From contig OZ242381.1 of NCBI GenBank assembly GCA_965209095.1, forward strand, positions 5,198,667 to 5,262,666: a DNA stretch of 64,000 bases. The letters run 5' to 3'. The notes under the pieces were generated by a model. That model searched no databases and was not told where the DNA came from. It saw nothing but the letters and a program-made list of their open reading frames with translations. How positions within the stretch are numbered: the first letter of the stretch is position 1; each line of letters opens with the position of its first letter. This document shows, in pieces, positions 1 through 64,000 of this stretch. This DNA comes from Candidatus Poribacteria bacterium. Lineage in GTDB: Bacteria; Poribacteria; WGA-4E; WGA-3G. The translations under genes were made by a program, and so were the position numbers.

Positions 1-771
1 CATACACAGATCCTTCGCGAACAAAACGTAAATATACAGCATCTAACTACGAATATTCGTAGAGATAAACGTTTTGAGAGCATGTTGATGAAAATTATGG
101 CCCGTGAGCAGGGCGTGGACTTCAATTTAGATGACGACATTATCAGTGAACTTGCAACTTTTGGTGTGATTCGAGAATCTACTGATAAAATGTGTGAGAT
201 TGCTAATCCGATATATCTCTTTCGTATCATGCGGACATTCAAACCCATGGTAAATGGGTTGGAGAACGATTACTTCTCTGAAGAAAAGGATGAATGTTCT
301 TTAGATTATCTAACTTCCGATGAACAGATTGATATGCCGCGTCTACTTGATAATTTCAGAGATTTTATCACACGTGCAGGTTTTCGTATCTTGCAAGTGC
401 CAGATAAACCGAAAGAGTATATTGGTCAGCATCTACTATATGCCTACCTTGATCAGTTCGTCCGAAGTGTAGGTGGAAATTTGTATCTGGAAGTGCAAAC
501 AGGACGTGGTAGAATGGATCTTCTTCTTATTCACAACCAACAGAAATACATCGTTGAAACCAAAATTTGGGAGGGAGACACTCGGTTTGCATCTGGGAAA
601 AAACAACTCTCTGCGTATATGGAATTGGAAGAAACAACAGAAGGTTACTATGTTGTATTTGATCACAGACAGAATCCAGAACCGCGAGTGGAAACAGAAA
701 CTGTCAACGGGATGTCAATACGTAGTTATGTCATTCCAATAGTGCAAGAACGTCCTTCATCAGAAAGGTGA
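1..771 (+). CDS. C-terminal part of an AAA-ATPase/PD-(D/E)XK nuclease-type protein (5' truncated by window edge)
   Basis: Frame is open from position 1; 'GRMDLLL...IVETKIW...QLSAYM' is a PD-(D/E)XK-like motif. Confidence 0.7.
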   Translation, partial: HTQILREQNVNIQHLTTNIRRDKRFESMLMKIMAREQGVDFNLDDDIISELATFGVIRESTDKMCEIANPIYLFRIMRTFKPMVNGLENDYFSEEKDECSLDYLTSDEQIDMPRLLDNFRDFITRAGFRILQVPDKPKEYIGQHLLYAYLDQFVRSVGGNLYLEVQTGRGRMDLLLIHNQQKYIVETKIWEGDTRFASGKKQLSAYMELEETTEGYYVVFDHRQNPEPRVETETVNGMSIRSYVIPIVQERPSSER

Positions 772-835
772 ATTGATATAGTGGCAAAGAACTCAGACAC
801 AAATGAATATAGATACTGAAAGGAACAGATGGAAC

Positions 836-1819
836 ATGAAAACTATTACCTATCGTGATGCTCTAAAAGAAGCACTGATAGAGGAAATGGAACGCGACGA
901 TGCTGTCTTTCTCATGGGGGAAGATATTGCCGAATATGGTGGGGCATATAAAGTTACGGATGGACTATACAAGCAGTTCGGAAAAGAGCGCATCCGAAAC
1001 ACTCCCATTTCTGAAGCGGCTATCATCGGTACAGCTTTGGGTGCCGCTGTTACAGGCATGCGGCCCGTAGCAGAACTTATGTACATTGACTTCACTGCTG
1101 TCGGTATGGACCAAATTGTCAACCAAGTTGCTAAAATACGATATATGGTGGGCGGACAGTTAGATGTCCCACTTGTTATCCGCACCCAAGGCGGGGCAGG
1201 TCGTTCCTCCGCTGCACAACACGCACAGAGCCTTGAGTCATGGTTTGTCCATATTCCTGGACTCCTCGTTGTCATGCCTGCTACGCCCTATGATGCAAAA
1301 GGATTGTTGAAAACTGCTATCCGAAACGACAACCCAATTATGTTTATTGAACACAAACTGCTTTATACGGAAGAGGGTGAGATTCCAGATGAGGAGTACA
1401 CAATTCCGTTGGGAGAAGCGGATATAAAACGGGAGGGAGAAGATATAACGATTTTAGCGACATCGCGTATGGTGTTGAAAGCACTTGATGCTGCTGAAGA
1501 ACTTACCGAAGATGGCATATCCGCAGAAATAGTTGACCCGAGAACTTTGATGCCACTTGATAAAGAAACCATTTTTGAATCAGTTAAGAAAACAAATCGC
1601 TTGCTAATTGCACATGAAGCTGTCGGTAGGGCAGGATTTGGTGCTGAGATCGCTGCGTTAGTTGTTCGTGAAGTGTTTGACTACCTTGACGCACCGATCG
1701 AACGCGTCACAGCTGCACCTGTTCCTGTCCCTTTCGCGCCTGTGATGGAAAACTTTGTTATCCCCGATACAGAACAGATTGTTGATGCTGCGCGGAAGTT
1801 AGTCAGATACGAAATATAA
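836..1819 (+). CDS. 2-oxoacid/acetoin dehydrogenase E1 beta subunit
   Basis: MGEDIAEYGG, NTPISEAAI and AAQHAQS motifs; ATG 836 is a more likely start than 803. Confidence 0.93.
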   Translation: MKTITYRDALKEALIEEMERDDAVFLMGEDIAEYGGAYKVTDGLYKQFGKERIRNTPISEAAIIGTALGAAVTGMRPVAELMYIDFTAVGMDQIVNQVAKIRYMVGGQLDVPLVIRTQGGAGRSSAAQHAQSLESWFVHIPGLLVVMPATPYDAKGLLKTAIRNDNPIMFIEHKLLYTEEGEIPDEEYTIPLGEADIKREGEDITILATSRMVLKALDAAEELTEDGISAEIVDPRTLMPLDKETIFESVKKTNRLLIAHEAVGRAGFGAEIAALVVREVFDYLDAPIERVTAAPVPVPFAPVMENFVIPDTEQIVDAARKLVRYEI

Positions 1820-1848
1820 TATCATTTAATAACAGAAGGAGAAATAAA

Positions 1849-2796
1849 ATGGATCTAACCGATTTGTTAGCTCTTATTAATCCGAAACGTATTTTATTTG
1901 TCATACTTGGAGTGCTAATATTGCTATGCTTAGCCACAAGTTTTTATACCGTTGAAGCAGACGAAATTGCTGTTGTACTCATGTTCGGTAAATCTGTCAG
2001 ACAAACCGAACCCGGTCTCCATTTTAAGTTGCCTCTCGGAATTGAGAGAGCAATTAACGTGCCTGTCAGGAAAGTTTTCAAAGAAGAATTTGGTTTTCGC
2101 ACTCTCAAAGCAGGGGTGCGGACACAGTACGATACTCGAGAATACTCAGAAGAATCCTTGCTGCTATCAGGAGATCTTAATATCGCTGACGTTGAATGGG
2201 TCGTTCAATATAAGATCAAAGACCCAACAGCGTTTCTATTTTCTGTCAGAAACCCACAACGCGCTTTGCGTGACCTTTCAGAATCTGTCATGAGTCGTGT
2301 GATTGGTGACAGACTTGTCACGGAAGTTCTAACAGTAGGTCGTATTGAAATCGCTGCAGAAGTTGAACAACACCTTCAGAAACTTCTTGATCTATACCAA
2401 ACTGGATTGGATGTTGCAAATGTTACCTTACAGGACGTAAATCCACCAGAAAAGGTGAAATCGGCGTTCAACGCTGTTAACGAAGCAAAGCAGGAAAAAG
2501 ACCGCCTCATCAACGAAGCGTGGCGGGATTACAACCAATCTGTTCCGAAATCAAAAGGTTTAGCACAACAACAAATTTCAGAAGCAGAAGGATACGCACT
2601 GAAACGAGTCAATCAAGCCCAAGGTGATGCAGACAGATTCAACGCAATTCGATCGGAATACCAAAAAGCAAAAGAGGTTACGCGACAACGCTTATATCTG
2701 GAAACAATGCAAGAGGTACTGCCACTCGTTAAGGAGATATATGTCATTGACGATAAAACCAATACACCGATCCCAATCCTACAGCTGACAGAATAA
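1849..2796 (+). CDS. hflK: FtsH modulator HflK
   Basis: N-terminal TM, SPFH domain, AEGYA...AQGDADRF; followed by hflC; GGAG RBS. Confidence 0.92.
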   Translation: MDLTDLLALINPKRILFVILGVLILLCLATSFYTVEADEIAVVLMFGKSVRQTEPGLHFKLPLGIERAINVPVRKVFKEEFGFRTLKAGVRTQYDTREYSEESLLLSGDLNIADVEWVVQYKIKDPTAFLFSVRNPQRALRDLSESVMSRVIGDRLVTEVLTVGRIEIAAEVEQHLQKLLDLYQTGLDVANVTLQDVNPPEKVKSAFNAVNEAKQEKDRLINEAWRDYNQSVPKSKGLAQQQISEAEGYALKRVNQAQGDADRFNAIRSEYQKAKEVTRQRLYLETMQEVLPLVKEIYVIDDKTNTPIPILQLTE

Positions 2797-2822
2797 ATTG
2801 AAACTACAATAGGAGTTATCTG

Positions 2823-3782
2823 ATGAAATTAAAAATACTCGTCCCAATAATTGTAATCATTATTTTATTTGTTCCAATTGCATTTAGTATGTTCTATGTT
2901 GTAAACGAAGCAGAACAAGTCGTCATCACAGAATTTGGTCGCCCTGTAGGAGAACCAATCGTTACAGCAGGTTTAAAAATTAAAACGCCCTTTATTCAAC
3001 AGATCCACCGTTTTGAGAAACGCGTGCTTGAATGGGACGGTTCCCCTAACCAAATTCCAACAAAAGATAAGAAGTTTATTTGGCTTGATACGACAGCGCG
3101 ATGGCGGATAAAAGATGCACTTCAATTCTATCAAGCACTCGGCACAGAAGTCCTGGCACAATCACGTTTGGATGACATCATCGATTCTGCAGCAAGGGAT
3201 TTAGTAACAGCACAACTGTTGATTGAAGTTGTGAGAGATTCCAACCGTGTGCTTACTCTTGATATAGAGACACTTGAGGAGGACGAAGGACAATCAGGTG
3301 AACCGCTTGAAGAGATAACGATTGGTCGAGAACAAATTACACAGAAAATACGAGAAAAAGTGCAAGAAACTGTACCGCAATATGGCATTGAACTTATTGA
3401 TGTTCAGATCAAACGCATCAACTATGTGGACGAAGTCCGCGAGAAAGTCTTTACGCGTATGATCTCCGAGCGACAACGTATCTCAGAAAAATACAAATCT
3501 GAAGGCGAAGGGGAAGCCGCAAAGATTAATGGTGAGAAGCAGAAAGAACTGGAACGTATCCAATCCGAAGCATACAAGCAAACGGAACAGATCAAAGGTG
3601 ATGCTGACGCACAAGCTATCCAGATTTATGCCGAAGCACACGGCAAAGATCCTGAGTTTTTCGCTTTCCTCCAAACCTTAGAGACATATCGCAAATCCAC
3701 AAATCCAAGCACAAAACTCATCTTGACAACCGATAGCGAACTCTATAAATATCTGAAAAATAGTCAGCTGCTTAGGCGTTAA
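2823..3782 (+). CDS. hflC: FtsH modulator HflC
   Basis: RMISER...SEGEGEA and DPEFFAF motifs. Confidence 0.93.
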   Translation: MKLKILVPIIVIIILFVPIAFSMFYVVNEAEQVVITEFGRPVGEPIVTAGLKIKTPFIQQIHRFEKRVLEWDGSPNQIPTKDKKFIWLDTTARWRIKDALQFYQALGTEVLAQSRLDDIIDSAARDLVTAQLLIEVVRDSNRVLTLDIETLEEDEGQSGEPLEEITIGREQITQKIREKVQETVPQYGIELIDVQIKRINYVDEVREKVFTRMISERQRISEKYKSEGEGEAAKINGEKQKELERIQSEAYKQTEQIKGDADAQAIQIYAEAHGKDPEFFAFLQTLETYRKSTNPSTKLILTTDSELYKYLKNSQLLRR

Positions 3783-4007
3783 TGTTTGCAGGATAATCCT
3801 TTTTGCGGTATAGTAATTAGTGGAGGTACTTGTGAGCGGACTTATTTTAGCTATAGAAGCATGGCAAGAAAGAAAAGAGAGAATCCGTAAAGAGAAATTA
3901 GCTGCGGGCTTCGTTTCCGCTTGCACGGCGCGTCGCATTGCCTTTTATTGATGCAACTGAATTTATGGGAACATATATCAATCCCACGATAAGAAAGGAA
4001 TAGATGA

Positions 4008-4439
4008 ATGACACGCATTAATTTAAATATACTTGTTATTGTCTGTATTTGTATGCTTGTTGGTGCAGTTAATGCACAAGATGCAACAATAAAAGGTGAA
4101 GTGATTGATACATCTCCAGAACAGAGACCGATAGAAGGCGTTACCGTAAAAATAGTGAATGCTGCAACTGAAGAAGTATTTACCCTCACAACTGATAAAG
4201 ATGGTTCCTATGAGAAGAAGGGATTACCCGCAGGTCGCTATATAATCAGTGTTTCTAAGAGTGGTTACGGAGACAGAATAGGCAAGTCAAAGGTGGTTGC
4301 TGCTGGTGGTGAAATATTTGACCGAATCAAGATAAGAAAACAGGAGAACATATTCACCTTTCTGTTTGATATTTACGGGTTTTTCATCGTTGGGGTTATT
4401 ATAGCATTTATTCTAATATTTACAGGAGCAGAGCTGTAA
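4008..4439 (+). CDS. Carboxypeptidase-regulatory-like domain protein with signal peptide and C-terminal TM anchor
   Basis: IKGEVID...PIEGVTVKI...TDKDGSY...LPAGRY; hydrophobic termini. Confidence 0.8.
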   Translation: MTRINLNILVIVCICMLVGAVNAQDATIKGEVIDTSPEQRPIEGVTVKIVNAATEEVFTLTTDKDGSYEKKGLPAGRYIISVSKSGYGDRIGKSKVVAAGGEIFDRIKIRKQENIFTFLFDIYGFFIVGVIIAFILIFTGAEL

Positions 4440-4469
4440 TTTCCTATCTTTTTTCACAGTCTACGGATT

Positions 4470-4493
4470 GTAGGAGGGGTTTCTAACCCCGAT
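4470..4493 (+). repeat. GTAG-type REP (inverted copy at 26154-26177; partial at ~4600-4614)
   Basis: GTAGGAGGGGTTTCTAACCCCGAT with GGGGTT/AACCCC stem. Confidence 0.75.
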
Positions 4494-4722
4494 TATCATA
4501 ATTGACATCAGAATTAGTTATTTTATGTTCTTTTTATCAATCCAAATCAACGCTGAATGTGCTTGGCAGAATACGCGTATGGTATTCTACATGATTCAGC
4601 GGGGTTAGAAACCCAATAAATACCATAGGCGTATTTGGCGTTGATTCACTCCTACAAATGATAGGTAGCAACTTAGGTTTAGATAGTTTCGTCTTATGAC
4701 AATCTGAAAAAGGAGTAAAAAG

Positions 4723-5202
4723 ATGACCCGCTTATGTTCATATATGATGTTTGTTGTGTGTATAAGTTTCTCAATCTGTCTCGGCAGTGATATCGGAGGA
4801 ATAGAAATCATTACAGACGGTGTAGGGGCAACAATCACAGGTGAAGTCCTTGAGGCAACTCCTGAACAAAGACCAATTGAAGGTGTTACCGTGAAAATAG
4901 TCAATACTGCTGATGGACAAGAATATATCGTCACAACAGATGAAAATGGCTATTACGAAAAAACTGGTTTACCTGCAGGTCGATATACAATAAGTGTATC
5001 TAAGAAAGGTTACGGAGACAGAATTGCTAAATCCAAAGTGGTTGCAGCCGGTGGTGAAATATTTGACATAATCAAGATGGCAAAGATACAATACATTCAC
5101 ACTTATCTACTGAAGCATCTTTTTACATGGCAGCTTCTTGTTGGTTTTGCCCTTGGTTTTCTTTTAGGTTTTTTCATAGATTCCAAAAGATCGCGTGTTT
5201 GA
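4723..5202 (+). CDS. Paralog of 4008-4439 (carboxypeptidase-regulatory-like domain plus TM)
   Basis: Shared core PEQRPIEGVTVKIVN...SKVVAAGGEIFD. Confidence 0.8.
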   Translation: MTRLCSYMMFVVCISFSICLGSDIGGIEIITDGVGATITGEVLEATPEQRPIEGVTVKIVNTADGQEYIVTTDENGYYEKTGLPAGRYTISVSKKGYGDRIAKSKVVAAGGEIFDIIKMAKIQYIHTYLLKHLFTWQLLVGFALGFLLGFFIDSKRSRV

Positions 5203-5211
5203 GGAAGGTAG

Positions 5212-6306
5212 ATGGCACACGTCACTCTGAAAGATGTCACCAAAATATACGACAACGATGTCCTGGCAGTTGAAAACGCTGACTTTCAAATCCCAGATGA
5301 ATCGTTTACTGTGCTTGTTGGCCCATCGGGGTGTGGTAAGTCAACAATCTTACGTATGATTGCTGGATTGGAAGAGATAACATCGGGTGACATTTATATT
5401 GATGACGACCGTGTTAACGATATTCCATCTAAGGATCGAGACATAGCCATGGTATTTCAAAACTATGCACTCTATCCACACATGACGGTGTATAAGAATA
5501 TGGCATTCGGACTAAAACTGCGGAAGTATCAGAAAAAGGAAATTGACGACCGAGTCAACGAAGCAGCCGACATTCTCAGTATTTCACACCTGTTGAACCG
5601 AAAACCGAAACATCTTTCTGGGGGTGAACGTCAACGTGTGGCAGTCGGCAGAGCCATTGTTAGGCAACCGAAGGTCTTTCTATTTGATGAACCTTTGAGC
5701 AACCTTGATGCGAAGCTGCGTGTGCAAATGCGGATGGAAATCAGTCGTCTTCATGATCGACTTAAAGCAACTATAATCTATGTCACGCACGATCAGGTGG
5801 AAGCGATGACAATGGGGGATCAGATTGTTGTGCTCAATGATGGGAAAATCCAGCAGATCGCAGATCCGGGTGATCTCTACCACAAACCTGCTAATCAATT
5901 CGTCGGGGGTTTCATCGGCACACCACCGATGAACTTTATTGATGCACAGATTGAGAAGAATAACGGCACACCAACACTGAAGTTTGAAGACTTCTTGTTG
6001 AAACTAAATCCTGAATTGCAATCAGTACTCAGTGAACTACCGGGAAACTCTGTTACACTCGGTATTCGTCCTGAAGATATTTATGTCGGCGAAAATGACA
6101 CCAATGAAGTTTTGACACAAGTGGAACTTGTTGAGCCGCTTGGAAACCATGCCCTTCTATATCTACGGACAGAGAAGAACAGCTTTGTCGTCCAATCCAA
6201 TCTGGATGATTTGCCACAACACAACACACCTTTGACGGTAAGTTTCAACACTGACAAAGCACATCTGTTCCACCCAGATACGAGCGAATCGTTGACTGCA
6301 ACATAA
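5212..6306 (+). CDS. Carbohydrate ABC transporter ATPase (UgpC/MalK/MsmX family)
   Basis: GPSGCGKS, LSGGERQR, FLFDEPLSNLD and a TOBE-type C-terminus. Confidence 0.95.
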   Translation: MAHVTLKDVTKIYDNDVLAVENADFQIPDESFTVLVGPSGCGKSTILRMIAGLEEITSGDIYIDDDRVNDIPSKDRDIAMVFQNYALYPHMTVYKNMAFGLKLRKYQKKEIDDRVNEAADILSISHLLNRKPKHLSGGERQRVAVGRAIVRQPKVFLFDEPLSNLDAKLRVQMRMEISRLHDRLKATIIYVTHDQVEAMTMGDQIVVLNDGKIQQIADPGDLYHKPANQFVGGFIGTPPMNFIDAQIEKNNGTPTLKFEDFLLKLNPELQSVLSELPGNSVTLGIRPEDIYVGENDTNEVLTQVELVEPLGNHALLYLRTEKNSFVVQSNLDDLPQHNTPLTVSFNTDKAHLFHPDTSESLTAT

Positions 6307-6330
6307 TGCATTATGATATAAACAAACCTT

Positions 6331-7353
6331 CTATAGTAGTGCCTGAATCTGCTGCCATGTCTCTGTATCTATCGGAATACCATCTTGTTCGCGTTTGCGT
6401 TGTTCATTCCAACCGCGTTCACCCGGCATCATAATCTCATCAACTCCAATAGCACGTTTTGCAGATTTGACATAATTGATAAAACGCTCTATCTCCGCAC
6501 TGAAGCCTGGAAACTCTTGAAAACTCACAACATTTATCACAAGCACAAATAACCCGTTGCCGACACGTGCATCTGGACTACGGCTGCACCCCGCACCTGT
6601 CAAAGCACCTGCAAGTATATCAACAATAATACTCAATCCAAAACCCTTGTGTGAAGCAATCCCTCCGAGTGGTAATATGGAAGCGGGAGGCATACCATAG
6701 AAATCATCAGCATCAGTTGTTGGTTCACCTTCTGAGTTGATTAACCAACCTTCTAAAAGTGCTTCATTGCGATGCTGTTTAACACGGATCTTGCCAGAAG
6801 CGACAACACTTGTGGACATGTCCAACACAATCGGATTCTGTCCTTGAATTGGCACTGCACATGCTATCGGGTTTGTAGAGAGTCTCCCTTCAACACCACC
6901 GTGCGGTGCGACACATGTGCCACCGCCGTGGTCGTTCACCATCAGAAGGGCAATCATCTCAGCACCTGCAGCAAGGCATGCATAACCACCTAACCTGCCT
7001 ACCTCATTGCACCGAGACACAGCAACCGAACTTACATCCGTTTGTTTTGCTTTCTGAATTGCCATTTCAACTGCACGCGTTGCAATGACAGGACCGAAAC
7101 CCCAATTGCCATCTAACACTGCTATGGACGCTGATTCATGAACGGTTTCAGTGGGTGCATTGGGTTGGATTAGTCCTGCTTCTAATTCACGCACATATTT
7201 TGGGAGATGAATCACACCGTGTGAATCGTGTCCAACACGATTAGCATCTACCATAGAACGTGTTACTATTTCTGCTTCGTCTGGAGGGACATTGTATTTT
7301 TGGAATACGTTCAGGCATATAGATATAAGTTCATCGGTTGTGACATTAGACAT
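6331..7353 (-). CDS. Ldh_2 family oxidoreductase
   Basis: GHDSHGV, TNPIA, LDMSTS and HKGFGL motifs. Confidence 0.92.
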   Translation of the reverse strand: MSNVTTDELISICLNVFQKYNVPPDEAEIVTRSMVDANRVGHDSHGVIHLPKYVRELEAGLIQPNAPTETVHESASIAVLDGNWGFGPVIATRAVEMAIQKAKQTDVSSVAVSRCNEVGRLGGYACLAAGAEMIALLMVNDHGGGTCVAPHGGVEGRLSTNPIACAVPIQGQNPIVLDMSTSVVASGKIRVKQHRNEALLEGWLINSEGEPTTDADDFYGMPPASILPLGGIASHKGFGLSIIVDILAGALTGAGCSRSPDARVGNGLFVLVINVVSFQEFPGFSAEIERFINYVKSAKRAIGVDEIMMPGERGWNEQRKREQDGIPIDTETWQQIQALL

Positions 7354-7360
7354 TGGTGAA

Positions 7361-8188
7361 TTATACGTCTTCTGTATGTTTAAGGATTTCTGCTATCCGT
7401 TTTGCAAAGCGGAAGGCACTGTTGTCCTCTGGTTCGTAACTGATTACCTTGCGTGCATTGGTAATACTCCAGAACTTATGTGAGTTGTCACTGATACCGT
7501 AAAATATCTGAAATGGGATACCGTTTTCGTCTTCTATGTTCTCTGTTTCAATGCTCTTGACAAAGAGTTGGACCTGATCACGGACACTCAAATATGCACC
7601 AAGTGCGCGGTGCATCTTATGATAATTGTCCGCTGTGATGTCATTCAAATCGGTTTCCCGTGGTGCACCGATACGGATTTGCACATTCTGCAGCTTCTTA
7701 TTCTTTCTGAAACCTGTCGCAAAGACAAAACCGAGATGTTCATACGCTTCTTTTGCCCATCCGTAGAAGTTATCTGACAACGGACGCATCTCAGGTGTTA
7801 CGAAGTCCCATTTTCCTGACCAGATAAGTTTTTCATAGTAGTCTGCCGCGTGGTTAGAACTACAGACAACGACGCGCCGCACATCCGTTTCCCAACTGGT
7901 ATGGTAGATGTTATATGCCATCTGTATGTTGTTGAGTTCATTCTCAAATCCGCCACCTTGAAATGCACAGTGCACAACAGCATCAACCCCTTCAAAATAG
8001 TGTTTGTACAATTCACGGTCAGGGTTGCTAACATCAACGATGTGAATATCTTTCATTTCTTCCCCTTGCCGATTTGTGTTTCGGACATCAAGTAGGACAA
8101 GATCGTAACGTTCACGAAATGCTGGCAGCATGCGTCCTGCGATATATCCTGCTGCCCCTGTGATGAGGACTTTTCTACGGTTTGGCAT
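7361..8188 (-). CDS. NAD-dependent epimerase/dehydrogenase (uronate dehydrogenase-like)
   Basis: ITGAAGYIA, SSNHA and YGWAK motifs. Confidence 0.85.
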   Translation of the reverse strand: MPNRRKVLITGAAGYIAGRMLPAFRERYDLVLLDVRNTNRQGEEMKDIHIVDVSNPDRELYKHYFEGVDAVVHCAFQGGGFENELNNIQMAYNIYHTSWETDVRRVVVCSSNHAADYYEKLIWSGKWDFVTPEMRPLSDNFYGWAKEAYEHLGFVFATGFRKNKKLQNVQIRIGAPRETDLNDITADNYHKMHRALGAYLSVRDQVQLFVKSIETENIEDENGIPFQIFYGISDNSHKFWSITNARKVISYEPEDNSAFRFAKRIAEILKHTEDV

Positions 8189-8235
8189 AATTCTTCCTTC
8201 ATTTTCAAATATTATTGCGAATAGAATGTGCGGAT

Positions 8236-9915
8236 CTACGGAATTTTCAACTTATCTTTACAGTGCCGGGCAAGGGTTTTCATCTCATCTATGACCTGAG
8301 ACTCTGTCTGCATGAGTTGACAATAGAAGGGTGGAACAGGTTCTCGTCTAAACAACTTATCAAAGAAACTGCGTTGTGCCTCTGCTGGCATCTCAAATCG
8401 AGATTTTTCTGTTCGTGATGGGTCTACTCCCAAATACTCAATGGAAAGATAATGTGCGCCATCATCTTTCTTCATCTCATCATTATAAATACTACCGGTA
8501 ACTTTGCGTCCATAACTCACAGTATAGACTCTACCCGTTGTTTGACTCAGGACGGTATAACCCCCTTCGTCAATAGATTCGTTCCAGCATTTCTCAAACC
8601 CATTCTTTGGCAGACGTTCGCGTAGTTCCTTTGCAGACCGCACAACAAATCGGTTTTGTTGCAGTCTTTTGGTAATCTGAAATTCATCGTCTTGCTCTAT
8701 TAGAGGAGGCGGACCGGATAACAGATCAACATTATCAAGAGTCCAGACTACACCTGCTTGCATCCCTTTTGCTAAGTTCAGGTGTTTTTCAACAAACTCT
8801 CCGTTGAGTGGGTGAAGTTGGAAGTTTCCGTTGCTATTGAAGTTAGCACGTAATTTTCTACGATGATCTATCACTGAGAACCGCTTATCAGGAAGCGGTA
8901 TCTCTAACTGTAGTGTATAACCTATATCCAAATCTGTTGTGAGATTGAGTTGTGATTTTCGGAGTTGTGCGAGTCTTGTCAATGCCGTTTGACTTTTGGA
9001 TAAAACGCGTCCAATTAGATATTGACTACGAAGGTTAGGAATTTCAGTCGCAAGACGTTCAAGTGTTGCTGCATCCAGTTTCTCCAACATCACTTTGTGT
9101 TCCCAACGCGTGCCGCGTTCGTGTGCCAAGATTTGGAACTGCTGTTTATTACCACTGGTACGAATATACCCAAGGGCAGTCCACGGGTCAAAGGTCGCGC
9201 GATAATATCCACTTGTTTCTACATCACCACCTGCTAAGACGCAATCCCGTCGTTCGTATCGGGAATAGAGACCGAATTGGAATTCATAGGATTCATAGTT
9301 CTCCAATGCTTTACGGAGATCGTGTGCAAACTCACTTCCACGAGAAAACCTGCTAAATATTTGTTCTGTCTGATGTGGTTGATTGAGTGCATCAAGGAAA
9401 GATCCGATTGGGATACCTGCCTCTTCAACGCCTTCGTCCTCACTTTTTCCGAACACTTTTGTTTTGGTTTTGAAGGGCGGATTACGAAGTGTCACATCAC
9501 GTTGCGAAACAAGTTGCACTGCGGGATCGTCAGACATACCAGCGAGCGTCGGTGCATCTCCGAGGATTTCAGCTAACTTTACATCATCAATCTTCTCCAT
9601 CAACACTGTGCCGCGTTTAAGTTCAGCGAAATGGATAATATCGTTGAGACTATATTGCAGTGGGGCACTGGATGATAAGTTGTCGTAATTAGAACGGTGG
9701 AAACGGATGCGTGGCTTTATCCGAAAGACAGGTGTGAGGCCGTAATCTTTCAGCAACGCATACAAAGTCACCGTATATGACTCCTCATGCACTTTCTGTG
9801 CAAGAATACCGCCATCGGATGTTATATTGTTGACGATTAATCGATCTTGTACAGGGCTGCTATCATTACTAAAAATCATCATCCGATGTTCTTCTCTATT
9901 GTCATCAACTAACAT
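8236..9915 (-). CDS. Putative VTC/CYTH (triphosphate tunnel metalloenzyme) protein with a second degenerate CYTH-like domain, 559 aa
   Basis: VTC-like motif order REEHR / YTVTLY / RIKPRIRF / AELKR / YERR / RATFD / WEHK / SKS; AGGGAGG RBS before ATG 9915. Confidence 0.6.
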   Translation of the reverse strand: MLVDDNREEHRMMIFSNDSSPVQDRLIVNNITSDGGILAQKVHEESYTVTLYALLKDYGLTPVFRIKPRIRFHRSNYDNLSSSAPLQYSLNDIIHFAELKRGTVLMEKIDDVKLAEILGDAPTLAGMSDDPAVQLVSQRDVTLRNPPFKTKTKVFGKSEDEGVEEAGIPIGSFLDALNQPHQTEQIFSRFSRGSEFAHDLRKALENYESYEFQFGLYSRYERRDCVLAGGDVETSGYYRATFDPWTALGYIRTSGNKQQFQILAHERGTRWEHKVMLEKLDAATLERLATEIPNLRSQYLIGRVLSKSQTALTRLAQLRKSQLNLTTDLDIGYTLQLEIPLPDKRFSVIDHRRKLRANFNSNGNFQLHPLNGEFVEKHLNLAKGMQAGVVWTLDNVDLLSGPPPLIEQDDEFQITKRLQQNRFVVRSAKELRERLPKNGFEKCWNESIDEGGYTVLSQTTGRVYTVSYGRKVTGSIYNDEMKKDDGAHYLSIEYLGVDPSRTEKSRFEMPAEAQRSFFDKLFRREPVPPFYCQLMQTESQVIDEMKTLARHCKDKLKIP

Positions 9916-9971
9916 GAACTTACCCTCCCTTGAAGAATACCAAATTAACTTGCTTATCTTTTTTGATAAAG

Positions 9972-10056
9972 GTAGCATTGCGAGGCACGGAAACCTCGCA
10001 CTACAATCTGAAATAATAATGTAGCATTGCGAGGCACGGAGACCTCGCACTACAAT
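9972..10056. repeat. Tandem pair of 36-bp GTAG-type palindromic REPs
   Basis: GTAGCATTGCGAGGCACGGA(A/G)ACCTCGCACTACAAT at 9972-10007 and 10021-10056. Confidence 0.85.
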
Positions 10057-10101
10057 ATGAGATAATTCGGTATAATATGTCTCAATGCCAAATTAAAAGA
10101 T

Positions 10102-11076
10102 TTATTCCGTTTTAAGTCTTTGTCTTGCCAGTGCTGCTGCTCCTAGTACACCAGCATCATCCCCCAGCTGTGCTCTGACAATCTGAACACCTTTTAATGT
10201 ATCGGGTAATGCGTATTTCTTTGCTGCTTTTCGGATCGCCTTAATGAAATCTTGGTCAAGTGCTTCAACAACGCCGCCCCCAAGCACAATCATCTCTGGA
10301 TTTAAGAAGTTTACAATAGAACCGATACCGACACCGAGATATTTTGTCGTCTCTTTAAAGATTTTCTGTGTTAATTTATCCTTACTCCGTAGTGCTTTGG
10401 CTAATGTGCCACTTCGAATTTGCTGCAGGTCACCGTCAGTAAGCTTAGTAATGACACTCTTTTTTCCTTTTTTCATTATAGCATTTCTTAATTGTTTTGT
10501 CATCGCCGTACGGCTTGCAAGTGCTTCCAAACATCCACGATTCCCACATCCACACTTTGGTCCACCTTCTTGGACAATGATATGTCCGATTTCACCTGCA
10601 GTTTTGCTTGCGCCGTGGAAAAGTTCACCGTTCAGAATGATTCCGCCACCGATCCCGGTTCCGACGAAGATCCCAACCAAATTCTGAACACCGCGTCCAG
10701 TTCCGTAAGTATGTTCTCCGAGTGTGCCAATGTTAACATCATTGTCTACAAAAGTTGGAATTCCGATCCGCTCTTCTAACTCTGTTTTGAGTGGTACATC
10801 TTTCCAACCAAGATTCGGTGCGAATATCACAACACCTGTTTCTGGATCAAGTGGTCCGGGAGCTCCAATTCCGATTGCTCGGATTGTATCGGCGGAAACA
10901 TCCGATTTCTGGAAAGCCTCCTTGATACTGTCCGCTATTCGATCAATCACGATAGATGTCCCGTCTTTTGCTTGTGTTGGAACTTTCGCTGTAGCTAATA
11001 TCTGACCTTCTGCATCAACAACGGCGGAGAGGATTTTAGTGCCACCCATATCCACTCCGATCACATTACTGTCCAT
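10102..11076 (-). CDS. ROK family sugar kinase (glucokinase-like)
   Basis: GVDMGGT, DNDVN, GTGIGGG, GEIGH and CGCGNRGCLE motifs. Confidence 0.92.
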   Translation of the reverse strand: MDSNVIGVDMGGTKILSAVVDAEGQILATAKVPTQAKDGTSIVIDRIADSIKEAFQKSDVSADTIRAIGIGAPGPLDPETGVVIFAPNLGWKDVPLKTELEERIGIPTFVDNDVNIGTLGEHTYGTGRGVQNLVGIFVGTGIGGGIILNGELFHGASKTAGEIGHIIVQEGGPKCGCGNRGCLEALASRTAMTKQLRNAIMKKGKKSVITKLTDGDLQQIRSGTLAKALRSKDKLTQKIFKETTKYLGVGIGSIVNFLNPEMIVLGGGVVEALDQDFIKAIRKAAKKYALPDTLKGVQIVRAQLGDDAGVLGAAALARQRLKTE

Positions 11077-11126
11077 TTTAATTTCCTTTGTCTAATAGGT
11101 AAGTTAGGATCTCTTATATAAGATTT

Positions 11127-11591
11127 CTATGTTGCAATAATCTCAAGAAGTTTCTGTTTGAAGTTTGTTGCTAATAGTTGTTTCCATTTATTTAGAAACG
11201 TATCATAATCGGTATTACGATTGTTTTGTGTGTGCAAGATAAGCGTGTTAACGCCACGCAACGCATTAGATTCACAACTTTTTTTATAGTCAATTAAGGT
11301 ATCCAATACAACATCGTTGTCGTGAATATCTCCGAGAATATCTTGCAGATCAATGATAATGTCAAGAAAATCAGAATAATTATTATCGTAGTTAACTGCA
11401 AAGAATTCCATCGTGTACCGCAGTCTTTTGACAGAAATCCGCATGTTATGCAGTTCTTCTCTGCACTCCGGGTTTTTTATGTACTGTTCCCAACTGTAAA
11501 CTTCTTCAACCCTCTGTGGTAAAATGACACGCGCATTCTGACGAAAACTATGCTTCGGATTGAGACCCATTATTTTCTGTGGCTTCGCCAT
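11127..11591 (-). CDS. Half-size CHAD domain protein (C-lobe type)
   Basis: LHNMRISVKRLRYTMEFF...LQDILGDIHDNDV; GGAGG RBS before ATG 11591. Confidence 0.85.
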   Translation of the reverse strand: MAKPQKIMGLNPKHSFRQNARVILPQRVEEVYSWEQYIKNPECREELHNMRISVKRLRYTMEFFAVNYDNNYSDFLDIIIDLQDILGDIHDNDVVLDTLIDYKKSCESNALRGVNTLILHTQNNRNTDYDTFLNKWKQLLATNFKQKLLEIIAT

Positions 11592-11592
11592 T

Positions 11593-12075
11593 TTATACCT
11601 CCGAATCAAAGAACGTAAGAAATTGGGTTTCAAAGTCGTTTGCATTCAAATCTGCAAACAAGTCTAACATCGGTTTTCGCGCTTCTACCCGTTTCTGCTG
11701 TAGATTGTCAATCAGTGCTTGAATATCACCCTGTTCCACTTCTGATAAGGTTTGCAACTCGTTTTGAAAACGAACGATAAGGACATCAAGATCACGGACT
11801 GCTCCCATTGTCCGTGTTATAGTGCGGATCTGTTTATAGAATTGCTTAAAAGGTTCCCTTTCAAAACAGTCCGAGAAGTTATCCATCGCGGCACGCAACC
11901 TTCGTGAGGCTACTCGCATATCGTGGACAAATTCAATATTTGTGCCATCTATTGCCCCATCTTTGTAAGACATCATCTCGCGAAAATAACTAACAATAAT
12001 AAGACGTGCACACGTTTCCATATTCTTATGGGGTGCAATACCTTTGATTTCTGCCGTAGCCATTTTAGCACCCAT
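11593..12075 (-). CDS. Half-size CHAD domain protein (N-lobe type)
   Basis: VHDMRVASRRLRAAM...MGAVRDLDV; start uncertain (12063 or 12075). Confidence 0.85.
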   Translation of the reverse strand: MGAKMATAEIKGIAPHKNMETCARLIIVSYFREMMSYKDGAIDGTNIEFVHDMRVASRRLRAAMDNFSDCFEREPFKQFYKQIRTITRTMGAVRDLDVLIVRFQNELQTLSEVEQGDIQALIDNLQQKRVEARKPMLDLFADLNANDFETQFLTFFDSEV

Positions 12076-12118
12076 TATATCATTAGTGATGGATATATTC
12101 TTTACCTTCACCCAGTTC

Positions 12119-13507
12119 TCAAAATAGGAATAGATTTGCAAACAAAAAGTAGGTAAAAATCCCTATGACATCAATTGCAGTTGTAACGAACGGTCCCGTT
12201 GCAACAGCAGGATCGATATTCAGGCGTTTGAAAAACATCGGAATGATTGTTCCAACTGTAGCAGCAATCACCATATTGATGAAGATAGCAAGTGCCACGA
12301 CAAGTGGCAACTTCCATGCAAATTCCCGGAATTGTGGAAAAAGATAGGCGAAACCACCAAGCAGCACGCCGTATGTTGTACCAAGTAACGCGCCAGTGCT
12401 AAATTCACGCCACAACACCCGCCAAGTATCTTTGATACCGACTTCGCCAATTGCTATACTCCGCACAATGATGGTAGATGATTGTGTTCCTATATTTCCT
12501 CCCATTCCCATGATGACCGGAATAAACGCGGCTAAGGCAGCGATCTTTTCCAATTGTGCTTCAAAAATACCGATGATATATACTGCCAGTAACCCGCCCG
12601 CAAAACTTGCAAGTAGCCACGGCAGACGTGCACGCGTGTTTCTGAAAATGGAACGGGAGGTAATATCCAAATCACCTGTCCCTGCCATCTTCAGCATATC
12701 TTCCGTATTCTCTTCACGGATGACATCAACGATATCGTCAATTGTTACGACACCTACGAGCTGCCCGATGCTATTGATAACAGGGATTGCTAACAAATTG
12801 TAACGTGCTACTGCACGTGCCACCGTTTCTTGCGGCATATCGGTATGAACAGTGTATAAATGCGATGTCATTAGATCCTTGAGTGGCGTGTCTGGTTTTG
12901 TTTGCACTAACTGCCGTAACGATAGGACACCTTTTAGTTTGTCTTCTGCGTCAATGACATAGACGTAGAAAGTAATCGGTGGTATATCTATTTCAGTGAG
13001 ATCACGAATCATCTCGGTTGCTTCAGCGGCAGTAGTCTCTTGAGGCAATGCGAAATAATTTGGCGACATAATCGCACCCGCAGTTTTCTCCTCATACTCA
13101 AGCAGCCGTTCAACATTTTCAGAGGTAGTTCCCTCAATGAGATTAAGTAATTCCTCCTTCTTCTCTTCAGGTATCTCGGATAGAATCTGTGTAACATCAT
13201 CAGCGGGTATTGTGTGTAAGACACTGGCAACAATTGCCGGTTCAGTTTCTTCGACGAATGCGTTGATGTCTGTAGCGTTTAATTCACATAGGACCTCACC
13301 CATCCGTTTCTCTTCAATTAGTATCGTGAATAGGCTGCTTTTCTCTTCAAGACGTAAGCGCGGAAACCATCTTGCGATGTCTGCCGAATGTGTTTTTGCA
13401 ATGATGTTCCGAAGGTTTGGAAAGGCACTTCGTTGAATCAAACGAACAACTGTAGAAATAAACAGTTCATCAACATCATGTGTTGTAATGATTGTTTGAC
13501 CTTCCAT
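12119..13507 (-). CDS. mgtE: Magnesium transporter MgtE
   Basis: MgtE_N and CBS pair, RLPWL, GGNIGTQS, DPAVATGPFVTT. Confidence 0.95.
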   Translation of the reverse strand: MEGQTIITTHDVDELFISTVVRLIQRSAFPNLRNIIAKTHSADIARWFPRLRLEEKSSLFTILIEEKRMGEVLCELNATDINAFVEETEPAIVASVLHTIPADDVTQILSEIPEEKKEELLNLIEGTTSENVERLLEYEEKTAGAIMSPNYFALPQETTAAEATEMIRDLTEIDIPPITFYVYVIDAEDKLKGVLSLRQLVQTKPDTPLKDLMTSHLYTVHTDMPQETVARAVARYNLLAIPVINSIGQLVGVVTIDDIVDVIREENTEDMLKMAGTGDLDITSRSIFRNTRARLPWLLASFAGGLLAVYIIGIFEAQLEKIAALAAFIPVIMGMGGNIGTQSSTIIVRSIAIGEVGIKDTWRVLWREFSTGALLGTTYGVLLGGFAYLFPQFREFAWKLPLVVALAIFINMVIAATVGTIIPMFFKRLNIDPAVATGPFVTTAIDVIGIFTYFLFANLFLF

Positions 13508-13543
13508 ATTTGTGCTCGCGAATAATCCGTTATAGTGATAGTG

Positions 13544-14617
13544 CTATGACTTTGCTTGGTGTCGAAGCAGATGGTCAGTAAGCACAAGTGCTGCCATCGC
13601 TTCTACGATTGCTGGCGCGCGAATTAGCACACACGGGTCGTGCCGCCCACTTGCTTCCAATGTCACCTCATTTCCATCCACATCCACCGTCTGTTGTGGT
13701 TTGCCAATAGTTGCTGTTGGCTTAAATGCGACTTGGAAAACGATGTTCTCTCCGTTTGAAATGCCACCTTGTGTGCCACCCGAATTGTTGGTTCTGGTGC
13801 GAATTTCTCCTGATGCGTTGTAAAATGCATCGTTGTGTTCAGAACCTGTCATCGTGATTCCTTCAAAACCTGAACCTATTTGAAATCCCATTGTTGCGGG
13901 TAGAGACATCATTCCTTTTGCTAAATCAGCTTTGAGTTTGTCAAAGACAGGTTCACCGAGACCTACAGGAACATTACGACAAACCGATTCAATTATACCT
14001 CCGAGAGAATCCTTGGCGCGTCTTGCTTGATCAATACGTTCTGCCATTTTTGGACTAACTATAGGGTCAGGACATCGCACAGGACTTGCTTCTATCTCGT
14101 CATGCGTAACCGTGTCTGCATCTACTGTGGCTTGAAGTGTATGTATCTGTTTGACATAAGCGAGTGTTTCAGTTTCACATTTTTCACGCAGGATCTGTTT
14201 AGCGATTGCCCCTGCAGCAACACGTCCGATGGTCTCGCGTGCACTCGCTCTCCCGCCTCCCTGCCAATTCCGAATGCCATACTTTTGCTGATAAGTAAAG
14301 TCGGCATGTGAGGGACGGTATAAGTTTTTTAGATGTTCATAGGCGGATGGACGCGCATCCTTATTCCATACCAACATTGAGATAGGAGTACCGAGGCTTT
14401 TTCCTTCAAACACACCTGAGAGTATTTCAACAACGTCTTCCTCTTGACGCGGTGTAGTGAGGTGACTCTGCCCTGGTCTCCGCCGATGGAGTTCATACTG
14501 TATAGCGTCAATGTCTATATCAATCTGTGGAGGGCATCCATCTACCACAACGCCAACAGCACCACCATGTGATTCACCCCATGTTGTTATCCGAAAAAGG
14601 TGTCCGAAAGTGTTCAT
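13544..14617 (-). CDS. aroC: Chorismate synthase
   Basis: [21 protein letters not shown] and GRHDPCV motifs. Confidence 0.97.
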
Positions 14618-14734
14618 TAGATCTGTTCCGTTACATACGGTTAGACAAGTATATATCTTTATTGCGTCTTATTACATCTCTTAAGATATACTATAACAGA
14701 TTGTCAATAATCATGCAAAGCAATATTTGACAAG

Positions 14735-15332
14735 GGGTGTGTAAAGCTTTCGTCACCTTCAAAAGAAAAACACAGGACGACAGAAACTCAGGAGATTATC
14801 AACAATATCTGAAAAAATATAGATTCTCTATTTTTTTTACTTGACAATCACATATATGTATAGTATACTTAACATGTGTTTAAGGACAATAGGTGCATAG
14901 TCGCGCAATTCATTACACCCCAGACATTACAACAGAAAAGGTAATTTCAAGAATAGAATTGATCTAAACCAGCAGAGGAAATATCATGTTAACGCAGGAC
15001 AATAGAAGTGGAAAACAGACTGAATCAGAAAACACTACACTGATCAAGCGGATTATGATGTGGTGTCCATATACCTCAAATAATATAAATCAGGACACCA
15101 AAAACATAAATCACAAAACGTACCGGATCAAAAAATTAAAATTACCAGAAATTCGCACAAAAAATCACGCACAAACCCATACACAGATAGGACTCACAAC
15201 CCGGTACGAAAAACCGTACCGAAACCGTACCGAAAAATAAAAAAACGCACTTTACAGTACGGTTTCAAAGATCATAAAAGCAATGTCCTTTCAAGAAATT
15301 GATGACTATGGTGACAAAAACTTTACACACCT
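14735..15332. mobile_element. 598-bp non-autonomous element (MITE family A) with IS256-like ends and 9-bp TSD TTTGACAAG
   Basis: TIRs GGGTGTGTAAAGCTTTCGTCACC / GGTGACAAAAACTTTACACACCT; homologous copy at 33307-34392. Confidence 0.85.
14841..14869 (+). promoter_or_regulatory. Sigma70-type promoter inside MITE A
   Basis: TTGACA-N17-TATACT, conserved at 33600-33628. Confidence 0.7.
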
Positions 15333-15360
15333 TTTGACAAGTTGTGTTTAAGTTATTTAC

Positions 15361-15389
15361 TTGACTCTATCTGTTTTTCACTATACAAT
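15361..15389 (+). promoter_or_regulatory. Sigma70-type promoter for 15423
   Basis: TTGACT-N17-TACAAT. Confidence 0.55.
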
Positions 15390-15422
15390 TGTCAATAGCA
15401 TTAAACAAACAAGCGGAGGAAT

Positions 15423-16637
15423 ATGCCGATGGCGAAAACAGTATGCATTGTCGGAACTATGGACACGAAAGGCATAGAATTTGCCTTCATCAAAAATCAA
15501 ATAGAAGCAAGCGGTATCTCAACGTGTGTTGTTAATACTGGAATTTTAGGAGAACCGCAGTTAGTACCCGATATTTCTGCTGATGAGGTTGCACAAGCAG
15601 GTGGTTCCTCTTTGAAAGCATTGCGAGACGAAGGGGACAGAGGCAATAGCGTGGCTGTGATGGCACAAGGGGCAGCAACCCTCATCACAGAAAAACACGC
15701 TGCCGGCGAGATTGATGGCATAATTTCACTTGGTGGCTCCGCAGGCACTACTATCGGAACGACAGCAATGCAGGCATTACCTGTAGGTGTTCCCAAAATC
15801 ATGGTCTCAACTTTAGCATCAGGTGACACGAGTCCTTATGTGCAGTCCAAAGATATTTGTATGATGTATTCTGTGGTTGATATTGCGGGCATCAATCGCC
15901 TTTCACGACAGATTCTCGCTAATGCTGCGGGTGCTATCGTCGGCATGGTTACTGCCGAAGCACCAGAAGCAACAGATGACAACCCCCTCATCGCTGCGAC
16001 AATGTTCGGTGTAACAACGCCTTGTGTAACAAAAGCACGTGAGATCCTTGAAGCCGCTGGCTATGAAGTTCTTGTTTTTCATGCAACAGGCACAGGTGGA
16101 CGCGCTATGGAAGACCTTGTTAAAGGCGGATTCCTTGCAGGTGTGCTTGATGTAACGACAACAGAACTTGCAGACGAATTGGTAGGCGGAATTCTCAGTG
16201 CCGGGCCCAAACGGTTGGAAGCTGCAGGACAAGCAGGTTTGCCACAAGTTATCGCTCCTGGGGCATTGGATATGGTAAATTTCGGTCCTCCTGATACAGT
16301 TCCGGAGAAATTCAGTGAACGTCATTTCTATCAACACAACCCCACAGTAACACTCATGCGGACAACTGCCGAAGAGATAGCAGAATTGGGTAAAATCATG
16401 GCACAGAAACTCAACGAAGCGAAAGGACCAACAACCGTCCTTATTCCTACGCAAGGTGTCTCCGCTATTGATAAAACAGGACAACCCTTTGATTCGCCTG
16501 AAGCGCGAGATACATGGCGAGAAAGTCTAAAGGCACATATCGGTGATAATGTTACGGTAATTGAGATGGATGCTCACATCAATGATGACGAATTCGCTGC
16601 CCAACTTGCAGAAACCTTGTTAGACAGCTTGAAGTAA
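15423..16637 (+). CDS. Tm-1-like ATP-binding protein (UPF0261)
   Basis: GTMDTKG, GGSAGT, MFGVTTPCV, FHATGTGG and GALDMVNFG motifs. Confidence 0.92.
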   Translation: MPMAKTVCIVGTMDTKGIEFAFIKNQIEASGISTCVVNTGILGEPQLVPDISADEVAQAGGSSLKALRDEGDRGNSVAVMAQGAATLITEKHAAGEIDGIISLGGSAGTTIGTTAMQALPVGVPKIMVSTLASGDTSPYVQSKDICMMYSVVDIAGINRLSRQILANAAGAIVGMVTAEAPEATDDNPLIAATMFGVTTPCVTKAREILEAAGYEVLVFHATGTGGRAMEDLVKGGFLAGVLDVTTTELADELVGGILSAGPKRLEAAGQAGLPQVIAPGALDMVNFGPPDTVPEKFSERHFYQHNPTVTLMRTTAEEIAELGKIMAQKLNEAKGPTTVLIPTQGVSAIDKTGQPFDSPEARDTWRESLKAHIGDNVTVIEMDAHINDDEFAAQLAETLLDSLK

Positions 16638-16646
16638 AAGGACAAA

Positions 16647-17537
16647 ATGGCAAAACCGTATAAAACACTTACAGAATCCGATGTAGACCACTTCATTGAG
16701 AAGGGGCATGTTGTTCTGAAAGACTGCTTTTCACGCGAATTAGCAGCAGAATGGCGTGCGTTTGCTTTCGAACGTCTCGGTTATGACCCAGATGACACTT
16801 CAACTTGGGAACAACCTCGTATACATCTACCCGCCATGAACAGACTCCCGATCCGTGAAATTGCCCCGAGGGCATGGGACGCTATCTGTGATTTGCTCGG
16901 TGGTGAAGATAGAATTGCCAATACGCAACCTTCTTGGGGTGATGGTTTTATCATCAACTTCACATTAGGAGCAGATACTGCATGGCAACCACCTGAGTCA
17001 CACTACTCGGGTTGGCACAAAGATGGTGATTTCTTTCGGCACTTTTTAGATAGTCCTGAGCAAGGATTATTGACAATCGTTGTATGGTCAGATATTCTAC
17101 CGAAAAGTGGTGGCACGTTTGTAGCATGTGATTCAGTGCAACATGTCGCAGAGCATTCGTACGCGCACCCAGAAGGTTTGTTACCGGGGCAAGGTTTCGG
17201 TCAGTTGTATCAGAAATGTAAGAATTTTGTGGAAATTACGGGGAATGCGGGTGATGTTGTTCTTTTACATCCATTCATTTTGCATTCTGCATCACAGAAC
17301 CCATCGGGACGCGCCAGATTTATTACAAATCCGCCAGTTGCGCTCAAAGAACCGATGAATTTCAATCGTAGTAATCCTAATGATTTCTCTCCTGTTGAGT
17401 TAGCTGTCTTACGCGGGTTAGGGAAAGTTCGCTTAGACTTCAAACCAGCAGCACCGAGGGAAAGATTAGTACCTGAACGTGTCAAACGTCAACAAAAGAT
17501 GATGGAAGAGCAGAAAAAACGACTTGCGATGGGATAA
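16647..17537 (+). CDS. Phytanoyl-CoA dioxygenase (PhyH) family protein
   Basis: WHKDG (HxD) and AGDVVLLHPFILHSAS motifs. Confidence 0.85.
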   Translation: MAKPYKTLTESDVDHFIEKGHVVLKDCFSRELAAEWRAFAFERLGYDPDDTSTWEQPRIHLPAMNRLPIREIAPRAWDAICDLLGGEDRIANTQPSWGDGFIINFTLGADTAWQPPESHYSGWHKDGDFFRHFLDSPEQGLLTIVVWSDILPKSGGTFVACDSVQHVAEHSYAHPEGLLPGQGFGQLYQKCKNFVEITGNAGDVVLLHPFILHSASQNPSGRARFITNPPVALKEPMNFNRSNPNDFSPVELAVLRGLGKVRLDFKPAAPRERLVPERVKRQQKMMEEQKKRLAMG

Positions 17538-17538
17538 C

Positions 17539-18615
17539 TTATTCATCTTCTTCCGCTTCTAACTGTGCTTTCTGCCAACCATAATTTACATTGCCATCAT
17601 AAAACTTATCGGGATGTTCAACTGCCCATATCTGCTTATGTATAATCCAATTTTTCGGATCTAATGCCAGTGCCTTTCGCCATTCAGCCATCGCTTCCGT
17701 CTTTTTGCCTATCTCTAACAAGGTCCGACCGAGTTGAAACCGCGCATTTGCCTCAATGACATTTGGACTTTGCGATTTACTTGGCAGTTTAACACTGCTG
17801 AGTAATGTTGTGTTATAGGTAGGATCAGATACCCATTTCTCAAGCATTTCGGTTGTTTCTTTTTTAGCAACATTGATACTGAAAGGTGATTTGACCAACC
17901 GTCCTGCCTCGTCAATCATAACACCGTAGGGAATTGCCTTTAGGTTGAACAGATTTCCTAAAATGTTCCGTGAATCGACAAGCGTGACAAATTCCGCTTT
18001 GGCTTTGTCGTGCCATGGACGCACTACAGACGCACCTTGTGCATCTATAGCAATAGAAACAAGGTTTAGTCTATCACGATGTTTCGTATAAAATCTCTGC
18101 CATCCTGGCAGTTGTCCTCGACACCCTCACCATGAACCCCATATATAGAGAAACGTCTTCTTTCCACGAAAATCTTGCAAACGTTTTGGTGTATCGTCAA
18201 GATCGGATAATGTGAATTTAGGAGCAAGTTGTTCTGGTCTAACAATTTCTAATTCGGTATCGGAGGCACTGTATATTTCAAAACCGAACGGTTCAGCGAT
18301 GTCTTTAGGTTTAGCGTAAGTAACGTTATCAACCTTGAAAGCACTCTCACCCAATTGGAGTGGCACGCACAATTCCGATTCCCCACTACTACAGATGACG
18401 ACCATATCTTCCCCATCAGGTGTCTCAACCTTTAACCCTAACTGCTTGCAGAGCGTTTCTATCGGGATTAACCACGTACCATTTTTGAATATAGGAGATG
18501 TAGGAAATGTGACCAGTTTGCTATCAATTGAAACTTTGAGATTGCTAATAGGTGATGCGGACAAACCTGTTGCAATGGATAATATAACACAAGTAGTAAG
18601 TATGAACTTTGTCAT
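17539..18615 (-). CDS. Putative selenoprotein, 358 aa: signal peptide, copper-amine-oxidase-N-like domain, TlpA/Prx-like domain (WGSW-U-GC) and TPR
   Basis: ORFs 18127-18696 and 17539-18024 are in frame, separated only by TGA 18127-18129 at the redox-Cys position; downstream hairpin present. Confidence 0.85.
18097..18111 (-). promoter_or_regulatory. Putative bacterial SECIS hairpin
   Basis: CTGCCA-GGA-TGGCAG starting 15 nt after the UGA, with G in the apical loop. Confidence 0.7.
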
Positions 18616-18622
18616 GGTGTGT

Positions 18623-18661
18623 TTCTCTCCCGATGTTGTGCATCGTAAGTTAAGAATTTGA
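18623..18661. repeat. 39-bp direct repeat, copy 1
   Basis: TTCTCTCCCGATGTTGTGCATCGTAAGTTAAGAATTTGA, identical at 19727-19765. Confidence 0.95.
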
Positions 18662-18718
18662 CGTGCAATCTTTGTGCTTCGTTTTGATCGGTTCAATTTA
18701 TGCTAAACTGAACATTGA

Positions 18719-19599
18719 TTATTCGGATTCTTCGTTCAGGACTTGTATAAATTCATCAACGTTTTCTGCTTTAACCGCGGCACGTAATAACAACTCAAGT
18801 CGTTGTAACTCATCAATTGACTCAACCGATGTCTTAAAGGTTTGTGCTATGTCATTTCCAAATCGAAGTTCAAGGACTTCAAGGATTGACTTGCGAGTAC
18901 CTTGTTTGAATCCTTGTTCACGGGCAATTGGTGCCGCATATTCTGCGATTGAAGGTTGTTGCATGGTTTCCTCCAAAATAATATCAAATATTGTTTGTGA
19001 ATCAAAAGTTAAATTCCCTAAAATAGCAAGACTGCCGAGATATTCAATCTTGTTGGGAACATCAATACTGTCAGCGACTTGAACACACTTACGAAGCCAT
19101 TGTTCATCGCTTGTATCTGCATGATGTCTCATAAGCGGTGTAAAAGGTATCAAACCCACGATTCTTGATTCAAGTATTTCTTCTCCATCAAGATCAATTA
19201 ATCTGAAACTTGGTATTCAATTGAAATATTATGATGTTCAAGATTTTGCTCAAATCTACCTGGATCGTTCCTACCAGCATCAGGACGCAAGTATATCACA
19301 TTAGAATAAACGGGTAGACCATAGACTTCAATTGCTCTGATAATATAACCTGCCATCCTAAGTGGCATTTCTGGATCGTAACTATCATTGGTTTGAAATT
19401 CAAAATGGACGAGAACTTCTCTACCCTTGTGCAGCACCTTAATAAGTGAATCTGCCTGATGCATCTCTACCGTAGGTTGTTCAGGTGTAACAACCTCCAA
19501 TACGGTTATATCCGTGTCAGCAAATCTAAAACAAAGATGGACGAAATCTTGTGGATTAGTTTCAAGTTGTTTCTTAGAGGCAATATCAAAACTTGCCAT
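18719..19599 (-). pseudogene. Rpn/YhgA-like PD-(D/E)XK nuclease, frameshifted near 19205
   Basis: ADSLIKV...VHFEFQT...MPLRMAGY; one extra T restores EYQVFRLIDLDGEEILESRIVGLIPFTPLM. Confidence 0.8.
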
Positions 19600-19715
19600 T
19601 ACTCTCCTTCTTAATCTGTTTATGGTAAAACATTATGAATAATTATTTTTTGAGTTTATTCGTTGTAATCGGACAAATCATTGTGTATTTAATTGTCCGA
19701 ATGTGCATGGGACGA

Positions 19716-20105
19716 TCAATATGCACTTCTCTCCCGATGTTGTGCATCGTAAGTTAAGAATTTGATTATCTGTTCTGCAGTTTTTGGGGTGAGCCCTGAA
19801 CCCGGTTTTTGCATCATCTTCAGGACATATTTGCGCCATTCTTCAGCAGTAAAATTCGAATTAATTGGGCGTGCGACGGTATGGCATCTACTACATCTCC
19901 GAGTGAATACCGCGTAAAGCGTTTGCATCTCCTCTGGGTATTCTGAGACATCAATAAAGTTTGGTCCTTTGTCTGCAGGATATGTCTTAAGGACAGGACG
20001 TGGTGCACGTATGGCATAATACATACCTAAACCTATGTAAACCAAACCATAACCTATTAGAACTAAAATGATTATTACGACAATCCAAATAATAACTTGT
20101 TGCAC
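19716..20105 (-). CDS. Membrane-anchored monoheme c-type cytochrome
   Basis: N-terminal TM, CSRCH (CxxCH) and distal KMMQKPG Met ligand candidates. Confidence 0.8.
   Translation of the reverse strand: MQQVIIWIVVIIILVLIGYGLVYIGLGMYYAIRAPRPVLKTYPADKGPNFIDVSEYPEEMQTLYAVFTRRCSRCHTVARPINSNFTAEEWRKYVLKMMQKPGSGLTPKTAEQIIKFLTYDAQHRERSAY
19727..19765. repeat. 39-bp direct repeat, copy 2 (3' end of the cytochrome gene)
   Basis: Identical to 18623-18661. Confidence 0.95.
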
Positions 20106-20131
20106 CTCTATGTTTACCTCACGGTTATTAT

Positions 20132-20509
20132 CTATTCAATTGATGGTAACACCTCAATGCTCACATTACCATTTTCTATAACATCTAAAATTACACGACT
20201 TCCAAATAGAAGAAACATGCCAGCTATAGATCCGCCATCTGTACATAACACAGAAACACTTCTTTCTTCTTCATGCCATAACACTTTTGCGATATATTTC
20301 GCTAAAGATACCACAGTACCGTCACCGAGGCGCACCTCTTGATCATCAATCTTTGGTAGTTTGAGGTAGTCAATTAAATTACTTGGTAGTGCCAAATACC
20401 CGGAGAAACCTGTGTCAACTATACACTCAATCTTTTCCCATTGATTTGATCCACCGATTTCCAATTCAATAATAGTTTCTAAATCTGATGTAACTTTTCC
20501 AATTATCAT
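20132..20509 (-). CDS. Clan AA aspartic protease (AF_0612-like)
   Basis: VDTGFSGYLALP and 'IAGMFLL' motifs. Confidence 0.85.
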   Translation of the reverse strand: MIIGKVTSDLETIIELEIGGSNQWEKIECIVDTGFSGYLALPSNLIDYLKLPKIDDQEVRLGDGTVVSLAKYIAKVLWHEEERSVSVLCTDGGSIAGMFLLFGSRVILDVIENGNVSIEVLPSIE

Positions 20510-20775
20510 TGTGTCGGAATTGAAATCTTATACCCCATGCGATGTGCTGCCTCAAACCCAATCCGTAAACTGTAAATGATGGCATCAGGACGCTTAGCAA
20601 GCAGACGCATTGTTGGAGACAAATCATCAGTATCAATTTCATAGTCCCCAGTCTCAATGTCAACAGATAAAAACTTTCCTCTGTGTTCTGATTCTACCTT
20701 TTCTTGAATCTGCTGCTGATAAATCTCTTTGCCTCGGGCAGCAACAACATCGGAAGTGTACTTGCTACGTGGCAT
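20506..20775 (-). CDS. Small protein coupled to the aspartic protease (DUF5678-like)
   Basis: GKEIY...HRGKFLSVDIETGDYEID; ATGA overlap with the protease. Confidence 0.75.
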   Translation of the reverse strand: MPRSKYTSDVVAARGKEIYQQQIQEKVESEHRGKFLSVDIETGDYEIDTDDLSPTMRLLAKRPDAIIYSLRIGFEAAHRMGYKISIPTQ

Positions 20776-20859
20776 AACTATTCTCCCCATCGTGATTTTG
20801 TCTTGAAGTCTTAAAGTCCATATAGTGCCAACCGAATCTTTTCAGTCTTTTAATCCATA

Positions 20860-21169
20860 CTATAGTGGGACAGTTTCTATCCGTTTTACGTTGCGTTTTC
20901 AACAGAAAATCTATTTTTGGCGAGTTTCGAATATGAGTGGAAACCCGATAAAATGCGACACTCCAGCGGAGTACTATGTGTCGACCCCACATACCGCTCC
21001 GCTGGAGCGGAAATGTCAGTTGATAATGTGGCTATAAACATATTGCTCCGCTGGAGCAAAGAGGTCTCCATTTGTCCGTTGTTGGGTGTTGTTTGGTAAC
21101 ATAAGCGGTGAACTAACTTTTTATATCATTATATCAACTCACGTTTGAAAAAAATTGCCCAAACTATAG
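20860..21169. mobile_element. 310-bp MITE-like element with CTATAG ends and 9-bp TSD TAATCCATA
   Basis: TSD at 20851-20859 and 21170-21178; internal GCTCCGCTGGAGC palindromes. Confidence 0.7.
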
Positions 21170-21193
21170 TAATCCATACTACACAGTAGAATA

Positions 21194-23032
21194 TCAGATT
21201 ACATCTTTAACCTTCTGTGCGATAGCATTTGCACTAATGCCGTGAAGTTCCAATAACTCCTCAGGTTTGCCAGAGCGTGGAATACCTGTAACAGCAAGTT
21301 TATGCACGCGGACATCTGCAGTTGCGGCAGCATCTAACACTGCATCTCCCAATCCACCTTCAGGATAGTGATCCTCAACGGTTATTAGTATATTGTTCGT
21401 TTCAGACGCAGCAGCTAATAGTGTTTCTGTATCAATAGGTTTGACAGAATACAGATCAATGATGCGGACATTGATACCGTCTTCAGCAAGTATATCGTTA
21501 GCCTTTATAGCTTCGTGAAGTGTGACACCTGCGGTAACGATAGTGACTTTATCCTCTGCACTTTGCTGAACAACCTTACATCCACCGATAGGAAAAGTAT
21601 CCGTAGCATCGTATAGAATCGTAGTTTTTGGACGCGAAGTGCGGATATAGACTATGCCTTGATGTGCAGCAGCTTCAGCGACAAGGCGTTCCGCAGCGAC
21701 AGCATCACTTGGGTATAACACGACAGACTCAGGTATTGCTCGGAACATCGCAATGTCTTCTAAACCCATCTGAGAAGGACCATCTTCACCGATTGAAACA
21801 CCACAGTGTGAGCCCGCATATTTGATATTCGCCTGCGAAATAGCAGACATTCGGATCTGATCATACGCGCGTGACAGAAATGCGGCGAATGTAGAAACGA
21901 ATGGAATCTTCCCTCGTTTCGCCAAACCGATACCTGCTCCCACTAAGTTCTGCTCTGCGATGAACATCTCAAAAAACCGATCCGGAAAACGTTCCATGAA
22001 CTGTTCTGCATAAGTAGAGTTTTTGGTGTCTCCATCCAGTGCCACAACATTTGGATTGGCAGCACCGAGTTTTGCCAACCCCGTTCCGTAACCGCCGCGG
22101 GTTGCTACCTCTTCGTCAGGTGCATATTCTGGTGGTTCACATGCTATAATGGGAGAAGACTGATTTTCTATCGGATTTGGAGATACTATCTGAATTGGAA
22201 CATCGGTGTGTAATGGACCGAGTTCTGCTAATGCCTTATCAAGGTCTTCACCTTTAGGAACCGCCTTTCCGTGCCAGTTGTCCTCATTTTCAAGGAAGGA
22301 AACCCCTTTTCCTTTATATGTTTTTGCGACAATCATGGTAGGTTTGTCAGTTGAAGTTTTTGCTTTCTCCAGAGCAGGTAGAATCTCATCATAATCGTGT
22401 CCATCAATACCGATGGTTTGCCATCCAAATGCCTCAAAACGACTACAATACGGATCAATATCATGTGCATACATAGTACGTTGACTCTGTCCAAGAGCGT
22501 TTACATCTACAATTCCAATGAGATTATTTAACTTGTAATGTGATGCTAATGCGGCAGCTTCCCACACACCACCTTCAGCGGTTTCACCGTCACCGAGTAG
22601 CACATAGACACGGTAATCCAATTTGTCAAGGTATTTACCGTTGAGAGCCATTCCGAGACCGAGCGATAAACCTTGTCCGAGTGATCCAGTTGCCACCTCT
22701 GTCCAATCAAATCGTGGCGTGGGATGTCCTTCAAGAATGCTGTCAATCTGCCGAAGTGTTAGTAGATCATCTGTTGGAATGATACCTGCTTCAGCATAAG
22801 CTGCATAAAGCAGTGGTGCGGCGTGTCCTTTTGATAAAACAAACCGGTCATTGTTAGGATTTTGTGCGTCTGCACAGTCGTAACGCATCGTATGAAAAAA
22901 GAGAGTAGAAACAATATCTGCTGCTGATAGACAGGTCGTTGGATGTCCTGAACCTGCCTCTGATGTTGATAAAATAGAGTGTATGCGTAAATTAGTTGCT
23001 TTTCTTTTTAGAAGATTCTTCAATGTGTCCAC
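21194..23032 (-). CDS. tkt: Transketolase
   Basis: SGHP, SKGHAAP, TGSLGQG, GDGE and GEDGPSQM motifs. Confidence 0.95.
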   Translation of the reverse strand: MDTLKNLLKRKATNLRIHSILSTSEAGSGHPTTCLSAADIVSTLFFHTMRYDCADAQNPNNDRFVLSKGHAAPLLYAAYAEAGIIPTDDLLTLRQIDSILEGHPTPRFDWTEVATGSLGQGLSLGLGMALNGKYLDKLDYRVYVLLGDGETAEGGVWEAAALASHYKLNNLIGIVDVNALGQSQRTMYAHDIDPYCSRFEAFGWQTIGIDGHDYDEILPALEKAKTSTDKPTMIVAKTYKGKGVSFLENEDNWHGKAVPKGEDLDKALAELGPLHTDVPIQIVSPNPIENQSSPIIACEPPEYAPDEEVATRGGYGTGLAKLGAANPNVVALDGDTKNSTYAEQFMERFPDRFFEMFIAEQNLVGAGIGLAKRGKIPFVSTFAAFLSRAYDQIRMSAISQANIKYAGSHCGVSIGEDGPSQMGLEDIAMFRAIPESVVLYPSDAVAAERLVAEAAAHQGIVYIRTSRPKTTILYDATDTFPIGGCKVVQQSAEDKVTIVTAGVTLHEAIKANDILAEDGINVRIIDLYSVKPIDTETLLAAASETNNILITVEDHYPEGGLGDAVLDAAATADVRVHKLAVTGIPRSGKPEELLELHGISANAIAQKVKDVI

Positions 23033-23053
23033 AAATTTCTATCATCCTTTCTT

Positions 23054-23626
23054 TTATGATTGTTTTATCTTCAATGTTTCTGCGCGTCGTTGCGCTGCAA
23101 GTTTAAGATAATGCTCACTGCAGGTTTTTACGAGGGATTCAAATGTCTTGATCGCCTTCGGAATGTCATGTGTTTTGACATAAGCCTCAGCCTGCCAATA
23201 GATTGATTTGGCTAAAATTTCATTTGTTGCAGATTGCTTCCCTCTCCTCTGTTTCTTTTCGTTCTTGATTGCATCGCTAAATTTCTCAATTGCCTGTTCA
23301 TAATCGTTGTCTTCATAGTAAGCGGTAATCGCTTCTGTATACGCCAGGTTATCTTCCTCTTGTTCGTTAAAGGGAGCGATGTCGATGGTCTGTCCTAAGA
23401 TTAGTGAAGAACCTTTTCTAGCTGGTTCATCTTCTTCATCGTCCTCAGTATCATCAGGTTCTTCTGCTTCATACGCGGGACTTTCGGAATCATTTTCATC
23501 TTCATCTTCTTCATAAACTAATGGATCAAATTCTTCCTCGTCGGTGAGATTTTTTTTATCATCTTTCTCTAAAGCATCAAGAATCTCCTCGTCTAAACCG
23601 TCTAATTCTTCAAGTTTGAAATTCAT
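23054..23626 (-). CDS. Acidic N-terminal region plus TPR protein
   Basis: D/E-rich tract and TPR-like helices; GAGGAG RBS before ATG 23626. Confidence 0.65.
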   Translation of the reverse strand: MNFKLEELDGLDEEILDALEKDDKKNLTDEEEFDPLVYEEDEDENDSESPAYEAEEPDDTEDDEEDEPARKGSSLILGQTIDIAPFNEQEEDNLAYTEAITAYYEDNDYEQAIEKFSDAIKNEKKQRRGKQSATNEILAKSIYWQAEAYVKTHDIPKAIKTFESLVKTCSEHYLKLAAQRRAETLKIKQS

Positions 23627-23936
23627 CTTTCGTCTCCTCATCTTTGATAGATTCAATCGCGTAGTTTCAGTGAATAAACTATCCTCGCGTTTTTCGTTCA
23701 ATAAACGGGTTACATCATGGGTAAGTCGTAAATTAGATTACATATTTATATCATATCAAATTTGAAGGCTGATGTCAAGAAAATCTATTTGATATCTCAG
23801 AGTCATTCTGTTGACACGATTCTGGTATTATAGAATCCCGGATTGGAATGGATTACGCTTAAACAGCGTAATGAATTGCGCACCTACAACGTATATACAT
23901 GTTTAATGATAATCTTAAAAAAAGGAGAATATTTCT

Positions 23937-24743
23937 GTGAAAGTGTGTGTCTCATATTTGATTTGTGCGACACCTCGTTGTGGTGGCTATCTGCTTTTTG
24001 AGGCACTTGAGAATACGGGTCTCGCTGGCATACCTGGAGAGTACTTTTGGGACGACAAAGAATGGGCAAAGAAATTCGGTGCTATTGATTATGCAGATTT
24101 TCTCAATAAAGTTATAGAGAATAGCACAACCGCAAATGGTGTTTTTGGCACAAAACTGATGTGGGGATATTTTGATAACTTCATCGGCAAAGTGTGTCAA
24201 ACGCCGCAATTTATAGGACGTGATCTGTCTCCATATTCAGTGCTATCAGAACTATTTCCCAATCTGCATTATATCTGGATTATGCGTCGAGATAAGGTCC
24301 GGCAAGCAGTCTCTTTGTGGAAGGGACTTCAGACTTGTATTTGGTGGAAACGGGTTGGAGACCCTATACCGAAATTGGAGAAAGAACCTGCGTATAACTT
24401 TCAGGCGATAGATTATCTGGTTCAGGAGATCGTTTTTCACGAAGCAGCATGGCAGGCGTATTTTACACGATACGACATTACACCGTTTACGGTAATTTAT
24501 GAGGATTTGGTGCCGCATTATGAGCAGACTGCACTGAAAATAATGGATTGGTTAGATATATCTTATCCTGAAAACCTTGTGTTTGGTGAAAGACGTTTGC
24601 TGAAACAAGCGGACAGTGTTTCAGAACGTTGGGTTGAGAAATACCGTGTTGACAAAGAGAGAAAAGAAGGGGCAATGGAAAGGTGTTCACCGTTTTCTAT
24701 GTCGTCTTGGCAGTTCAATATGGTTGATATTTGTAATCAATAA
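23937..24743 (+). CDS. Stf0-family sulfotransferase
   Basis: ATPRCGG, PGEYF, GVFGTKLMW and RRDKVRQAVS motifs. Confidence 0.88.
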   Translation: MKVCVSYLICATPRCGGYLLFEALENTGLAGIPGEYFWDDKEWAKKFGAIDYADFLNKVIENSTTANGVFGTKLMWGYFDNFIGKVCQTPQFIGRDLSPYSVLSELFPNLHYIWIMRRDKVRQAVSLWKGLQTCIWWKRVGDPIPKLEKEPAYNFQAIDYLVQEIVFHEAAWQAYFTRYDITPFTVIYEDLVPHYEQTALKIMDWLDISYPENLVFGERRLLKQADSVSERWVEKYRVDKERKEGAMERCSPFSMSSWQFNMVDICNQ

Positions 24744-24804
24744 TCGCTTAAATGGAATTGCGGAGCCCGAAGACCCCGCTTTACAATAGAATGTGAAACT
24801 ATCT

Positions 24805-25605
24805 CTAATACTTTTTAATTCTTGCCCAACTTGTGGTTAATTTGTCTTGTGGTTCAACACTGACAGAACCATACAATCCGTTATCTTTAATATCGTTAAT
24901 CTGATCAGCATCAAGGGCGATACTAAAAATTGCGAGTTCATCCATAATCCCGTGCAAAAAGTGGTGTCCTGTGAGACGGGCCCCAATGTTGATAACTTGG
25001 GTTACACCGTCTGTGTCCATCACTCGATCATTACCGTTATCATCTTGTAGATTACCGTCTACATAGAGATCATGGTCTTGAACAGAGTCGGAACCATTTG
25101 GGAAAACAACAGCACAGTGATGCCATTCTCCGTCACAGACATCATCTCCACCGAAATTTTGTCCACCGTTAACCTCAATTCTTAAGAAACATAGTTCTCC
25201 TGATGGATGTGCCCGAATGTAGTATTTCTGTCCGGCAGCATTCATTCCCCATTTGACCCATGAATGTTGTCTTGTGGAGTCTGATTTAAACCAGAAAAGG
25301 ATAGTTCGTGGGTTTGTGCCTCCTACGCCTGCATATCCATCAATAATCAGGTTATCGTCTTCGCCATCATAATGCAGTCCAGTTCCATAGACAGCATCTA
25401 CCCATTGAGCTCCGACGATTGTTCCATCGCGTCCATTTGGGGAAGAATCATAAGCGATGTCCCCTTCACCTTCTTCAAAAAGATAGACGACTTCAACATT
25501 TTCATCTTCAACCACACGGGCATGGATATTAGCAGTTGCAGAGAGTGTAAGAATAAGGATACCTAAACATAGCAGTAAAGGTCTATTCTGATTTCTAAAT
25601 AACAT
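24805..25605 (-). CDS. Secreted LamG-like jellyroll protein with 'VEPQDKLTTSWARIK' tail
   Basis: Signal peptide, YLFEEGEG, DGEWHH, LYVDG and GIMDELAIF motifs. Confidence 0.85.
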   Translation of the reverse strand: MLFRNQNRPLLLCLGILILTLSATANIHARVVEDENVEVVYLFEEGEGDIAYDSSPNGRDGTIVGAQWVDAVYGTGLHYDGEDDNLIIDGYAGVGGTNPRTILFWFKSDSTRQHSWVKWGMNAAGQKYYIRAHPSGELCFLRIEVNGGQNFGGDDVCDGEWHHCAVVFPNGSDSVQDHDLYVDGNLQDDNGNDRVMDTDGVTQVINIGARLTGHHFLHGIMDELAIFSIALDADQINDIKDNGLYGSVSVEPQDKLTTSWARIKKY

Positions 25606-25991
25606 ATACTTTTTCCTCCAATTTGGAAGTAATTTTATTCGCTATTGAACATTTGCGTTTAAATTCGGGAATATAGTTTTGCTTTCTGTTATAACAGAGT
25701 TACTGTTTCTTTCACTAAACAACGAAAATAAGTGTTGAATGTATTAACGTCAAAACATCTCATGCATTACGTAGTTTTCATTACCTAATATTACTATTAA
25801 TTGTAAAAATTAGCAACAAAATTGTGTTTGAAGATAAATTCAATTGTCCATTGGTATGATTCTTGTTGCCTGAATCGTAGATTTCTATGGATTACGCAGA
25901 TTTCTCGGAATATTGAGTATGGAACTTCTAATGCCCTTTCTAATAGATAAAATGTATTTGCGTGAGTAGTTCTTGTTCACGTTGTTTTGTG

Positions 25992-26153
25992 TTATAGTAT
26001 ACTTTAGGATTAATTGAACATCACGAGCAGTTCGGTCAGAAAACCGAAACTAACGCAGACGCTGTAGCATAACCTGTTAGGTTGTGTTCCGTTTCTGCAC
26101 AACCTAACAGGTTATGCTACAAAATGTCCCTTTAATTCTAAATGTCACCATAA
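25992..26153. mobile_element. 162-bp MITE/REP element (family B) with a 59-bp internal palindrome
   Basis: TGTAGCATAACCTGTTAGGTTGTG...CACAACCTAACAGGTTATGCTACA; near-identical to 37601-37762; fragments at ~33215 and ~63540. Confidence 0.85.
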
Positions 26154-26225
26154 ATCGGGGTTAGAAACCCCTCCTACAAGTTTGATAGCGAATAGGTGGC
26201 AACTTGATTTATAATGACACGTGGA

Positions 26226-28137
26226 TTACCCTGGCAGCGCATTCTGATAATTTACTCCTGTGAACATGCCGAGTACCATCCACGCGCCGACGATGCCAAA
26301 CTCACCAACAATCAATCCCATAAACAGTGGACGGCACCGTCGATAATATCCTATTCCACCAGACTTAAGGATCAAGAACTTCACAAACCATCCGACAAAG
26401 ATACATGACCATAGGAAATATGAGGAATAGACCGCGCCCATCACATAGCCGATTGGATGCAACTGCCACCATATAAATTGCCGTTGCATGATGATTAGAA
26501 ATGATGTGATGCCGACACCTAAAAGCATGCTGTATGCCTCCCCTAATTTCATATCTCTGGGATATTGGATTAAGGAAACGATGTGGTTGAAGTATCTTGG
26601 TGCTCCGATGAAGGGTCCACGTTGCAGATTTACCCCGCCTTTATCATAAATCAAGGGTAGTGCTGCTGCGAAGGAAACACCGATTGCTGCTACGATTGCC
26701 AGCAGCATTGCCCCGAGGAGTCTTCTACGATGTAATCTGACAGGGTCTGCTGCTTTGAACCCGTGGAGAACACTTGGCATTAAAATGCCACCCCAGTCAC
26801 GCATCATGACGCGTTGAAATCCTAAGAGTGCTAAGCTGTTAGCGTTGATGATTCTGGAACCGGTAACAATCTCAAAGTATTCTACGGGATACATCGGAGC
26901 TTGAATAAGCAGCATGCCACCGTTGACCACCATCCACGACAAAGCGGTGGAAACAATCAGGAACAGAATGATAATACTACAGGCAACCCACAATGACATT
27001 CCCGCATAAGCACAAAGTATGGCAAGCAGTAGAAAACTGATAACCCCTCCGAATACTGCCCATCTATAGGGTAGCACTTCGTTGGAATCGTCAATCGTTA
27101 AGGTTGGGGATTTTGTGAATGTTCGTTTCAGTATGTCCATGATGTGTGACCGACTGTTAATAAGGAAAGCGATGACCATCACAACATAAGCAGCCATCGT
27201 CTGCCCTCTGGCACATATCCACGGACTGATAGGGATTGCAAATGCGTTGATGATGATATATTGTAACTTGAATATCAGAAAGAAGAACCAACAACTAAAT
27301 GAAACATCCATGGCAAGAAAATAGGTTATGCCGATTACAGAGAAGTAGAGGAAGAAGCGGAATTGGGGCCACCATCTCATCACAATCCACGGGCGTTCTG
27401 TGAAAGGTGCGTATAGGTCGTAGCGATTTGGGATAGAGGGGAGTGCTGGGACATACTCGTGCAGTCCATTGAGTAGGTGAAATGCTGCAGCAATGCCGAA
27501 TCCTATCCATACGAGTTTTTTATTGAAAACAGAACCAAATTTTGTTTGGGTTGCAGATTGTTGAACAAGTTCTACAGGAACTGTTACGAGTGGAAATATG
27601 AATCTTTCGCGTTCTACCCACTGCTTCCGCAGGATGATTGAGACACAGATAGTTACAAAATAGAAGAGTAGGATAAAAACTGTCCATACGATCATCGGTT
27701 TTATCCAGAGTAACCATGGAACGACCGCCTCTCCTTCGTAGAAATTTACGACAGCATTTTTATCCCATACGATTAACCATTCTGGTAGGTGTGGGTGGAG
27801 TGTTTCTGCCCATTCGTTTTCAGATGTGGCAAAATAGACAGGTGCTGCTAAATATGGCAACAAGAATCCGATCATTCCTTTTGATGGGATCGCTGAACTT
27901 ACACACATCATTATCCAAATAACTATGAGTTCTGCAGGACTTAGCATCGCCTTTGGTAATATCTTCTTGAAGACAGAATTGATAACGAAGGTAAGGAAGA
28001 TAAGCGTGAATACCGCCCCTAATGGGAAGTGGTTACCAGAGATGTCTGTTCCTTGAAGGTAGTAGTCATTGTAGGGTGTGATTGCTGTTTGAACGATGAC
28101 GAGTGCTAACCCGATGAGAATTGCCCGTTGGGGTCAT
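26226..28137 (-). CDS. Multi-TM membrane protein (DUF6785-like putative transporter) with a +1 frameshift right after the start
   Basis: LRKQWVERERFIFPL and WWQLHPIGY motifs; removing one C in ATGACCCCAA joins MTQRAILIG to ORF 26226-27947. Confidence 0.75.
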
Positions 28138-28186
28138 CTATTTTCTACCTCTGATATAAAAAGAAGCTATTAGGACATTCGGAGCC

Positions 28187-29647
28187 CTAATGTGAAGCGA
28201 CGCGCGGGACCATCTGTGGATGTGCGTAGACAGTGGCATCAAAACTTTTTTGCATAAGCTTCCACTTGACATCTTGATAATCGGAATGTTCGGAAAGGTC
28301 GTTGTGTTCCCAAGGGTCATTTTCAAGATCGTATAACTCACATATTCCTTTCTGATGGTAGGTGACGAGTTTCCAACGTCTGTCTCGGTACATTGTCGCG
28401 TGGGTCTGGTCTTCAGTTGAGAGTGCCCCGAAGAACTCAGAACGGACTGCCTCTCTGTGTTCTGATACTGGAGCATCGCTACACAACAGTGGGACAAGTG
28501 ATTTGCCTTGAACGTAATAAGGGATGTCTATTCCCAACATATCATATAGTGTGGGAACAATATCAAGAAGTTCCACGAGTGCATCGCTTTGGACGTTTTG
28601 TAAGAAACGTGTAGGATAAGAGATGATAAGTGGTACCCTTGCCAATCCCTCATAAAAACGACATCCTTTGTGTGCCAACCCGTGGTCACCGAGTGATTCC
28701 CCGTGATCAGAAGTGAAGATGACAATAGTGTTTTCACGAAGTCCCTCGGCATCAAGGTGGTCAAGTATGCGTCCGAACTCGTGGTCAAGCTGTTCAATCA
28801 TGGCGTAATAAGAAGCCTGCATCTGTTTATGGTCCCACTCTTCGGGGGGTTTTGACTGAGATTGAAAATCTATACCGGCATTTGTTAATTTATTTTGAAA
28901 AGCGATATCAGTTTCCTGAAAATAGCAACCCGGTAATGTTTCTGGGTCGTAGCGGCGGTAATATTCCCAAGGTGCATCAAATCCGGGATGTGGGTCGAAT
29001 GGATTGATGTTTAGCATCCACGGTTGGTCTTTGCGCCTGTTTTTGTTGATAAATTCAATCGTTTTTTCGGTACACCAGTAAGTTTGATGGAGGTGTGGCG
29101 GGATATTATCGCAATCTGGTGTCGGTTCAGGAAATTGTCCGGTCTTTTTCTTCGGTTTTTGATTAACGACTCTTTGTTGTAATAATTTTCCAAGGTCTTC
29201 ACCTTGTTGTCGCAACCAATCGGCATATTCGTGTCCATAAGCCTTCGGTTTGCCGTGGTCGTGGCTATATTGGAAGTAACGATAGCCGTCGTTGACACGG
29301 TTTTCTTGTCCATCAAAGGCACTTGCAAGATGGAGTTTTCCAATCAAACCACAGTCATAACCGTTATTTGCCAGCACATGAGAAATAAGTCTATCTTCAT
29401 AATATTCAGGAAACACTGGATTGCCGTTACCGGTGACGCTTATGGCAGAAGGATACATACCTGTCATAAAACTTGCACGGGAGGGTGTGCAGATGGGTGA
29501 TTGGCAATAGGCGTGCGTAAATGCAGTTGATTGGCTAACAAATTCGTCCAGACGAGGTGTGTGGATATGTGGGTTGCCTAATGCTCCAATGGTGTCAAAT
29601 CGTTGTTGGTCGGTGCAATACCATAAGATGTTTGGTCGGTTTTCCAT
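28187..29647 (-). CDS. Cys-type sulfatase
   Basis: RPNIL, CTPSRAS, GKLH and SDHGE motifs. Confidence 0.95.
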   Translation of the reverse strand: MENRPNILWYCTDQQRFDTIGALGNPHIHTPRLDEFVSQSTAFTHAYCQSPICTPSRASFMTGMYPSAISVTGNGNPVFPEYYEDRLISHVLANNGYDCGLIGKLHLASAFDGQENRVNDGYRYFQYSHDHGKPKAYGHEYADWLRQQGEDLGKLLQQRVVNQKPKKKTGQFPEPTPDCDNIPPHLHQTYWCTEKTIEFINKNRRKDQPWMLNINPFDPHPGFDAPWEYYRRYDPETLPGCYFQETDIAFQNKLTNAGIDFQSQSKPPEEWDHKQMQASYYAMIEQLDHEFGRILDHLDAEGLRENTIVIFTSDHGESLGDHGLAHKGCRFYEGLARVPLIISYPTRFLQNVQSDALVELLDIVPTLYDMLGIDIPYYVQGKSLVPLLCSDAPVSEHREAVRSEFFGALSTEDQTHATMYRDRRWKLVTYHQKGICELYDLENDPWEHNDLSEHSDYQDVKWKLMQKSFDATVYAHPQMVPRVASH

Positions 29648-30075
29648 ATCTATTGTTGTTCCTTTATCGGTTTCTGATTTTTGGAGTGAATTGACAGTTA
29701 TTTTATCAAATCTTTGTGTTTTGATATAGGAAAATATGTTTTTTCTGAACCAAGATTTACAGATTTCCAGGATTGTTTAGCATCACTGAAATTATGTGGG
29801 TATTTACACACAAGTATCATAGAGATCTCCGAATGATTGTTCATAGGACTGCATTTCAAATAGGAATTGAAGAGTGATTAGTGTGATGTTATACTGCAAT
29901 ATATCAACAATTGCCTGAACATAATTGTTGATTTGTTCGCTGAGTTAAGGCTTGCTCCTTTCTATTCTAATCACTTTTTATCTATAAATTCTCTCCATTA
30001 GAAAAATATGCAACCGTTTTCCTCCTAATTTGCGACATTATAATAAATCAAACTATTGCTTTTTGGAGATAGCAA

Positions 30076-33075
30076 ATGAAAAACGACGATGTTGAACTCA
30101 TCCGACGGATTCTTGATGACGATGATGAAACAGCATTCGCTGAACTTGTGGATAGATATCATAAACCGGTTCACGCGCTTGCGTGGCGAAAAATAGGCGA
30201 TTTTCACATTGCAGAAGATATCACGCAAGATGTTTTTCTTGCCATATATCAGAGACTTCACACTCTGAAAGATCCGAAACTTTTTTCTGGGTGGATGTAT
30301 GTGATCACGACACGTCTTTGTGCTACATGGATCCGAAAAAATCGGATAAAAACTCAACCTTTAGAGGAGACTGAGACAACGATGCTACAGAAAGACGCTT
30401 ATTCGCAACATGTCGCGGAAGAACGCGCAAAAACTGCGAATCAGACACAGCGCGATGTTGTGAAAAAACTGCTTGCGAAGTTGAAAGAGAGTGAACGCAC
30501 GGTGATGACGCTCCATTATCTTGGGGAAATGACGGTTGAGGAGATTAGTCGATTTTTGGGTGTGTCTGCGGGGACAATTAAAAGCCGTTTACAGCGGGCG
30601 CGGAATCGTTTACAAAAGGAGGAAACGATGATTAGAGAAGCACTTGAGCATTTTCAGATTTCACCGAATTTAACTACGAACATCATGCAGGAAATAGCGA
30701 GGTTGAAGCCAGGGTCACCTACCGGTAGCAAACCGATAATGCCGTGGGCGATTGCTGCATCAAGTTTTGTATTGATTATCTTGATGTTCGGTATAGGCAG
30801 CCAATATTTAGCACGTTTTCAGAAACCGTATAGTTTAGAGGCACAAGCTGAGATGACGGTAGAAATCATTGATGCCCCTATTGTTCAGAATATAGATGCA
30901 AAGCAAGACGATCTAAACCAACTTGGGAACACAAAAGCACCGAGTGTAAGAGATGCTAACGGTCAGAGGTCTGATGAAGTTTCATTAGCTGCGGCAGACG
31001 CTGAAGGGGAAGAAGCATCTACGCCAAAGCACGAGTGGATTCCATCTGGACCAATGTTTGGCAGTTCCACTCATGGTCTTTTGGCAACACCTGAAGGAGA
31101 TCTTTATACGTATATTTATGCTGATGAGGTGAAGGGGAATATCTACAAATTACCTGCCAATGGCAAAATATGGCAAAACATCTCTAACGTTGCGTCAATG
31201 TATGATTTTCCTCCGATATTTCAACAATCTATTATGAAGTGGAACAGAACGTTGTATTTTTTACCCGCTTCTGAACTTTACGAGTCAACTGATGATGGCA
31301 AAACATGGGATCTACTTTACGCTTGGGAGGAAAAAGATCAGCGTCCGATTGCGTTGATCTTTACGGATGCCACATTTTATATCGCTTTTTACACCGACGT
31401 TTTTAAGTCCCAAGATTTAGGCAAAACGTGGAAAAGTATTGGTGATGGGTTGACAGAGATTAACGCCTTAGTTAAGGTAAAAAATACGCTTTTTGCTGGA
31501 ACAGAAGATGGATTCTACCGACTGGATGGCAACGGTTGGAAACGTATGAAATTTCCAGAGGCTATCAAAGAAGTGTATTCAGTTGCTACCAATCAAGAAC
31601 GGGTCTATGTGTTGGCAGAATTTAGTGGGGTCCAGCTTAATCCTGGAAAAGTGGCACGAGGACATGAACGTGGATGGGGAGTGTTTGGCACAAGTAATCT
31701 GGGAAATTCATGGCTTGATATAACCCCTATAAACGCATGGGCAGTAAATGGCTTTATCCCCGATGCTAAACTTGTTGCTGCCGGTGAAACATTGATAATA
31801 ATGGGGAGAGGAAGGGTACGTTCTGAAGATGGTGGCATTACATGGTTGCCTCCACAATTAGCAGACACCTCACCTCTTATGGATAGTAGAAGACTTGCTA
31901 CAGTAGTGAATACAAACACCATTTATGTTGAGAGTAAAGATGGACTCTATCGTTCTACTGATAGGGGTAAATCGTGGAGCATGGTGAATGTCACTCCGAG
32001 TATGGATACGGGAGATATATATAATCTAATCGTACGTCCGGGAGGCAATAAAGCACAAAATAGACTGCCGACTTTGTACGGGAGGATGGGAGGAGATGTA
32101 GTAAGAACTACAGATAACGGAAAGTCTTGGATGAAGGTGCCTGTTGAAATATCTATGGCAAAATCTCACAGAGAACAATACCCAAGTATCAATCGCATAG
32201 TCGAAACTGGTGGTGTAATCTATGCAAGTGTCCATTATAACGAAAGTGGAGATAGGGTGAGTCTATATCGTCTGTCTGCAGATAGTAGGATGTTTGTACC
32301 TATTCAAGAGATGCCTCAATTTGACTCAGACCACTTTGAACCCCTGGAACGTACACTGTTTCGGAATCCTTCTGTGGAACACTTGCAAGATAATTTCTCT
32401 GGAGCAGCAGAGTTCTTCAAACAATTGGTTAATGCGGATAATCGGACACAACGGCACCTAATGCAGGAACGTTTAGATGGTGCGTTTGCTGTCAGTGGTG
32501 AGATATTTTATTTGGAATACAATTTTAAACTCTTCCGATGGGAACGAGGAAATACTGAATGGTACGAGACCGAACAGGAAGAAACCGTTGAATTGTCATT
32601 AGACATAGCAAGGAAAGATCTCAAACTCGCTGCTTCTGGGGATACTGTCTATGTTGGGAAACGGGATGGGCATCTCGTCGTTTCGTATGATAAAGGAAAT
32701 AATTGGATTGATCTCACCCCCGCTCTCACTCTCGCCCTGCCATTTTCTGTGAACACTTTCAAAGATATTGTGGTTGCTGGGGACACCGTATATGTAGCAA
32801 CAGATGCCGGCATCATAATAACAGATGACGGAAGAAGTTGGCGGACTATCACTGATAAAGATGGTTTCAATCTCGTCATGGACCGTTTGACTGCTGATGG
32901 AACAACCCTATATGGTATTAGAAAAAACACAGGTATCTTTCGGTTGGATAACGGTGTCTGGAAAAAACTTGTTTCAGATATACCTGACCGTATTACTTCT
33001 CTCGCTGTTGAGGGTAACACTCTTTACGTTGGCACAGACAACAACGGTATGTTTCATTTTAATCTTGAAAAATAA
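30076..33075 (+). CDS. ECF sigma factor fused to a TM helix and a large BNR/beta-propeller domain
   Basis: AEDITQDVFL and GTIKSRLQRAR sigma regions; TM near aa 222-243; repeated SxDxGxxW Asp-boxes. Confidence 0.9.
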   Translation: MKNDDVELIRRILDDDDETAFAELVDRYHKPVHALAWRKIGDFHIAEDITQDVFLAIYQRLHTLKDPKLFSGWMYVITTRLCATWIRKNRIKTQPLEETETTMLQKDAYSQHVAEERAKTANQTQRDVVKKLLAKLKESERTVMTLHYLGEMTVEEISRFLGVSAGTIKSRLQRARNRLQKEETMIREALEHFQISPNLTTNIMQEIARLKPGSPTGSKPIMPWAIAASSFVLIILMFGIGSQYLARFQKPYSLEAQAEMTVEIIDAPIVQNIDAKQDDLNQLGNTKAPSVRDANGQRSDEVSLAAADAEGEEASTPKHEWIPSGPMFGSSTHGLLATPEGDLYTYIYADEVKGNIYKLPANGKIWQNISNVASMYDFPPIFQQSIMKWNRTLYFLPASELYESTDDGKTWDLLYAWEEKDQRPIALIFTDATFYIAFYTDVFKSQDLGKTWKSIGDGLTEINALVKVKNTLFAGTEDGFYRLDGNGWKRMKFPEAIKEVYSVATNQERVYVLAEFSGVQLNPGKVARGHERGWGVFGTSNLGNSWLDITPINAWAVNGFIPDAKLVAAGETLIIMGRGRVRSEDGGITWLPPQLADTSPLMDSRRLATVVNTNTIYVESKDGLYRSTDRGKSWSMVNVTPSMDTGDIYNLIVRPGGNKAQNRLPTLYGRMGGDVVRTTDNGKSWMKVPVEISMAKSHREQYPSINRIVETGGVIYASVHYNESGDRVSLYRLSADSRMFVPIQEMPQFDSDHFEPLERTLFRNPSVEHLQDNFSGAAEFFKQLVNADNRTQRHLMQERLDGAFAVSGEIFYLEYNFKLFRWERGNTEWYETEQEETVELSLDIARKDLKLAASGDTVYVGKRDGHLVVSYDKGNNWIDLTPALTLALPFSVNTFKDIVVAGDTVYVATDAGIIITDDGRSWRTITDKDGFNLVMDRLTADGTTLYGIRKNTGIFRLDNGVWKKLVSDIPDRITSLAVEGNTLYVGTDNNGMFHFNLEK

Positions 33076-33382
33076 GAACGTAAAGACTATAATGTTTTAA
33101 ATAATATTGAAAGAGGTCTTACCATTCGGTGCCATTGTTGATTTAGAGAATGTATTGTTTTCTAAAACTATCTGTTTGCCAACTAAACCGAAGTAGAATA
33201 ACAGCAACCTAATGTATAGTGAACTTTAGAATTAATTGAACTCTTCTGTAGAAGGGGACTCTGCATGCACAATCTAAGAGAATGTGCTACGTATAACCGC
33301 ACAAGCGGGTGTGTAAAGTTTTTGTCACCTTAGAAAAACACAGGACGACAGAAATTCAGGAGATTATCAACAATATCTAAAA

Positions 33383-33570
33383 TAACCCAAGTTGCTACCT
33401 ATTGCACAGTTTCAACCATTCTACTCGTGATGTCCAATCTTTCGCTCCAGCGGAGCGATATGTTTATAGCACGCACATCGTTTCATTCTACCGCTCCAGC
33501 GGAGCGGTATGTGCAAAATTCTGAACGCTCTTAGCAGGAGATTATATTGTTTAGGTAGCAACTTGTGTTA
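33383..33570. mobile_element. 188-bp MITE (family C) nested in MITE A
   Basis: IR TAACCCAAGTTGCTACCTA / TAGGTAGCAACTTGTGTTA; absent from copy 1; inverted copy at 41983-42171. Confidence 0.8.
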
Positions 33571-33641
33571 AAATAACATAGATTCTCTATTATTTTTACT
33601 TGACAATCACAAATATGCATAGTATACTTAACATGTGTTTA

Positions 33642-33944
33642 GCAGATATGTACAATTCAACTACGCAAGTTTAGAAACTCAAAGAGGCGACTCAGACTGA
33701 GAAATCTTATGACAGGACTTACGCATTCCCCCTTGATAAGGGGGGTTAGGGGGGTTAAAAGCCGTTATTTCAATGATATTTCAGTGATTTAACCCCGCCA
33801 AATGCCTTAATGGCATTTGTAGCGTTGATTTACTAAATCCCCCTTATCAGTGGGACTTTAAGAAAAACTGCGTAAGTCCTGTTATAATATAACCATGATT
33901 TCGCACATCACGATTGTTCTAAGCAAGTTCTGAACATATCATGA
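33642..33944. mobile_element. 303-bp insertion in MITE A containing a 171-bp element (33712-33882)
   Basis: Absent from copy 1; inner perfect 14-bp IR ACAGGACTTACGCA / TGCGTAAGTCCTGT; related fragments at ~42361-42441 and ~54750-54820. Confidence 0.75.
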
Positions 33945-34472
33945 AGGACAATAGAGGCATAGTCGCACAATGCATTGCTCCTCAGACATTACAACAGAAA
34001 AGGTAATTTCAAGAAGAAAATTAGTCCAAACCAGCAGAAGAAATATTATGTTAACGCAGGACAATAGAAGTGAAAAACAGACCGCATCAGAATACACCAC
34101 ACTGATCAATCGGATTATGATGTGGTGTCCATATACCTCAAATAATACATATCAGGACACCCAAAACTTAAATCACAAAACGTACCGAATCGAAAAATTG
34201 AAATTTCCAGAAATATACACGAAAATCATTCACAAACCCATATACAGACTGGACTCACAGCACCGTACCAAAAACGTACCAAAAACGTACCGTAATCCGA
34301 AAAAACGTACCAAACGGTACCTTTTCAAAGATCAAAAATGCAATGTCCTTTCAAGAAATTGATGACTATAGTGACAAAAACTTTACACACCCCGCACAAG
34401 TTATCGGCATGTGCTACAATCGGACAGAAAATGTCTCATTAATTTCAAGGTTTACTATAATTGGAAACACTA

Positions 34473-35054
34473 ATGACATCTGTAGCAATCCAAACCCAAC
34501 TTTCTCCTGAGGAGTACATCACTCGGGAACGCAAAGCGATTACCAAAAGTGAATATGTGAGCGGCAAGATTATTGCAGTGGCAGGAGCGAGTTACCAACA
34601 TACTGTCATTACTATGAACATATCGGGAGAACTATACGGACAACTGAAGGATCGAGAATGTACGGTTCATACCAACGATATGCGTGTGAAAGCCAGTGCT
34701 ACAAGTTCCTATTTCTATCCTGATATTGTTGTCGTCTGTGATAAACCGCGTTTTGAAGATAATACCTTTGACATACTGCTCAATCCGATTGTCATAATAG
34801 AAGTGCTTTCAGCTTCAACGGAAGACGATGACCGAATAGATAAATTCTCACATTATCAGAAACTTACAACGCTACAGGAATATATCCTTGTTTCACAAGA
34901 CGAAGCGCACGTTGAACATTATAAACGTCATGGAACATTGTGGAAACCTACCGAATTCCGATCACTTGAAAATGTGTTATCTCTTACTTCAATAGTTTGT
35001 GAGTTGTTTCTAACAGATATTTATAGGCGTATTAATTTTACTGAGAATCAGTAA
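34473..35054 (+). CDS. Uma2 family endonuclease-fold protein
   Basis: SPEEY...KSEY, YPDIVV, IEVLSAST and LQEYILVSQD motifs. Confidence 0.92.
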   Translation: MTSVAIQTQLSPEEYITRERKAITKSEYVSGKIIAVAGASYQHTVITMNISGELYGQLKDRECTVHTNDMRVKASATSSYFYPDIVVVCDKPRFEDNTFDILLNPIVIIEVLSASTEDDDRIDKFSHYQKLTTLQEYILVSQDEAHVEHYKRHGTLWKPTEFRSLENVLSLTSIVCELFLTDIYRRINFTENQ

Positions 35055-35130
35055 TAGACGCTACTATTCCATTGCAGATTATATATAATGACCTTGAAAT
35101 CAGAAATTGTTTTTGTTTAAGGAGGCGTTC

Positions 35131-36186
35131 ATGCAGATTGTATCTCATGTTGTATTGAGAAAGTTTGTATACGAAATTTATCGTGGGGCAGGAGGCACCG
35201 AAGAAGATGCCCGTATCGTTAGTGACCATGTGGTTGATTCTAATCTGGCAGGACATGATTCACACGGAGTCATCAACGCACCGAACTACATTGGTGGAAT
35301 GGGAGGTGGTTCATCAGCGGATAAGATGGAAATTGTCAGAGAGAGCGGGGCAGCGACGGTTATCAATGTTAACGGTGCACTCGGTATGGTTGCGGCACGA
35401 AAAGCAATGGAGATGGCAGTAGAGAAAGCGAAGACTTGTACTATCGGTGCAGTCGGTTTACATCGGTGTGGACATGCTGGTCGTATGGGTGAATATCCTC
35501 CGATTGCTGCGCGTGCTGGGATGATCGGTATCGTTATGCTAAATGGTGGTGGTAGGTTTATGCACCCGCACGGGGGTACATCCCGTAGGTTGCCACCGAA
35601 TCCGATTGCGATTTCTGTCCCGCGTGCAAATGGTGAACCACTTTTACTTGATATGACGTTGAGTGTAGTAGCGGGTGGGAAGTTCCTTGTACAGATTGCC
35701 CGCGGGGAACCGATTCCTGAGGGGTGGATGATTGATGCTGAAGGCAATCCTTTGACTGATCCAGATGCATTTCAAAAACGAGGAAGTGATACTGCAGTTA
35801 TGCCGTTGGGTGGTTTCCAGTTCGGACACAAAGGCTTTGGTCTCGGGGTGATGATAGATGCCATCGCAGGTGGACTTTCTTGGGCAGGATGTAGTCGTGA
35901 ACAACCTACACGGGGTGCAAGCGGAATCGTGATGTTTGCAATAGAAATTGAGGATTTTATTGACTTAGTTGACTATGAACAAGAGATTGAATATCTTGTG
36001 GAGTGGGTAAAGTCATCAGCAAAGATGCCGGGTGTTGATGAAATTTATGTTCCAGGTGAATTTGAAGAACGTAGTCGTGAAAAACGGATAAAGGAAGGGA
36101 TACCGATAGAAGAACCAACATGGGATAGACTTGTGGAGGCAGCAAAACGTTATGATGTTGATATACCCAGTTCATTGTTACCTTAA
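35131..36186 (+). CDS. Ldh_2 family oxidoreductase
   Basis: GHDSHGV, HAGRMGEY and GHKGFGL motifs; AGGAGG RBS. Confidence 0.92.
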   Translation: MQIVSHVVLRKFVYEIYRGAGGTEEDARIVSDHVVDSNLAGHDSHGVINAPNYIGGMGGGSSADKMEIVRESGAATVINVNGALGMVAARKAMEMAVEKAKTCTIGAVGLHRCGHAGRMGEYPPIAARAGMIGIVMLNGGGRFMHPHGGTSRRLPPNPIAISVPRANGEPLLLDMTLSVVAGGKFLVQIARGEPIPEGWMIDAEGNPLTDPDAFQKRGSDTAVMPLGGFQFGHKGFGLGVMIDAIAGGLSWAGCSREQPTRGASGIVMFAIEIEDFIDLVDYEQEIEYLVEWVKSSAKMPGVDEIYVPGEFEERSREKRIKEGIPIEEPTWDRLVEAAKRYDVDIPSSLLP

Positions 36187-36266
36187 CTACATTTAGACAT
36201 TGTCGAAATCAAACTTTAAAAATTCTAAACTGAAATCTAAACTCACATATTCAAGGGAGAAGACCG

Positions 36267-36920
36267 ATGAAAAACTTAGGTGTTCTATTCATTCTGCTTA
36301 TTAGTGTTTTAGGGTGTGCTGTCCTAAATCAACCGACTGTTGAGTTAAAGCCGTCACAACTTACAAGTCAAACTAATCCTGAACTTGTAGATGGAAATTT
36401 GGATACTGTAAGCACATTCAACATTGATGGGTATCTTGAGAAAGGCTATGAGGTAATTAGCAATCAGATACAAAGTGGGAATGATTTAGATGAATTGAGA
36501 TATGTCACAAGTATTAAGGACGGTTTTAGAACAGAAGCAGTGATAAAATTGGATGCTCCGACTTATATAACATATATTGAGATATATCCTGAATCTCGCA
36601 TCCCAAAGTTAGCTTTGATGACAACTTTGGATGACCCTCCAAAGTTCGCAACATCTTTTGAAGCGGTGCGTGATAAACAGCATGCTAACATAGATAGCAA
36701 ACAACCTATCAAGATTGAGATTAATCGTGAACTCCTATACTTACGAATGACTGCTGATGGTATTCAAGATAAAAAGAATTCTGTGCGTGTTGCAGATGAG
36801 AAAAGTCACTTTGGCGGCAGAGGTAAAAAATCAACAGGGAATACGGAAACTCGCGTTCAGATTCCATTAAAAGGTGCTTCAATCCGGGAGGTAAAATTTT
36901 ATGCTCGTAAGAAACTGTAA
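36267..36920 (+). CDS. Hypothetical lipoprotein (possible discoidin-like fold)
   Basis: Lipobox VLGC; LVDGNLDT...IREVKFY. Confidence 0.7.
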   Translation: MKNLGVLFILLISVLGCAVLNQPTVELKPSQLTSQTNPELVDGNLDTVSTFNIDGYLEKGYEVISNQIQSGNDLDELRYVTSIKDGFRTEAVIKLDAPTYITYIEIYPESRIPKLALMTTLDDPPKFATSFEAVRDKQHANIDSKQPIKIEINRELLYLRMTADGIQDKKNSVRVADEKSHFGGRGKKSTGNTETRVQIPLKGASIREVKFYARKKL

Positions 36921-37530
36921 TCCCCACATTATCGGGGTAATGTTATTACTTTTCGTTATTCAGGGATGTGCCGTGCTTCAGAATACCCCTGTCGTTGAAC
37001 TTGATCCATCGCGTCTCACGTGTGATGTTAATCCAGAGATGGTAGATGGGGATCTACAAACGGTAGGAGTGTTTAGGGCAAACGGTTCAATTCGAAAGTT
37101 ATATCACAAGGAAGTTAAGGTAGGTGCCACTACGAATATAGGTGATACTCAGACAAAACATGATGGTTCTTTAAAGACAGATACACTCATAAAACTGGAT
37201 AAACTAACTTACGTTGCTTATATAGAAATACATGCGGGTTCTGATATACCCAAAATTGCAGTTGACTTAACTGTAGAAGAGAAATCACCAAATTGGAATG
37301 ATTCGTTTGTGCCTATAGTGGATAAACGACACACAGATATTAAAAATCGGCAAGTCGTAAGGTTCAATATTAGACAAGAAGTGTTATATTTTCGAATAAC
37401 TGCCGATGGAATTGAGGATCGTCAAAATAGAAAGAATATTACAAGTAACGATCCTAACTATTCTCATGAAATTGTTACGCCTTTGAAGGGTGCTAAAATC
37501 CGTGAAGTCAAAATTTACGAACGGTTGTGA
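36901..37530 (+). CDS. Paralogous hypothetical lipoprotein
   Basis: IQGC lipobox; MVDGDLQT...RITADGIED...PLKGAKIREVKIY. Confidence 0.7.
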   Translation: MLVRNCNPHIIGVMLLLFVIQGCAVLQNTPVVELDPSRLTCDVNPEMVDGDLQTVGVFRANGSIRKLYHKEVKVGATTNIGDTQTKHDGSLKTDTLIKLDKLTYVAYIEIHAGSDIPKIAVDLTVEEKSPNWNDSFVPIVDKRHTDIKNRQVVRFNIRQEVLYFRITADGIEDRQNRKNITSNDPNYSHEIVTPLKGAKIREVKIYERL

Positions 37531-37538
37531 GAAACTGC

Positions 37539-37567
37539 TTGAATTCTGTTTAACATTATTGTATAAT
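37539..37567 (+). promoter_or_regulatory. Sigma70-type promoter upstream of phoH
   Basis: TTGAAT-N17-TATAAT. Confidence 0.5.
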
Positions 37568-37600
37568 ATGAAAAGTTGGACCAACTCCGAAGAAAATCGT

Positions 37601-37762
37601 TTATAGTAAACTTTAGAATTAATTGAACATTATGAGCAATTCGTTCAGAAAACCGAAACTAACGCAGGTGCTGTAGCATAACCTGTTAGGTTGTGTTCCG
37701 TTTCTGCACAACCTAACAGGTTATGCTACAAAATGCCACTTTAATTCTAAATGTCACTATAG
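37601..37762. mobile_element. 162-bp element family B, copy 2
   Basis: Near-identical to 25992-26153. Confidence 0.85.
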
Positions 37763-37930
37763 TTCTGTTATATGTCGTCCTGTATATTTTCGTTTATTTC
37801 TTTCTACAAACTCTACAAAACCGTGTTAGGTTTAGCACATAATTTTAGAGCACGCTTACAAAGCGCACCTACCGTTTATATGCTATGTGTTAGGTTTAGC
37901 ACATAACCTACTTGGAGGATCAAAACCCGA

Positions 37931-38938
37931 TTGGAAAAACAAACATTCAAGGGTGTTCCTATACAGAACAACGATGAGGTCCAAGCTCTCTTTGGTCAAA
38001 GTGATGCCTTTTTAAAAATGATTGAAGATGATTTTGATGTGCGCGTTGTTTTGAAAAGCGATAGTATCGCTGTCCTTGGTGAAAACCAAAAAAAGGTCAA
38101 TAAAGTTGTGGCAGTGTTGGAATCTTTACTTCACCGTATCCGAAAAGGTGAACGTATCCAGGCAACTGATGTTAACTATGAAATTCGAGCATCGGAAGCA
38201 GATGAATCCAGCATTGATAATCATAGTCCAGCAGAATCCATACCTGTGTTTTCAAAACGTGGTGTCATCCGCCCGAAAACAGCCGGACAGAAACGTTATG
38301 TTGAAGCGATCAAACACAATGACCTTGTCTTTGGTATCGGGCCGGCGGGGACAGGTAAAACATATCTCGCTATGGCAATGGCTGTTTCTGCCCTTAAGAA
38401 CGGACAGGTGAGTCGTATCATCTTGACTCGCCCTGCTGTTGAAGCGGGTGAACGGCTTGGTTTTTTACCGGGTGATATTGCAGCGAAGGTGCATCCATAT
38501 TTACGACCATTATACGATGCGTTGTATGATATGATGCCACCTGATGCCCTTGACAAATATATTGAACGGAATATCATTGAAGTAGCACCGATTGCATTCA
38601 TGCGCGGGAGAACACTGAACAATTCCTTTGTTGTTCTTGATGAAGCACAAAATGCTACTATTGAACAGATGAAGATGTTCTTGACACGGCTCGGGTTTGA
38701 TTCAAAAGCCGTAATAACGGGGGACATAACGCAAACCGATTTGCCTACACATAAAGTTTCTGGCCTTGCAGATGCACAAAAGGTACTTGATGGTATCAAA
38801 GGGATTGAATTCATATACTTTTCTAAAGTTGATGTAGTACGGCATGAGCTGGTCCAACGCATCATAGAAGCTTATGAACGGTCAACACATCCACAAACTA
38901 AACAGATATCTCCAGAAGCAGAAGATACCGAGGCATAA
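37931..38938 (+). CDS. phoH: PhoH family ATPase
   Basis: GPAGTGKT, LGFLPGD, MRGRTL and LDEAQN motifs. Confidence 0.95.
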   Translation: MEKQTFKGVPIQNNDEVQALFGQSDAFLKMIEDDFDVRVVLKSDSIAVLGENQKKVNKVVAVLESLLHRIRKGERIQATDVNYEIRASEADESSIDNHSPAESIPVFSKRGVIRPKTAGQKRYVEAIKHNDLVFGIGPAGTGKTYLAMAMAVSALKNGQVSRIILTRPAVEAGERLGFLPGDIAAKVHPYLRPLYDALYDMMPPDALDKYIERNIIEVAPIAFMRGRTLNNSFVVLDEAQNATIEQMKMFLTRLGFDSKAVITGDITQTDLPTHKVSGLADAQKVLDGIKGIEFIYFSKVDVVRHELVQRIIEAYERSTHPQTKQISPEAEDTEA

Positions 38939-38943
38939 AGGTT

Positions 38944-39393
38944 TTGACCGATATTACTAATATCAGTAGCAATACGACATTTGATGTAGAAAAAGTTGTA
39001 CGGGCAGTGTCAGAAACGCTGATAGCACATAATTCAGAAGAGTGCGAGGTAAGCGTTTTATTGACAGACGATCCTCACATGACACAACTCAATCGTGAAT
39101 ATAGAGAAATTGATGCCCCAACTGATGTATTAGCCTTTGCGATGCAAGAAGGTGAGGATAACAATTCCCTTAATACAAATATTCTTGGAGATGTCGTTAT
39201 CTCGCTGGAAACTGCAGAACGTCAAGCTAAAGAAGAAACGCATTCGCTTGAAGAAGAGGTAGCGTTCCTCACAGTTCATGGTGTGCTTCATTTGCTTGGT
39301 TATGACCATCAAACGCATAATGAAGCCACTGCAATGTTTGAAAAACAGGATGTTATTCTTCAACGTCTAAAATTGAAGCAATCAACGAAATGA
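38944..39393 (+). CDS. ybeY: rRNA maturation RNase YbeY
   Basis: HGVLHLLGYDH and PTDVLAF motifs. Confidence 0.95.
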   Translation: MTDITNISSNTTFDVEKVVRAVSETLIAHNSEECEVSVLLTDDPHMTQLNREYREIDAPTDVLAFAMQEGEDNNSLNTNILGDVVISLETAERQAKEETHSLEEEVAFLTVHGVLHLLGYDHQTHNEATAMFEKQDVILQRLKLKQSTK

Positions 39394-39449
39394 TGTAATA
39401 GATTCACATAGAAAGAATATTAGAAATACACGGAGGTGTTATTTTAGGA

Positions 39450-40724
39450 TTGGATGACCTACATATAGTTACAAGATTAGTTCTTTTAGGAGTTCTGTTA
39501 ATTTTAAATGCGTTGTTTTCAGCTGCAGAAGCGTTGCTTGCCCGTTTGACGAAAGCGGATATTCTTAATTTTGCGGAGGAAGGCGGCAAACGTTATGAGG
39601 TGCTGACTTCGCTTTTACGCCATCCAAGACGTTATTCGTTGACCATTATCACGGTCAAGATACTCCTGATAGTGGCAAGCGTTGTCTTGTTTACGACATT
39701 TTGGAACAACCGCGTACTGAGTGGTGGTCTCGCTGCGTTGTGTCTTGTCGTTTTCACAGAATTGTTTCCAAAAAACTATATCCAAAATAGCTCCAGCGGA
39801 ACGACTATTCAGGCATTACGTGCTTTGCGTGTCGTCTATTGGGGCGGTTTTGTTATATTAATACCGTTAAATTTTCTCGTAAATCTCATCGTGCGTATCT
39901 GTGGTGGTAAGATTACATCTGCCCAGGACAGTCTTGTTTCTCCAGAGGTATTGGAAACGCTGGATAATGTTGCAGATATTCAGGAGATTTTAGAACCGGA
40001 TGACCGTGAAATGATTTCTCGGATTTTAGACCTACCAGATAAAGTCGCAAGAGAAATTATGGTTGCACGAACTGATGTGGTATGCCTTGATGTTGAGACA
40101 TCTGCCGATGAAGTGCTACAGACGACGATTGCATGTAGGCATACGCGGATCCCCATATATGAAGAGACAATTGATAACATCATCGGTATTTTGCATGTGA
40201 AAGATATGTTGGATTGTTGGGCAGATGACAAACCGATTAACCTTCGTGAACTGATAGTTGGTCGCACACCGTTTTTCACACCAGAAAGCAAGAAGATATC
40301 TGAACTATTCCGAGAACTAAGAGAACATAAACAACACATTTCCATAGTTGTTGATGAATACGGCGGTACAGCGGGAATTATAACACTTGAAAACATAATT
40401 GAAGAAATCGTCGGTGAAATCCATGACGAAGACGAAGCAGATGAACAGGATGCCTTCATTCAAATTGATACGAACACCTATTCCGTTGATGCCAGATTGA
40501 ACCTTGCTGAATTAAATGAAAAACTTGAAACAGAACTTGAAGCGGAAAATATTGATACAATTGGTGGATTTATTGTAGACCACATGGGTCGCGTTCCTGA
40601 AGTTGATGCTATTTTCACGTATCGTGGCATTGAATTTACGATATTAGAAGCAGATGAACGTAGGATCCATCGCATTCAAATTCAGATGCCGAAAAATGCA
40701 AGCAATAATGAGGATTCAGAATAA
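39450..40724 (+). CDS. Hemolysin/CorC-family DUF21-CBS protein
   Basis: FSAAE, TRIPIY, VVDEYGGTAG and CorC_HlyC tail. Confidence 0.92.
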   Translation: MDDLHIVTRLVLLGVLLILNALFSAAEALLARLTKADILNFAEEGGKRYEVLTSLLRHPRRYSLTIITVKILLIVASVVLFTTFWNNRVLSGGLAALCLVVFTELFPKNYIQNSSSGTTIQALRALRVVYWGGFVILIPLNFLVNLIVRICGGKITSAQDSLVSPEVLETLDNVADIQEILEPDDREMISRILDLPDKVAREIMVARTDVVCLDVETSADEVLQTTIACRHTRIPIYEETIDNIIGILHVKDMLDCWADDKPINLRELIVGRTPFFTPESKKISELFRELREHKQHISIVVDEYGGTAGIITLENIIEEIVGEIHDEDEADEQDAFIQIDTNTYSVDARLNLAELNEKLETELEAENIDTIGGFIVDHMGRVPEVDAIFTYRGIEFTILEADERRIHRIQIQMPKNASNNEDSE

Positions 40725-40734
40725 GTTAAAAAAA

Positions 40735-40763
40735 TTGACAAAGTTGAATAGGGAGGGTATAAT
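40735..40763 (+). promoter_or_regulatory. Consensus sigma70 promoter for tRNA-Pro
   Basis: TTGACA-N17-TATAAT, 10 nt before the tRNA. Confidence 0.85.
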
Positions 40764-40773
40764 TAAAGCGAAA

Positions 40774-40848
<75 letters not shown>

Positions 40849-40886
40849 TTTTATCCCACCTTTTACCACACCGAAAGACATTTATT

Positions 40887-41669
40887 ATGCCTGCTCAAAA
40901 AACACAAGCGATTGTAATTCGCGCCTTTTCTCTACAAGAAGCTCATAAGATCATCACCTTCTATACACCCGATTTTGGTAAAGTAAAAGTCATGGCTTAC
41001 GGTGTAAAGAGTCCAAAAAGTAAGTTGAGCGGCAGTTTAGAACTGCTTAACCACGGCATGCTTCTTTTTAACTATCGTGAAAATAGAGATTTGCAGAGCC
41101 TTACGGGTTTTGATCTGATTGAAGGTTTTGATGGCATTCGGGCAGATTTTACGCGGATAACTTATGGATGTTATTTAGCGGAATTAGTTGATGCTATTGC
41201 TTCAGAAGGTGATGCCAATCCTGGAGTTTTTGAACTTTTACGAAGAACATACCATTTCTTAGCAGATACTGACGATGTGCCTTTACTGGTTCGTATGTTT
41301 GAAATTAAGTTTCTTGATCTTGCCGGTTTTGCCCCACAACTATCGCAATGTGCAAACTGCGGTTCAATTATAACACCTTCACAACTCCAAAATTCACAAA
41401 GTTCTGCGTTGGTAATGCTTTTCAGCATTCGACATGGTGGATTGCTTTGTGAAAAATGTCAACACAGAGACACCTCAGCGTTTTCTATTGCCCCCGGTAG
41501 TTGTGAATTACTAAAGAACTTACGGAAATCTGAATTTAGTAAGTTAAATAGGATTCGTGCATCGGAACGGAATCATCGTGAACTTAAACTCATTCTTGGT
41601 AGTTTTATCCAATACCATACGGAACGTAAACTAAAAAGTCTGAAATTTATTGAAAGTGTGTTAGATTAA
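40887..41669 (+). CDS. recO: DNA repair protein RecO
   Basis: OB-fold N-terminus, GFAPQL and CxxC...CxxC zinc motif. Confidence 0.92.
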   Translation: MPAQKTQAIVIRAFSLQEAHKIITFYTPDFGKVKVMAYGVKSPKSKLSGSLELLNHGMLLFNYRENRDLQSLTGFDLIEGFDGIRADFTRITYGCYLAELVDAIASEGDANPGVFELLRRTYHFLADTDDVPLLVRMFEIKFLDLAGFAPQLSQCANCGSIITPSQLQNSQSSALVMLFSIRHGGLLCEKCQHRDTSAFSIAPGSCELLKNLRKSEFSKLNRIRASERNHRELKLILGSFIQYHTERKLKSLKFIESVLD

Positions 41670-41679
41670 TCAACTGACA

Positions 41680-41939
41680 CCGTTTGTCAAGTTTACCTGC
41701 TACCGCCTCAAGCACTTTTTCTATTGTGCCATCCAAAGCCATTGCTGGAAACGACGATGACACGGTTGGTAGGGTTGATACGTTTTCGGTAAATCCCGCC
41801 AAGGTGCTCCCATCCGCAACCCCCAAAGCATCACATCTAACACTTTACGATTTTTACGCCAAGGCCTCCCACGCTCTTCTGTCGGTGGTACGGCCAACAA
41901 TGACTCAACGATTTACCGCACTTTATCACTCAGTTCCAC
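41680..41939 (-). pseudogene. IS5-family transposase N-terminal remnant
   Basis: Minus strand reads RGRPWRKNRKVLDVMLWGLRMGAPWRDLP...HRRFQQW with a stop and frameshifts. Confidence 0.8.
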
Positions 41940-41982
41940 ACAAACCCCCTCCTCACTTTTAAAAATTCTCAAAAGTCTAACA

Positions 41983-42171
41983 AAACTCAAGTTGCCACTT
42001 AAACTAATGTTACCTCCCACTAAGATCGTTCAGAATTTTGGCACATACCGCTCTGCTGAGCGGAAGAATGAAACGATGTGCATGCTATAAACATATCGCT
42101 CCGCTGGTGCGAAAGATAGGACATCACGAGTAGAAAGGGTGAAGCTGTGCAATAGGTGGCAACTTTGGTTA
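41983..42171. mobile_element. MITE family C, inverted copy
   Basis: Reverse-complement homolog of 33383-33570. Confidence 0.78.
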
Positions 42172-42462
42172 TTATGAGATACGTTCTTGTTTTTCCGATA
42201 AATACTGTATTATTTTCAGTTGTTTTAAGTTGTATTAATAATTTAACTTGAATAATATGATAAATTGACTTATTATAACTGTACTAAAGTTTAGACAATT
42301 TCTGTCTGTTTCATGTTGTGTTCTCAAGTATTTCTATCATGGTTTGCGCAATGTATTCAAAAGTCCCCTCTGATAAAGGGGTTAAATAATTAAAATGACG
42401 ACTTTTTAACCCTTTATCAAGGGGGAATGCGTAAGTCTTGTAATTTAGAGGAGGTTTTCATT

Positions 42463-45400
42463 ATGCCTATACAAATTAAAACCAGTTTTTTGTTTTTCAC
42501 GTTTACATTGTTGATGTGTCTCAATTTCTTGTTCTTAATGAACATTGCTGCACAAGACAACATCGAACCTGTTGCGACACCCACCAATGCTAAATATACC
42601 TTTGAGAGTATTGATGTTCCGGGTGTGGACTTTTTAGCGTTGACAGCAAGTAGCGACTTTGAGGATTACGCGGGGTACACACGGAGCCTTGATGGTGAAA
42701 AAGATGTCCCCTTTACGCTCATTGATGGGGTCTTTACAAGGTATGATTTCCCAGGGGCAAAGAACACCTATTTCTATGCCCTCGGTAATAACGGACAAGC
42801 TGCCGGACACTACGAAGATAGTGACGGTCTCTACCACGGTGTCGTCTTGGATGAAAATGGCGAATTGCAGCAATATGATTTTCCGGGTGCCGTCCAAACT
42901 TTCATCTATGGGATTAGTGATACGACTGGGGCACTGACAGGAAATTTTATAGATGCTTCTGGGGTTCGCCGAGGATTCTCTGGGAACACCATCGTTGAAG
43001 TTCCCGGAGCAGCGGAAACTTTTGCCGATTTTGTGAGCTCGACAGATGCTGTTATCGGTAGCTACGTAGACAGTGACGGCATATATCATGGATATGTGCG
43101 TGCCCCGGATGGCAGGTTTATATTTGCCGACGTTTTAGATGTATCGAATCTGGAGTACTTTTTTGCACACGGTGTCAACGATGTCGGAGTTGCAGTGGTT
43201 CGAGCCAAAGCCGTAGGGGACATCCCGCGCACTTATGTCGGCACATTCGGCCAGATACATGAATTGCGGTTTCCGGGGAGCGTTACCACGGAGGGGTGGA
43301 ATATCAATCGGAACGGTTCTGTCGTCGGACACTATAAATTAGCGGATGGCAGAACACACGGATTCATCGCCAGACCCATTATGGACACCGATGCACCAGG
43401 CGACGATCAACAACCTGTTGTCGCACCCACTGATGCCAACTATACTTATGAGAGTATTAATGTTCCCGGTGTCCAGTTTTTAGCGTTGACAGCAAGTAGC
43501 GACTTTGAGGATTATGCCGGCTACACGAAAAGTGCGAATGGTAAAAAAATAGTCGGTTGGACGCTCATTGATGGCGTTTTTACGAGGTATGATTTCCCCG
43601 GTTCGCAAAACACTTATTTCTATGCACTGGGTAACAATGGACAAGCTGCCGGACACTACCAGGATAGCGATGGAAATTATCATGGTGTCGTTTTGGAGAA
43701 TGGAGAACTGCGCCAATACGATTTTCCGGGTGCCGTTCAAACGGAGATATACGGTATCAGTGATACAACTGGGGCACTGACAGGTAATTTTATAGACACT
43801 TCTGGGGTTCGCCGCGGCTTCTCAGGGGACACCATCGTTGAAGTCCCCGGAGCAGCGGAAACTTATGCTGATTTTGTGAGCGCGTCAGGTGCCATCGTGG
43901 GCAGCTACATAGACAGTGACGGCATATATCATGCTTATGCGCGTGCACCGGATGGCAGGTTTGGATTTGCCGACATCTTAACAGCACCGGATATCGAGTA
44001 CCTTTTTACACACGGTATCAACGATGTAGGGATTATCGTGGCTCGCGCTAAAGCCGTGGACGATATCCCGCGCACTTATGTCGGCAGATTCGGCCAGATG
44101 CATGAATTGCAGTTTCCGGGTAGCGTTAGCACGGAGGGCTATAATATCAATCAGGATGGTTCTGTCGTTGGACACTATGACACAGCGGATGGGCGGAGGC
44201 ACGGGTTCATTGCCAGACCGATAATGGACACCGCTCCACCAACCGAGGATCCACCCGTTACCGCACCCACAGACTCCAACTATACTTTTGAAAGCATTGA
44301 AGTTCCGGGTATAGACTTCTTAGCGTTGACCGCCAGCAGCGACTTCAAGGACTATGCCGGCTACACGAAAAGTACGGATGGTGAAAAAATGGTCGCCTTC
44401 ACACTCATTGATGGTGTTTTTATGACCTACGATTTCCCAGGTTCGCAGCATACATATTTCTTTGCGTTGGGGAATAATGGTAACGCTGCGGGGTATTACG
44501 AGGATAGCGAGGGTAAACACCGCGGTATCGTCTTAGAAAATGATGAACTGCGGCAATACGATTTCCCGGGATCCGTTGAAACGGAAATATACGGGATTTC
44601 TGATGAAACAGGCGCGCTGACAGGGAATTTCACGGACGCTCAAGGGGTGCGTCGTGGGTTTACGGGTGATACCGTCATTGAAGTCCCCGGTGCCTCGGAG
44701 ACCTTCGCCGACTTTGTGTCTGAAGGACGACTCGTCGGCAGCTACATTGATACGGACGGACTCTATCACACTTACGTGCGTACCCCGGATGGCGAGTATC
44801 GGTCTGTTGACATCCCAAACGCCGCACAGATCGAATTCGTTCTTGTGCACGGTATCAACAAGGCGGGTGTCTACGTTACCCGCTCCAAACTGGTCGGTGA
44901 TGTCACGCGCACCCATGTCAGCACATTCCGCGGGCGAGTAGAATTACAATTCCCGGAGAGTGTGAGTACGGAAGGTTGGAACATCAATCAGGATGGTTCT
45001 GTTGTTGGATACTACGATCTCGCCGATGGACGTAGATACGGATTCATCGCCAGACCCGCTGGTGCACCTGCGCTACAACCGACCTTCTCTGACTATACGT
45101 TTGAGAGTATTGATGTGCCGGAGGTAGAGTTTTTAGCGTTGACGGCAAGCAGTGACTTTGAGGATTACGCCGGCTACACGAAAAGTGCGGATGGTGAAAA
45201 AAATGTCGCCTTTACGCTCATTGACGGCGTTTTTACGACCTACGCTTTCCCTAATGCCGAGAACACCTATTTCTATGCACTCGGTAATGATGGGCGCGCT
45301 GCCGGACATTACCAAGACAGCGAGGGGGTCTATCACGGTGTTATCTTGGAAAAGGGTGTGCTTACGCAATACGATTTCCTTGGTGCTGTTGAAACGGAGA

Positions 45401-46803
45401 TATATGGAATTTCTGATGAAACAGGCGTGTTGACAGGGAATTTCACGGACGCTCAGGGGGTGCGTCGTGGGTTCACTGGGGATACTATCATTGAAGTCCC
45501 CGGTGCCTCGGAGACCTTCGCAGACTTTGTCGCTGCGGGTCGGCTCGTGGGGAGTTACGTCGATGCTGAGGGACTTTATCACGGATACATACATTCGCAC
45601 GGTCAATTTACATCTATAGACTTGGAAGATGCCGAAAACCTTGAATACTATTTTTTCCATGCGATCAACACTTCAGGTGCTTTCGTTGCCCGATCCAAAC
45701 GGATCGGTGATGTCTCGCGCACCTATATCGGCTCAGCACGTGGACGTTCTGAATTACAGGTGCCGGGCAGCATCAGCACCGAGGGTTGGAATATCAATCA
45801 GGACGGTTCTGTCGTAGGACACTATGACTCACCCGATGGACGCAGACACGGGTTTATCGCAAGACCCACCACCCAGGCAGAAAGCGATCATTATGGCAAC
45901 ACCTTCAATGTTACACTAACGAAAGGTTTGAACATGCTTTCTGTGCCATTGGCACCATCAAAACCGATGACTGCAAAATCACTTGCAGGGATAACGGGCG
46001 CGACTGTTGTCATAGCATTTGATGCAGCCAATCAACGTTTCATAGGCTGGACACCGAGTGCACCTGACGCTGGATTCACAATTGAAGGAGGACAAGGCTA
46101 TATCGTCAATGTTCCCCAAGTTCGCAATTTTGCATTCGTCGGAGCACCGTGGACAGATCAAACCGAGGTTGCTGCTGCACCTGCAATAACTAAAGAGATG
46201 TCCAATGGCGTGTGGGCATTCGTTGTCAGTGGAAACTTAGAGGGTATCCAGTCTGTCAACGGTTACACCGTCAAAGTACAAAACCTACGAACGAACACTG
46301 TCATGACATCTCATGTGCACAGTAATTATTTCGCTGCAGCCACCGTAGATCTCAGTTATCGGAGTGTTGTTGAAGCAGGGGACAAAATAGAAATTACTGT
46401 TACTGATACGAACGGAAATATTGTGTCAGAAAAATTCAATTTCACGGTAAATGCAACACATCTTGAGAACGCTGTTATGACTGTGAAACTTGACGGTATC
46501 GGATCCCCAAAACAGAGTCAACTTCTGCAGAATTATCCCAATCCGTTTAACCCTGAAACATGGATCCCGTATCATCTGGCAGAAGCAGAGGTTGTGTCTC
46601 TCTCTATTTATGACGCTGCAGGTAAACTTGTCCGAACATTTTCACTTGGTCACAAACCAGTAGGTTTCTACCTGAATCGGGGGAACGCTGTTTATTGGGA
46701 TGGACGAAATGCGATTGGTGAAGCAGTTGCGAGTGGGGTTTATTTCTATACGCTCACAGCTGGCGATTTCACGGCAACGCGGAAATTGCTAATACGGAAA
46801 TAG
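42463..46803 (+). CDS. Large secreted protein with four ~275-aa tandem beta-rich repeats and a FlgD-Ig/Por-secretion-like tail
   Basis: Repeats start near 42595, 43441, 44281 and 45094; tail LLQNYPNPFNPETWIPY...ASGVYFY; GAGGAGG RBS. Confidence 0.88.
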   Translation: MPIQIKTSFLFFTFTLLMCLNFLFLMNIAAQDNIEPVATPTNAKYTFESIDVPGVDFLALTASSDFEDYAGYTRSLDGEKDVPFTLIDGVFTRYDFPGAKNTYFYALGNNGQAAGHYEDSDGLYHGVVLDENGELQQYDFPGAVQTFIYGISDTTGALTGNFIDASGVRRGFSGNTIVEVPGAAETFADFVSSTDAVIGSYVDSDGIYHGYVRAPDGRFIFADVLDVSNLEYFFAHGVNDVGVAVVRAKAVGDIPRTYVGTFGQIHELRFPGSVTTEGWNINRNGSVVGHYKLADGRTHGFIARPIMDTDAPGDDQQPVVAPTDANYTYESINVPGVQFLALTASSDFEDYAGYTKSANGKKIVGWTLIDGVFTRYDFPGSQNTYFYALGNNGQAAGHYQDSDGNYHGVVLENGELRQYDFPGAVQTEIYGISDTTGALTGNFIDTSGVRRGFSGDTIVEVPGAAETYADFVSASGAIVGSYIDSDGIYHAYARAPDGRFGFADILTAPDIEYLFTHGINDVGIIVARAKAVDDIPRTYVGRFGQMHELQFPGSVSTEGYNINQDGSVVGHYDTADGRRHGFIARPIMDTAPPTEDPPVTAPTDSNYTFESIEVPGIDFLALTASSDFKDYAGYTKSTDGEKMVAFTLIDGVFMTYDFPGSQHTYFFALGNNGNAAGYYEDSEGKHRGIVLENDELRQYDFPGSVETEIYGISDETGALTGNFTDAQGVRRGFTGDTVIEVPGASETFADFVSEGRLVGSYIDTDGLYHTYVRTPDGEYRSVDIPNAAQIEFVLVHGINKAGVYVTRSKLVGDVTRTHVSTFRGRVELQFPESVSTEGWNINQDGSVVGYYDLADGRRYGFIARPAGAPALQPTFSDYTFESIDVPEVEFLALTASSDFEDYAGYTKSADGEKNVAFTLIDGVFTTYAFPNAENTYFYALGNDGRAAGHYQDSEGVYHGVILEKGVLTQYDFLGAVETEIYGISDETGVLTGNFTDAQGVRRGFTGDTIIEVPGASETFADFVAAGRLVGSYVDAEGLYHGYIHSHGQFTSIDLEDAENLEYYFFHAINTSGAFVARSKRIGDVSRTYIGSARGRSELQVPGSISTEGWNINQDGSVVGHYDSPDGRRHGFIARPTTQAESDHYGNTFNVTLTKGLNMLSVPLAPSKPMTAKSLAGITGATVVIAFDAANQRFIGWTPSAPDAGFTIEGGQGYIVNVPQVRNFAFVGAPWTDQTEVAAAPAITKEMSNGVWAFVVSGNLEGIQSVNGYTVKVQNLRTNTVMTSHVHSNYFAAATVDLSYRSVVEAGDKIEITVTDTNGNIVSEKFNFTVNATHLENAVMTVKLDGIGSPKQSQLLQNYPNPFNPETWIPYHLAEAEVVSLSIYDAAGKLVRTFSLGHKPVGFYLNRGNAVYWDGRNAIGEAVASGVYFYTLTAGDFTATRKLLIRK

Positions 46804-46820
46804 TATCATATGACCATAGG

Positions 46821-46858
46821 ATGGCTCGGATGCTGATGTTTATTGGCTTCCGAGCCAT
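46821..46858 (+). terminator. Hairpin after the large repeat gene
   Basis: ATGGCTCGGA / TCCGAGCCAT stem; weak U-tract. Confidence 0.45.
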
Positions 46859-46937
46859 TGATACAAACTATAAATTGGTAAAAATCGTTTCATGGACGGT
46901 ACCATAAAGTCCCGTACATAAATCCAAAAGGGAAAAA

Positions 46938-47456
46938 ATGAGAAATCGTTTTATGTTTCACATATTAATTGTTTTCACAACAGTGCTCACCTTCAGCGCG
47001 CCTTTTGTTACTCTCGCTCAAGAGAACCCTGGGCAGACCGAGGTTTCTGAAGCATCCGCAGCACAAGATACAAACGCTTTGAGACTCGAAGTCAAAGCTG
47101 CCGCAGAACAAGATGTCAGTAACGATCTCAATAAAAACTTAGGATTTCCTGTAATCGGCTATGCTCTTGTTGGTAGTATAATCGGTGCACTTGCTGGTTG
47201 TCTTGTGGGTTCATCTTTCCCCGATACGTCTGGTTATTCCTCAATTGCTCCGGCTATACCCAGTGACGGAATGATAGCAGGAACACTTATAGGAGGCATA
47301 ATAGGTGGCACAGTAGGCTGCTTAGTTCCACTCAGTCAGACTTCTCAACCTCAATCAAATCCACAACCTAAGCGGTTCCTTGGAAAATCGCCTGAGTATC
47401 TTGAATTTTACACCAATGCCTATAAGCTAAAAGCACGATCACTTCAGGCAAAATAG
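46938..47456 (+). CDS. Hypothetical membrane protein, probably truncated at the 3' end
   Basis: Signal peptide and Gly-rich TMs; TAG is followed by more hydrophobic codons and a MITE. Confidence 0.6.
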   Translation: MRNRFMFHILIVFTTVLTFSAPFVTLAQENPGQTEVSEASAAQDTNALRLEVKAAAEQDVSNDLNKNLGFPVIGYALVGSIIGALAGCLVGSSFPDTSGYSSIAPAIPSDGMIAGTLIGGIIGGTVGCLVPLSQTSQPQSNPQPKRFLGKSPEYLEFYTNAYKLKARSLQAK

Positions 47457-47498
47457 GCAGCGGTGGGTGTTGGTCACTGGATGCGGGTTAATATAACT

Positions 47499-47591
47499 TG
47501 GTTCATGTAAAAAGTGTGTGCGATTGTTGTAATGACATCAATAGCCGCCTGGGTTAAGATTTTCATTAGCACACATTCTTTACATGAGCCA
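47499..47591. mobile_element. 93-bp MITE with ~23-bp IR and 6-bp TSD ATAACT
   Basis: TGGTTCATGTAAAAAGTGTGTGC / GCACACATTCTTTACATGAGCCA. Confidence 0.75.
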
Positions 47592-47770
47592 ATAACTTTT
47601 ACGGAATCTTTTCGTTGATGTCGTTTGATTTCTTTACACGCCGTTAGACCGTTATTTGCAATAAAACCCCAAAATTGCTCGAGAGGTTTTCCACCTTACA
47701 TGCACCTTTCAATCCCAAAACAGGCTTATGAGCGAAAACTGAATAATTTCTGACTAAAAAGCAAAAGTAT

Positions 47771-47799
47771 TTGCCTTGTAGGTAGATTTAAGGTATAAT
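47771..47799 (+). promoter_or_regulatory. Sigma70-type promoter for the TonB-dependent receptor
   Basis: TTGCCT-N17-TATAAT. Confidence 0.55.
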
Positions 47800-47870
47800 C
47801 CTTCTAATAGGAAAGAAGGAGTGCAATTCATTTCAGTTTGTGTACTAAGATGCACAATCTAAATGGAAAT

Positions 47871-47964
47871 TAAGTTATTAATTCGGTAATATTCGGGCGG
47901 GGGAACCCCGCCCCTACGATAATTTTTATGGGTTGGATTACCGAAATATTTATTTAATCTTCAT
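47871..47964. repeat. 94-bp REP-containing element; inverted copy at 57059-57152
   Basis: CGGGCGGGGGAACCCCGCCCCTAC core with conserved flanks. Confidence 0.85.
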
Positions 47965-48054
47965 ACAGATTGTGCTACTATGTAGCAACTTAGGTTATCT
48001 TATGTGAATACGATTGTGTAAGTTTTCAAACACTGGAAAAGAGGAGAATGTGTC

Positions 48055-51000
48055 ATGAAAAAAAATAATACTTTCAAAAAGGTAGTACTATTGGTGCTGA
48101 GTATAGCATGTATAACAACAGTCGGCACTCATAGTGCCACTGCTGCTACAATCGGTAAAATTTCCGGTATCGTCACCGCGGAAGCGACAAAACAACCAAT
48201 AGCAAACGTCAAGGTGACACTTGTCGGCACAAGCACTACTACGACAACAAATGCATCTGGCTATTATGTCATGACAAATATTGATCCAGGTGGATACGAT
48301 GTGCGTGCTGAGTTACCAGGGTACCTATCCAAGACGGTTGCGGCGACAAAAGTATTTGCCGGTCTCACCACAACCATTAACTTTGCGTTGAAAGCAACAG
48401 AAGTGGTGGAACTTGAAGGTGTAACGGTGACAGCGACCAAACCCCTGATTAAAAAGGATGTAACACAGACCACACGTATAATTGAAGCAGACGAAATTGC
48501 GTCTATGCCGCGCGATACCGTGAATGGTATTCTCCAAACACAGGCAGGTGTTGCGGTGCATAATGCATCTGGCTCGCTTCATATTCGCGGTGGTAGGTCA
48601 ATGGAGATAAAATATCTGATTGACGGCATTCCAGTAAATGACCCGATTTTTAGAGGTATGGGGTTGCAAATTAGCGCTAACGCGCTTGAACAGATGGAGG
48701 TGATTACTGGTGGGTTTAATGCGGAACACGGTGATGCACAATCCGGTATCATTAATTTGATTACAAAAGCTGGCACTAATAAATTCTCTGGTAGAATTAG
48801 ATATCGTGTTGGGCAATGGGGGCAACACCATGGGGACCCCTATTACGGATCTTGGTTAGATCCTGATAATGGATTCCGACCCGTAGCACTTGCACCTTTC
48901 AGAGGGATATTCATCGGCAAGCCTTTTGATTATCAGACACCCTATCGCGGAAATCCTATCACTGTAGGAGAATTGGAATCTCAAGAAGGTGATGATAAGG
49001 TTGTCTTCACAGAGATATTCACTGGGGTCTATGCAGATAGAACTGAAAATCCACTGCAACCTGTCGAAGATCCGGAAACGGGTGAAGACAAGGTGGATCC
49101 TGAAACAGGTGAAGTAATAATGGTACGTCAACCCTACATGGATCCGGATGGAACAGTCATTGACTATGAAAAGAAACAGGTTACGCTGGCAGATGGTTAC
49201 ATTGTGGATTTAGAGCAATATAGTGGGTTATTCAACGATACCAAAAAATACGGTTTGTCTCCAAGTCACATCGGAGAGTTTGCGTTGAGTGGACCGATTT
49301 TAGGAAATCGACTGACATTCTCTTTCGCCAGCCAGTTGCGTAGAGATGAAAGTTATCTGCCTAATAGTAGTAGTGGGGGACACACACTACAAGGTAAGCT
49401 CAAGTTTGAAGTGACACCGCAAATTAAACTGACAGCAAGTGGACTTTATGATATACGTGAATTTAACAACGCTGGTGGAAGTCTGCGTTTCATCCCCAGT
49501 GCAATTGAGGTAGATAACAGGGATGGACGTAGTCTTTCCGTTCAGCTCTCACACAACATCAATTCAGGCACTTTCTATACACTAACGTTGGGGCAATTCC
49601 ACCGTTCTTACGATAGCCATCAACCGGGTAAACTGTGGGATCCGTTGAATAAGACATTTGAGGAAAACGCTTACGATCATTTAAAGTCTTTTGAGCAGAA
49701 TCAGAAGGAAGGACGAATTAGGAATCCCGCACAACAGGCATATAACGATACTACTTACGATGTTGCGGGAGATAACAATTTCTGGGTTACTCGCAATTCC
49801 ACGACATCAATCCTCAAAGGGGTTTTTGCAAGCCAAGTCACGGAAAATCATCAAATCCAGACAGGTATTGAATTTTCAGCGAACCATCTTTATAATCTCG
49901 GCACAACGAATTATGGTAGTTCAAACCTATATATGGAGTATTATGACGTTACGCCGACATCTCTCAGTCTATATGCCCAAGATAAGATGGAATATGAAGG
50001 TATGATTGTCAACGCAGGGTTGCGATATGACATATACAATCCAGATGGTATCTCGCCAGAAAAGCCAGAAGATCCGCTTGTTCTGAACGAGGATGATGGC
50101 ACAATAAAATTGGACGATAGTACCTATTCGGTTGGACTGCCAATTATCAAGAATCCGGTTGAGGCATCAACGAAACACATGATAGCACCACGTCTCGGTA
50201 TATCATTCCCGATTACAGATCGAGCGAAGTTGCACTTTACTTATGGACATTACTACCAGATACCACGCGGTGATGATCTATATGAAAACCTGAGTTTTGA
50301 TATGCGCGGTGCAATACGTAGAAGGGGTAATCCTGACTTGGAACCTGAGAAAACTATCGCTTATGAGGTCGGTATTGCACAGCAGTTTACGGATGATTTG
50401 ACAGTCGACATAACAGGATTTACCAAAGACATAGAAAACCTTGTTAATAGTATTCATGTAGATATATCTAACGATTATAGTTATTTCTTCAATGACATTT
50501 ATGGACGCGTGCATGGATTTGAACTGACTATCCGTAAGTGGCGAACAGGTGGAAGTCCGGTTTCTGGTATGCTCAGTTATACCTATTCCGTGGCAAAAGG
50601 CAAAGGATCCAGTCGTAATCTGGGATATCTGCTTTATTACCGCCAGCAACCTGAAGTAACTGAGAGTCATCCGTTGTCTTGGGATCAACGTCATATTGTT
50701 TCTGCAGCATTAGATATACAGTTGCCATTTGCTTCTGCTGTTAACTTTGTCGGTAGATACGCAAGCGGTCTACCCTATACGCCAAATCCGAGAGCACCTG
50801 TTAAACCTGCAATTAACTCAAAACGTTATCCTGCAACCTATAATGTAGATGCGTTAGTTAGTAAACGGAGTCGTGTTGGTAGGATGACCTATACATTCTT
50901 TGCAGATATTCGGAATATCTTCAACACGAAAAACTTGTATAACATACTTGATGCCGTTACGTTTGATAGGTATGGTATTCCGTTAACTGCCCAGAAGCAT

Positions 51001-51063
51001 TCCAGTCCAGCTTCTTGGAGTTCTCCGCGTTTGATTATGGTGGGTGTGAGTTTGGATTTTTAA
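48055..51063 (+). CDS. TonB-dependent receptor with N-terminal carboxypeptidase-regulatory-like domain
   Basis: HIRGGR, EVITGGFNAEHG, GLRYD, PRLG and GNPDLEPE motifs; terminal Phe. Confidence 0.93.
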   Translation: MKKNNTFKKVVLLVLSIACITTVGTHSATAATIGKISGIVTAEATKQPIANVKVTLVGTSTTTTTNASGYYVMTNIDPGGYDVRAELPGYLSKTVAATKVFAGLTTTINFALKATEVVELEGVTVTATKPLIKKDVTQTTRIIEADEIASMPRDTVNGILQTQAGVAVHNASGSLHIRGGRSMEIKYLIDGIPVNDPIFRGMGLQISANALEQMEVITGGFNAEHGDAQSGIINLITKAGTNKFSGRIRYRVGQWGQHHGDPYYGSWLDPDNGFRPVALAPFRGIFIGKPFDYQTPYRGNPITVGELESQEGDDKVVFTEIFTGVYADRTENPLQPVEDPETGEDKVDPETGEVIMVRQPYMDPDGTVIDYEKKQVTLADGYIVDLEQYSGLFNDTKKYGLSPSHIGEFALSGPILGNRLTFSFASQLRRDESYLPNSSSGGHTLQGKLKFEVTPQIKLTASGLYDIREFNNAGGSLRFIPSAIEVDNRDGRSLSVQLSHNINSGTFYTLTLGQFHRSYDSHQPGKLWDPLNKTFEENAYDHLKSFEQNQKEGRIRNPAQQAYNDTTYDVAGDNNFWVTRNSTTSILKGVFASQVTENHQIQTGIEFSANHLYNLGTTNYGSSNLYMEYYDVTPTSLSLYAQDKMEYEGMIVNAGLRYDIYNPDGISPEKPEDPLVLNEDDGTIKLDDSTYSVGLPIIKNPVEASTKHMIAPRLGISFPITDRAKLHFTYGHYYQIPRGDDLYENLSFDMRGAIRRRGNPDLEPEKTIAYEVGIAQQFTDDLTVDITGFTKDIENLVNSIHVDISNDYSYFFNDIYGRVHGFELTIRKWRTGGSPVSGMLSYTYSVAKGKGSSRNLGYLLYYRQQPEVTESHPLSWDQRHIVSAALDIQLPFASAVNFVGRYASGLPYTPNPRAPVKPAINSKRYPATYNVDALVSKRSRVGRMTYTFFADIRNIFNTKNLYNILDAVTFDRYGIPLTAQKHSSPASWSSPRLIMVGVSLDF

Positions 51064-51090
51064 TTGAATAAGATAACAAGGAGGCAAACA

Positions 51091-51339
51091 ATGCGAATTC
51101 AAGAAATCGCAGAAACTATAAAAACATTAAGTCCCACTGAGCGGCATCACTTACGGAAACTATTGAAAGAGCAGGACGAAGCTGATAAACTGGCTGTATT
51201 TCATCAAGTCCTGCTGTCGCAAGGCTTAGTTAAAGAAGTGAAGAAATCTCATGGCACTGCCACGATTGAACGGCAACTCATTGAGATCGAGGGGAAACCT
51301 GTCTCAGAAACAATTATTGAGGATCGGAATAGGCGATGA
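51091..51339 (+). CDS. Putative VapB-like antitoxin
   Basis: GKPVSETIIEDR tail; ATGA overlap with the PIN gene. Confidence 0.75.
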   Translation: MRIQEIAETIKTLSPTERHHLRKLLKEQDEADKLAVFHQVLLSQGLVKEVKKSHGTATIERQLIEIEGKPVSETIIEDRNRR

Positions 51340-51797
51340 TCTACTATATGGATAGTAGTTGTCTTGTTAAACGTTACGTCAATGAAATTGGTTCAGCATG
51401 GGTTCTCAGCATCACTAACCCTGTTGCGGGAAACGAAATTTACACTGTCCGAATTACAGGTGTTGAGGTTGTTTCTGCTGTCTCGCGACGGAAACGGGAT
51501 GGTACAATTATCGATGCTGATGCAGCGATGGTAATTACTACCTTGAAAAATGACTTACTGAACGAGTACCAGATCATTGAAATGACTGAGCAATTGGTGA
51601 ATCGGGCGATGATATTAGCTGAAACTTATGGTTTACGCGGCTTTGATGCGGTGCAGCTTGCTGGGGCATGTGAAGTTCAGGCACTTTGTATTGCAAGTGG
51701 AATTACATCGCTTTCTTTTCTCTCTGCAGATAGGGTGCTCAATGCCGCAGCTATCGCTGAAGGACTGTTAGTAGATGATCCAAATGCACACCCTTAA
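51336..51797 (+). CDS. VapC/PIN-domain toxin
   Basis: YYMDSSCLVKRY, LRGFDAVQLA and SADRVL motifs. Confidence 0.9.
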   Translation: MIYYMDSSCLVKRYVNEIGSAWVLSITNPVAGNEIYTVRITGVEVVSAVSRRKRDGTIIDADAAMVITTLKNDLLNEYQIIEMTEQLVNRAMILAETYGLRGFDAVQLAGACEVQALCIASGITSLSFLSADRVLNAAAIAEGLLVDDPNAHP

Positions 51798-51852
51798 AAA
51801 GGAGTTGGAAAACCATAAGGAAGAAAAACTTTTGAATAGGAGTGAATCTCTA

Positions 51853-52631
51853 ATGTCAGAAATTGATACAGCAAAGTCAGATATAGACGCTATCGCAGAA
51901 GGCATCAGGAGACTCGGACCTGATGTTCGAGGATACGGAAACGTTGACCCAGCATGGTCACGATCTCTGGCCGTTCGCGTAATTGACTGTGTTCTTTCAC
52001 TGAACAGAAATTATGATAACTTTGTTGAGCCTCGGTTAGATACTTTCGTTGAAAAACATCCTGATATATGTAGTGTCAACGCATTAGCAGGTTTCATGGA
52101 GAGTTTTCCAACACCTCACGTGTTCATGCAACAAGAACTCGATTTCAATTATGAAGAACGCGCGAATACTCTTCAGTCAGTTGTGGACTTTGTTTGCAAA
52201 ATCGTTGAGGAAACACCTGATGTTCCAGAAGAAGAGACTCTAAAACAGTGGGCAATTAATGCTAAACCTGAAGAATATCAAATGCTGGACATTAAAGGCT
52301 TTGGGATCGCTGGTTTTCAGTATCTTCGCATGCTATTTGGTGCAGATACCACAAAACCTTGCACATCATCAGGTTTGTGTCTAAGATATTAGACCGAAAT
52401 GTTTCAGCTATTGAGGCACTGCACCTATTGGAAGCATCTTCGGCACACTTAGGTCTGTCTGTCCGAGATGTAGACACATACATTTGGGAAATTAGTGCAA
52501 GAATGCAGCAGAACACCATCAATGCCAACATGGTTCGCCTTGATCCAGATGTCGCTGCTGCATTTCCTAATGATGAAGCCGTTAATGAAGCGTTGAGATC
52601 TTTATTAAAAGAGAAGAATAAGGAGGAATAA
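51853..52631 (+). pseudogene. HhH-like protein with BrnA-like tail, frameshifted near 52360
   Basis: IKGFGIAGFQYLRML...TKP, then HIIRFVS in another frame; tail LDPDVAAAFPNDEAVNEALR. Confidence 0.6.
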
Positions 52632-52633
52632 CC

Positions 52634-52894
52634 ATGTCCAAAACAATTGAAGGTATTTACAGCAATGGTAAAATTGAACTCTCTGAAACACCAGATGACA
52701 TAAGCGAAGGCACACGTGTTATCGTATCTTTCTTGCCACAAGGAGCAATAAATCTAAGTGAACATGGAATTGATAAGGCTCAGGCTGCGGAGTTACGGGC
52801 ACGTTTCGCGTGCTTTACTGAGGACTGGGAAAGTCCTGAAATGAGTGTCTATGACAACTACGATGAAGAAAAAGCCAAGTTACAAGCTCGGTGA
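52634..52894 (+). CDS. DUF104/AF2212-like antitoxin
   Basis: TIEGIYSNGKIEL...EDWESPEMSVYD. Confidence 0.7.
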   Translation: MSKTIEGIYSNGKIELSETPDDISEGTRVIVSFLPQGAINLSEHGIDKAQAAELRARFACFTEDWESPEMSVYDNYDEEKAKLQAR

Positions 52895-52907
52895 TATTAT
52901 TCTGTAG
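52851..52907 (+). pseudogene. Truncated PemK/MazF-like toxin start
   Basis: MTTTMKKKPSYKLGDIIL* overlapping the antitoxin end. Confidence 0.5.
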
Positions 52908-52937
52908 TATTACAGATTATTGGAAAGATGGATTTAA

Positions 52938-54687
<1,750 letters not shown>

Positions 54688-54872
54688 AAATCCAATTCTC
54701 TTGTCTTTGAAGATGCTATTTTAATTTTCGATCAGGACGGACGTATTCTCCTTGATAAGGGGTTAAATAGGCAGAAATTGGGGCATTTAACCCCCTAAAT
54801 CCCTCTTATCAAGGGACTTTTAAACACATTGCGTCTGCCCTGTCTACAATAAAATTAGGGAATCTGGTGATA

Positions 54873-55120
54873 ATGTTTTCTGATGAACTGTCTAACATAA
54901 CCTCACTTAATGACGAATTGCTTCCTGAGTATGACAAAACTTTACTCAAAAACGGTGTCCGTGGGAAATATGCTGAGCAATACGCCGCTGGTACAAACAT
55001 TGTTCGCCTTGATCCAGATGTTGCCGATGCTTTTCCTAATGAAGAGCCGTTAATGAAGCATTGCGATTCGTGTTAAAAGTCATGGATGACGCGAAACATT
55101 TAGCCCGATGGAGAGATTGA
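54873..55120 (+). pseudogene. BrnA-like antitoxin, frameshifted near 55045
   Basis: GVRGKYAEQYAAGTNIVRLDPDVADAFPN; AVNEALR continues in another frame. Confidence 0.7.
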
Positions 55121-55171
55121 TAACAGATTTGATGTATCAATATATTTAATAGGCAAATGGAGCAGAATTAA

Positions 55172-56002
55172 ATGATAATTCAACAATTAAAACCTTTGTC
55201 AAGTATCTATAACCGGGAAGAAGATTTCTCATCAGATCTTGCTGAGAATCTCAAGGAACTTAACGTTGGCAGCTTTGAAGACGCTGAAACGGAAGCCAAC
55301 GTTGGCACACGTAGAGCAGATATTGTCGCTATAGGTGAAGATGGAACACTCGTAGTTGAAAACCAATTCTACAAGGCAGATTGGGATCATTGGGGTAGAC
55401 TTGAGGCTTATGCGCGTTTGAAGGAAGCTGATGTGGCTGTGTTAGTCGCAGAAGATTTTGAGGAATTGATGGTTGTTACTTGCAATTTACGCAATGAAGA
55501 TAGCAACGTCAATTGGTATTTAATCCAAGCACAAGCAAATTCACACAATGAACTTTTCTTTAATCATGTGGCGCGTCCGGCAATAGATATTCAAACTGAA
55601 AAGAAAGGTGATATTGTGTACAGCGAATTTTGGGAACCGATCCGCGAGGGCAAATTTGGTGAACTTTTTTCTGGAAAACCTATACCTGCGAGTGCCGACA
55701 CTTGGATTATGAAAGCTATCAAGAATGTCCGGGTGTGGTTATTTCTTAACAAAAAGGCATGTTATATTCGGTTGGACTTCTTAAAGCTTAATCACGTTGA
55801 ACGCAGAGATAAGATCATGGAACTGTTCCCAAAGGAAGACTATAATAATTGGGAATACCTTGACCCACCTAAAGAGACAAAAGTCATATTTCCGGTCCTT
55901 GACAAAGGCAAAAATGACCGAGATGATTGGGATGAAATCCGAGAGAAATTAGTCAATATGGGAACTGATATCTACAATAAAATCAACGAATCTGGCTTAT
56001 AG
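55172..56002 (+). CDS. PD-(D/E)XK (NucS-like) nuclease plus DUF4268-like domain
   Basis: RADIVA...VVENQF...DWDHWGRLEAYA. Confidence 0.75.
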   Translation: MIIQQLKPLSSIYNREEDFSSDLAENLKELNVGSFEDAETEANVGTRRADIVAIGEDGTLVVENQFYKADWDHWGRLEAYARLKEADVAVLVAEDFEELMVVTCNLRNEDSNVNWYLIQAQANSHNELFFNHVARPAIDIQTEKKGDIVYSEFWEPIREGKFGELFSGKPIPASADTWIMKAIKNVRVWLFLNKKACYIRLDFLKLNHVERRDKIMELFPKEDYNNWEYLDPPKETKVIFPVLDKGKNDRDDWDEIREKLVNMGTDIYNKINESGL

Positions 56003-56020
56003 TAATGAAAGGAACATACA

Positions 56021-57022
56021 ATGGACAAGATATATAACGTTGCTATCATCGGTTGCGGTGGGATTTCACACATGCACGCTGGATGGTATGTGAATGAACC
56101 ACGGGCAAAAATAACTGCTATTGCAGATATTGATGAAGAACGACTTAACGCTTATGGTGAAAGGTATGAAGTAGAAAAACAATACACCGATTACATTGAA
56201 ATGCTGAAAACAGAAGATATTGATCTGGTTTCAGTCTGCACACGTCCGAAACACCATGCACCGCTTGTGATTGAAACTGCAAAACACGGTGTAAAAGGTA
56301 TTCTGTCAGAGAAACCGATGGCGGAGAACCTTGGACAAGGAAAGGCGATGCTTGAGTCATGTGCAGAGAACGGTGTGAAGTTGGCTATTGATCATCAAGT
56401 GCGGTTTAGTACACCCTATCAGCATGCAAGACAGATGATTGCTGACGGTGCTATCGGAGATCTCTTTCGCATTCATGGCATCTGTGGTGGCGGTGATCTG
56501 AAGGACAATGCTACGCATACCGTTGATCTGATGTTGTATCTTCACGGAGACAAACCTGTCAGTTGGGTTATTGGACAGATTGAACGTATCGGTACGCCGA
56601 TCAAATACGATCTGCACTCCGAAGATTTCGCAATTGGCTACTTCAAATTTGAAGATAATGTGCGTGGTATCATAGAATCTGGACATGATACAGCACCCGG
56701 TTACCATCACATTTATTGTTATGGCACAGAAGGCGAGATAGAACTCGCTGCACCTGGTGGACCAGGAATCCGTTACCGCAATCAAGAGACAGGTGGAGCA
56801 TGGACAACACCTGAGCTACCTTCCGGAATTAACCCTGTCCGAGACATGATCATTGCCATTGAAGAAGACCGTGAACATCGCTCAAGTGGTAAATGTGGAT
56901 ATGCTACGCTTGAACTACTTATGGCAATTTATGAGTCATCTCGGAAAAGAAGACGAGTGCAGTTACCTATGGAAGAGATGGAATCACCGTTAACACTGAT
57001 GATTGAAGATGGCTGGGTATAG
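56021..57022 (+). CDS. Gfo/Idh/MocA oxidoreductase
   Basis: IIGCGGI, SEKPMA and DNATH motifs. Confidence 0.93.
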   Translation: MDKIYNVAIIGCGGISHMHAGWYVNEPRAKITAIADIDEERLNAYGERYEVEKQYTDYIEMLKTEDIDLVSVCTRPKHHAPLVIETAKHGVKGILSEKPMAENLGQGKAMLESCAENGVKLAIDHQVRFSTPYQHARQMIADGAIGDLFRIHGICGGGDLKDNATHTVDLMLYLHGDKPVSWVIGQIERIGTPIKYDLHSEDFAIGYFKFEDNVRGIIESGHDTAPGYHHIYCYGTEGEIELAAPGGPGIRYRNQETGGAWTTPELPSGINPVRDMIIAIEEDREHRSSGKCGYATLELLMAIYESSRKRRRVQLPMEEMESPLTLMIEDGWV

Positions 57023-57058
57023 ACTTGGTATAGGCAATTTGGAACAGTATGCGGTTAG

Positions 57059-57152
57059 ATGAAGATTAAATAAATATTTCGGTAATCCAACCCATAAAAA
57101 TGATCGTAGGGGCGGGGTTTCCCCGCCCGAATATTACCGAATTAATAAATTA
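57059..57152. repeat. 94-bp REP-containing element (inverted relative to 47871-47964)
   Basis: GTAGGGGCGGGGTTTCCCCGCCCG core. Confidence 0.85.
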
Positions 57153-57198
57153 ATCTTTATAAAACCGCACCTACCGCAGTTGTATAGGGAGAAGATAG

Positions 57199-57816
57199 AT
57201 GGACTTTGAGCTTCACATGTTTTCGATTATGTTCACGATTATATTTGGGATAATGGCAGCATTTTTCTTGGTTATAGGGCTTCGCGGCATTCTGACAAGA
57301 AAACCGTTTTTGCTATCAAATAGATGGTTGCTATTAATCATGTTTATTTCCTTTGTTCCTATCATAATAATGCCATTCTTTTTTTCGTTCCCTGACATGG
57401 ATTTGATGGATTGGTTAAATCCTGCCATATTTACAGTTGTTCTTGTCATGATGTGTTTCGCACTGAAAGGATATGCTGCTTATGGCATAACCGACACGTC
57501 GTTCCGTGAAGCACTCCTCGCTGCTCTTGAAAAACTACAGTTGCCTTATGAGGAATCCCTATCTACAATGCGATTGACATCTATTAATGCAGACTTGCAA
57601 GTTTCTATTCAGTCTTGGTTAGGTGCTGGCATGATTAAGATCAAACAACGTGAACACCGTTCGCTGCTTCCAGAAATAGCCTCTGAGATGAATAAACATT
57701 TCAGTCTTTCGTCCGGTCCGATCAAACTTATCACCTTTATCTTTTATGTGATTATGGGGGTGTTAATGGCTATTGGTGGAATCGGATTCCCAATTTTACT
57801 CTCAAATTCAGGGTGA
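57199..57816 (+). CDS. Hypothetical membrane protein
   Basis: Four hydrophobic segments; GGGAG RBS. Confidence 0.7.
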   Translation: MDFELHMFSIMFTIIFGIMAAFFLVIGLRGILTRKPFLLSNRWLLLIMFISFVPIIIMPFFFSFPDMDLMDWLNPAIFTVVLVMMCFALKGYAAYGITDTSFREALLAALEKLQLPYEESLSTMRLTSINADLQVSIQSWLGAGMIKIKQREHRSLLPEIASEMNKHFSLSSGPIKLITFIFYVIMGVLMAIGGIGFPILLSNSG

Positions 57817-57862
57817 TAAGATATATTAGAAGGTTACAAGTCGGGTATATTGCAAAATTCAG

Positions 57863-59809
57863 ATGATTCTTGAAAACACATTCATAAATAGTAAAAATAT
57901 ACATATAAAGATAATACTCTGCTGTATTCTGATTGCATCCTTTACATTAGTATTACGGAACCTTGGACATAGCAAGATTCACTATTGGGATGAAGGTTAT
58001 CATGCAATAGTCGCACGGAATTTGACAAAACATCCGTTAAAATTTACACTTTACGATCAACCGTGGCTCAAATATGATTACAAAAGTTGGGGGAACAACC
58101 ACATTTGGCTACATAAACCGCCAGTGGCTATGTGGCAAATCTGTTTATCACACTTTGTTTTTGGGATAAACGCTTTTGCACTACGTTTACCGTCTGCTAT
58201 CAGTCTTGTGTTGTCAGCATGGTTGACATTTAGGATCGCTTCCGATCTTTTTGATAAACGTGCGGGACTTATTGCAGCGTTCCTTCAGGCGTTTAATCCG
58301 TTTCTCTTTGCTTCAGTTCACGGTTATCGTTATTCGGATCACATAGATATTGCGTTGCTACTCTGGGTGCAAGTTTCATGCTGGTTTTTGCTTCGTGGAA
58401 TACGATCAGGAAAAAGGAGGAACTACATCTTATCGGGTGTGGCAATGGGAATCGCGTATCTTTCAAAGAGTTATCTGGCACTGATTACTTTCGGACTTGC
58501 TGTTGTCGTTTGGTCTGTTGCGTTTTCTAAACGGATAATACGCAAATACAGAGCGAAAAGAGTTCAAACTGCACCGTCAGAGGTGCAAGAAGAAACGGAT
58601 GATACCGTCCCAGATGAAGAAAATGTGAAAATCCGACTCAGTGATGTTGTTGTCCAACTCCTTGCTGGGATTGCGACAGTCGCACCTTGGACAATTTTTT
58701 GCTTAGTTAAATATCCGAAAGAGTTTATATGGGAACATAAACGTGTTCTTGACCATCTCAATACAAATGTTGAAGGATGGGGAGCATCATGGGATCGACC
58801 ATTGTTTGAATATATGCCACTGTTCTATCCGTTTATCTATGCTGCAATATTCGCAGTTGTGTTGTGCTTGCTTGTGGTGATGTTCAGACATTGGCGACTG
58901 CCGGAACTATTTGTATTGGCGTGGGGCATCGGAGTGATTTTGCCTCACACACTTGCAGAAACGAAAACGCCATCAGCAACAATGATTTCCGTGCCAGCGT
59001 TGGTAATGTGTTTGGCTGCGGTTATCAGTCGGGCGTATCAACCACGATATGCTGAACATCCTGCAAACGAGTTGTTTACACCACAGGGTAATGGGATATT
59101 AGAGAAACAAGATTGGCTTTATACATCAATTTGGGGAGCATCAATGATGTCTATTGCAGTCATATCCATTGGGAGGACGCTTGTTCATAGTGAGCAATGG
59201 TTATCTGTATCGGTAAGTGGTAAAGGAATAGGGTTATTTCAGTTTGATAGCATAAAAGGTTTTGCCCCTTTCATAAATAAACATTTCGTCATTGTTGAGC
59301 AACTTATTGTATTTGTTTTCCTGTTTGCTATCTTTTACGGTATCTATCGCTTATTACGTCAGAAAGAATTATTGAGATGGATATGGATGGGAGTACGCGT
59401 TGTTGCCCTTATGCTTGCGTTGTTTTATGCGGGGCGTTATGTCTATGCATCTTACATGGTTACTGAACGTAATGAACAAATTCCATTATACGTCCAAAGT
59501 GGTGAACGTATTCAACAGGAGATGCCCGAGAATGTCTGTTTTTTCCTTGATGAACAACGATCAGGGGCACATTTTGATCTGATGTATTATGCTGACAGAT
59601 CAACTTATCCACTGAAAATCACAAACGATGCTGAACAAGAAATTCTTGAGACGAAAGCAAAGGAAGCACGGCAAGCAGGAGCTATTCCCTATCTATTCTC
59701 TGTCACAGATAGAGAGTATGGTTATCCGTTGTATATTGAAGAGGAAATAGATGTTGGTAATGGAAATAAAAAGAGGTATCGGATATTTGAAATCACAGAA
59801 ACGCAATAA
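57863..59809 (+). CDS. ArnT/PMT-like GT-C glycosyltransferase
   Basis: WDEGYH, HKPPV, ALRLPSA and LSK motifs; multi-TM. Confidence 0.85.
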   Translation: MILENTFINSKNIHIKIILCCILIASFTLVLRNLGHSKIHYWDEGYHAIVARNLTKHPLKFTLYDQPWLKYDYKSWGNNHIWLHKPPVAMWQICLSHFVFGINAFALRLPSAISLVLSAWLTFRIASDLFDKRAGLIAAFLQAFNPFLFASVHGYRYSDHIDIALLLWVQVSCWFLLRGIRSGKRRNYILSGVAMGIAYLSKSYLALITFGLAVVVWSVAFSKRIIRKYRAKRVQTAPSEVQEETDDTVPDEENVKIRLSDVVVQLLAGIATVAPWTIFCLVKYPKEFIWEHKRVLDHLNTNVEGWGASWDRPLFEYMPLFYPFIYAAIFAVVLCLLVVMFRHWRLPELFVLAWGIGVILPHTLAETKTPSATMISVPALVMCLAAVISRAYQPRYAEHPANELFTPQGNGILEKQDWLYTSIWGASMMSIAVISIGRTLVHSEQWLSVSVSGKGIGLFQFDSIKGFAPFINKHFVIVEQLIVFVFLFAIFYGIYRLLRQKELLRWIWMGVRVVALMLALFYAGRYVYASYMVTERNEQIPLYVQSGERIQQEMPENVCFFLDEQRSGAHFDLMYYADRSTYPLKITNDAEQEILETKAKEARQAGAIPYLFSVTDREYGYPLYIEEEIDVGNGNKKRYRIFEITETQ

Positions 59810-59959
59810 CATAATTGCTGAAACTTGGTGCCTATTATGATATACTACATGGATGAGAATTACATCACCAGACACATAGAATAGGGATTACACTTTTTTA
59901 GAAACTTCAGTTTCCACAGGCGTAGTATCAATCAATCCAAGTATCAGTTCGGTGCACTC

Positions 59960-60329
59960 GGTCTGCTATGTCAGACAGCAATAGGGTGGACACTTTTCCC
60001 GTCTGGGTGAAACTGATATGTCCACAAAAAATACGCTATAAGAGTAATGCGGTGTCCACCGGGTAGACCGAAAAAATACGGAGACTGTCTTTGTGATGCA
60101 CACACGCCTAAAACCATCAAAATCTTATCAATGCTTCTTTGTTTTCACAACAGATATGACACTTGAAGTGCCACAGATTGTCCGATACTATCGCAACAGA
60201 TGGCAGATTGAAACAGTTTTCCGAGATGTCAAACAAAACTTCGGGTTTAAGAATACTTTTCAGCAAGAGAAAGACACGCCTTGTGAAAAGGCACTTGAAT
60301 ATAACAATATTGTCCAAACTTTAGTATAA
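59960..60329 (+). pseudogene. IS4/IS701-like transposase remnant
   Basis: GRPKKYG and YYRNRWQIETVFRDVKQNFG fragments. Confidence 0.7.
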
Positions 60330-60340
60330 ATTAGAATCTG

Positions 60341-60934
60341 ATGAAAATCGCAATCATGGGGGGTACATTCAATCCTATCCATCACGGACATTTACTATGT
60401 GCTGAGCAGGTGCGCGATGGGTTAGGATATGATAAAATACTGTTTGTACCATCAGCACGACCACCTCACAAATCTCAACCCGACATGGTATCTGCTGAAC
60501 ATCGCTATCAAATGGTCTTGTTAGCAACAACAAACAATCAGAATTTTGAAGTATCTCGTATCGAATTGGATCGTGAGGGTCCCTCATATACAATTCAGAC
60601 TATAAGAACACTACGTAACAATTATGGCACTTCAACCGATCTTGCATGGATTATCGGAGCAGATTCATTAATTGAATACAAAATTTGGAAAGATTTTGAT
60701 GGTGTACTCGAACAGTGCACAATGATAGCAACTACACGTCCCAATTATGACTTGCAACTGGTTCCTTCAGAAATTCGTAACAGAGTTATAATCTATAGGA
60801 TTACAGGCATTGACATATCGGCAACTGAAATTCGTAAACGTATACAAAAAAATCTTTCTATTCAATATCTTGTTCCAGATTCTGTTGCTGAATATATCTA
60901 CGAGCATAAGTTATACAGTGGTGAAAAAAGTTAG
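60341..60934 (+). CDS. nadD: Nicotinate-nucleotide adenylyltransferase
   Basis: GGTFNPIHHGH and ISATEIR motifs. Confidence 0.96.
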   Translation: MKIAIMGGTFNPIHHGHLLCAEQVRDGLGYDKILFVPSARPPHKSQPDMVSAEHRYQMVLLATTNNQNFEVSRIELDREGPSYTIQTIRTLRNNYGTSTDLAWIIGADSLIEYKIWKDFDGVLEQCTMIATTRPNYDLQLVPSEIRNRVIIYRITGIDISATEIRKRIQKNLSIQYLVPDSVAEYIYEHKLYSGEKS

Positions 60935-61011
60935 ATTATATTGATTATTGGTTTTTGATCATCAGGTGAATAAACTTCACTCAAATTAGTATGATTAGGA
61001 GTAATTACGAT

Positions 61012-61263
61012 ATGAAATGTTGCATCTGTGGAATTGACTATGAATTTGACTATAAAAAAGAAGAACCGTTACCCCCACATTTTCCATTTTGTAGTAAAAG
61101 GTGTAAAGCAATAGATTTGGGAAAATGGCTTAACGACGAATATCACATTAGTACCCCTATCACTGAAACAGACAATTTGATGGATATTGAACCTGGAACT
61201 TTTGATGAAAATGAAGAAGATCTTCTTGCAAAAACGCTTGACAAAGATACAATTAGAGTATGA
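61012..61263 (+). CDS. yacG: DNA gyrase inhibitor YacG-like zinc finger
   Basis: CCIC...FPFCSKRCKAIDLGKW. Confidence 0.85.
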   Translation: MKCCICGIDYEFDYKKEEPLPPHFPFCSKRCKAIDLGKWLNDEYHISTPITETDNLMDIEPGTFDENEEDLLAKTLDKDTIRV

Positions 61264-61354
61264 TTGATATATCCTCATATTCTTCCTGACTGTTGTGTGT
61301 TCTAATCCGTGCAGATAAGAATTAGTTTGTTCGTTATGTTTATTGCTAATTAAT

Positions 61355-62017
61355 ATGTTTACAAGTAAAACACTTTCAGTAAACGAAATATTAGACACAT
61401 CGTTTCCTGGATCAGATGACTTAAGGAATCATCCGAAGTCAGTTGAAATATTGCATTATCTCTCAAACAAACTTGATTCTGAACGTCTTGACCACGTAAT
61501 TTCTGTTCAGGAGACTGCAGTTGCATTAGCACGATATCATAATGCTGATGTTTGGAAAGTTAATCTGGCCGCGCTTCTACATGACGTTGCAAAATGGATG
61601 AGTAACGAACAGTTGTACACGACTGTATCGCGATTTGAAATAGAACTTGACCCAATAGAAAAGATCATGCCTGCGCTATTGCATGCGATTGTAGGCGTAA
61701 AAAATGCAATTGAATTGTTCAAGGTAACCGATTTAGATATACTTGAAGCAATTCGATGTCACACAACAGGGAACGCTTCAATGGGCTTAACTGCAAAATT
61801 GATTTATGTTGCTGATTTTGCAGAACCGAATCGTGAATATAAAGAAGCCGAACAGGTCAGACAATTGGCTGAGGTAGATTTAATTCGAGCTACTCATTTG
61901 GTAGCACGATATAAGATCGATTTTTTACTACAAAATGGTGGGATAATTCATCCAAATACAATACATACCTACAATAGTACTTTTCCTAATATAGATAAGT
62001 ATGAACAGAAAAGATAG
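61355..62017 (+). CDS. yqeK: YqeK HD-domain Ap4A hydrolase
   Basis: ALLHDVAK, AIRCHTTG and YVADFAEPNR motifs; nadD context. Confidence 0.88.
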   Translation: MFTSKTLSVNEILDTSFPGSDDLRNHPKSVEILHYLSNKLDSERLDHVISVQETAVALARYHNADVWKVNLAALLHDVAKWMSNEQLYTTVSRFEIELDPIEKIMPALLHAIVGVKNAIELFKVTDLDILEAIRCHTTGNASMGLTAKLIYVADFAEPNREYKEAEQVRQLAEVDLIRATHLVARYKIDFLLQNGGIIHPNTIHTYNSTFPNIDKYEQKR

Positions 62018-62140
62018 GGGCAATCAACATATAAGATAATTGTCAAATAATTTACGTTGGAACTTATCACACCTACCGAGAATTGATAGAACTTATGACT
62101 GGCAAATCTAATGAATCCGTATTTTTAGGAGATTTATATT

Positions 62141-62590
62141 ATGGCAACAAATAATACAATAGAAATAGTAAAAGCTGCTGCATCTGCTGCAATAGGTCGC
62201 CGTGCTCAGAATCCTGTAATTCTTGATCTCCGTGAGCTGGATTGTTTTACAGATTATTTTGCAATTTTCAGTGGTATTTCTGATGTACAAGTTGAAGGCA
62301 TTACAGAAGCCATCTTAGATGAACTTGAAGAGAATTGGAATCAACAACCTTGGCATCGTGAAGGTGCTAAGAAAGCTGATTGGATCTTATTGGATTATGT
62401 AGACTTTGTTGTCCATGTTTTTTTAGATGAGAGACGTTCTTATTATAGTTTAGAACGTTTATGGGCAGAGGCACCACATGTTGAATTACCTGAGATGAAA
62501 GAGGTTCCAAATTTAGAGACAAATGAAGTGTTTGATGAGGATGAGATGGTATTGGGTCTTATTACGGCAAATGGTGAAGGACAATCTTGA
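62141..62590 (+). CDS. rsfS: Ribosome silencing factor
   Basis: WILLDYVDFVVHVF...YYSLERLW. Confidence 0.93.
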   Translation: MATNNTIEIVKAAASAAIGRRAQNPVILDLRELDCFTDYFAIFSGISDVQVEGITEAILDELEENWNQQPWHREGAKKADWILLDYVDFVVHVFLDERRSYYSLERLWAEAPHVELPEMKEVPNLETNEVFDEDEMVLGLITANGEGQS

Positions 62591-62633
62591 AGAAATCAGA
62601 ATGGTTGCTTGATTAATTTATCTATCTATCCTA

Positions 62634-63377
62634 TTAATCAACATTACTGAGGAGTACTGTAACGTTATCTGTCCCCCCATAAGCAAGTGCTCTACTAATT
62701 AAGTTTTCACTTGCGGCCTTAAGTGTAGGGGCGGAAGATATTATGTTACGAGTTTCTGTATCGTCAGTAATAAGATCATGTAATCCATCAGTGCAAGCAA
62801 GGATAATATCACCAGGGGCAAGTGGATAGATATCAGATGCAAGTGATATTTCAGCTGTTAATCCGATAGCTTGAGTAATAATATTCCTTTTGGCATGGAC
62901 ACGCCCTTCTTCTGGAGTGATTTCACCCTTTTCGACCATCTTCTGCACTAATGAATCGTCGGTAGTAATTTGTGTTAGAATATCGTTGTGCAGAACATAT
63001 AAGCGACTATCACCTACATGAACATAAGCCAAGTAAGTTGGAGTAACAAAACCAGCAGTAAGGGTTGTCCCCATCCTTTGGTATTGTAAAGACTCCTGCC
63101 CCATATTATAAACACGCTGATTTGCATCATTTGCGAGTCTTTCTAATATTGTCAGGCGGTTGAGGAGTGCTAAATCACTCGCGGGGTTAGGAGTTTCCGA
63201 TATCCACTCTTCAAAAACTTGAAGGGCAATTCTACTCGCAATGTCACCACGAGCATGACCACTCATGCCGTCTGCTATGGCAAATAAACGATTTGTTTCG
63301 TCAAAATAGTATGAATCTTCGTTTCTCTCTCTGAGAGAACCAATATCTGTTTTTGCTATGAAGTTCATTATAATCAT
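62634..63377 (-). CDS. PP2C-family Ser/Thr phosphatase
   Basis: RNED, ADGMSGH, HVGDSR, CTDGL and GGTDN motifs. Confidence 0.93.
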   Translation of the reverse strand: MIIMNFIAKTDIGSLRERNEDSYYFDETNRLFAIADGMSGHARGDIASRIALQVFEEWISETPNPASDLALLNRLTILERLANDANQRVYNMGQESLQYQRMGTTLTAGFVTPTYLAYVHVGDSRLYVLHNDILTQITTDDSLVQKMVEKGEITPEEGRVHAKRNIITQAIGLTAEISLASDIYPLAPGDIILACTDGLHDLITDDTETRNIISSAPTLKAASENLISRALAYGGTDNVTVLLSNVD

Positions 63378-63787
63378 GCCCTTCCCACGATATTAACACA
63401 TATAACGAATTATATGATATTTTGTTTCAAAAAGTAACAATTGGTGACCTTAATATGGCAATTAACTCTGAATTCAGTAATAACGTGAGTTTGAAAAAGT
63501 TTCATCCGCAGCATTCTCTGTTATTTTTGGCAAAAACGGCACAACCTAACAGGTTATGCTACAAAAACACTGCTTTTTTTAGGTTTGAAAAGTGTTTAGA
63601 GCAAACTCACATTTTATTATCAAACTTACGTTAATAGTATGCATAGAATATTTTCCAAGCCATATCACCATTTTTTTTTTTTGTAGGGATAATACACTAA
63701 TAATCCTTGGGGCAATATGGTAATACCATCTGGTACTGGAGATAGAATCAGATAAACACTAATCATAATAGAAGAAGGAACAATTGA

Positions 63788-64000
63788 ATGCCTGAATCTA
63801 CATCTACTCAAGAATTACATATACAGTCTCTTGTGATTGATGCTCACAACGATTCAATCGTCGCGCATATTCGGCGTGGAAACATCAGTTTTACAGATGA
63901 ACACACGAAAAACCGTAATCAACATAAGGGGACGATTGCTTATCTTCGGGGACCTGTTCCTCCTGAAGAAGATGCTATAGGGATCCAACTCAATATACCG
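63788..64000 (+). CDS. Probable membrane dipeptidase (M19) N-terminus, cut by window edge
   Basis: LHIQSLVIDAHND motif. Confidence 0.55.
   Translation, partial: MPESTSTQELHIQSLVIDAHNDSIVAHIRRGNISFTDEHTKNRNQHKGTIAYLRGPVPPEEDAIGIQLNIP

What the first reader, a model, noticed from the sequence alone, without database searches (positions are those of the whole stretch)
17539..18615. Hidden secreted multidomain selenoprotein (UxC) with SECIS
Seen: two ORFs share a frame and are split by one TGA, reading FLYIWGSW-[TGA]-GCRGQLPGW. A perfect CTGCCA-GGA-TGGCAG hairpin starts 15 nt downstream. Known: this is the first-Cys position of TlpA/Prx-like WxxWC motifs, and UGC-type Prx-like selenoproteins are described. 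Inference: a 358-aa exported protein with Sec at codon 163. The signal peptide + copper-amine-oxidase-N-like + Sec-thioredoxin + TPR architecture looks unusual and is missed by standard gene callers.
Basis: partly seen in the sequence, partly recalled or inferred. Interest (0 to 1): 0.8.

Follow-up and report, generated by a model that had tools for sequence, protein, structure and literature searches.

The report
Exported UGC-type thioredoxin-like selenoprotein gene
The two reading frames split by one TGA are a single real selenocysteine-containing, exported thiol-disulfide oxidoreductase gene of a sponge-symbiont (Poribacteria) genome, and it belongs to a selenoprotein family that is already catalogued, so it is a sound but not surprising find.

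Summary
A minus-strand gene (18615 to 17539) has one in-frame TGA (18129-18127, codon 163) in W-G-S-W-U-G-C-R, and a 6-bp hairpin with a GGA loop starts 15 nt downstream.

It is a genuine Sec codon:
- TGA sits at the same column in 42 of 42 and 80 of 80 related loci.
- dN/dS is 0.08-0.19 on both sides of it.
- The outermost stem pair covaries, C-G to U-A, through synonymous Leu/Gln changes.
- Full-length Cys homologues carry C-x-C.
- The genome holds selA, selB, selD and tRNA-Sec.

The protein has four parts: a signal peptide, an N-terminal beta domain with a conserved Cys pair, a TlpA/ResA-like thioredoxin fold, and a TPR-like C-terminus.

It is a divergent relative of NCBIfam NF041054 'WAxxUGC_long' (151 bits, cut-off 300). 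The 'UGC-containing Prx-like/TlpA' selenoproteins have been in print since 2008. The domain layout is therefore the family's own and not new.

One point is new. In close Poribacteria the gene overlaps (ATGA) an upstream small CxxCH membrane protein. In this window a 1.1-kb insertion flanked by 39-nt repeats separates the two genes. The function of that link is unproven.

The parts
17539..18615 (-). Whole coding sequence of the selenoprotein: 358 residues plus the TAA stop, with one UGA read as Sec.
   Evidence: Orthologues of 62-84% identity span the whole length. dN/dS is 0.19, 0.09 and 0.08 for the three segments.
18127..18129 (-). UGA = selenocysteine codon 163, in the motif W-G-S-W-U-G-C-R.
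   Evidence: TGA stands at this column in 42 of 42 loci and 80 of 80 loci. Cys stands at this column in full-length homologues P0011, P0048 and others.
18097..18111 (-). SECIS-like hairpin with a 6-bp stem (5 bp in many relatives) and a GGA loop. It starts 15 nt after the UGA and is built from the codons for L-P-G-W-Q.
   Evidence: 95.5% of cells are paired. Pair 19-33 is CG in 38 rows and UA in 3. RNAalifold recovers 5 of the 6 pairs. The loop starts with G in all 42 and all 80 loci.
18556..18615 (-). Signal peptide, about residues 1-20 (MTK, a hydrophobic core, then LSA|SP).
   Evidence: Read from the sequence. pLDDT is below 50 for residues 1-23. Distant orthologues L063 and L064 have an L-A-A-C lipobox-like start. 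No signal-peptide program was available.
18241..18537 (-). N-terminal beta-rich domain (residues 27-125) with the invariant Cys pair C75/C83. It gives a marginal Cu_amine_oxidN1 match.
   Evidence: Pfam 24.6 bits against a cut-off of 24.2. Invariant C75 and C83 in A2. Confident model. NF041054 covers this domain in relatives.
17878..18231 (-). TlpA/ResA-like thioredoxin-fold domain (residues 129-246) with active site U163-G-C165 and the invariant proline P229, which I take to be the fold's cis-proline.
   Evidence: PDB sequence matches to Etrx, ResA and StoA. Foldseek TM 0.78-0.85 to 3kcm, 4nmu and ResA.
17542..17766 (-). TPR-like helical C-terminus (residues 284-358) with the strongly conserved motif N-W-I-I-[HR]-K-Q-I-W-A-x-E-x-P-x-x-F-Y-x-G-x-x-D-x-x-W-Q.
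   Evidence: Pfam TPR_2 at residues 289-322. Invariant columns N322 to Q351. The motif is kept even in homologues without redox Cys.
19716..20105 (-). Small single-pass membrane protein with CSRCH, a probable monohaem c-type cytochrome. It is the ancestral upstream, overlapping neighbour of the selenoprotein gene.
   Evidence: It lies directly upstream on the same strand in 54 of 80 loci. The ATGA overlap was read in L074. It gives weak matches to SorB and QH-amine dehydrogenase haem domains. The top Foldseek rows are cytochromes c, with best E 0.56.
18623..18661 (.). Proximal copy of a perfect 39-nt direct repeat. It is a duplicate of the 3' end of the CxxCH gene and carries the selenoprotein's ribosome-binding region.
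19727..19765 (.). Distal copy of the 39-nt direct repeat, inside the 3' end of the CxxCH gene. The two copies flank a 1,065-bp insert (repeat spacing 1,104 bp) holding ORFs 18719-19159 and 19198-19599.
   Evidence: The insert junction is also present in contigs of runs X5 and X6.

Best explanation
This is one gene for an exported thioredoxin-fold selenoprotein of the 'UGC-containing TlpA/Prx-like' kind.

Shown:
- The UGA at codon 163 is conserved and lies inside a frame under purifying selection on both sides.
- It is followed by a conserved hairpin that covaries.
- It stands at the position of the first Cys of the CxxC of ResA/TlpA-type proteins.
- The genome has the full Sec insertion machinery.

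Inferred:
- SelB with Sec-tRNA(Sec) binds the hairpin 15 nt downstream, so the ribosome inserts Sec.
- The protein is exported by its signal peptide.
- U163, at the start of the active-site helix, attacks a substrate disulfide (or an oxidised thiol).
- C165 resolves the intermediate as a U163-C165 selenenylsulfide.
- A DsbD/CcdA-type membrane reductase, which the genome has, re-reduces that bond.
- The N-terminal Cys-pair domain and the TPR-like C-terminal motif bind a partner or substrate.

Tentative: in the Poribacteria family of this genome the partner or client is the small membrane-anchored CxxCH protein. In the other close Poribacteria examined, that protein's gene lies directly upstream and often overlaps the selenoprotein gene (ATGA).
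For: Recoding:
- TGA stands at the same column in 30 of 30 genus loci, 42 of 42 loci up to phylum level and 80 of 80 named loci. The named loci include Armatimonadia, Dehalococcoidia/SAR202 and Phycisphaeraceae. Many genomes are shared between these sets.
- Median dN/dS against 28-29 orthologues (pairs with usable dS) is 0.186 for residues 1-162 and 0.076 for residue 198 to the end. It is 0.089 for the 34 codons between the TGA and the first possible internal start. There is no other in-frame stop.
- Hairpin: 95.5% of 246 cells are paired and 0 of 500 shuffles reach that value. The outer pair is CG in 38 rows and UA in 3, with no mismatch. Further U-A cases are L126, L133, L137 and L153. U-G cases are L131, L146 and L147. 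C-A never occurs.
- Leu is CTG in 39 of 42 loci and Gln is CAG in 39 of 42. These codons make up only 13% and 38% of Leu and Gln codons in the window's long ORFs.
- The Sec machinery is present. SelD itself has U in ...CAGUASK....
- TGA is an ordinary stop elsewhere. It ends 3 of 28 long ORFs in the window and ends the neighbouring CxxCH gene.
- Cys homologues carry C-x-C at the column: P0011 and P0048 CGC, P0045 CTC, P0047 CQC, P0052 CRC, P0055 CSC, P0061 CYC, P0075 CHC, P0086 CIC, P0097 CEC.

Family and fold:
- NF041054 WAxxUGC_long, E 4.5e-44.
- PDB alignments place U163 on the first Cys and C165 on the second Cys of CGPC, with a one-residue gap.
- The model has pLDDT 86.9. Foldseek gives TM 0.78-0.85 to ResA/TlpA-like chains.
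- A DsbD_TM protein (169.5 bits) and three Cytochrom_C_asm proteins are in the genome.

Partner:
- The CxxCH gene lies directly upstream in 54 of 80 loci.
- By my start-codon heuristic, 29 of the 54 have a 4-nt overlap. The overlap was read directly in L074.
Against: - No direct evidence of selenium in the protein, and no RNA run was listed.
- Only one stem pair covaries. For the count of covarying pairs, 109 of 500 shuffles do as well. The stem is made of codons for a conserved peptide, L-P-G-W-Q, so part of its conservation is protein-level.
- The single-sequence fold is unremarkable, z = -1.42.
- Rfam has no match.
- The closing A-U pair is broken in 11 of 41 distinct rows.
- U-x-C is not the CxxC of characterised ResA/TlpA proteins, so the catalytic cycle is an analogy.
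- Homologues with S-x-S or D-x-S at the site keep the C-terminal motif. The family's core role may therefore not be redox.

Against the cytochrome link:
- The CxxCH protein is found in 59 of 61 genomes of the order. That includes families that gave no full-length hit to the selenoprotein.
- Two genomes of the genus, G006 and G008, have the CxxCH protein but gave no full-length selenoprotein hit. G008 keeps only a remnant of about 45 codons, and the downstream sequence is full of stops.
- Relatives outside the family lack a CxxCH neighbour in 33 of 35 loci examined. The exceptions are a short opposite-strand ORF in L063 and an adjacent ORF in L147.
- The haem-protein assignment itself is weak. 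It falls below the Pfam and NCBIfam cut-offs, and the best Foldseek E is 0.56.
Confidence: 0.85

Rival explanations
1. The gene is a real selenoprotein, but it acts as a peroxidase (Prx- or GPx-like). Sec163 would be the peroxidatic residue that reduces peroxides in the cell envelope. The neighbouring cytochrome, or DsbD, would supply electrons.
For: The best Pfam match is AhpC-TSA, E 6.6e-13. The literature files the family as 'Prx-like (UGC-containing)' (PMC2398784 Table 2; PMC9312934). Sec is typical of peroxide-reducing enzymes (general knowledge).
Against: - The PxxxTxxC/U signature quoted for Prx (PMC13188914 passage) is absent. The sequence reads I-W-G-S-W-U.
- The best solved-structure and NCBIfam relatives are ResA, StoA, TlpA and Etrx reductases. 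Thiol peroxidase reaches only E 8.7e-4.
- TlpA-like proteins routinely hit the AhpC-TSA model (my knowledge, not tested here).
Confidence: 0.1
2. The TGA is a true stop. The locus would be two genes, or a gene broken by a nonsense mutation or an assembly error.
For: Standard gene callers split it. Library proteins end at residue 162 or start at residues 165-200. An internal GTG at 18024 could start a 161-residue product.
Against: - The TGA is kept at one column in 42 of 42 and 80 of 80 loci across several phyla.
- The 34 codons between the TGA and the GTG have dN/dS 0.089.
- A split would cut the thioredoxin fold at its active site.
- Contigs X1 and X5 from two studies carry the identical codon.
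Confidence: 0.02
3. The UGA is read through without selenium, for example by near-cognate Trp or Cys tRNA or by a genome-wide TGA sense reassignment.
For: One homologue has Trp at the column (P0059, W-V-C) and several have Asp or Ser. The position therefore tolerates other residues in some lineages.
Against: - TGA ends ordinary genes here.
- The complete selA/selB/selD/tRNA-Sec set is present, and SelD is itself a selenoprotein.
- A conserved, covarying hairpin sits downstream at a distance suitable for SelB. The distance rule is recalled, not looked up.
- The usual Sec/Cys pairing with homologues is seen.
Confidence: 0.02

Closest known systems
NCBIfam NF041054 'WAxxUGC_long', ResA-like WAxxUGC motif-containing protein
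   Same: Both have the W-[AG]-x-x-U-G-C motif. The three-part layout is shared: N-terminal Cys-pair domain, TlpA-like domain and helical C-terminus with N-W-x-x-[RK]-Q-x-W. The model aligns in two stretches, positions 29-210 and about 232-332. It covers positions 6-332 in relatives.
   Different: The score is 151.2 bits against the 300-bit equivalog cut-off. None of 176 phylum genomes reaches the cut-off. Of the 7 library homologues and 3 read-through relatives scanned, only P0097, a Cys form, reaches it, at 300.3 bits. The Poribacteria proteins are therefore a divergent sister group and not an equivalog member.
[quoted passage not shown]
   Same: Same Pfam or CDD assignment (pfam00578, cd02966), same UGC motif and one Sec. 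PMC2398784 Table 2 lists 46 Sec sequences and 855 Cys homologues in GOS (passages). See also PMC9312934 and PMC13188914 (passages and tables).
   Different: The passages I read list only a domain, a motif and an example accession. I saw no statement on the N-terminal domain, the C-terminal motif, the SECIS or gene neighbours. Supplements could not be read, so I cannot say whether Poribacteria sequences are already among their examples.
ResA / CcmG / TlpA / Etrx extracytoplasmic thioredoxin-like reductases
   Same: Same fold, with Foldseek TM 0.78-0.85. Same W-x-x-W-C context and the same conserved Pro after the motif. Both are exported. The genome has a DsbD-type reductase and haem-attachment proteins.
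   Different: The active site is U-G-C, one residue shorter than CxxC, and has Sec as the first residue. There are two extra domains. No experimental substrate is known.
CXC redox motifs, e.g. the CGC of MauE
   Same: A C-[GA]-C pair serves as a redox-active site in the bacterial envelope (bioRxiv 10.64898/2026.03.05.709764, passages).
   Different: MauE is an unrelated membrane protein, and its motif lies in a loop, not in a thioredoxin fold. This is a chemical precedent only.

Membership tests
Bacterial selenoprotein (UGA recoded by SelB/SECIS) | In-frame UGA conserved among orthologues, with coding constraint downstream | tested here: met
   TGA in 42 of 42 and 80 of 80 loci. dN/dS is 0.089 and 0.076 downstream.
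Bacterial selenoprotein (UGA recoded by SelB/SECIS) | Cys-containing homologues aligned at the Sec column | tested here: met
   P0011, P0048, P0045, P0047, P0052, P0055, P0061, P0075, P0086 and P0097 have C-x-C.
Bacterial selenoprotein (UGA recoded by SelB/SECIS) | Stem-loop just 3' of the UGA with G in the apical loop | tested here: met
   The hairpin lies at +15 nt. The loop starts with G in 42 of 42 and 80 of 80 loci. One pair covaries. The numerical bSECIS limits are recalled, and bSECISearch was not available.
Bacterial selenoprotein (UGA recoded by SelB/SECIS) | selA, selB, selC and selD in the genome | tested here: met
   610, 358.8, 78.1 and 370.1 bits, all over their cut-offs. ARAGORN calls tRNA-SeC with anticodon TCA.
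Bacterial selenoprotein (UGA recoded by SelB/SECIS) | Selenium shown in the polypeptide | not testable with these tools
   Needs 75Se labelling or mass spectrometry.
NCBIfam NF041054 WAxxUGC_long (equivalog) | Score at or above the curated 300-bit cut-off | tested here: not met
   151.2 bits.
NCBIfam NF041054 WAxxUGC_long (equivalog) | W-A/G-x-x-U-G-C motif and long three-domain layout | tested here: met
   WGSWUGC. Model positions 29-210 and 232-332 are matched.
TlpA/ResA-like thioredoxin fold (cd02966) | Thioredoxin fold of the TlpA/ResA type | tested here: met
   Foldseek TM 0.78-0.85, E about 1e-10 to 1e-11.
TlpA/ResA-like thioredoxin fold (cd02966) | CxxC active site | tested here: not met
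   The site is U-G-C. HMMER alignments need a one-residue gap against CGPC and CKPC.
Peroxiredoxin (AhpC/TSA, PF00578) | Pfam score over the gathering cut-off | tested here: met
   49.1 bits against 26.
Peroxiredoxin (AhpC/TSA, PF00578) | PxxxTxxC/U peroxidatic motif | tested here: not met
   The sequence before U163 is Y-I-W-G-S-W. The motif is as quoted in PMC13188914.
Cu_amine_oxidN1 (PF07833) | Pfam score over the gathering cut-off | tested here: met
   24.6 bits against 24.2, marginal. The fold of this domain alone was not searched.
c-type cytochrome (the upstream neighbour, 19716-20105) | CxxCH haem-binding motif, invariant among orthologues | tested here: met
   C71, C74 and H75 are invariant in 25 sequences.
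c-type cytochrome (the upstream neighbour, 19716-20105) | Family model or fold match at a significant level | tested here: inconclusive
   Pfam Dehyd-heme_bind scores 21.1 bits, below its 25.2 cut-off. NCBIfam SorB gives E 0.0016. The top Foldseek rows are cytochromes cz, c6 and SorB, but the best E is 0.56.

The most novel reading that the evidence does not exclude
In Poribacteria the Sec-containing TlpA-like protein and the small membrane-anchored CxxCH protein form a dedicated periplasmic redox pair, built as a translationally coupled operon. The selenoprotein might keep that cytochrome's haem-binding cysteines reduced. Alternatively it might draw electrons from, or pass them to, the cytochrome for selenium-based disulfide or peroxide chemistry in the sponge host environment. 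The U-x-C site, one residue shorter than any characterised thioredoxin-fold active site, would then define a distinct catalytic class. Its Cys (C-x-C) and non-redox (S-x-S) relatives would share the conserved C-terminal binding motif.
Probability: 0.2. Interest if true: 0.55.

Novelty: new member of a known kind. Interest (0 to 1): 0.35.

Why it matters
- It adds a well-supported exported selenoprotein to the annotation of Poribacteria and of several other, mostly marine, uncultured lineages. Automatic gene calling splits this gene in two.
- The curated NCBI model for the family does not reach these sequences (151 of the 300 bits required). They will therefore stay mis-annotated unless the model or its cut-off is revised.
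- The comparison gives a clean natural example of a minimal bacterial SECIS built entirely from the codons of a conserved peptide. Synonymous covariation is visible in it.
- The U-x-C / C-x-C active site in a thioredoxin fold and the overlapping cytochrome-like gene give concrete, testable leads to a function for a family that has been only a table entry since 2008.

Tried and rejected
- Rfam gave only a chance-level sRNA row and no SECIS family.
- No RNA holder was listed among the sequencing runs, so expression was not assessed.
- Read laying printed only part of its difference table. I can state the TGA only for X1 and X5, which show no differences. I cannot state it for the 95%-identical contigs of X6 and X7.
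- The literature search for 'WAxxUGC' found 0 papers. 'Poribacteria' with 'selenocysteine' found 3 papers, none on this protein by title or abstract.
- Gene neighbourhoods in Dehalococcoidia, Armatimonadia and Phycisphaeraceae relatives showed no recurrent neighbour by eye, and the high-GC ORF lists were noisy.
- A TGA reported inside CxxCH homologues of another family turned out to be their normal stop codon, not Sec. I read this in one genome, G049.
- P0002, the only long 'near' hit at 61% identity, is a frame-shifted translation across the TGA region and says nothing about the column.
- I thought the two ORFs in the insertion looked like a nuclease/transposase family. Pfam and NCBIfam gave no hit, so I do not name them.
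Distances between the Cys pair, the C-terminal motif and the active site could not be measured.

Full report
**Observation.** The minus strand holds an ATG at 18615 and a frame that runs to a TAA at 17541-17539. It has one internal stop, a TGA at 18129-18127 (codon 163), in ...FLYIWGSW-U-GCRGQLPGWQ.... The hairpin CUGCCA-GGA-UGGCAG occupies 18111-18097 and starts 15 nt after the TGA. On its own the local fold is not unusual: z = -1.42, and 19 of 200 shuffles fold as well. Pfam finds AhpC-TSA/Redoxin at residues 129-243, a marginal Cu_amine_oxidN1 at residues 30-97 (24.6 bits against 24.2) and one TPR at residues 289-322.

**Is the TGA decoded?** The window's genome is a single 5.44-Mb contig. 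It encodes selD (370 bits), selB (358.8 bits), selA (610.3 bits) and a tRNA-Sec (78.1 bits, anticodon TCA) lying just downstream of selB. All are above their curated cut-offs. SelD is itself a selenoprotein, with U in ...CAGUASK....

- In 61 related genomes, 31 full-length matches of 62-100% identity lie in 30 genomes (own genome included), and each holds exactly one TGA.
- In extracted loci the TGA sits at the same column in 30 of 30 genus loci, 42 of 42 loci up to phylum level and 80 of 80 loci from the named collection. These sets share many genomes.
- In the phylum scan, 106 of 176 genomes have a match at E <= 1e-20. All but two weaker, paralogue-like rows carry one TGA.
- Median dN/dS of the window gene against 28-29 genus orthologues (pairs with usable dS) is 0.186 before the TGA and 0.076 in the remainder. 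It is 0.089 for the 34 codons between the TGA and the first possible internal start. Synonymous divergence is near 1.
- TGA is a normal stop elsewhere. It ends 3 of 28 long ORFs in the window and ends the neighbouring gene.
- Contigs of runs X1 and X5, from two samples in two studies, cover the codon without any difference.

**The hairpin.** In the 42-sequence alignment A1 the stem (columns 19-24 with 28-33) is paired in 95.5% of 246 cells. No shuffle of 500 reaches that value or the covariation score. RNAalifold independently returns 5 of the 6 pairs.

- The outermost pair is C-G in 38 distinct rows and U-A in 3. It changes through simultaneous synonymous changes, Leu CTG to TTG and Gln CAG to CAA.
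- The wider set adds four more U-A cases and three U-G cases, and never C-A.
- A Pro-to-Ser replacement turns a C-G pair into U-G in 14 rows.
- The loop starts with G in every locus.
- Leu is CTG in 39 of 42 loci and Gln is CAG in 39 of 42. Those codons account for 13% and 38% of Leu and Gln codons in the window's long ORFs.

There are caveats. Only one pair covaries. The count-of-pairs measure is not exceptional, since 109 of 500 shuffles reach it. The closing A-U pair is lost in 11 of 41 rows. The stem is made of codons for a conserved peptide. Rfam has no match. The bSECIS distance and loop rules I compare it with are recalled, not looked up.

**What the protein is.** NCBIfam's best hit is NF041054 'WAxxUGC_long, ResA-like WAxxUGC motif-containing protein', with E 4.5e-44 and 151.2 bits against a cut-off of 300. 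ResA, StoA and TlpA follow. HMMER alignments to solved Etrx and ResA proteins put U163 on the first Cys and C165 on the second Cys of CGPC or CKPC, with a one-residue gap.

An AlphaFold2 model built from 27 sequences has pLDDT 86.9 and pTM 0.82. Its best Foldseek matches are TlpA/ResA-like chains, with TM 0.78-0.85. Four things are invariant across 27 sequences from genus to phylum:
- a Cys pair in the N-terminal domain (C75, C83);
- W159, S161, W162, U163, C165 and R166;
- the proline P229, which I take to be the fold's cis-proline;
- a striking C-terminal motif running from N322 to Q351.

NF041054 aligns over the N-terminal domain, the thioredoxin domain and the C-terminus in relatives (positions 6-332). 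The multidomain layout is therefore the family's own.

**Homologues in protein libraries.** The exhaustive search returned many fragments that end at residue 162 or begin at residues 165-200. That is the signature of a split selenoprotein. It also returned full-length proteins that cross the column. Of the 25 I fetched, ten have C-x-C. Others have C-x-S, S-x-C, S-x-S, D-x-S, D-S-C or W-V-C. Two are the fragments just described, and one is a frame-shifted product. The non-redox forms keep the C-terminal motif, which argues that this motif carries a function of its own.

**Taxonomy and literature.** Named relatives are mostly Candidatus Poribacteria MAGs. Shorter or more distant forms occur in Armatimonadia, SAR202/Dehalococcoidia and Phycisphaeraceae.

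- 'Prx-like (UGC-containing)' selenoproteins are listed in the GOS study with 46 Sec sequences (PMC2398784, passages).
- They appear again as 'UGC-containing Prx-like protein' (PMC9312934, passages).
- I saw no description of domains, SECIS or neighbours there, and supplements were closed.
- 'WAxxUGC' occurs in no searched paper.

**Gene context.** In 54 of 80 loci, which are the close Poribacteria, a 122-residue protein is encoded directly upstream on the same strand. It has one membrane helix and an invariant CSRCH.

- In 29 of the 54, by my start-codon heuristic, its stop overlaps the selenoprotein's start as ATGA. I read this directly in L074.
- In this window the homologue lies at 19716-20105.
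- A perfect 39-nt direct repeat (18623-18661 and 19727-19765) flanks a 1,065-bp insert with two ORFs.
- The repeat duplicates the 3' end of the CxxCH gene, so the selenoprotein keeps its ribosome-binding region.

The CxxCH protein resembles c-type cytochromes only weakly. The genome has a DsbD_TM protein and three Cytochrom_C_asm proteins. No ResB was found with that model.

Several results weaken a strict functional link:
- The CxxCH protein occurs in 59 of 61 genomes of the order. That includes families that gave no full-length hit to the selenoprotein.
- It persists in G006 and G008, two genomes of the genus that gave no full-length selenoprotein hit. In G008 only a remnant of about 45 codons remains.
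- Relatives outside the family lack such a neighbour in 33 of 35 loci.

**Mechanism, with status.**
- Shown: a conserved, selected UGA at the nucleophilic-Cys position of a TlpA/ResA fold, a conserved covarying hairpin, the Sec machinery and Cys homologues.
- Inferred: SelB-dependent Sec insertion, Sec-pathway export, attack by U163 with resolution by C165 as a selenenylsulfide, and recycling by the DsbD-type protein.
- Tentative (about 0.2): the overlapping CxxCH protein is the client or redox partner.

**Verdict.** The feature is a real, mis-called selenoprotein gene. It is a divergent member of an already catalogued family, so it files as a new member of a known kind and its interest is moderate to low. 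The cytochrome-like operon partner and the unusually short U-x-C site are the parts worth an experiment.

Noticed in passing
window 18623-18661 and 19727-19765, with the insert 18662-19726: A perfect 39-nt direct repeat flanks a 1,065-bp insert. The insert separates two genes that overlap (ATGA) in many of the other close Poribacteria examined. It holds two ORFs (18719-19159 and 19198-19599) that form one 293-residue ORF in L075, where the cassette lies upstream of the CxxCH gene instead. Contigs of X6 and X7 have an extra A behind 19205, so the split may be a frameshift in this strain. Pfam and NCBIfam gave no hit.
   Followed up: partly
L031 (G000:C1 about 5009569-5010246, outside the window): A second candidate exported selenoprotein in the same genome. 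It is a 226-codon open frame with one TGA in ...FFATSTUSVCKAQ... (a Prx-like UxxC motif) and a lipobox-like start (F-M-A-C).
   Followed up: partly
L001 (G000:C1:5105707-5106633): The genome's selenophosphate synthetase SelD is itself a selenoprotein, with TGA in ...KCAGUASKLAPGE...
   Followed up: yes
L003/L013 (G000:C1:4889097-4891135): The tRNA-Sec gene lies about 50 nt downstream of selB on the same strand.
   Followed up: no
window 19716-20105 and homologues in 59 of 61 genomes of the order: A small single-pass membrane protein with invariant CSRCH and K-M-M-[RK]-K-P-G-S-G-L is conserved order-wide at 48-84% identity. It matches no curated family above its cut-off. It may be an uncharacterised monohaem cytochrome.
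   Followed up: partly
proteins P0025, P0032, P0033, P0100, P0132, P0134, P0149: Relatives of the family have S-x-S or D-x-S in place of U/C-x-C, yet keep the C-terminal N-x-x-I-[RK]-x-Q-x-W...P-x-x-F-Y motif. This suggests a conserved non-redox role for that motif.
   Followed up: no
G034:C5:1756190-1757260 and 1759912-1760982: One genome of the genus carries two tandem copies of the CxxCH-selenoprotein pair about 3.7 kb apart. Both copies have the TGA.
   Followed up: no

Follow-up and report, generated by a model that had tools for sequence, protein, structure and literature searches.

An exact 39-nt direct repeat that frames an Rpn-like nuclease gene in a Candidatus Poribacteria genome probably marks, on balance, a local change of gene order at a recombination hot spot, rather than a roaming element that arrived there. 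From its sequence relationships, the Rpn-like gene appears to be an old resident of the interval between a transketolase gene and a cytochrome gene that changed sides. Orthologs lie beside the same cytochrome gene in relatives, the old 3' spacer of the gene has been kept, the site is empty in most relatives, the left repeat copy has a native tail, and duplications of this gene end have occurred recurrently. The order and number of the events we infer, as we do any role of the Rpn-like nuclease in making the breaks.

The repeat pair and the segment between its copies

The copies lie at 18623-18661 and 19727-19765 of the window, i.e., the whole stretch of 64,000 nt that was analysed. They are 1104 nt apart from start to start and enclose 1065 bp, in exact agreement with the repeat and the periodicity described in the initial annotation. 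The 39-mer occurs exactly twice in the genome of 5,444,765 nt, with no occurrence on the other strand. Only 10 isolated exact repeat pairs of at least 24 nt with a spacing of 300-4000 nt exist genome-wide, this pair included, which argues against a chance match. On the minus strand, IKFLTYDAQHRER is encoded by the repeat, close to the C-terminus of a cytochrome-like ORF of 129 aa, in line with the cytochrome C-terminus named in the initial annotation. The repeat length stands for the exact part (39/39); partial similarity continues over the next 11 nt on the stop-codon side (5/11). The features of the locus, all of them on the minus strand, are the following.

17539-18615, minus strand: ResA/TlpA-like thiol-disulfide oxidoreductase gene with an in-frame TGA (18127-18129)
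18612-18622, minus strand: native tail after the left copy (ACACACCATGA)
18623-18661, minus strand: left 39-nt copy, a non-coding relic with the Shine-Dalgarno-like GGGAGAGAA for the ResA/TlpA-like gene
18662-18718, minus strand: spacer e, 57 nt 3' of the rpn stop, homologous and in register to the rpn-cytochrome spacer of relative G024
18719-19599, minus strand: predicted Rpn-like PD-(D/E)XK gene, ortholog of a 293-aa gene of relative G020
19600-19715, minus strand: spacer d, which separates the rpn start from the cytochrome stop
19716-19726, minus strand: GTGCATATTGA, the tail that follows the right copy and gives the cytochrome its present end, SAY-stop
19727-19765, minus strand: right 39-nt copy, functional, codons ~109-121 (IKFLTYDAQHRER) of the cytochrome gene
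19716-20105, minus strand: membrane-anchored c-type cytochrome-like gene, 129 aa, CxxCH
20132-20790, minus strand: slot A, of variable content, upstream of the cytochrome gene, here with an ORF of 125 aa that resembles clan AA aspartic proteases (o125) and another of 94 aa (o94)

The two tails differ in their affinities. In the left tail, ACACACCATGA, the old cytochrome stop overlaps the ATG of the ResA/TlpA-like gene (18615-18613), and the tail is 10/11 identical to those of G020 and G050, the tail type of the closest relatives. The right tail, GTGCATATTGA, has lost the ATG of the downstream gene and is 8/11 identical to the tails of G016, G012 and G003. The left copy is best read, from its sequence, as the remnant, 50 nt long, of the end of a former cytochrome copy. 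The former start-stop overlap (ATGA) of the two genes implies translational coupling. After the duplication both genes can still be used, as the cytochrome ORF is completed by the right copy and the downstream gene keeps, in the left one, its GGGAGAGAA ribosome-binding site and its ATGA start overlap. The idea that the host gene is preserved by duplication of its end is supported.

The enclosed interval contains a single gene, the rpn-like one, on the minus strand. As had been noted before, it has neither a recombinase-sized ORF inside nor inverted repeats framing it, and it is single-copy in its own genome. The traits of an insertion sequence or transposon are therefore missing, the duplication being 39 nt long here and 75 or 1494 nt elsewhere, and so are those of a site-specific integrative element, for which the segment offers neither a recombinase gene nor conserved ends. 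What is conserved among orthologs is the ORF with about 25 nt upstream and about 55 nt downstream of it. Spacer e is 27/44 identical to the rpn-cytochrome spacer of G024, including an exact 12-mer, a score reached by 1 of 2000 shuffles, and an illegitimate joint connects its end with the left copy of the repeat. Of spacer d, the ~25 nt beside the ATG resemble the rpn leaders of relatives. The other ~90 nt, together with the 11-nt tail (19625-19726, ~100 nt), have no homolog in the genome or the genus, and thus do not represent the known transketolase-rpn spacer. Searches of the 40 genus genomes with spacer d gave weak AT-rich matches (the best with E 1.3e-5 over 44 nt, at an unrelated place), an exact 30-mer of it had no hit in metagenome contigs, it is not repeated elsewhere in its own genome, and its hairpin at 19669-19700 is unique.

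The cytochrome-like gene is present in 41/41 genomes searched (40 relatives and the genome itself); its Pfam heme-binding matches are weak (E 2.7e-4 and 3.5e-3), both below the cut-off. The in-frame TGA of the ResA-like gene is read as a putative selenocysteine codon in the motif WGSWUGC. An Rfam search of positions 17000-21500 returned nothing but a chance miRNA match (E 0.41), and a scan for promoters and terminators gave 10 sites, no better than the 6.8 +/- 2.7 in shuffled sequences.

The Rpn-like gene and its paralogs

A 1-nt frameshift splits the gene into the ORFs 19198-19599 and 18719 to ~19215, the run at 19206-19208 being A3 here and one base longer in relatives. It is intact in a related strain recovered from run X1. 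The sequence P0001 was considered as an intact allele of the same strain and was rejected, being only 85% identical. Of the single Rpn gene originally described, the one gene stands, but it is split, and its Rpn label derives from remote evidence and not from Pfam or NCBIfam. Neither half matches a Pfam family at E<=0.01, two intact paralogs have no relevant Pfam family at E<=10, and NCBIfam yields no significant match for the protein or for these paralogs; TIGR01784 matches only with E 0.016 and 2.5, on the repeat region. Among 33 aligned distant homologs, PF04754 was detected in 2 (best E 1.4e-7), DUF4351 in 2 and PDDEXK_2 in 1, and a homolog with 71% identity is listed in a JGI record as "predicted transposase YdaD".

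Modelled with AlphaFold2 (mean pLDDT 90.9), the G020 ortholog shows a predicted N-terminal PD-(D/E)XK nuclease fold with conserved acidic residues. Residues 1-137 match nucleases of this fold, namely VC1899 (Z 8.0) and Can2 and restriction enzymes (Z 6-7), and the best structural match is NucS 2vld_B (Z 9.1, rmsd 2.8, 102 residues aligned). A Foldseek search of the PDB returned no hit at E<=0.001, a probability of 0.99 being paired with an E of 0.06. In 33 sequences D50 and E67 are invariant and Q69 is nearly so. In the model, residues 217-290 form predicted helices. A profile search of solved structures returned no match to an Rpn structure or to RpnS, and only YflH with E 0.38.

The Rpn proteins of E. 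coli (recombination-promoting nucleases, YhgA-like, COG5464, PF04754) are now assigned to toxin-antitoxin and antiphage systems, the antitoxin RpnS being encoded inside the gene (PMC10400941, PMC5350276). The 2023 study reports that RpnC carries KGIE repeats, that rpn genes have variable ends and neither terminal inverted repeats nor target duplications, and that they are not autonomously mobile; it ascribes their movement to recombination or hitch-hiking and their multiplication to tandem duplication of genomic regions, by which rpn arrays form (PMC10400941). The family studied here resembles them in the length of ~300 aa and, in the model, in the N-terminal PD-(D/E)XK fold, and it may share the helical C-terminal domain, which follows an internal Met. 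The likeness extends to many paralogs per genome (12 loci here), the lack of terminal inverted repeats and the variable ends, and the QGIE/QGLE-type four-residue runs that lie 12-15 residues after an internal Met in the paralogs recall the KGIE repeats of RpnC. The window protein differs in having no significant Pfam or NCBIfam match and a single EQGF/KQGT unit instead of a repeat run.

The locus in relatives and in a related strain

The genome belongs to a sponge-associated Candidatus Poribacteria bacterium. In 22 of the 24 relatives mapped, the cytochrome and ResA/TlpA-like genes are adjacent, with one repeat copy and no insert, and the flanks of the insert overlap by exactly 39 nt in 15/19 relatives. 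The empty site that the initial annotation had asked for is thus found. The gene itself is present in some relatives, at a different position. Among 40 genus genomes, the three best non-self DNA matches to the insert are in G020 (86%), G024 (87%) and G018 (82%), each of them immediately upstream of this cytochrome gene; other copies reach 78% at most. In a maximum-likelihood tree of 28 DNA rows the window gene nests within these three, with clade support of 99/97. G053, the closest relative by transketolase identity (91.7%), retains an rpn relic (aa 256-293) in the upstream slot. The gene order in the relatives is transketolase, rpn, cytochrome, ResA-like gene, and here and in the X1 strain it is transketolase, slot A, cytochrome, rpn, a 50-nt relic of the cytochrome end, and the ResA-like gene. 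Two full cytochrome copies around an rpn gene are not found in any of the 40 genomes, and a protein scan of metagenome contigs detected only paralogs in other contexts, the best being L084, a 70% paralog.

The content of the interval varies between genomes. Slot A is empty in some relatives and holds o94/o125 genes or the rpn gene in others, and the cargo between the transketolase, cytochrome and ResA-like genes may be nothing, o94, o94 plus o125, rpn, a RelE/HicB-like pair or TnpB, depending on the genome; TnpB excepted, these cargos have no recombinase of their own. In G006 and G010 the same cytochrome end is duplicated (75 nt, 89% identical in G006) around a toxin-antitoxin-like pair, and in G049 a 1494-nt duplication (97.7%) of the whole cytochrome-ResA unit surrounds TnpB and two small ORFs. 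The locus thus presents itself, by its gene content, as a rearrangement hot spot. Elsewhere in the genome, several other small cassettes have flanking repeats of 33-47 nt, and other repeat-flanked cassettes lie at genome positions 364335/365062, 4405879/4409037 and 622071/623726. For at least one cassette, an insert of 3.1 kb, G043, G012, G054 and G050 have empty sites with a single copy of ~41-43 nt. These cassettes hint at a general insertion process. No Ku homolog, which would have supported capture by end-joining, was found in the genome, which is 95% complete.

The strain of run X1 has the same arrangement as the window, with rpn but without o94 and o125. Its insert differs at ~10/1154 positions (~1%), whereas its flanks differ by 5-7% (76/1655 in the left flank, 18/251 in the cytochrome body). 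This contrast argues against simple vertical descent after one old rearrangement, which predicts similar divergence throughout, and fits a recent strain-to-strain spread of the segment.

Origin of the arrangement and its meaning

Local duplication and deletion would account for the position of the gene, as supported by its place in the tree, the homology of spacer e and the G053 relic in slot A. Most likely, a duplication covering the cytochrome gene would have produced a copy on each side of rpn; a duplication of this sort, of the whole cytochrome-ResA unit, is present in G049. A deletion reaching from the rpn-cytochrome spacer to near codon 108 would then have truncated the downstream copy. 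The final 50 nt of that copy would have been retained, since they include the ribosome-binding site of the putative selenoprotein gene and its ATGA start overlap. Alternatively, the rpn segment could have been re-inserted in one step 370 nt further down, with a 39-nt duplication, which would lead to the same end state. Duplication plus deletion needs two or three events, which counts against it, as do the unmatched ~100 nt of spacer d, the lack of a genome with the intermediate, of which G049 with its different gene order is only an analogue, and the other repeat-flanked cassettes. The full identity of the copies next to a tail that matches at only 5 of 11 positions is also odd for an evenly decaying duplication, unless the repeat end is a true breakpoint or the tail is unconstrained.

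The main competing view, rather unlikely in our estimate, is that of a mobilisable non-autonomous cassette, in which a circle made up of the rpn gene, its spacers d and e, the tail and the repeat would integrate into the 3' end of the cytochrome gene. Such a cassette could recombine within the shared 39 or more nt, driven by homology, promoted by Rpn or acted on by a recombinase in trans, leaving attL/attR-like copies and moving from strain to strain. The empty site in 22/24 relatives agrees with this, as do the different cargo at the same gene end with the 75-nt repeat in G006/G010 and the right tail, which resembles a diverged cytochrome end carried by the insert (8/11 to other alleles). It is the divergence contrast in X1 (~1% versus 5-7%), together with the other cassettes with 33-47-nt repeats, one of them with empty sites in four genomes, that keeps the homology-driven route alive. 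RpnA of E. coli has moreover been reported to increase RecA-independent recombination (PMC5350276). However, the gene is a locus-resident ortholog that has brought its old 3' spacer along, it has no second copy in the genome, its ends are not conserved among orthologs, the segment lacks a recombinase and the gene is frameshifted here, so that the roaming single-gene cassette originally proposed is not borne out. Repeat lengths ranging from 33 to 1494 nt, with imperfect extensions, are unlike a defined att site, and around the other rpn paralogs flanking repeats are missing, with 0/11 above the random 95th percentile, which corresponds to one half of the refuting condition set in the initial annotation. 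The joining of two diverged haplotypes, transketolase-o94-o125-cytochrome and transketolase-rpn-cytochrome-ResA, by additive recombination with imported DNA, as in G049, and subsequent trimming is improbable. It would explain the functional cytochrome and the relic as different alleles, both haplotypes exist in close relatives (o94 and o125 in G050, rpn in G020 and G053), G049 holds both in tandem, and the right-hand tail is similar to the type of tail seen in another clade. Yet the functional cytochrome body has its nearest matches in the close relatives that are also nearest in the flanks (G053 87.5%, G020 86.4% and G050 84.5% amino-acid identity), with nothing that marks it as foreign, the X1 strain has the rpn arrangement without o94/o125, and an 11-nt tail is too short for allele assignment. 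An assembly artefact or a chance repeat is hardly credible. The repeat exceeds the k-mer of the contigs (k=31), which break there, and none of the listed contigs spans the right junction with 31 nt to either side. The left junction, however, is spanned without a difference by contigs of two other studies (X14 record 18, 18030-19105; X3 record 25, 18580-18832), the depth in the source-like run is flat over the insert (69) and its flanks (73 and 64) and doubled for the 39-mer (137), X1 shares the layout, the genome is a single 5.44-Mb contig, and the probability of an exact 39-nt chance match is negligible.

To our knowledge, Rpn genes are patchily distributed, and we know of no ends or target duplications found for them. 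The present locus does not provide defined ends either, since the ORF but not the ends of the segment is conserved among orthologs. In Neisseria, "minimal mobile elements" are a system for the exchange of cargo between flanking genes. The locus resembles such flanking-homology exchange in that one interval holds different small, mostly recombinase-free cargos per genome. That exchange leaves no duplication, whereas a duplicated gene end (39, 75 or 1494 nt) frames the cargo here, so that an additional duplication or an additive integration step is needed. Islands targeting tRNA or tmRNA genes integrate at the gene 3' end, with an attP that carries the replacement end, and integrase-less derivatives are mobilised in trans. 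Shared with these are the direct repeat of a gene 3' end, the restoration of the gene by the adjoining copy and the single-copy empty site in relatives; in contrast, an integrase is present neither within the segment nor next to it, its ends are not conserved, the target is the end of a protein gene that overlaps the next start, and the cargo is long resident.

Under the favoured reading of a local gene-order change, the locus is a dated, strain-resolved example of a recombination event that moved an rpn gene, with both junctions preserved, and it illustrates how DNA can be accommodated between two translationally coupled genes, with neither of them destroyed, when a gene end is duplicated. 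The divergence contrast and the other cassettes may reflect a real short-homology insertion route. As a speculation that we consider unlikely as a whole, small defence-type cargos of sponge symbionts (Rpn-like genes, toxin-antitoxin pairs, the 3-kb islet) would move without a recombinase of their own and with duplication of 30-75 nt of target DNA, usually the last part of a gene that abuts the next one or overlaps with it. Inserts would loop out and re-enter by short homology, the nuclease may supply the breaks, and the cytochrome end would be a preferred site with at least three uses by three cargos. If such a short-homology route does not exist, the repeat would be the scar of an ordinary rearrangement; if it does, it would allow a simple, recombinase-free spread of defence genes in uncultured symbionts.

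The repeat and its neighborhood

The window (G000:C1:5198667-5262666) belongs to a single-contig genome of 5.44 Mb with 41% G+C. Two identical 39-nt copies are located at 18623-18661 and 19727-19765, and the 39-mer occurs at only these two places in the genome. A genome-wide scan for isolated exact repeat pairs of at least 24 nt, spaced by 300-4000 nt, retrieved just 10 pairs, and therefore the 39-nt repeat is not a product of chance. The annotated neighbors are:

17539-18615: ResA-like thiol-disulfide oxidoreductase, one ORF if the TGA at 18127-18129 encodes selenocysteine
19716-20105, minus strand: cytochrome c-like ORF of 129 aa with weak heme-binding Pfam matches
20132-20790: small overlapping ORF pair o125 and o94

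The right copy, read on the minus strand, codes for IKFLTYDAQHRER, close to the C-terminal end of the cytochrome c-like ORF, and it is followed by GTGCATATTGA, which closes this ORF as SAY-stop. The left copy retains a putative ribosome-binding site and the native tail ACACACCATGA. While the copies are identical at 39/39 positions, the next 11 nt are identical at just 5/11. The 1065 bp separating the copies contain a single gene, on the minus strand, and neither framing inverted repeats nor a recombinase-sized ORF were found for this insert. Hence, the initial annotation was borne out in these points: identical repeats at the cytochrome gene end flank the segment, integrase and terminal inverted repeats are lacking, and the duplicated end preserves the host gene, because the right copy completes the cytochrome ORF.

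The downstream gene carries its in-frame TGA in the motif WGSWUGC and matches the ResA-like WAxxUGC family (NCBIfam NF041054) with an E value of 4.5e-44, a match that scores below the equivalog cut-off. The same break between N- and C-terminal parts is present in every relative mapped, and therefore the gene probably encodes a selenoprotein and is not a pseudogene. In the relatives its start overlaps the cytochrome stop (ATGA), and a conserved CATCGGGAGAGAA just upstream of the start looks like a ribosome-binding site.

A divergent Rpn-like gene with a frameshift

In the inner gene, one base has been lost from a run at 19206-19208, where the genus relative G020 reads ...EYQVFRLIDLD..., and this breaks the gene into two parts, 19198-19599 and 18719-~19215. 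Neither this gene nor two intact paralogs could be assigned to a Pfam or NCBIfam family. Among 33 aligned homologs, PF04754 was reached by two (best E value 1.4e-7), DUF4351 by two, and PDDEXK_2 by one; D50 and E67 are invariant in this alignment. A 71%-identical homolog is named "predicted transposase YdaD" in one JGI record. In the predicted model of the G020 ortholog (pLDDT 90.9) the N-terminal domain matches PD-(D/E)XK nucleases (NucS with Z 9.1, several others with Z 6-8). The paralogs contain QGIE/QGLE-type four-residue runs soon after an internal Met, which is the architecture described for RpnL/RpnS in PMC10400941. We thus regard the gene as Rpn-like, on a divergent branch, its link to the Rpn family being indirect and not proof of membership. 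The sole gene of the segment had been read as an Rpn/YhgA-like nuclease; that it is the sole gene stands, but it is split by the frameshift and its assignment is indirect. The frameshift removes the nuclease part, and the C-terminal helical part stays open (18719-19159), with Met codons inside it. Were the family to function as RpnL/RpnS does, the antitoxin-like part could still be produced by itself in this strain.

Four runs were examined as public k=31 contigs. The runs in which this stretch occurs are metagenomes of sponge and marine origin, and the homolog names lead to Candidatus Poribacteria as the organism. In the source-like run X10 the depth is flat (left flank 73, insert 69, right flank 64), and the 39-mer unitig has a depth of 137. 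Contigs from two other studies (X14, 18030-19105; X3, 18580-18832) cross the left junction without a difference; the right junction is crossed by none of the contigs listed for the four runs. The frameshift allele is also present in X14 (19125-19312, no difference). A related strain in X1 has one extra A after 19205, and therefore the gene is intact there.

A probable change of sides at the cytochrome gene

In 15 of the 19 genus relatives first fetched, the flanks align with an overlap of exactly 39 nt, the empty site with one copy that had been proposed. Protein mapping revealed adjacent cytochrome and ResA-like genes in 17 of these 19, and also in G051, G053, G050, G052, and both G049 copies, thus in 22 of 24 relatives, all but G006 and G010.

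The genome contains the insert only once. Its three best matches across 40 genus genomes (G020, 86%; G024, 87%; G018, 82%) are immediate upstream neighbors of the same cytochrome gene, in the order transketolase - rpn - cytochrome - ResA-like, and all remaining matches are at or below 78%. A maximum likelihood tree built from 28 DNA rows places the gene of the window in one clade with the three copies (support 99/97). The relative with the highest transketolase identity (91.7%), G053, contains an rpn relic (aa 256-293) in the same interval. The 57 nt 3' of the rpn stop align in register with the G024 rpn-cytochrome spacer (27/44 identical, including a 12-mer), a score that was matched by 1 of 2000 shuffles. 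This homology ends at the joint to the left copy, where, as we read the sequences, the microhomology is at most 1 nt. Upstream of rpn only about 25 nt resemble the leaders of the relatives, and about 100 nt at 19625-19726, including a unique hairpin (19669-19700), have no match in the genome or the genus.

Most likely, the Rpn-like gene did not arrive from elsewhere but moved from one side of the cytochrome gene to the other. The left copy and its native tail would be the final 50 nt of a former cytochrome copy behind rpn, and this relic was probably retained because translation of the selenoprotein gene depends on it. The arrangement could have arisen by deletions after a duplication that included the cytochrome gene, or in one step, if the rpn segment re-inserted and thereby duplicated 39 nt; both explain the end state and cannot be separated. 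According to PMC10400941, rpn genes have variable ends without inverted repeats or target duplications, undergo tandem duplications of genomic regions, and are not autonomously mobile; a switch of sides fits this behavior.

Alternatively, the segment might have entered as a cassette via short homology. The low identity of the 11 nt behind the copies does not fit a change of sides and leaves room for this route, and so does a comparison with the X1 strain, in which the insert differs at about 10/1154 positions, the left flank at 76/1655, and the cytochrome body at 18/251. The insert is less diverged than its flanks, and therefore it seems that the sharing of the segment between strains is more recent than that of the DNA around it. 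Furthermore, the genome contains other small cassettes with flanking repeats of 33-47 nt. A 47-nt exact repeat (~65 nt with 1-3 mismatches; G000:C1:364335-364381 and 365062-365108) flanks a pair that we read as HicA/HicB-like from its ORFs; the first of its two copies runs up to the stop codon of a 101-aa ORF, and genomes of the genus differ in this interval. A 33-nt exact (~43-nt) repeat (G000:C1:4405879-4405911 and 4409037-4409069), the duplicated 5' region of a peroxiredoxin-like gene, flanks a 3.1-kb islet with some five ORFs, among them a small pair of toxin-antitoxin type; this site is empty with one copy in G043, G012, G054, and G050 (flank overlap 41-43 nt). The third, a 34-nt repeat within a longer imperfect match, surrounds an HTH gene. 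A Ku gene was not found, and two metagenome scans revealed nothing useful. The genome contains 12 loci of the Rpn-like family, and the flanking-repeat score is 39 at the studied locus and 8-13 at the other 11, none of which exceeds the background (random 95th percentile 19). Taken together, we consider the cassette route rather unlikely. The mobile-cassette interpretation is supported in part: it is right about the empty site and about a duplication that preserves the host gene, and it is not supported as to a roaming Rpn cassette, the gene having probably changed sides at its own locus.

In addition, a repeat scan revealed CRISPR-like arrays at G000:C1 ~1,520,800-1,531,700 (repeats of ~30 nt, unique spacers of ~36-40 nt), with some spacers duplicated between array segments.

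Rearrangements around the cytochrome gene in the genus

The locus is a hot spot of rearrangement: the transketolase-cytochrome interval is empty or contains o94, o94 and o125, or rpn, depending on the genome. The 125-aa o125 resembles clan AA aspartic proteases (TIGR03698, E value 3.4e-13, a match that scores below the cut-off), and no family was found for the 94-aa o94. Both are present or absent among relatives as a unit or singly, and both are missing in the X1 strain. Palindromic REP-like units (CTCCAGCGGAG core) are located at 20959-21066; in all four runs their contigs have 4-13 times the depth of neighboring DNA and many loose ends, and therefore they represent a high-copy dispersed repeat.

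A search with an 85-nt query in 39 other genomes, 30 of which gave any match, revealed a duplicated cytochrome end in three further genomes (G006, G010, G049). In G049 (L067, G049:C5:1752500-1763500) the whole cytochrome-ResA unit of 1494 nt is duplicated with 97.7% identity (3290-4783 and 7012-8505); an IS200/IS605-type TnpB gene, o94, and o125 lie between the copies, and the rpn gene precedes the first copy on its upstream side. In G006 (L022, 442-516 and 1486-1560) and G010 (L072, G010:C704), a 75-nt repeat (89% in G006) surrounds a pair without an NCBIfam label that we read as RelE-like/HicB-like. Behind the cytochrome relic, the ResA-like gene has degenerated in G010 and is absent from G006, which suggests that the ResA-like gene can be lost once it is parted from the cytochrome gene.
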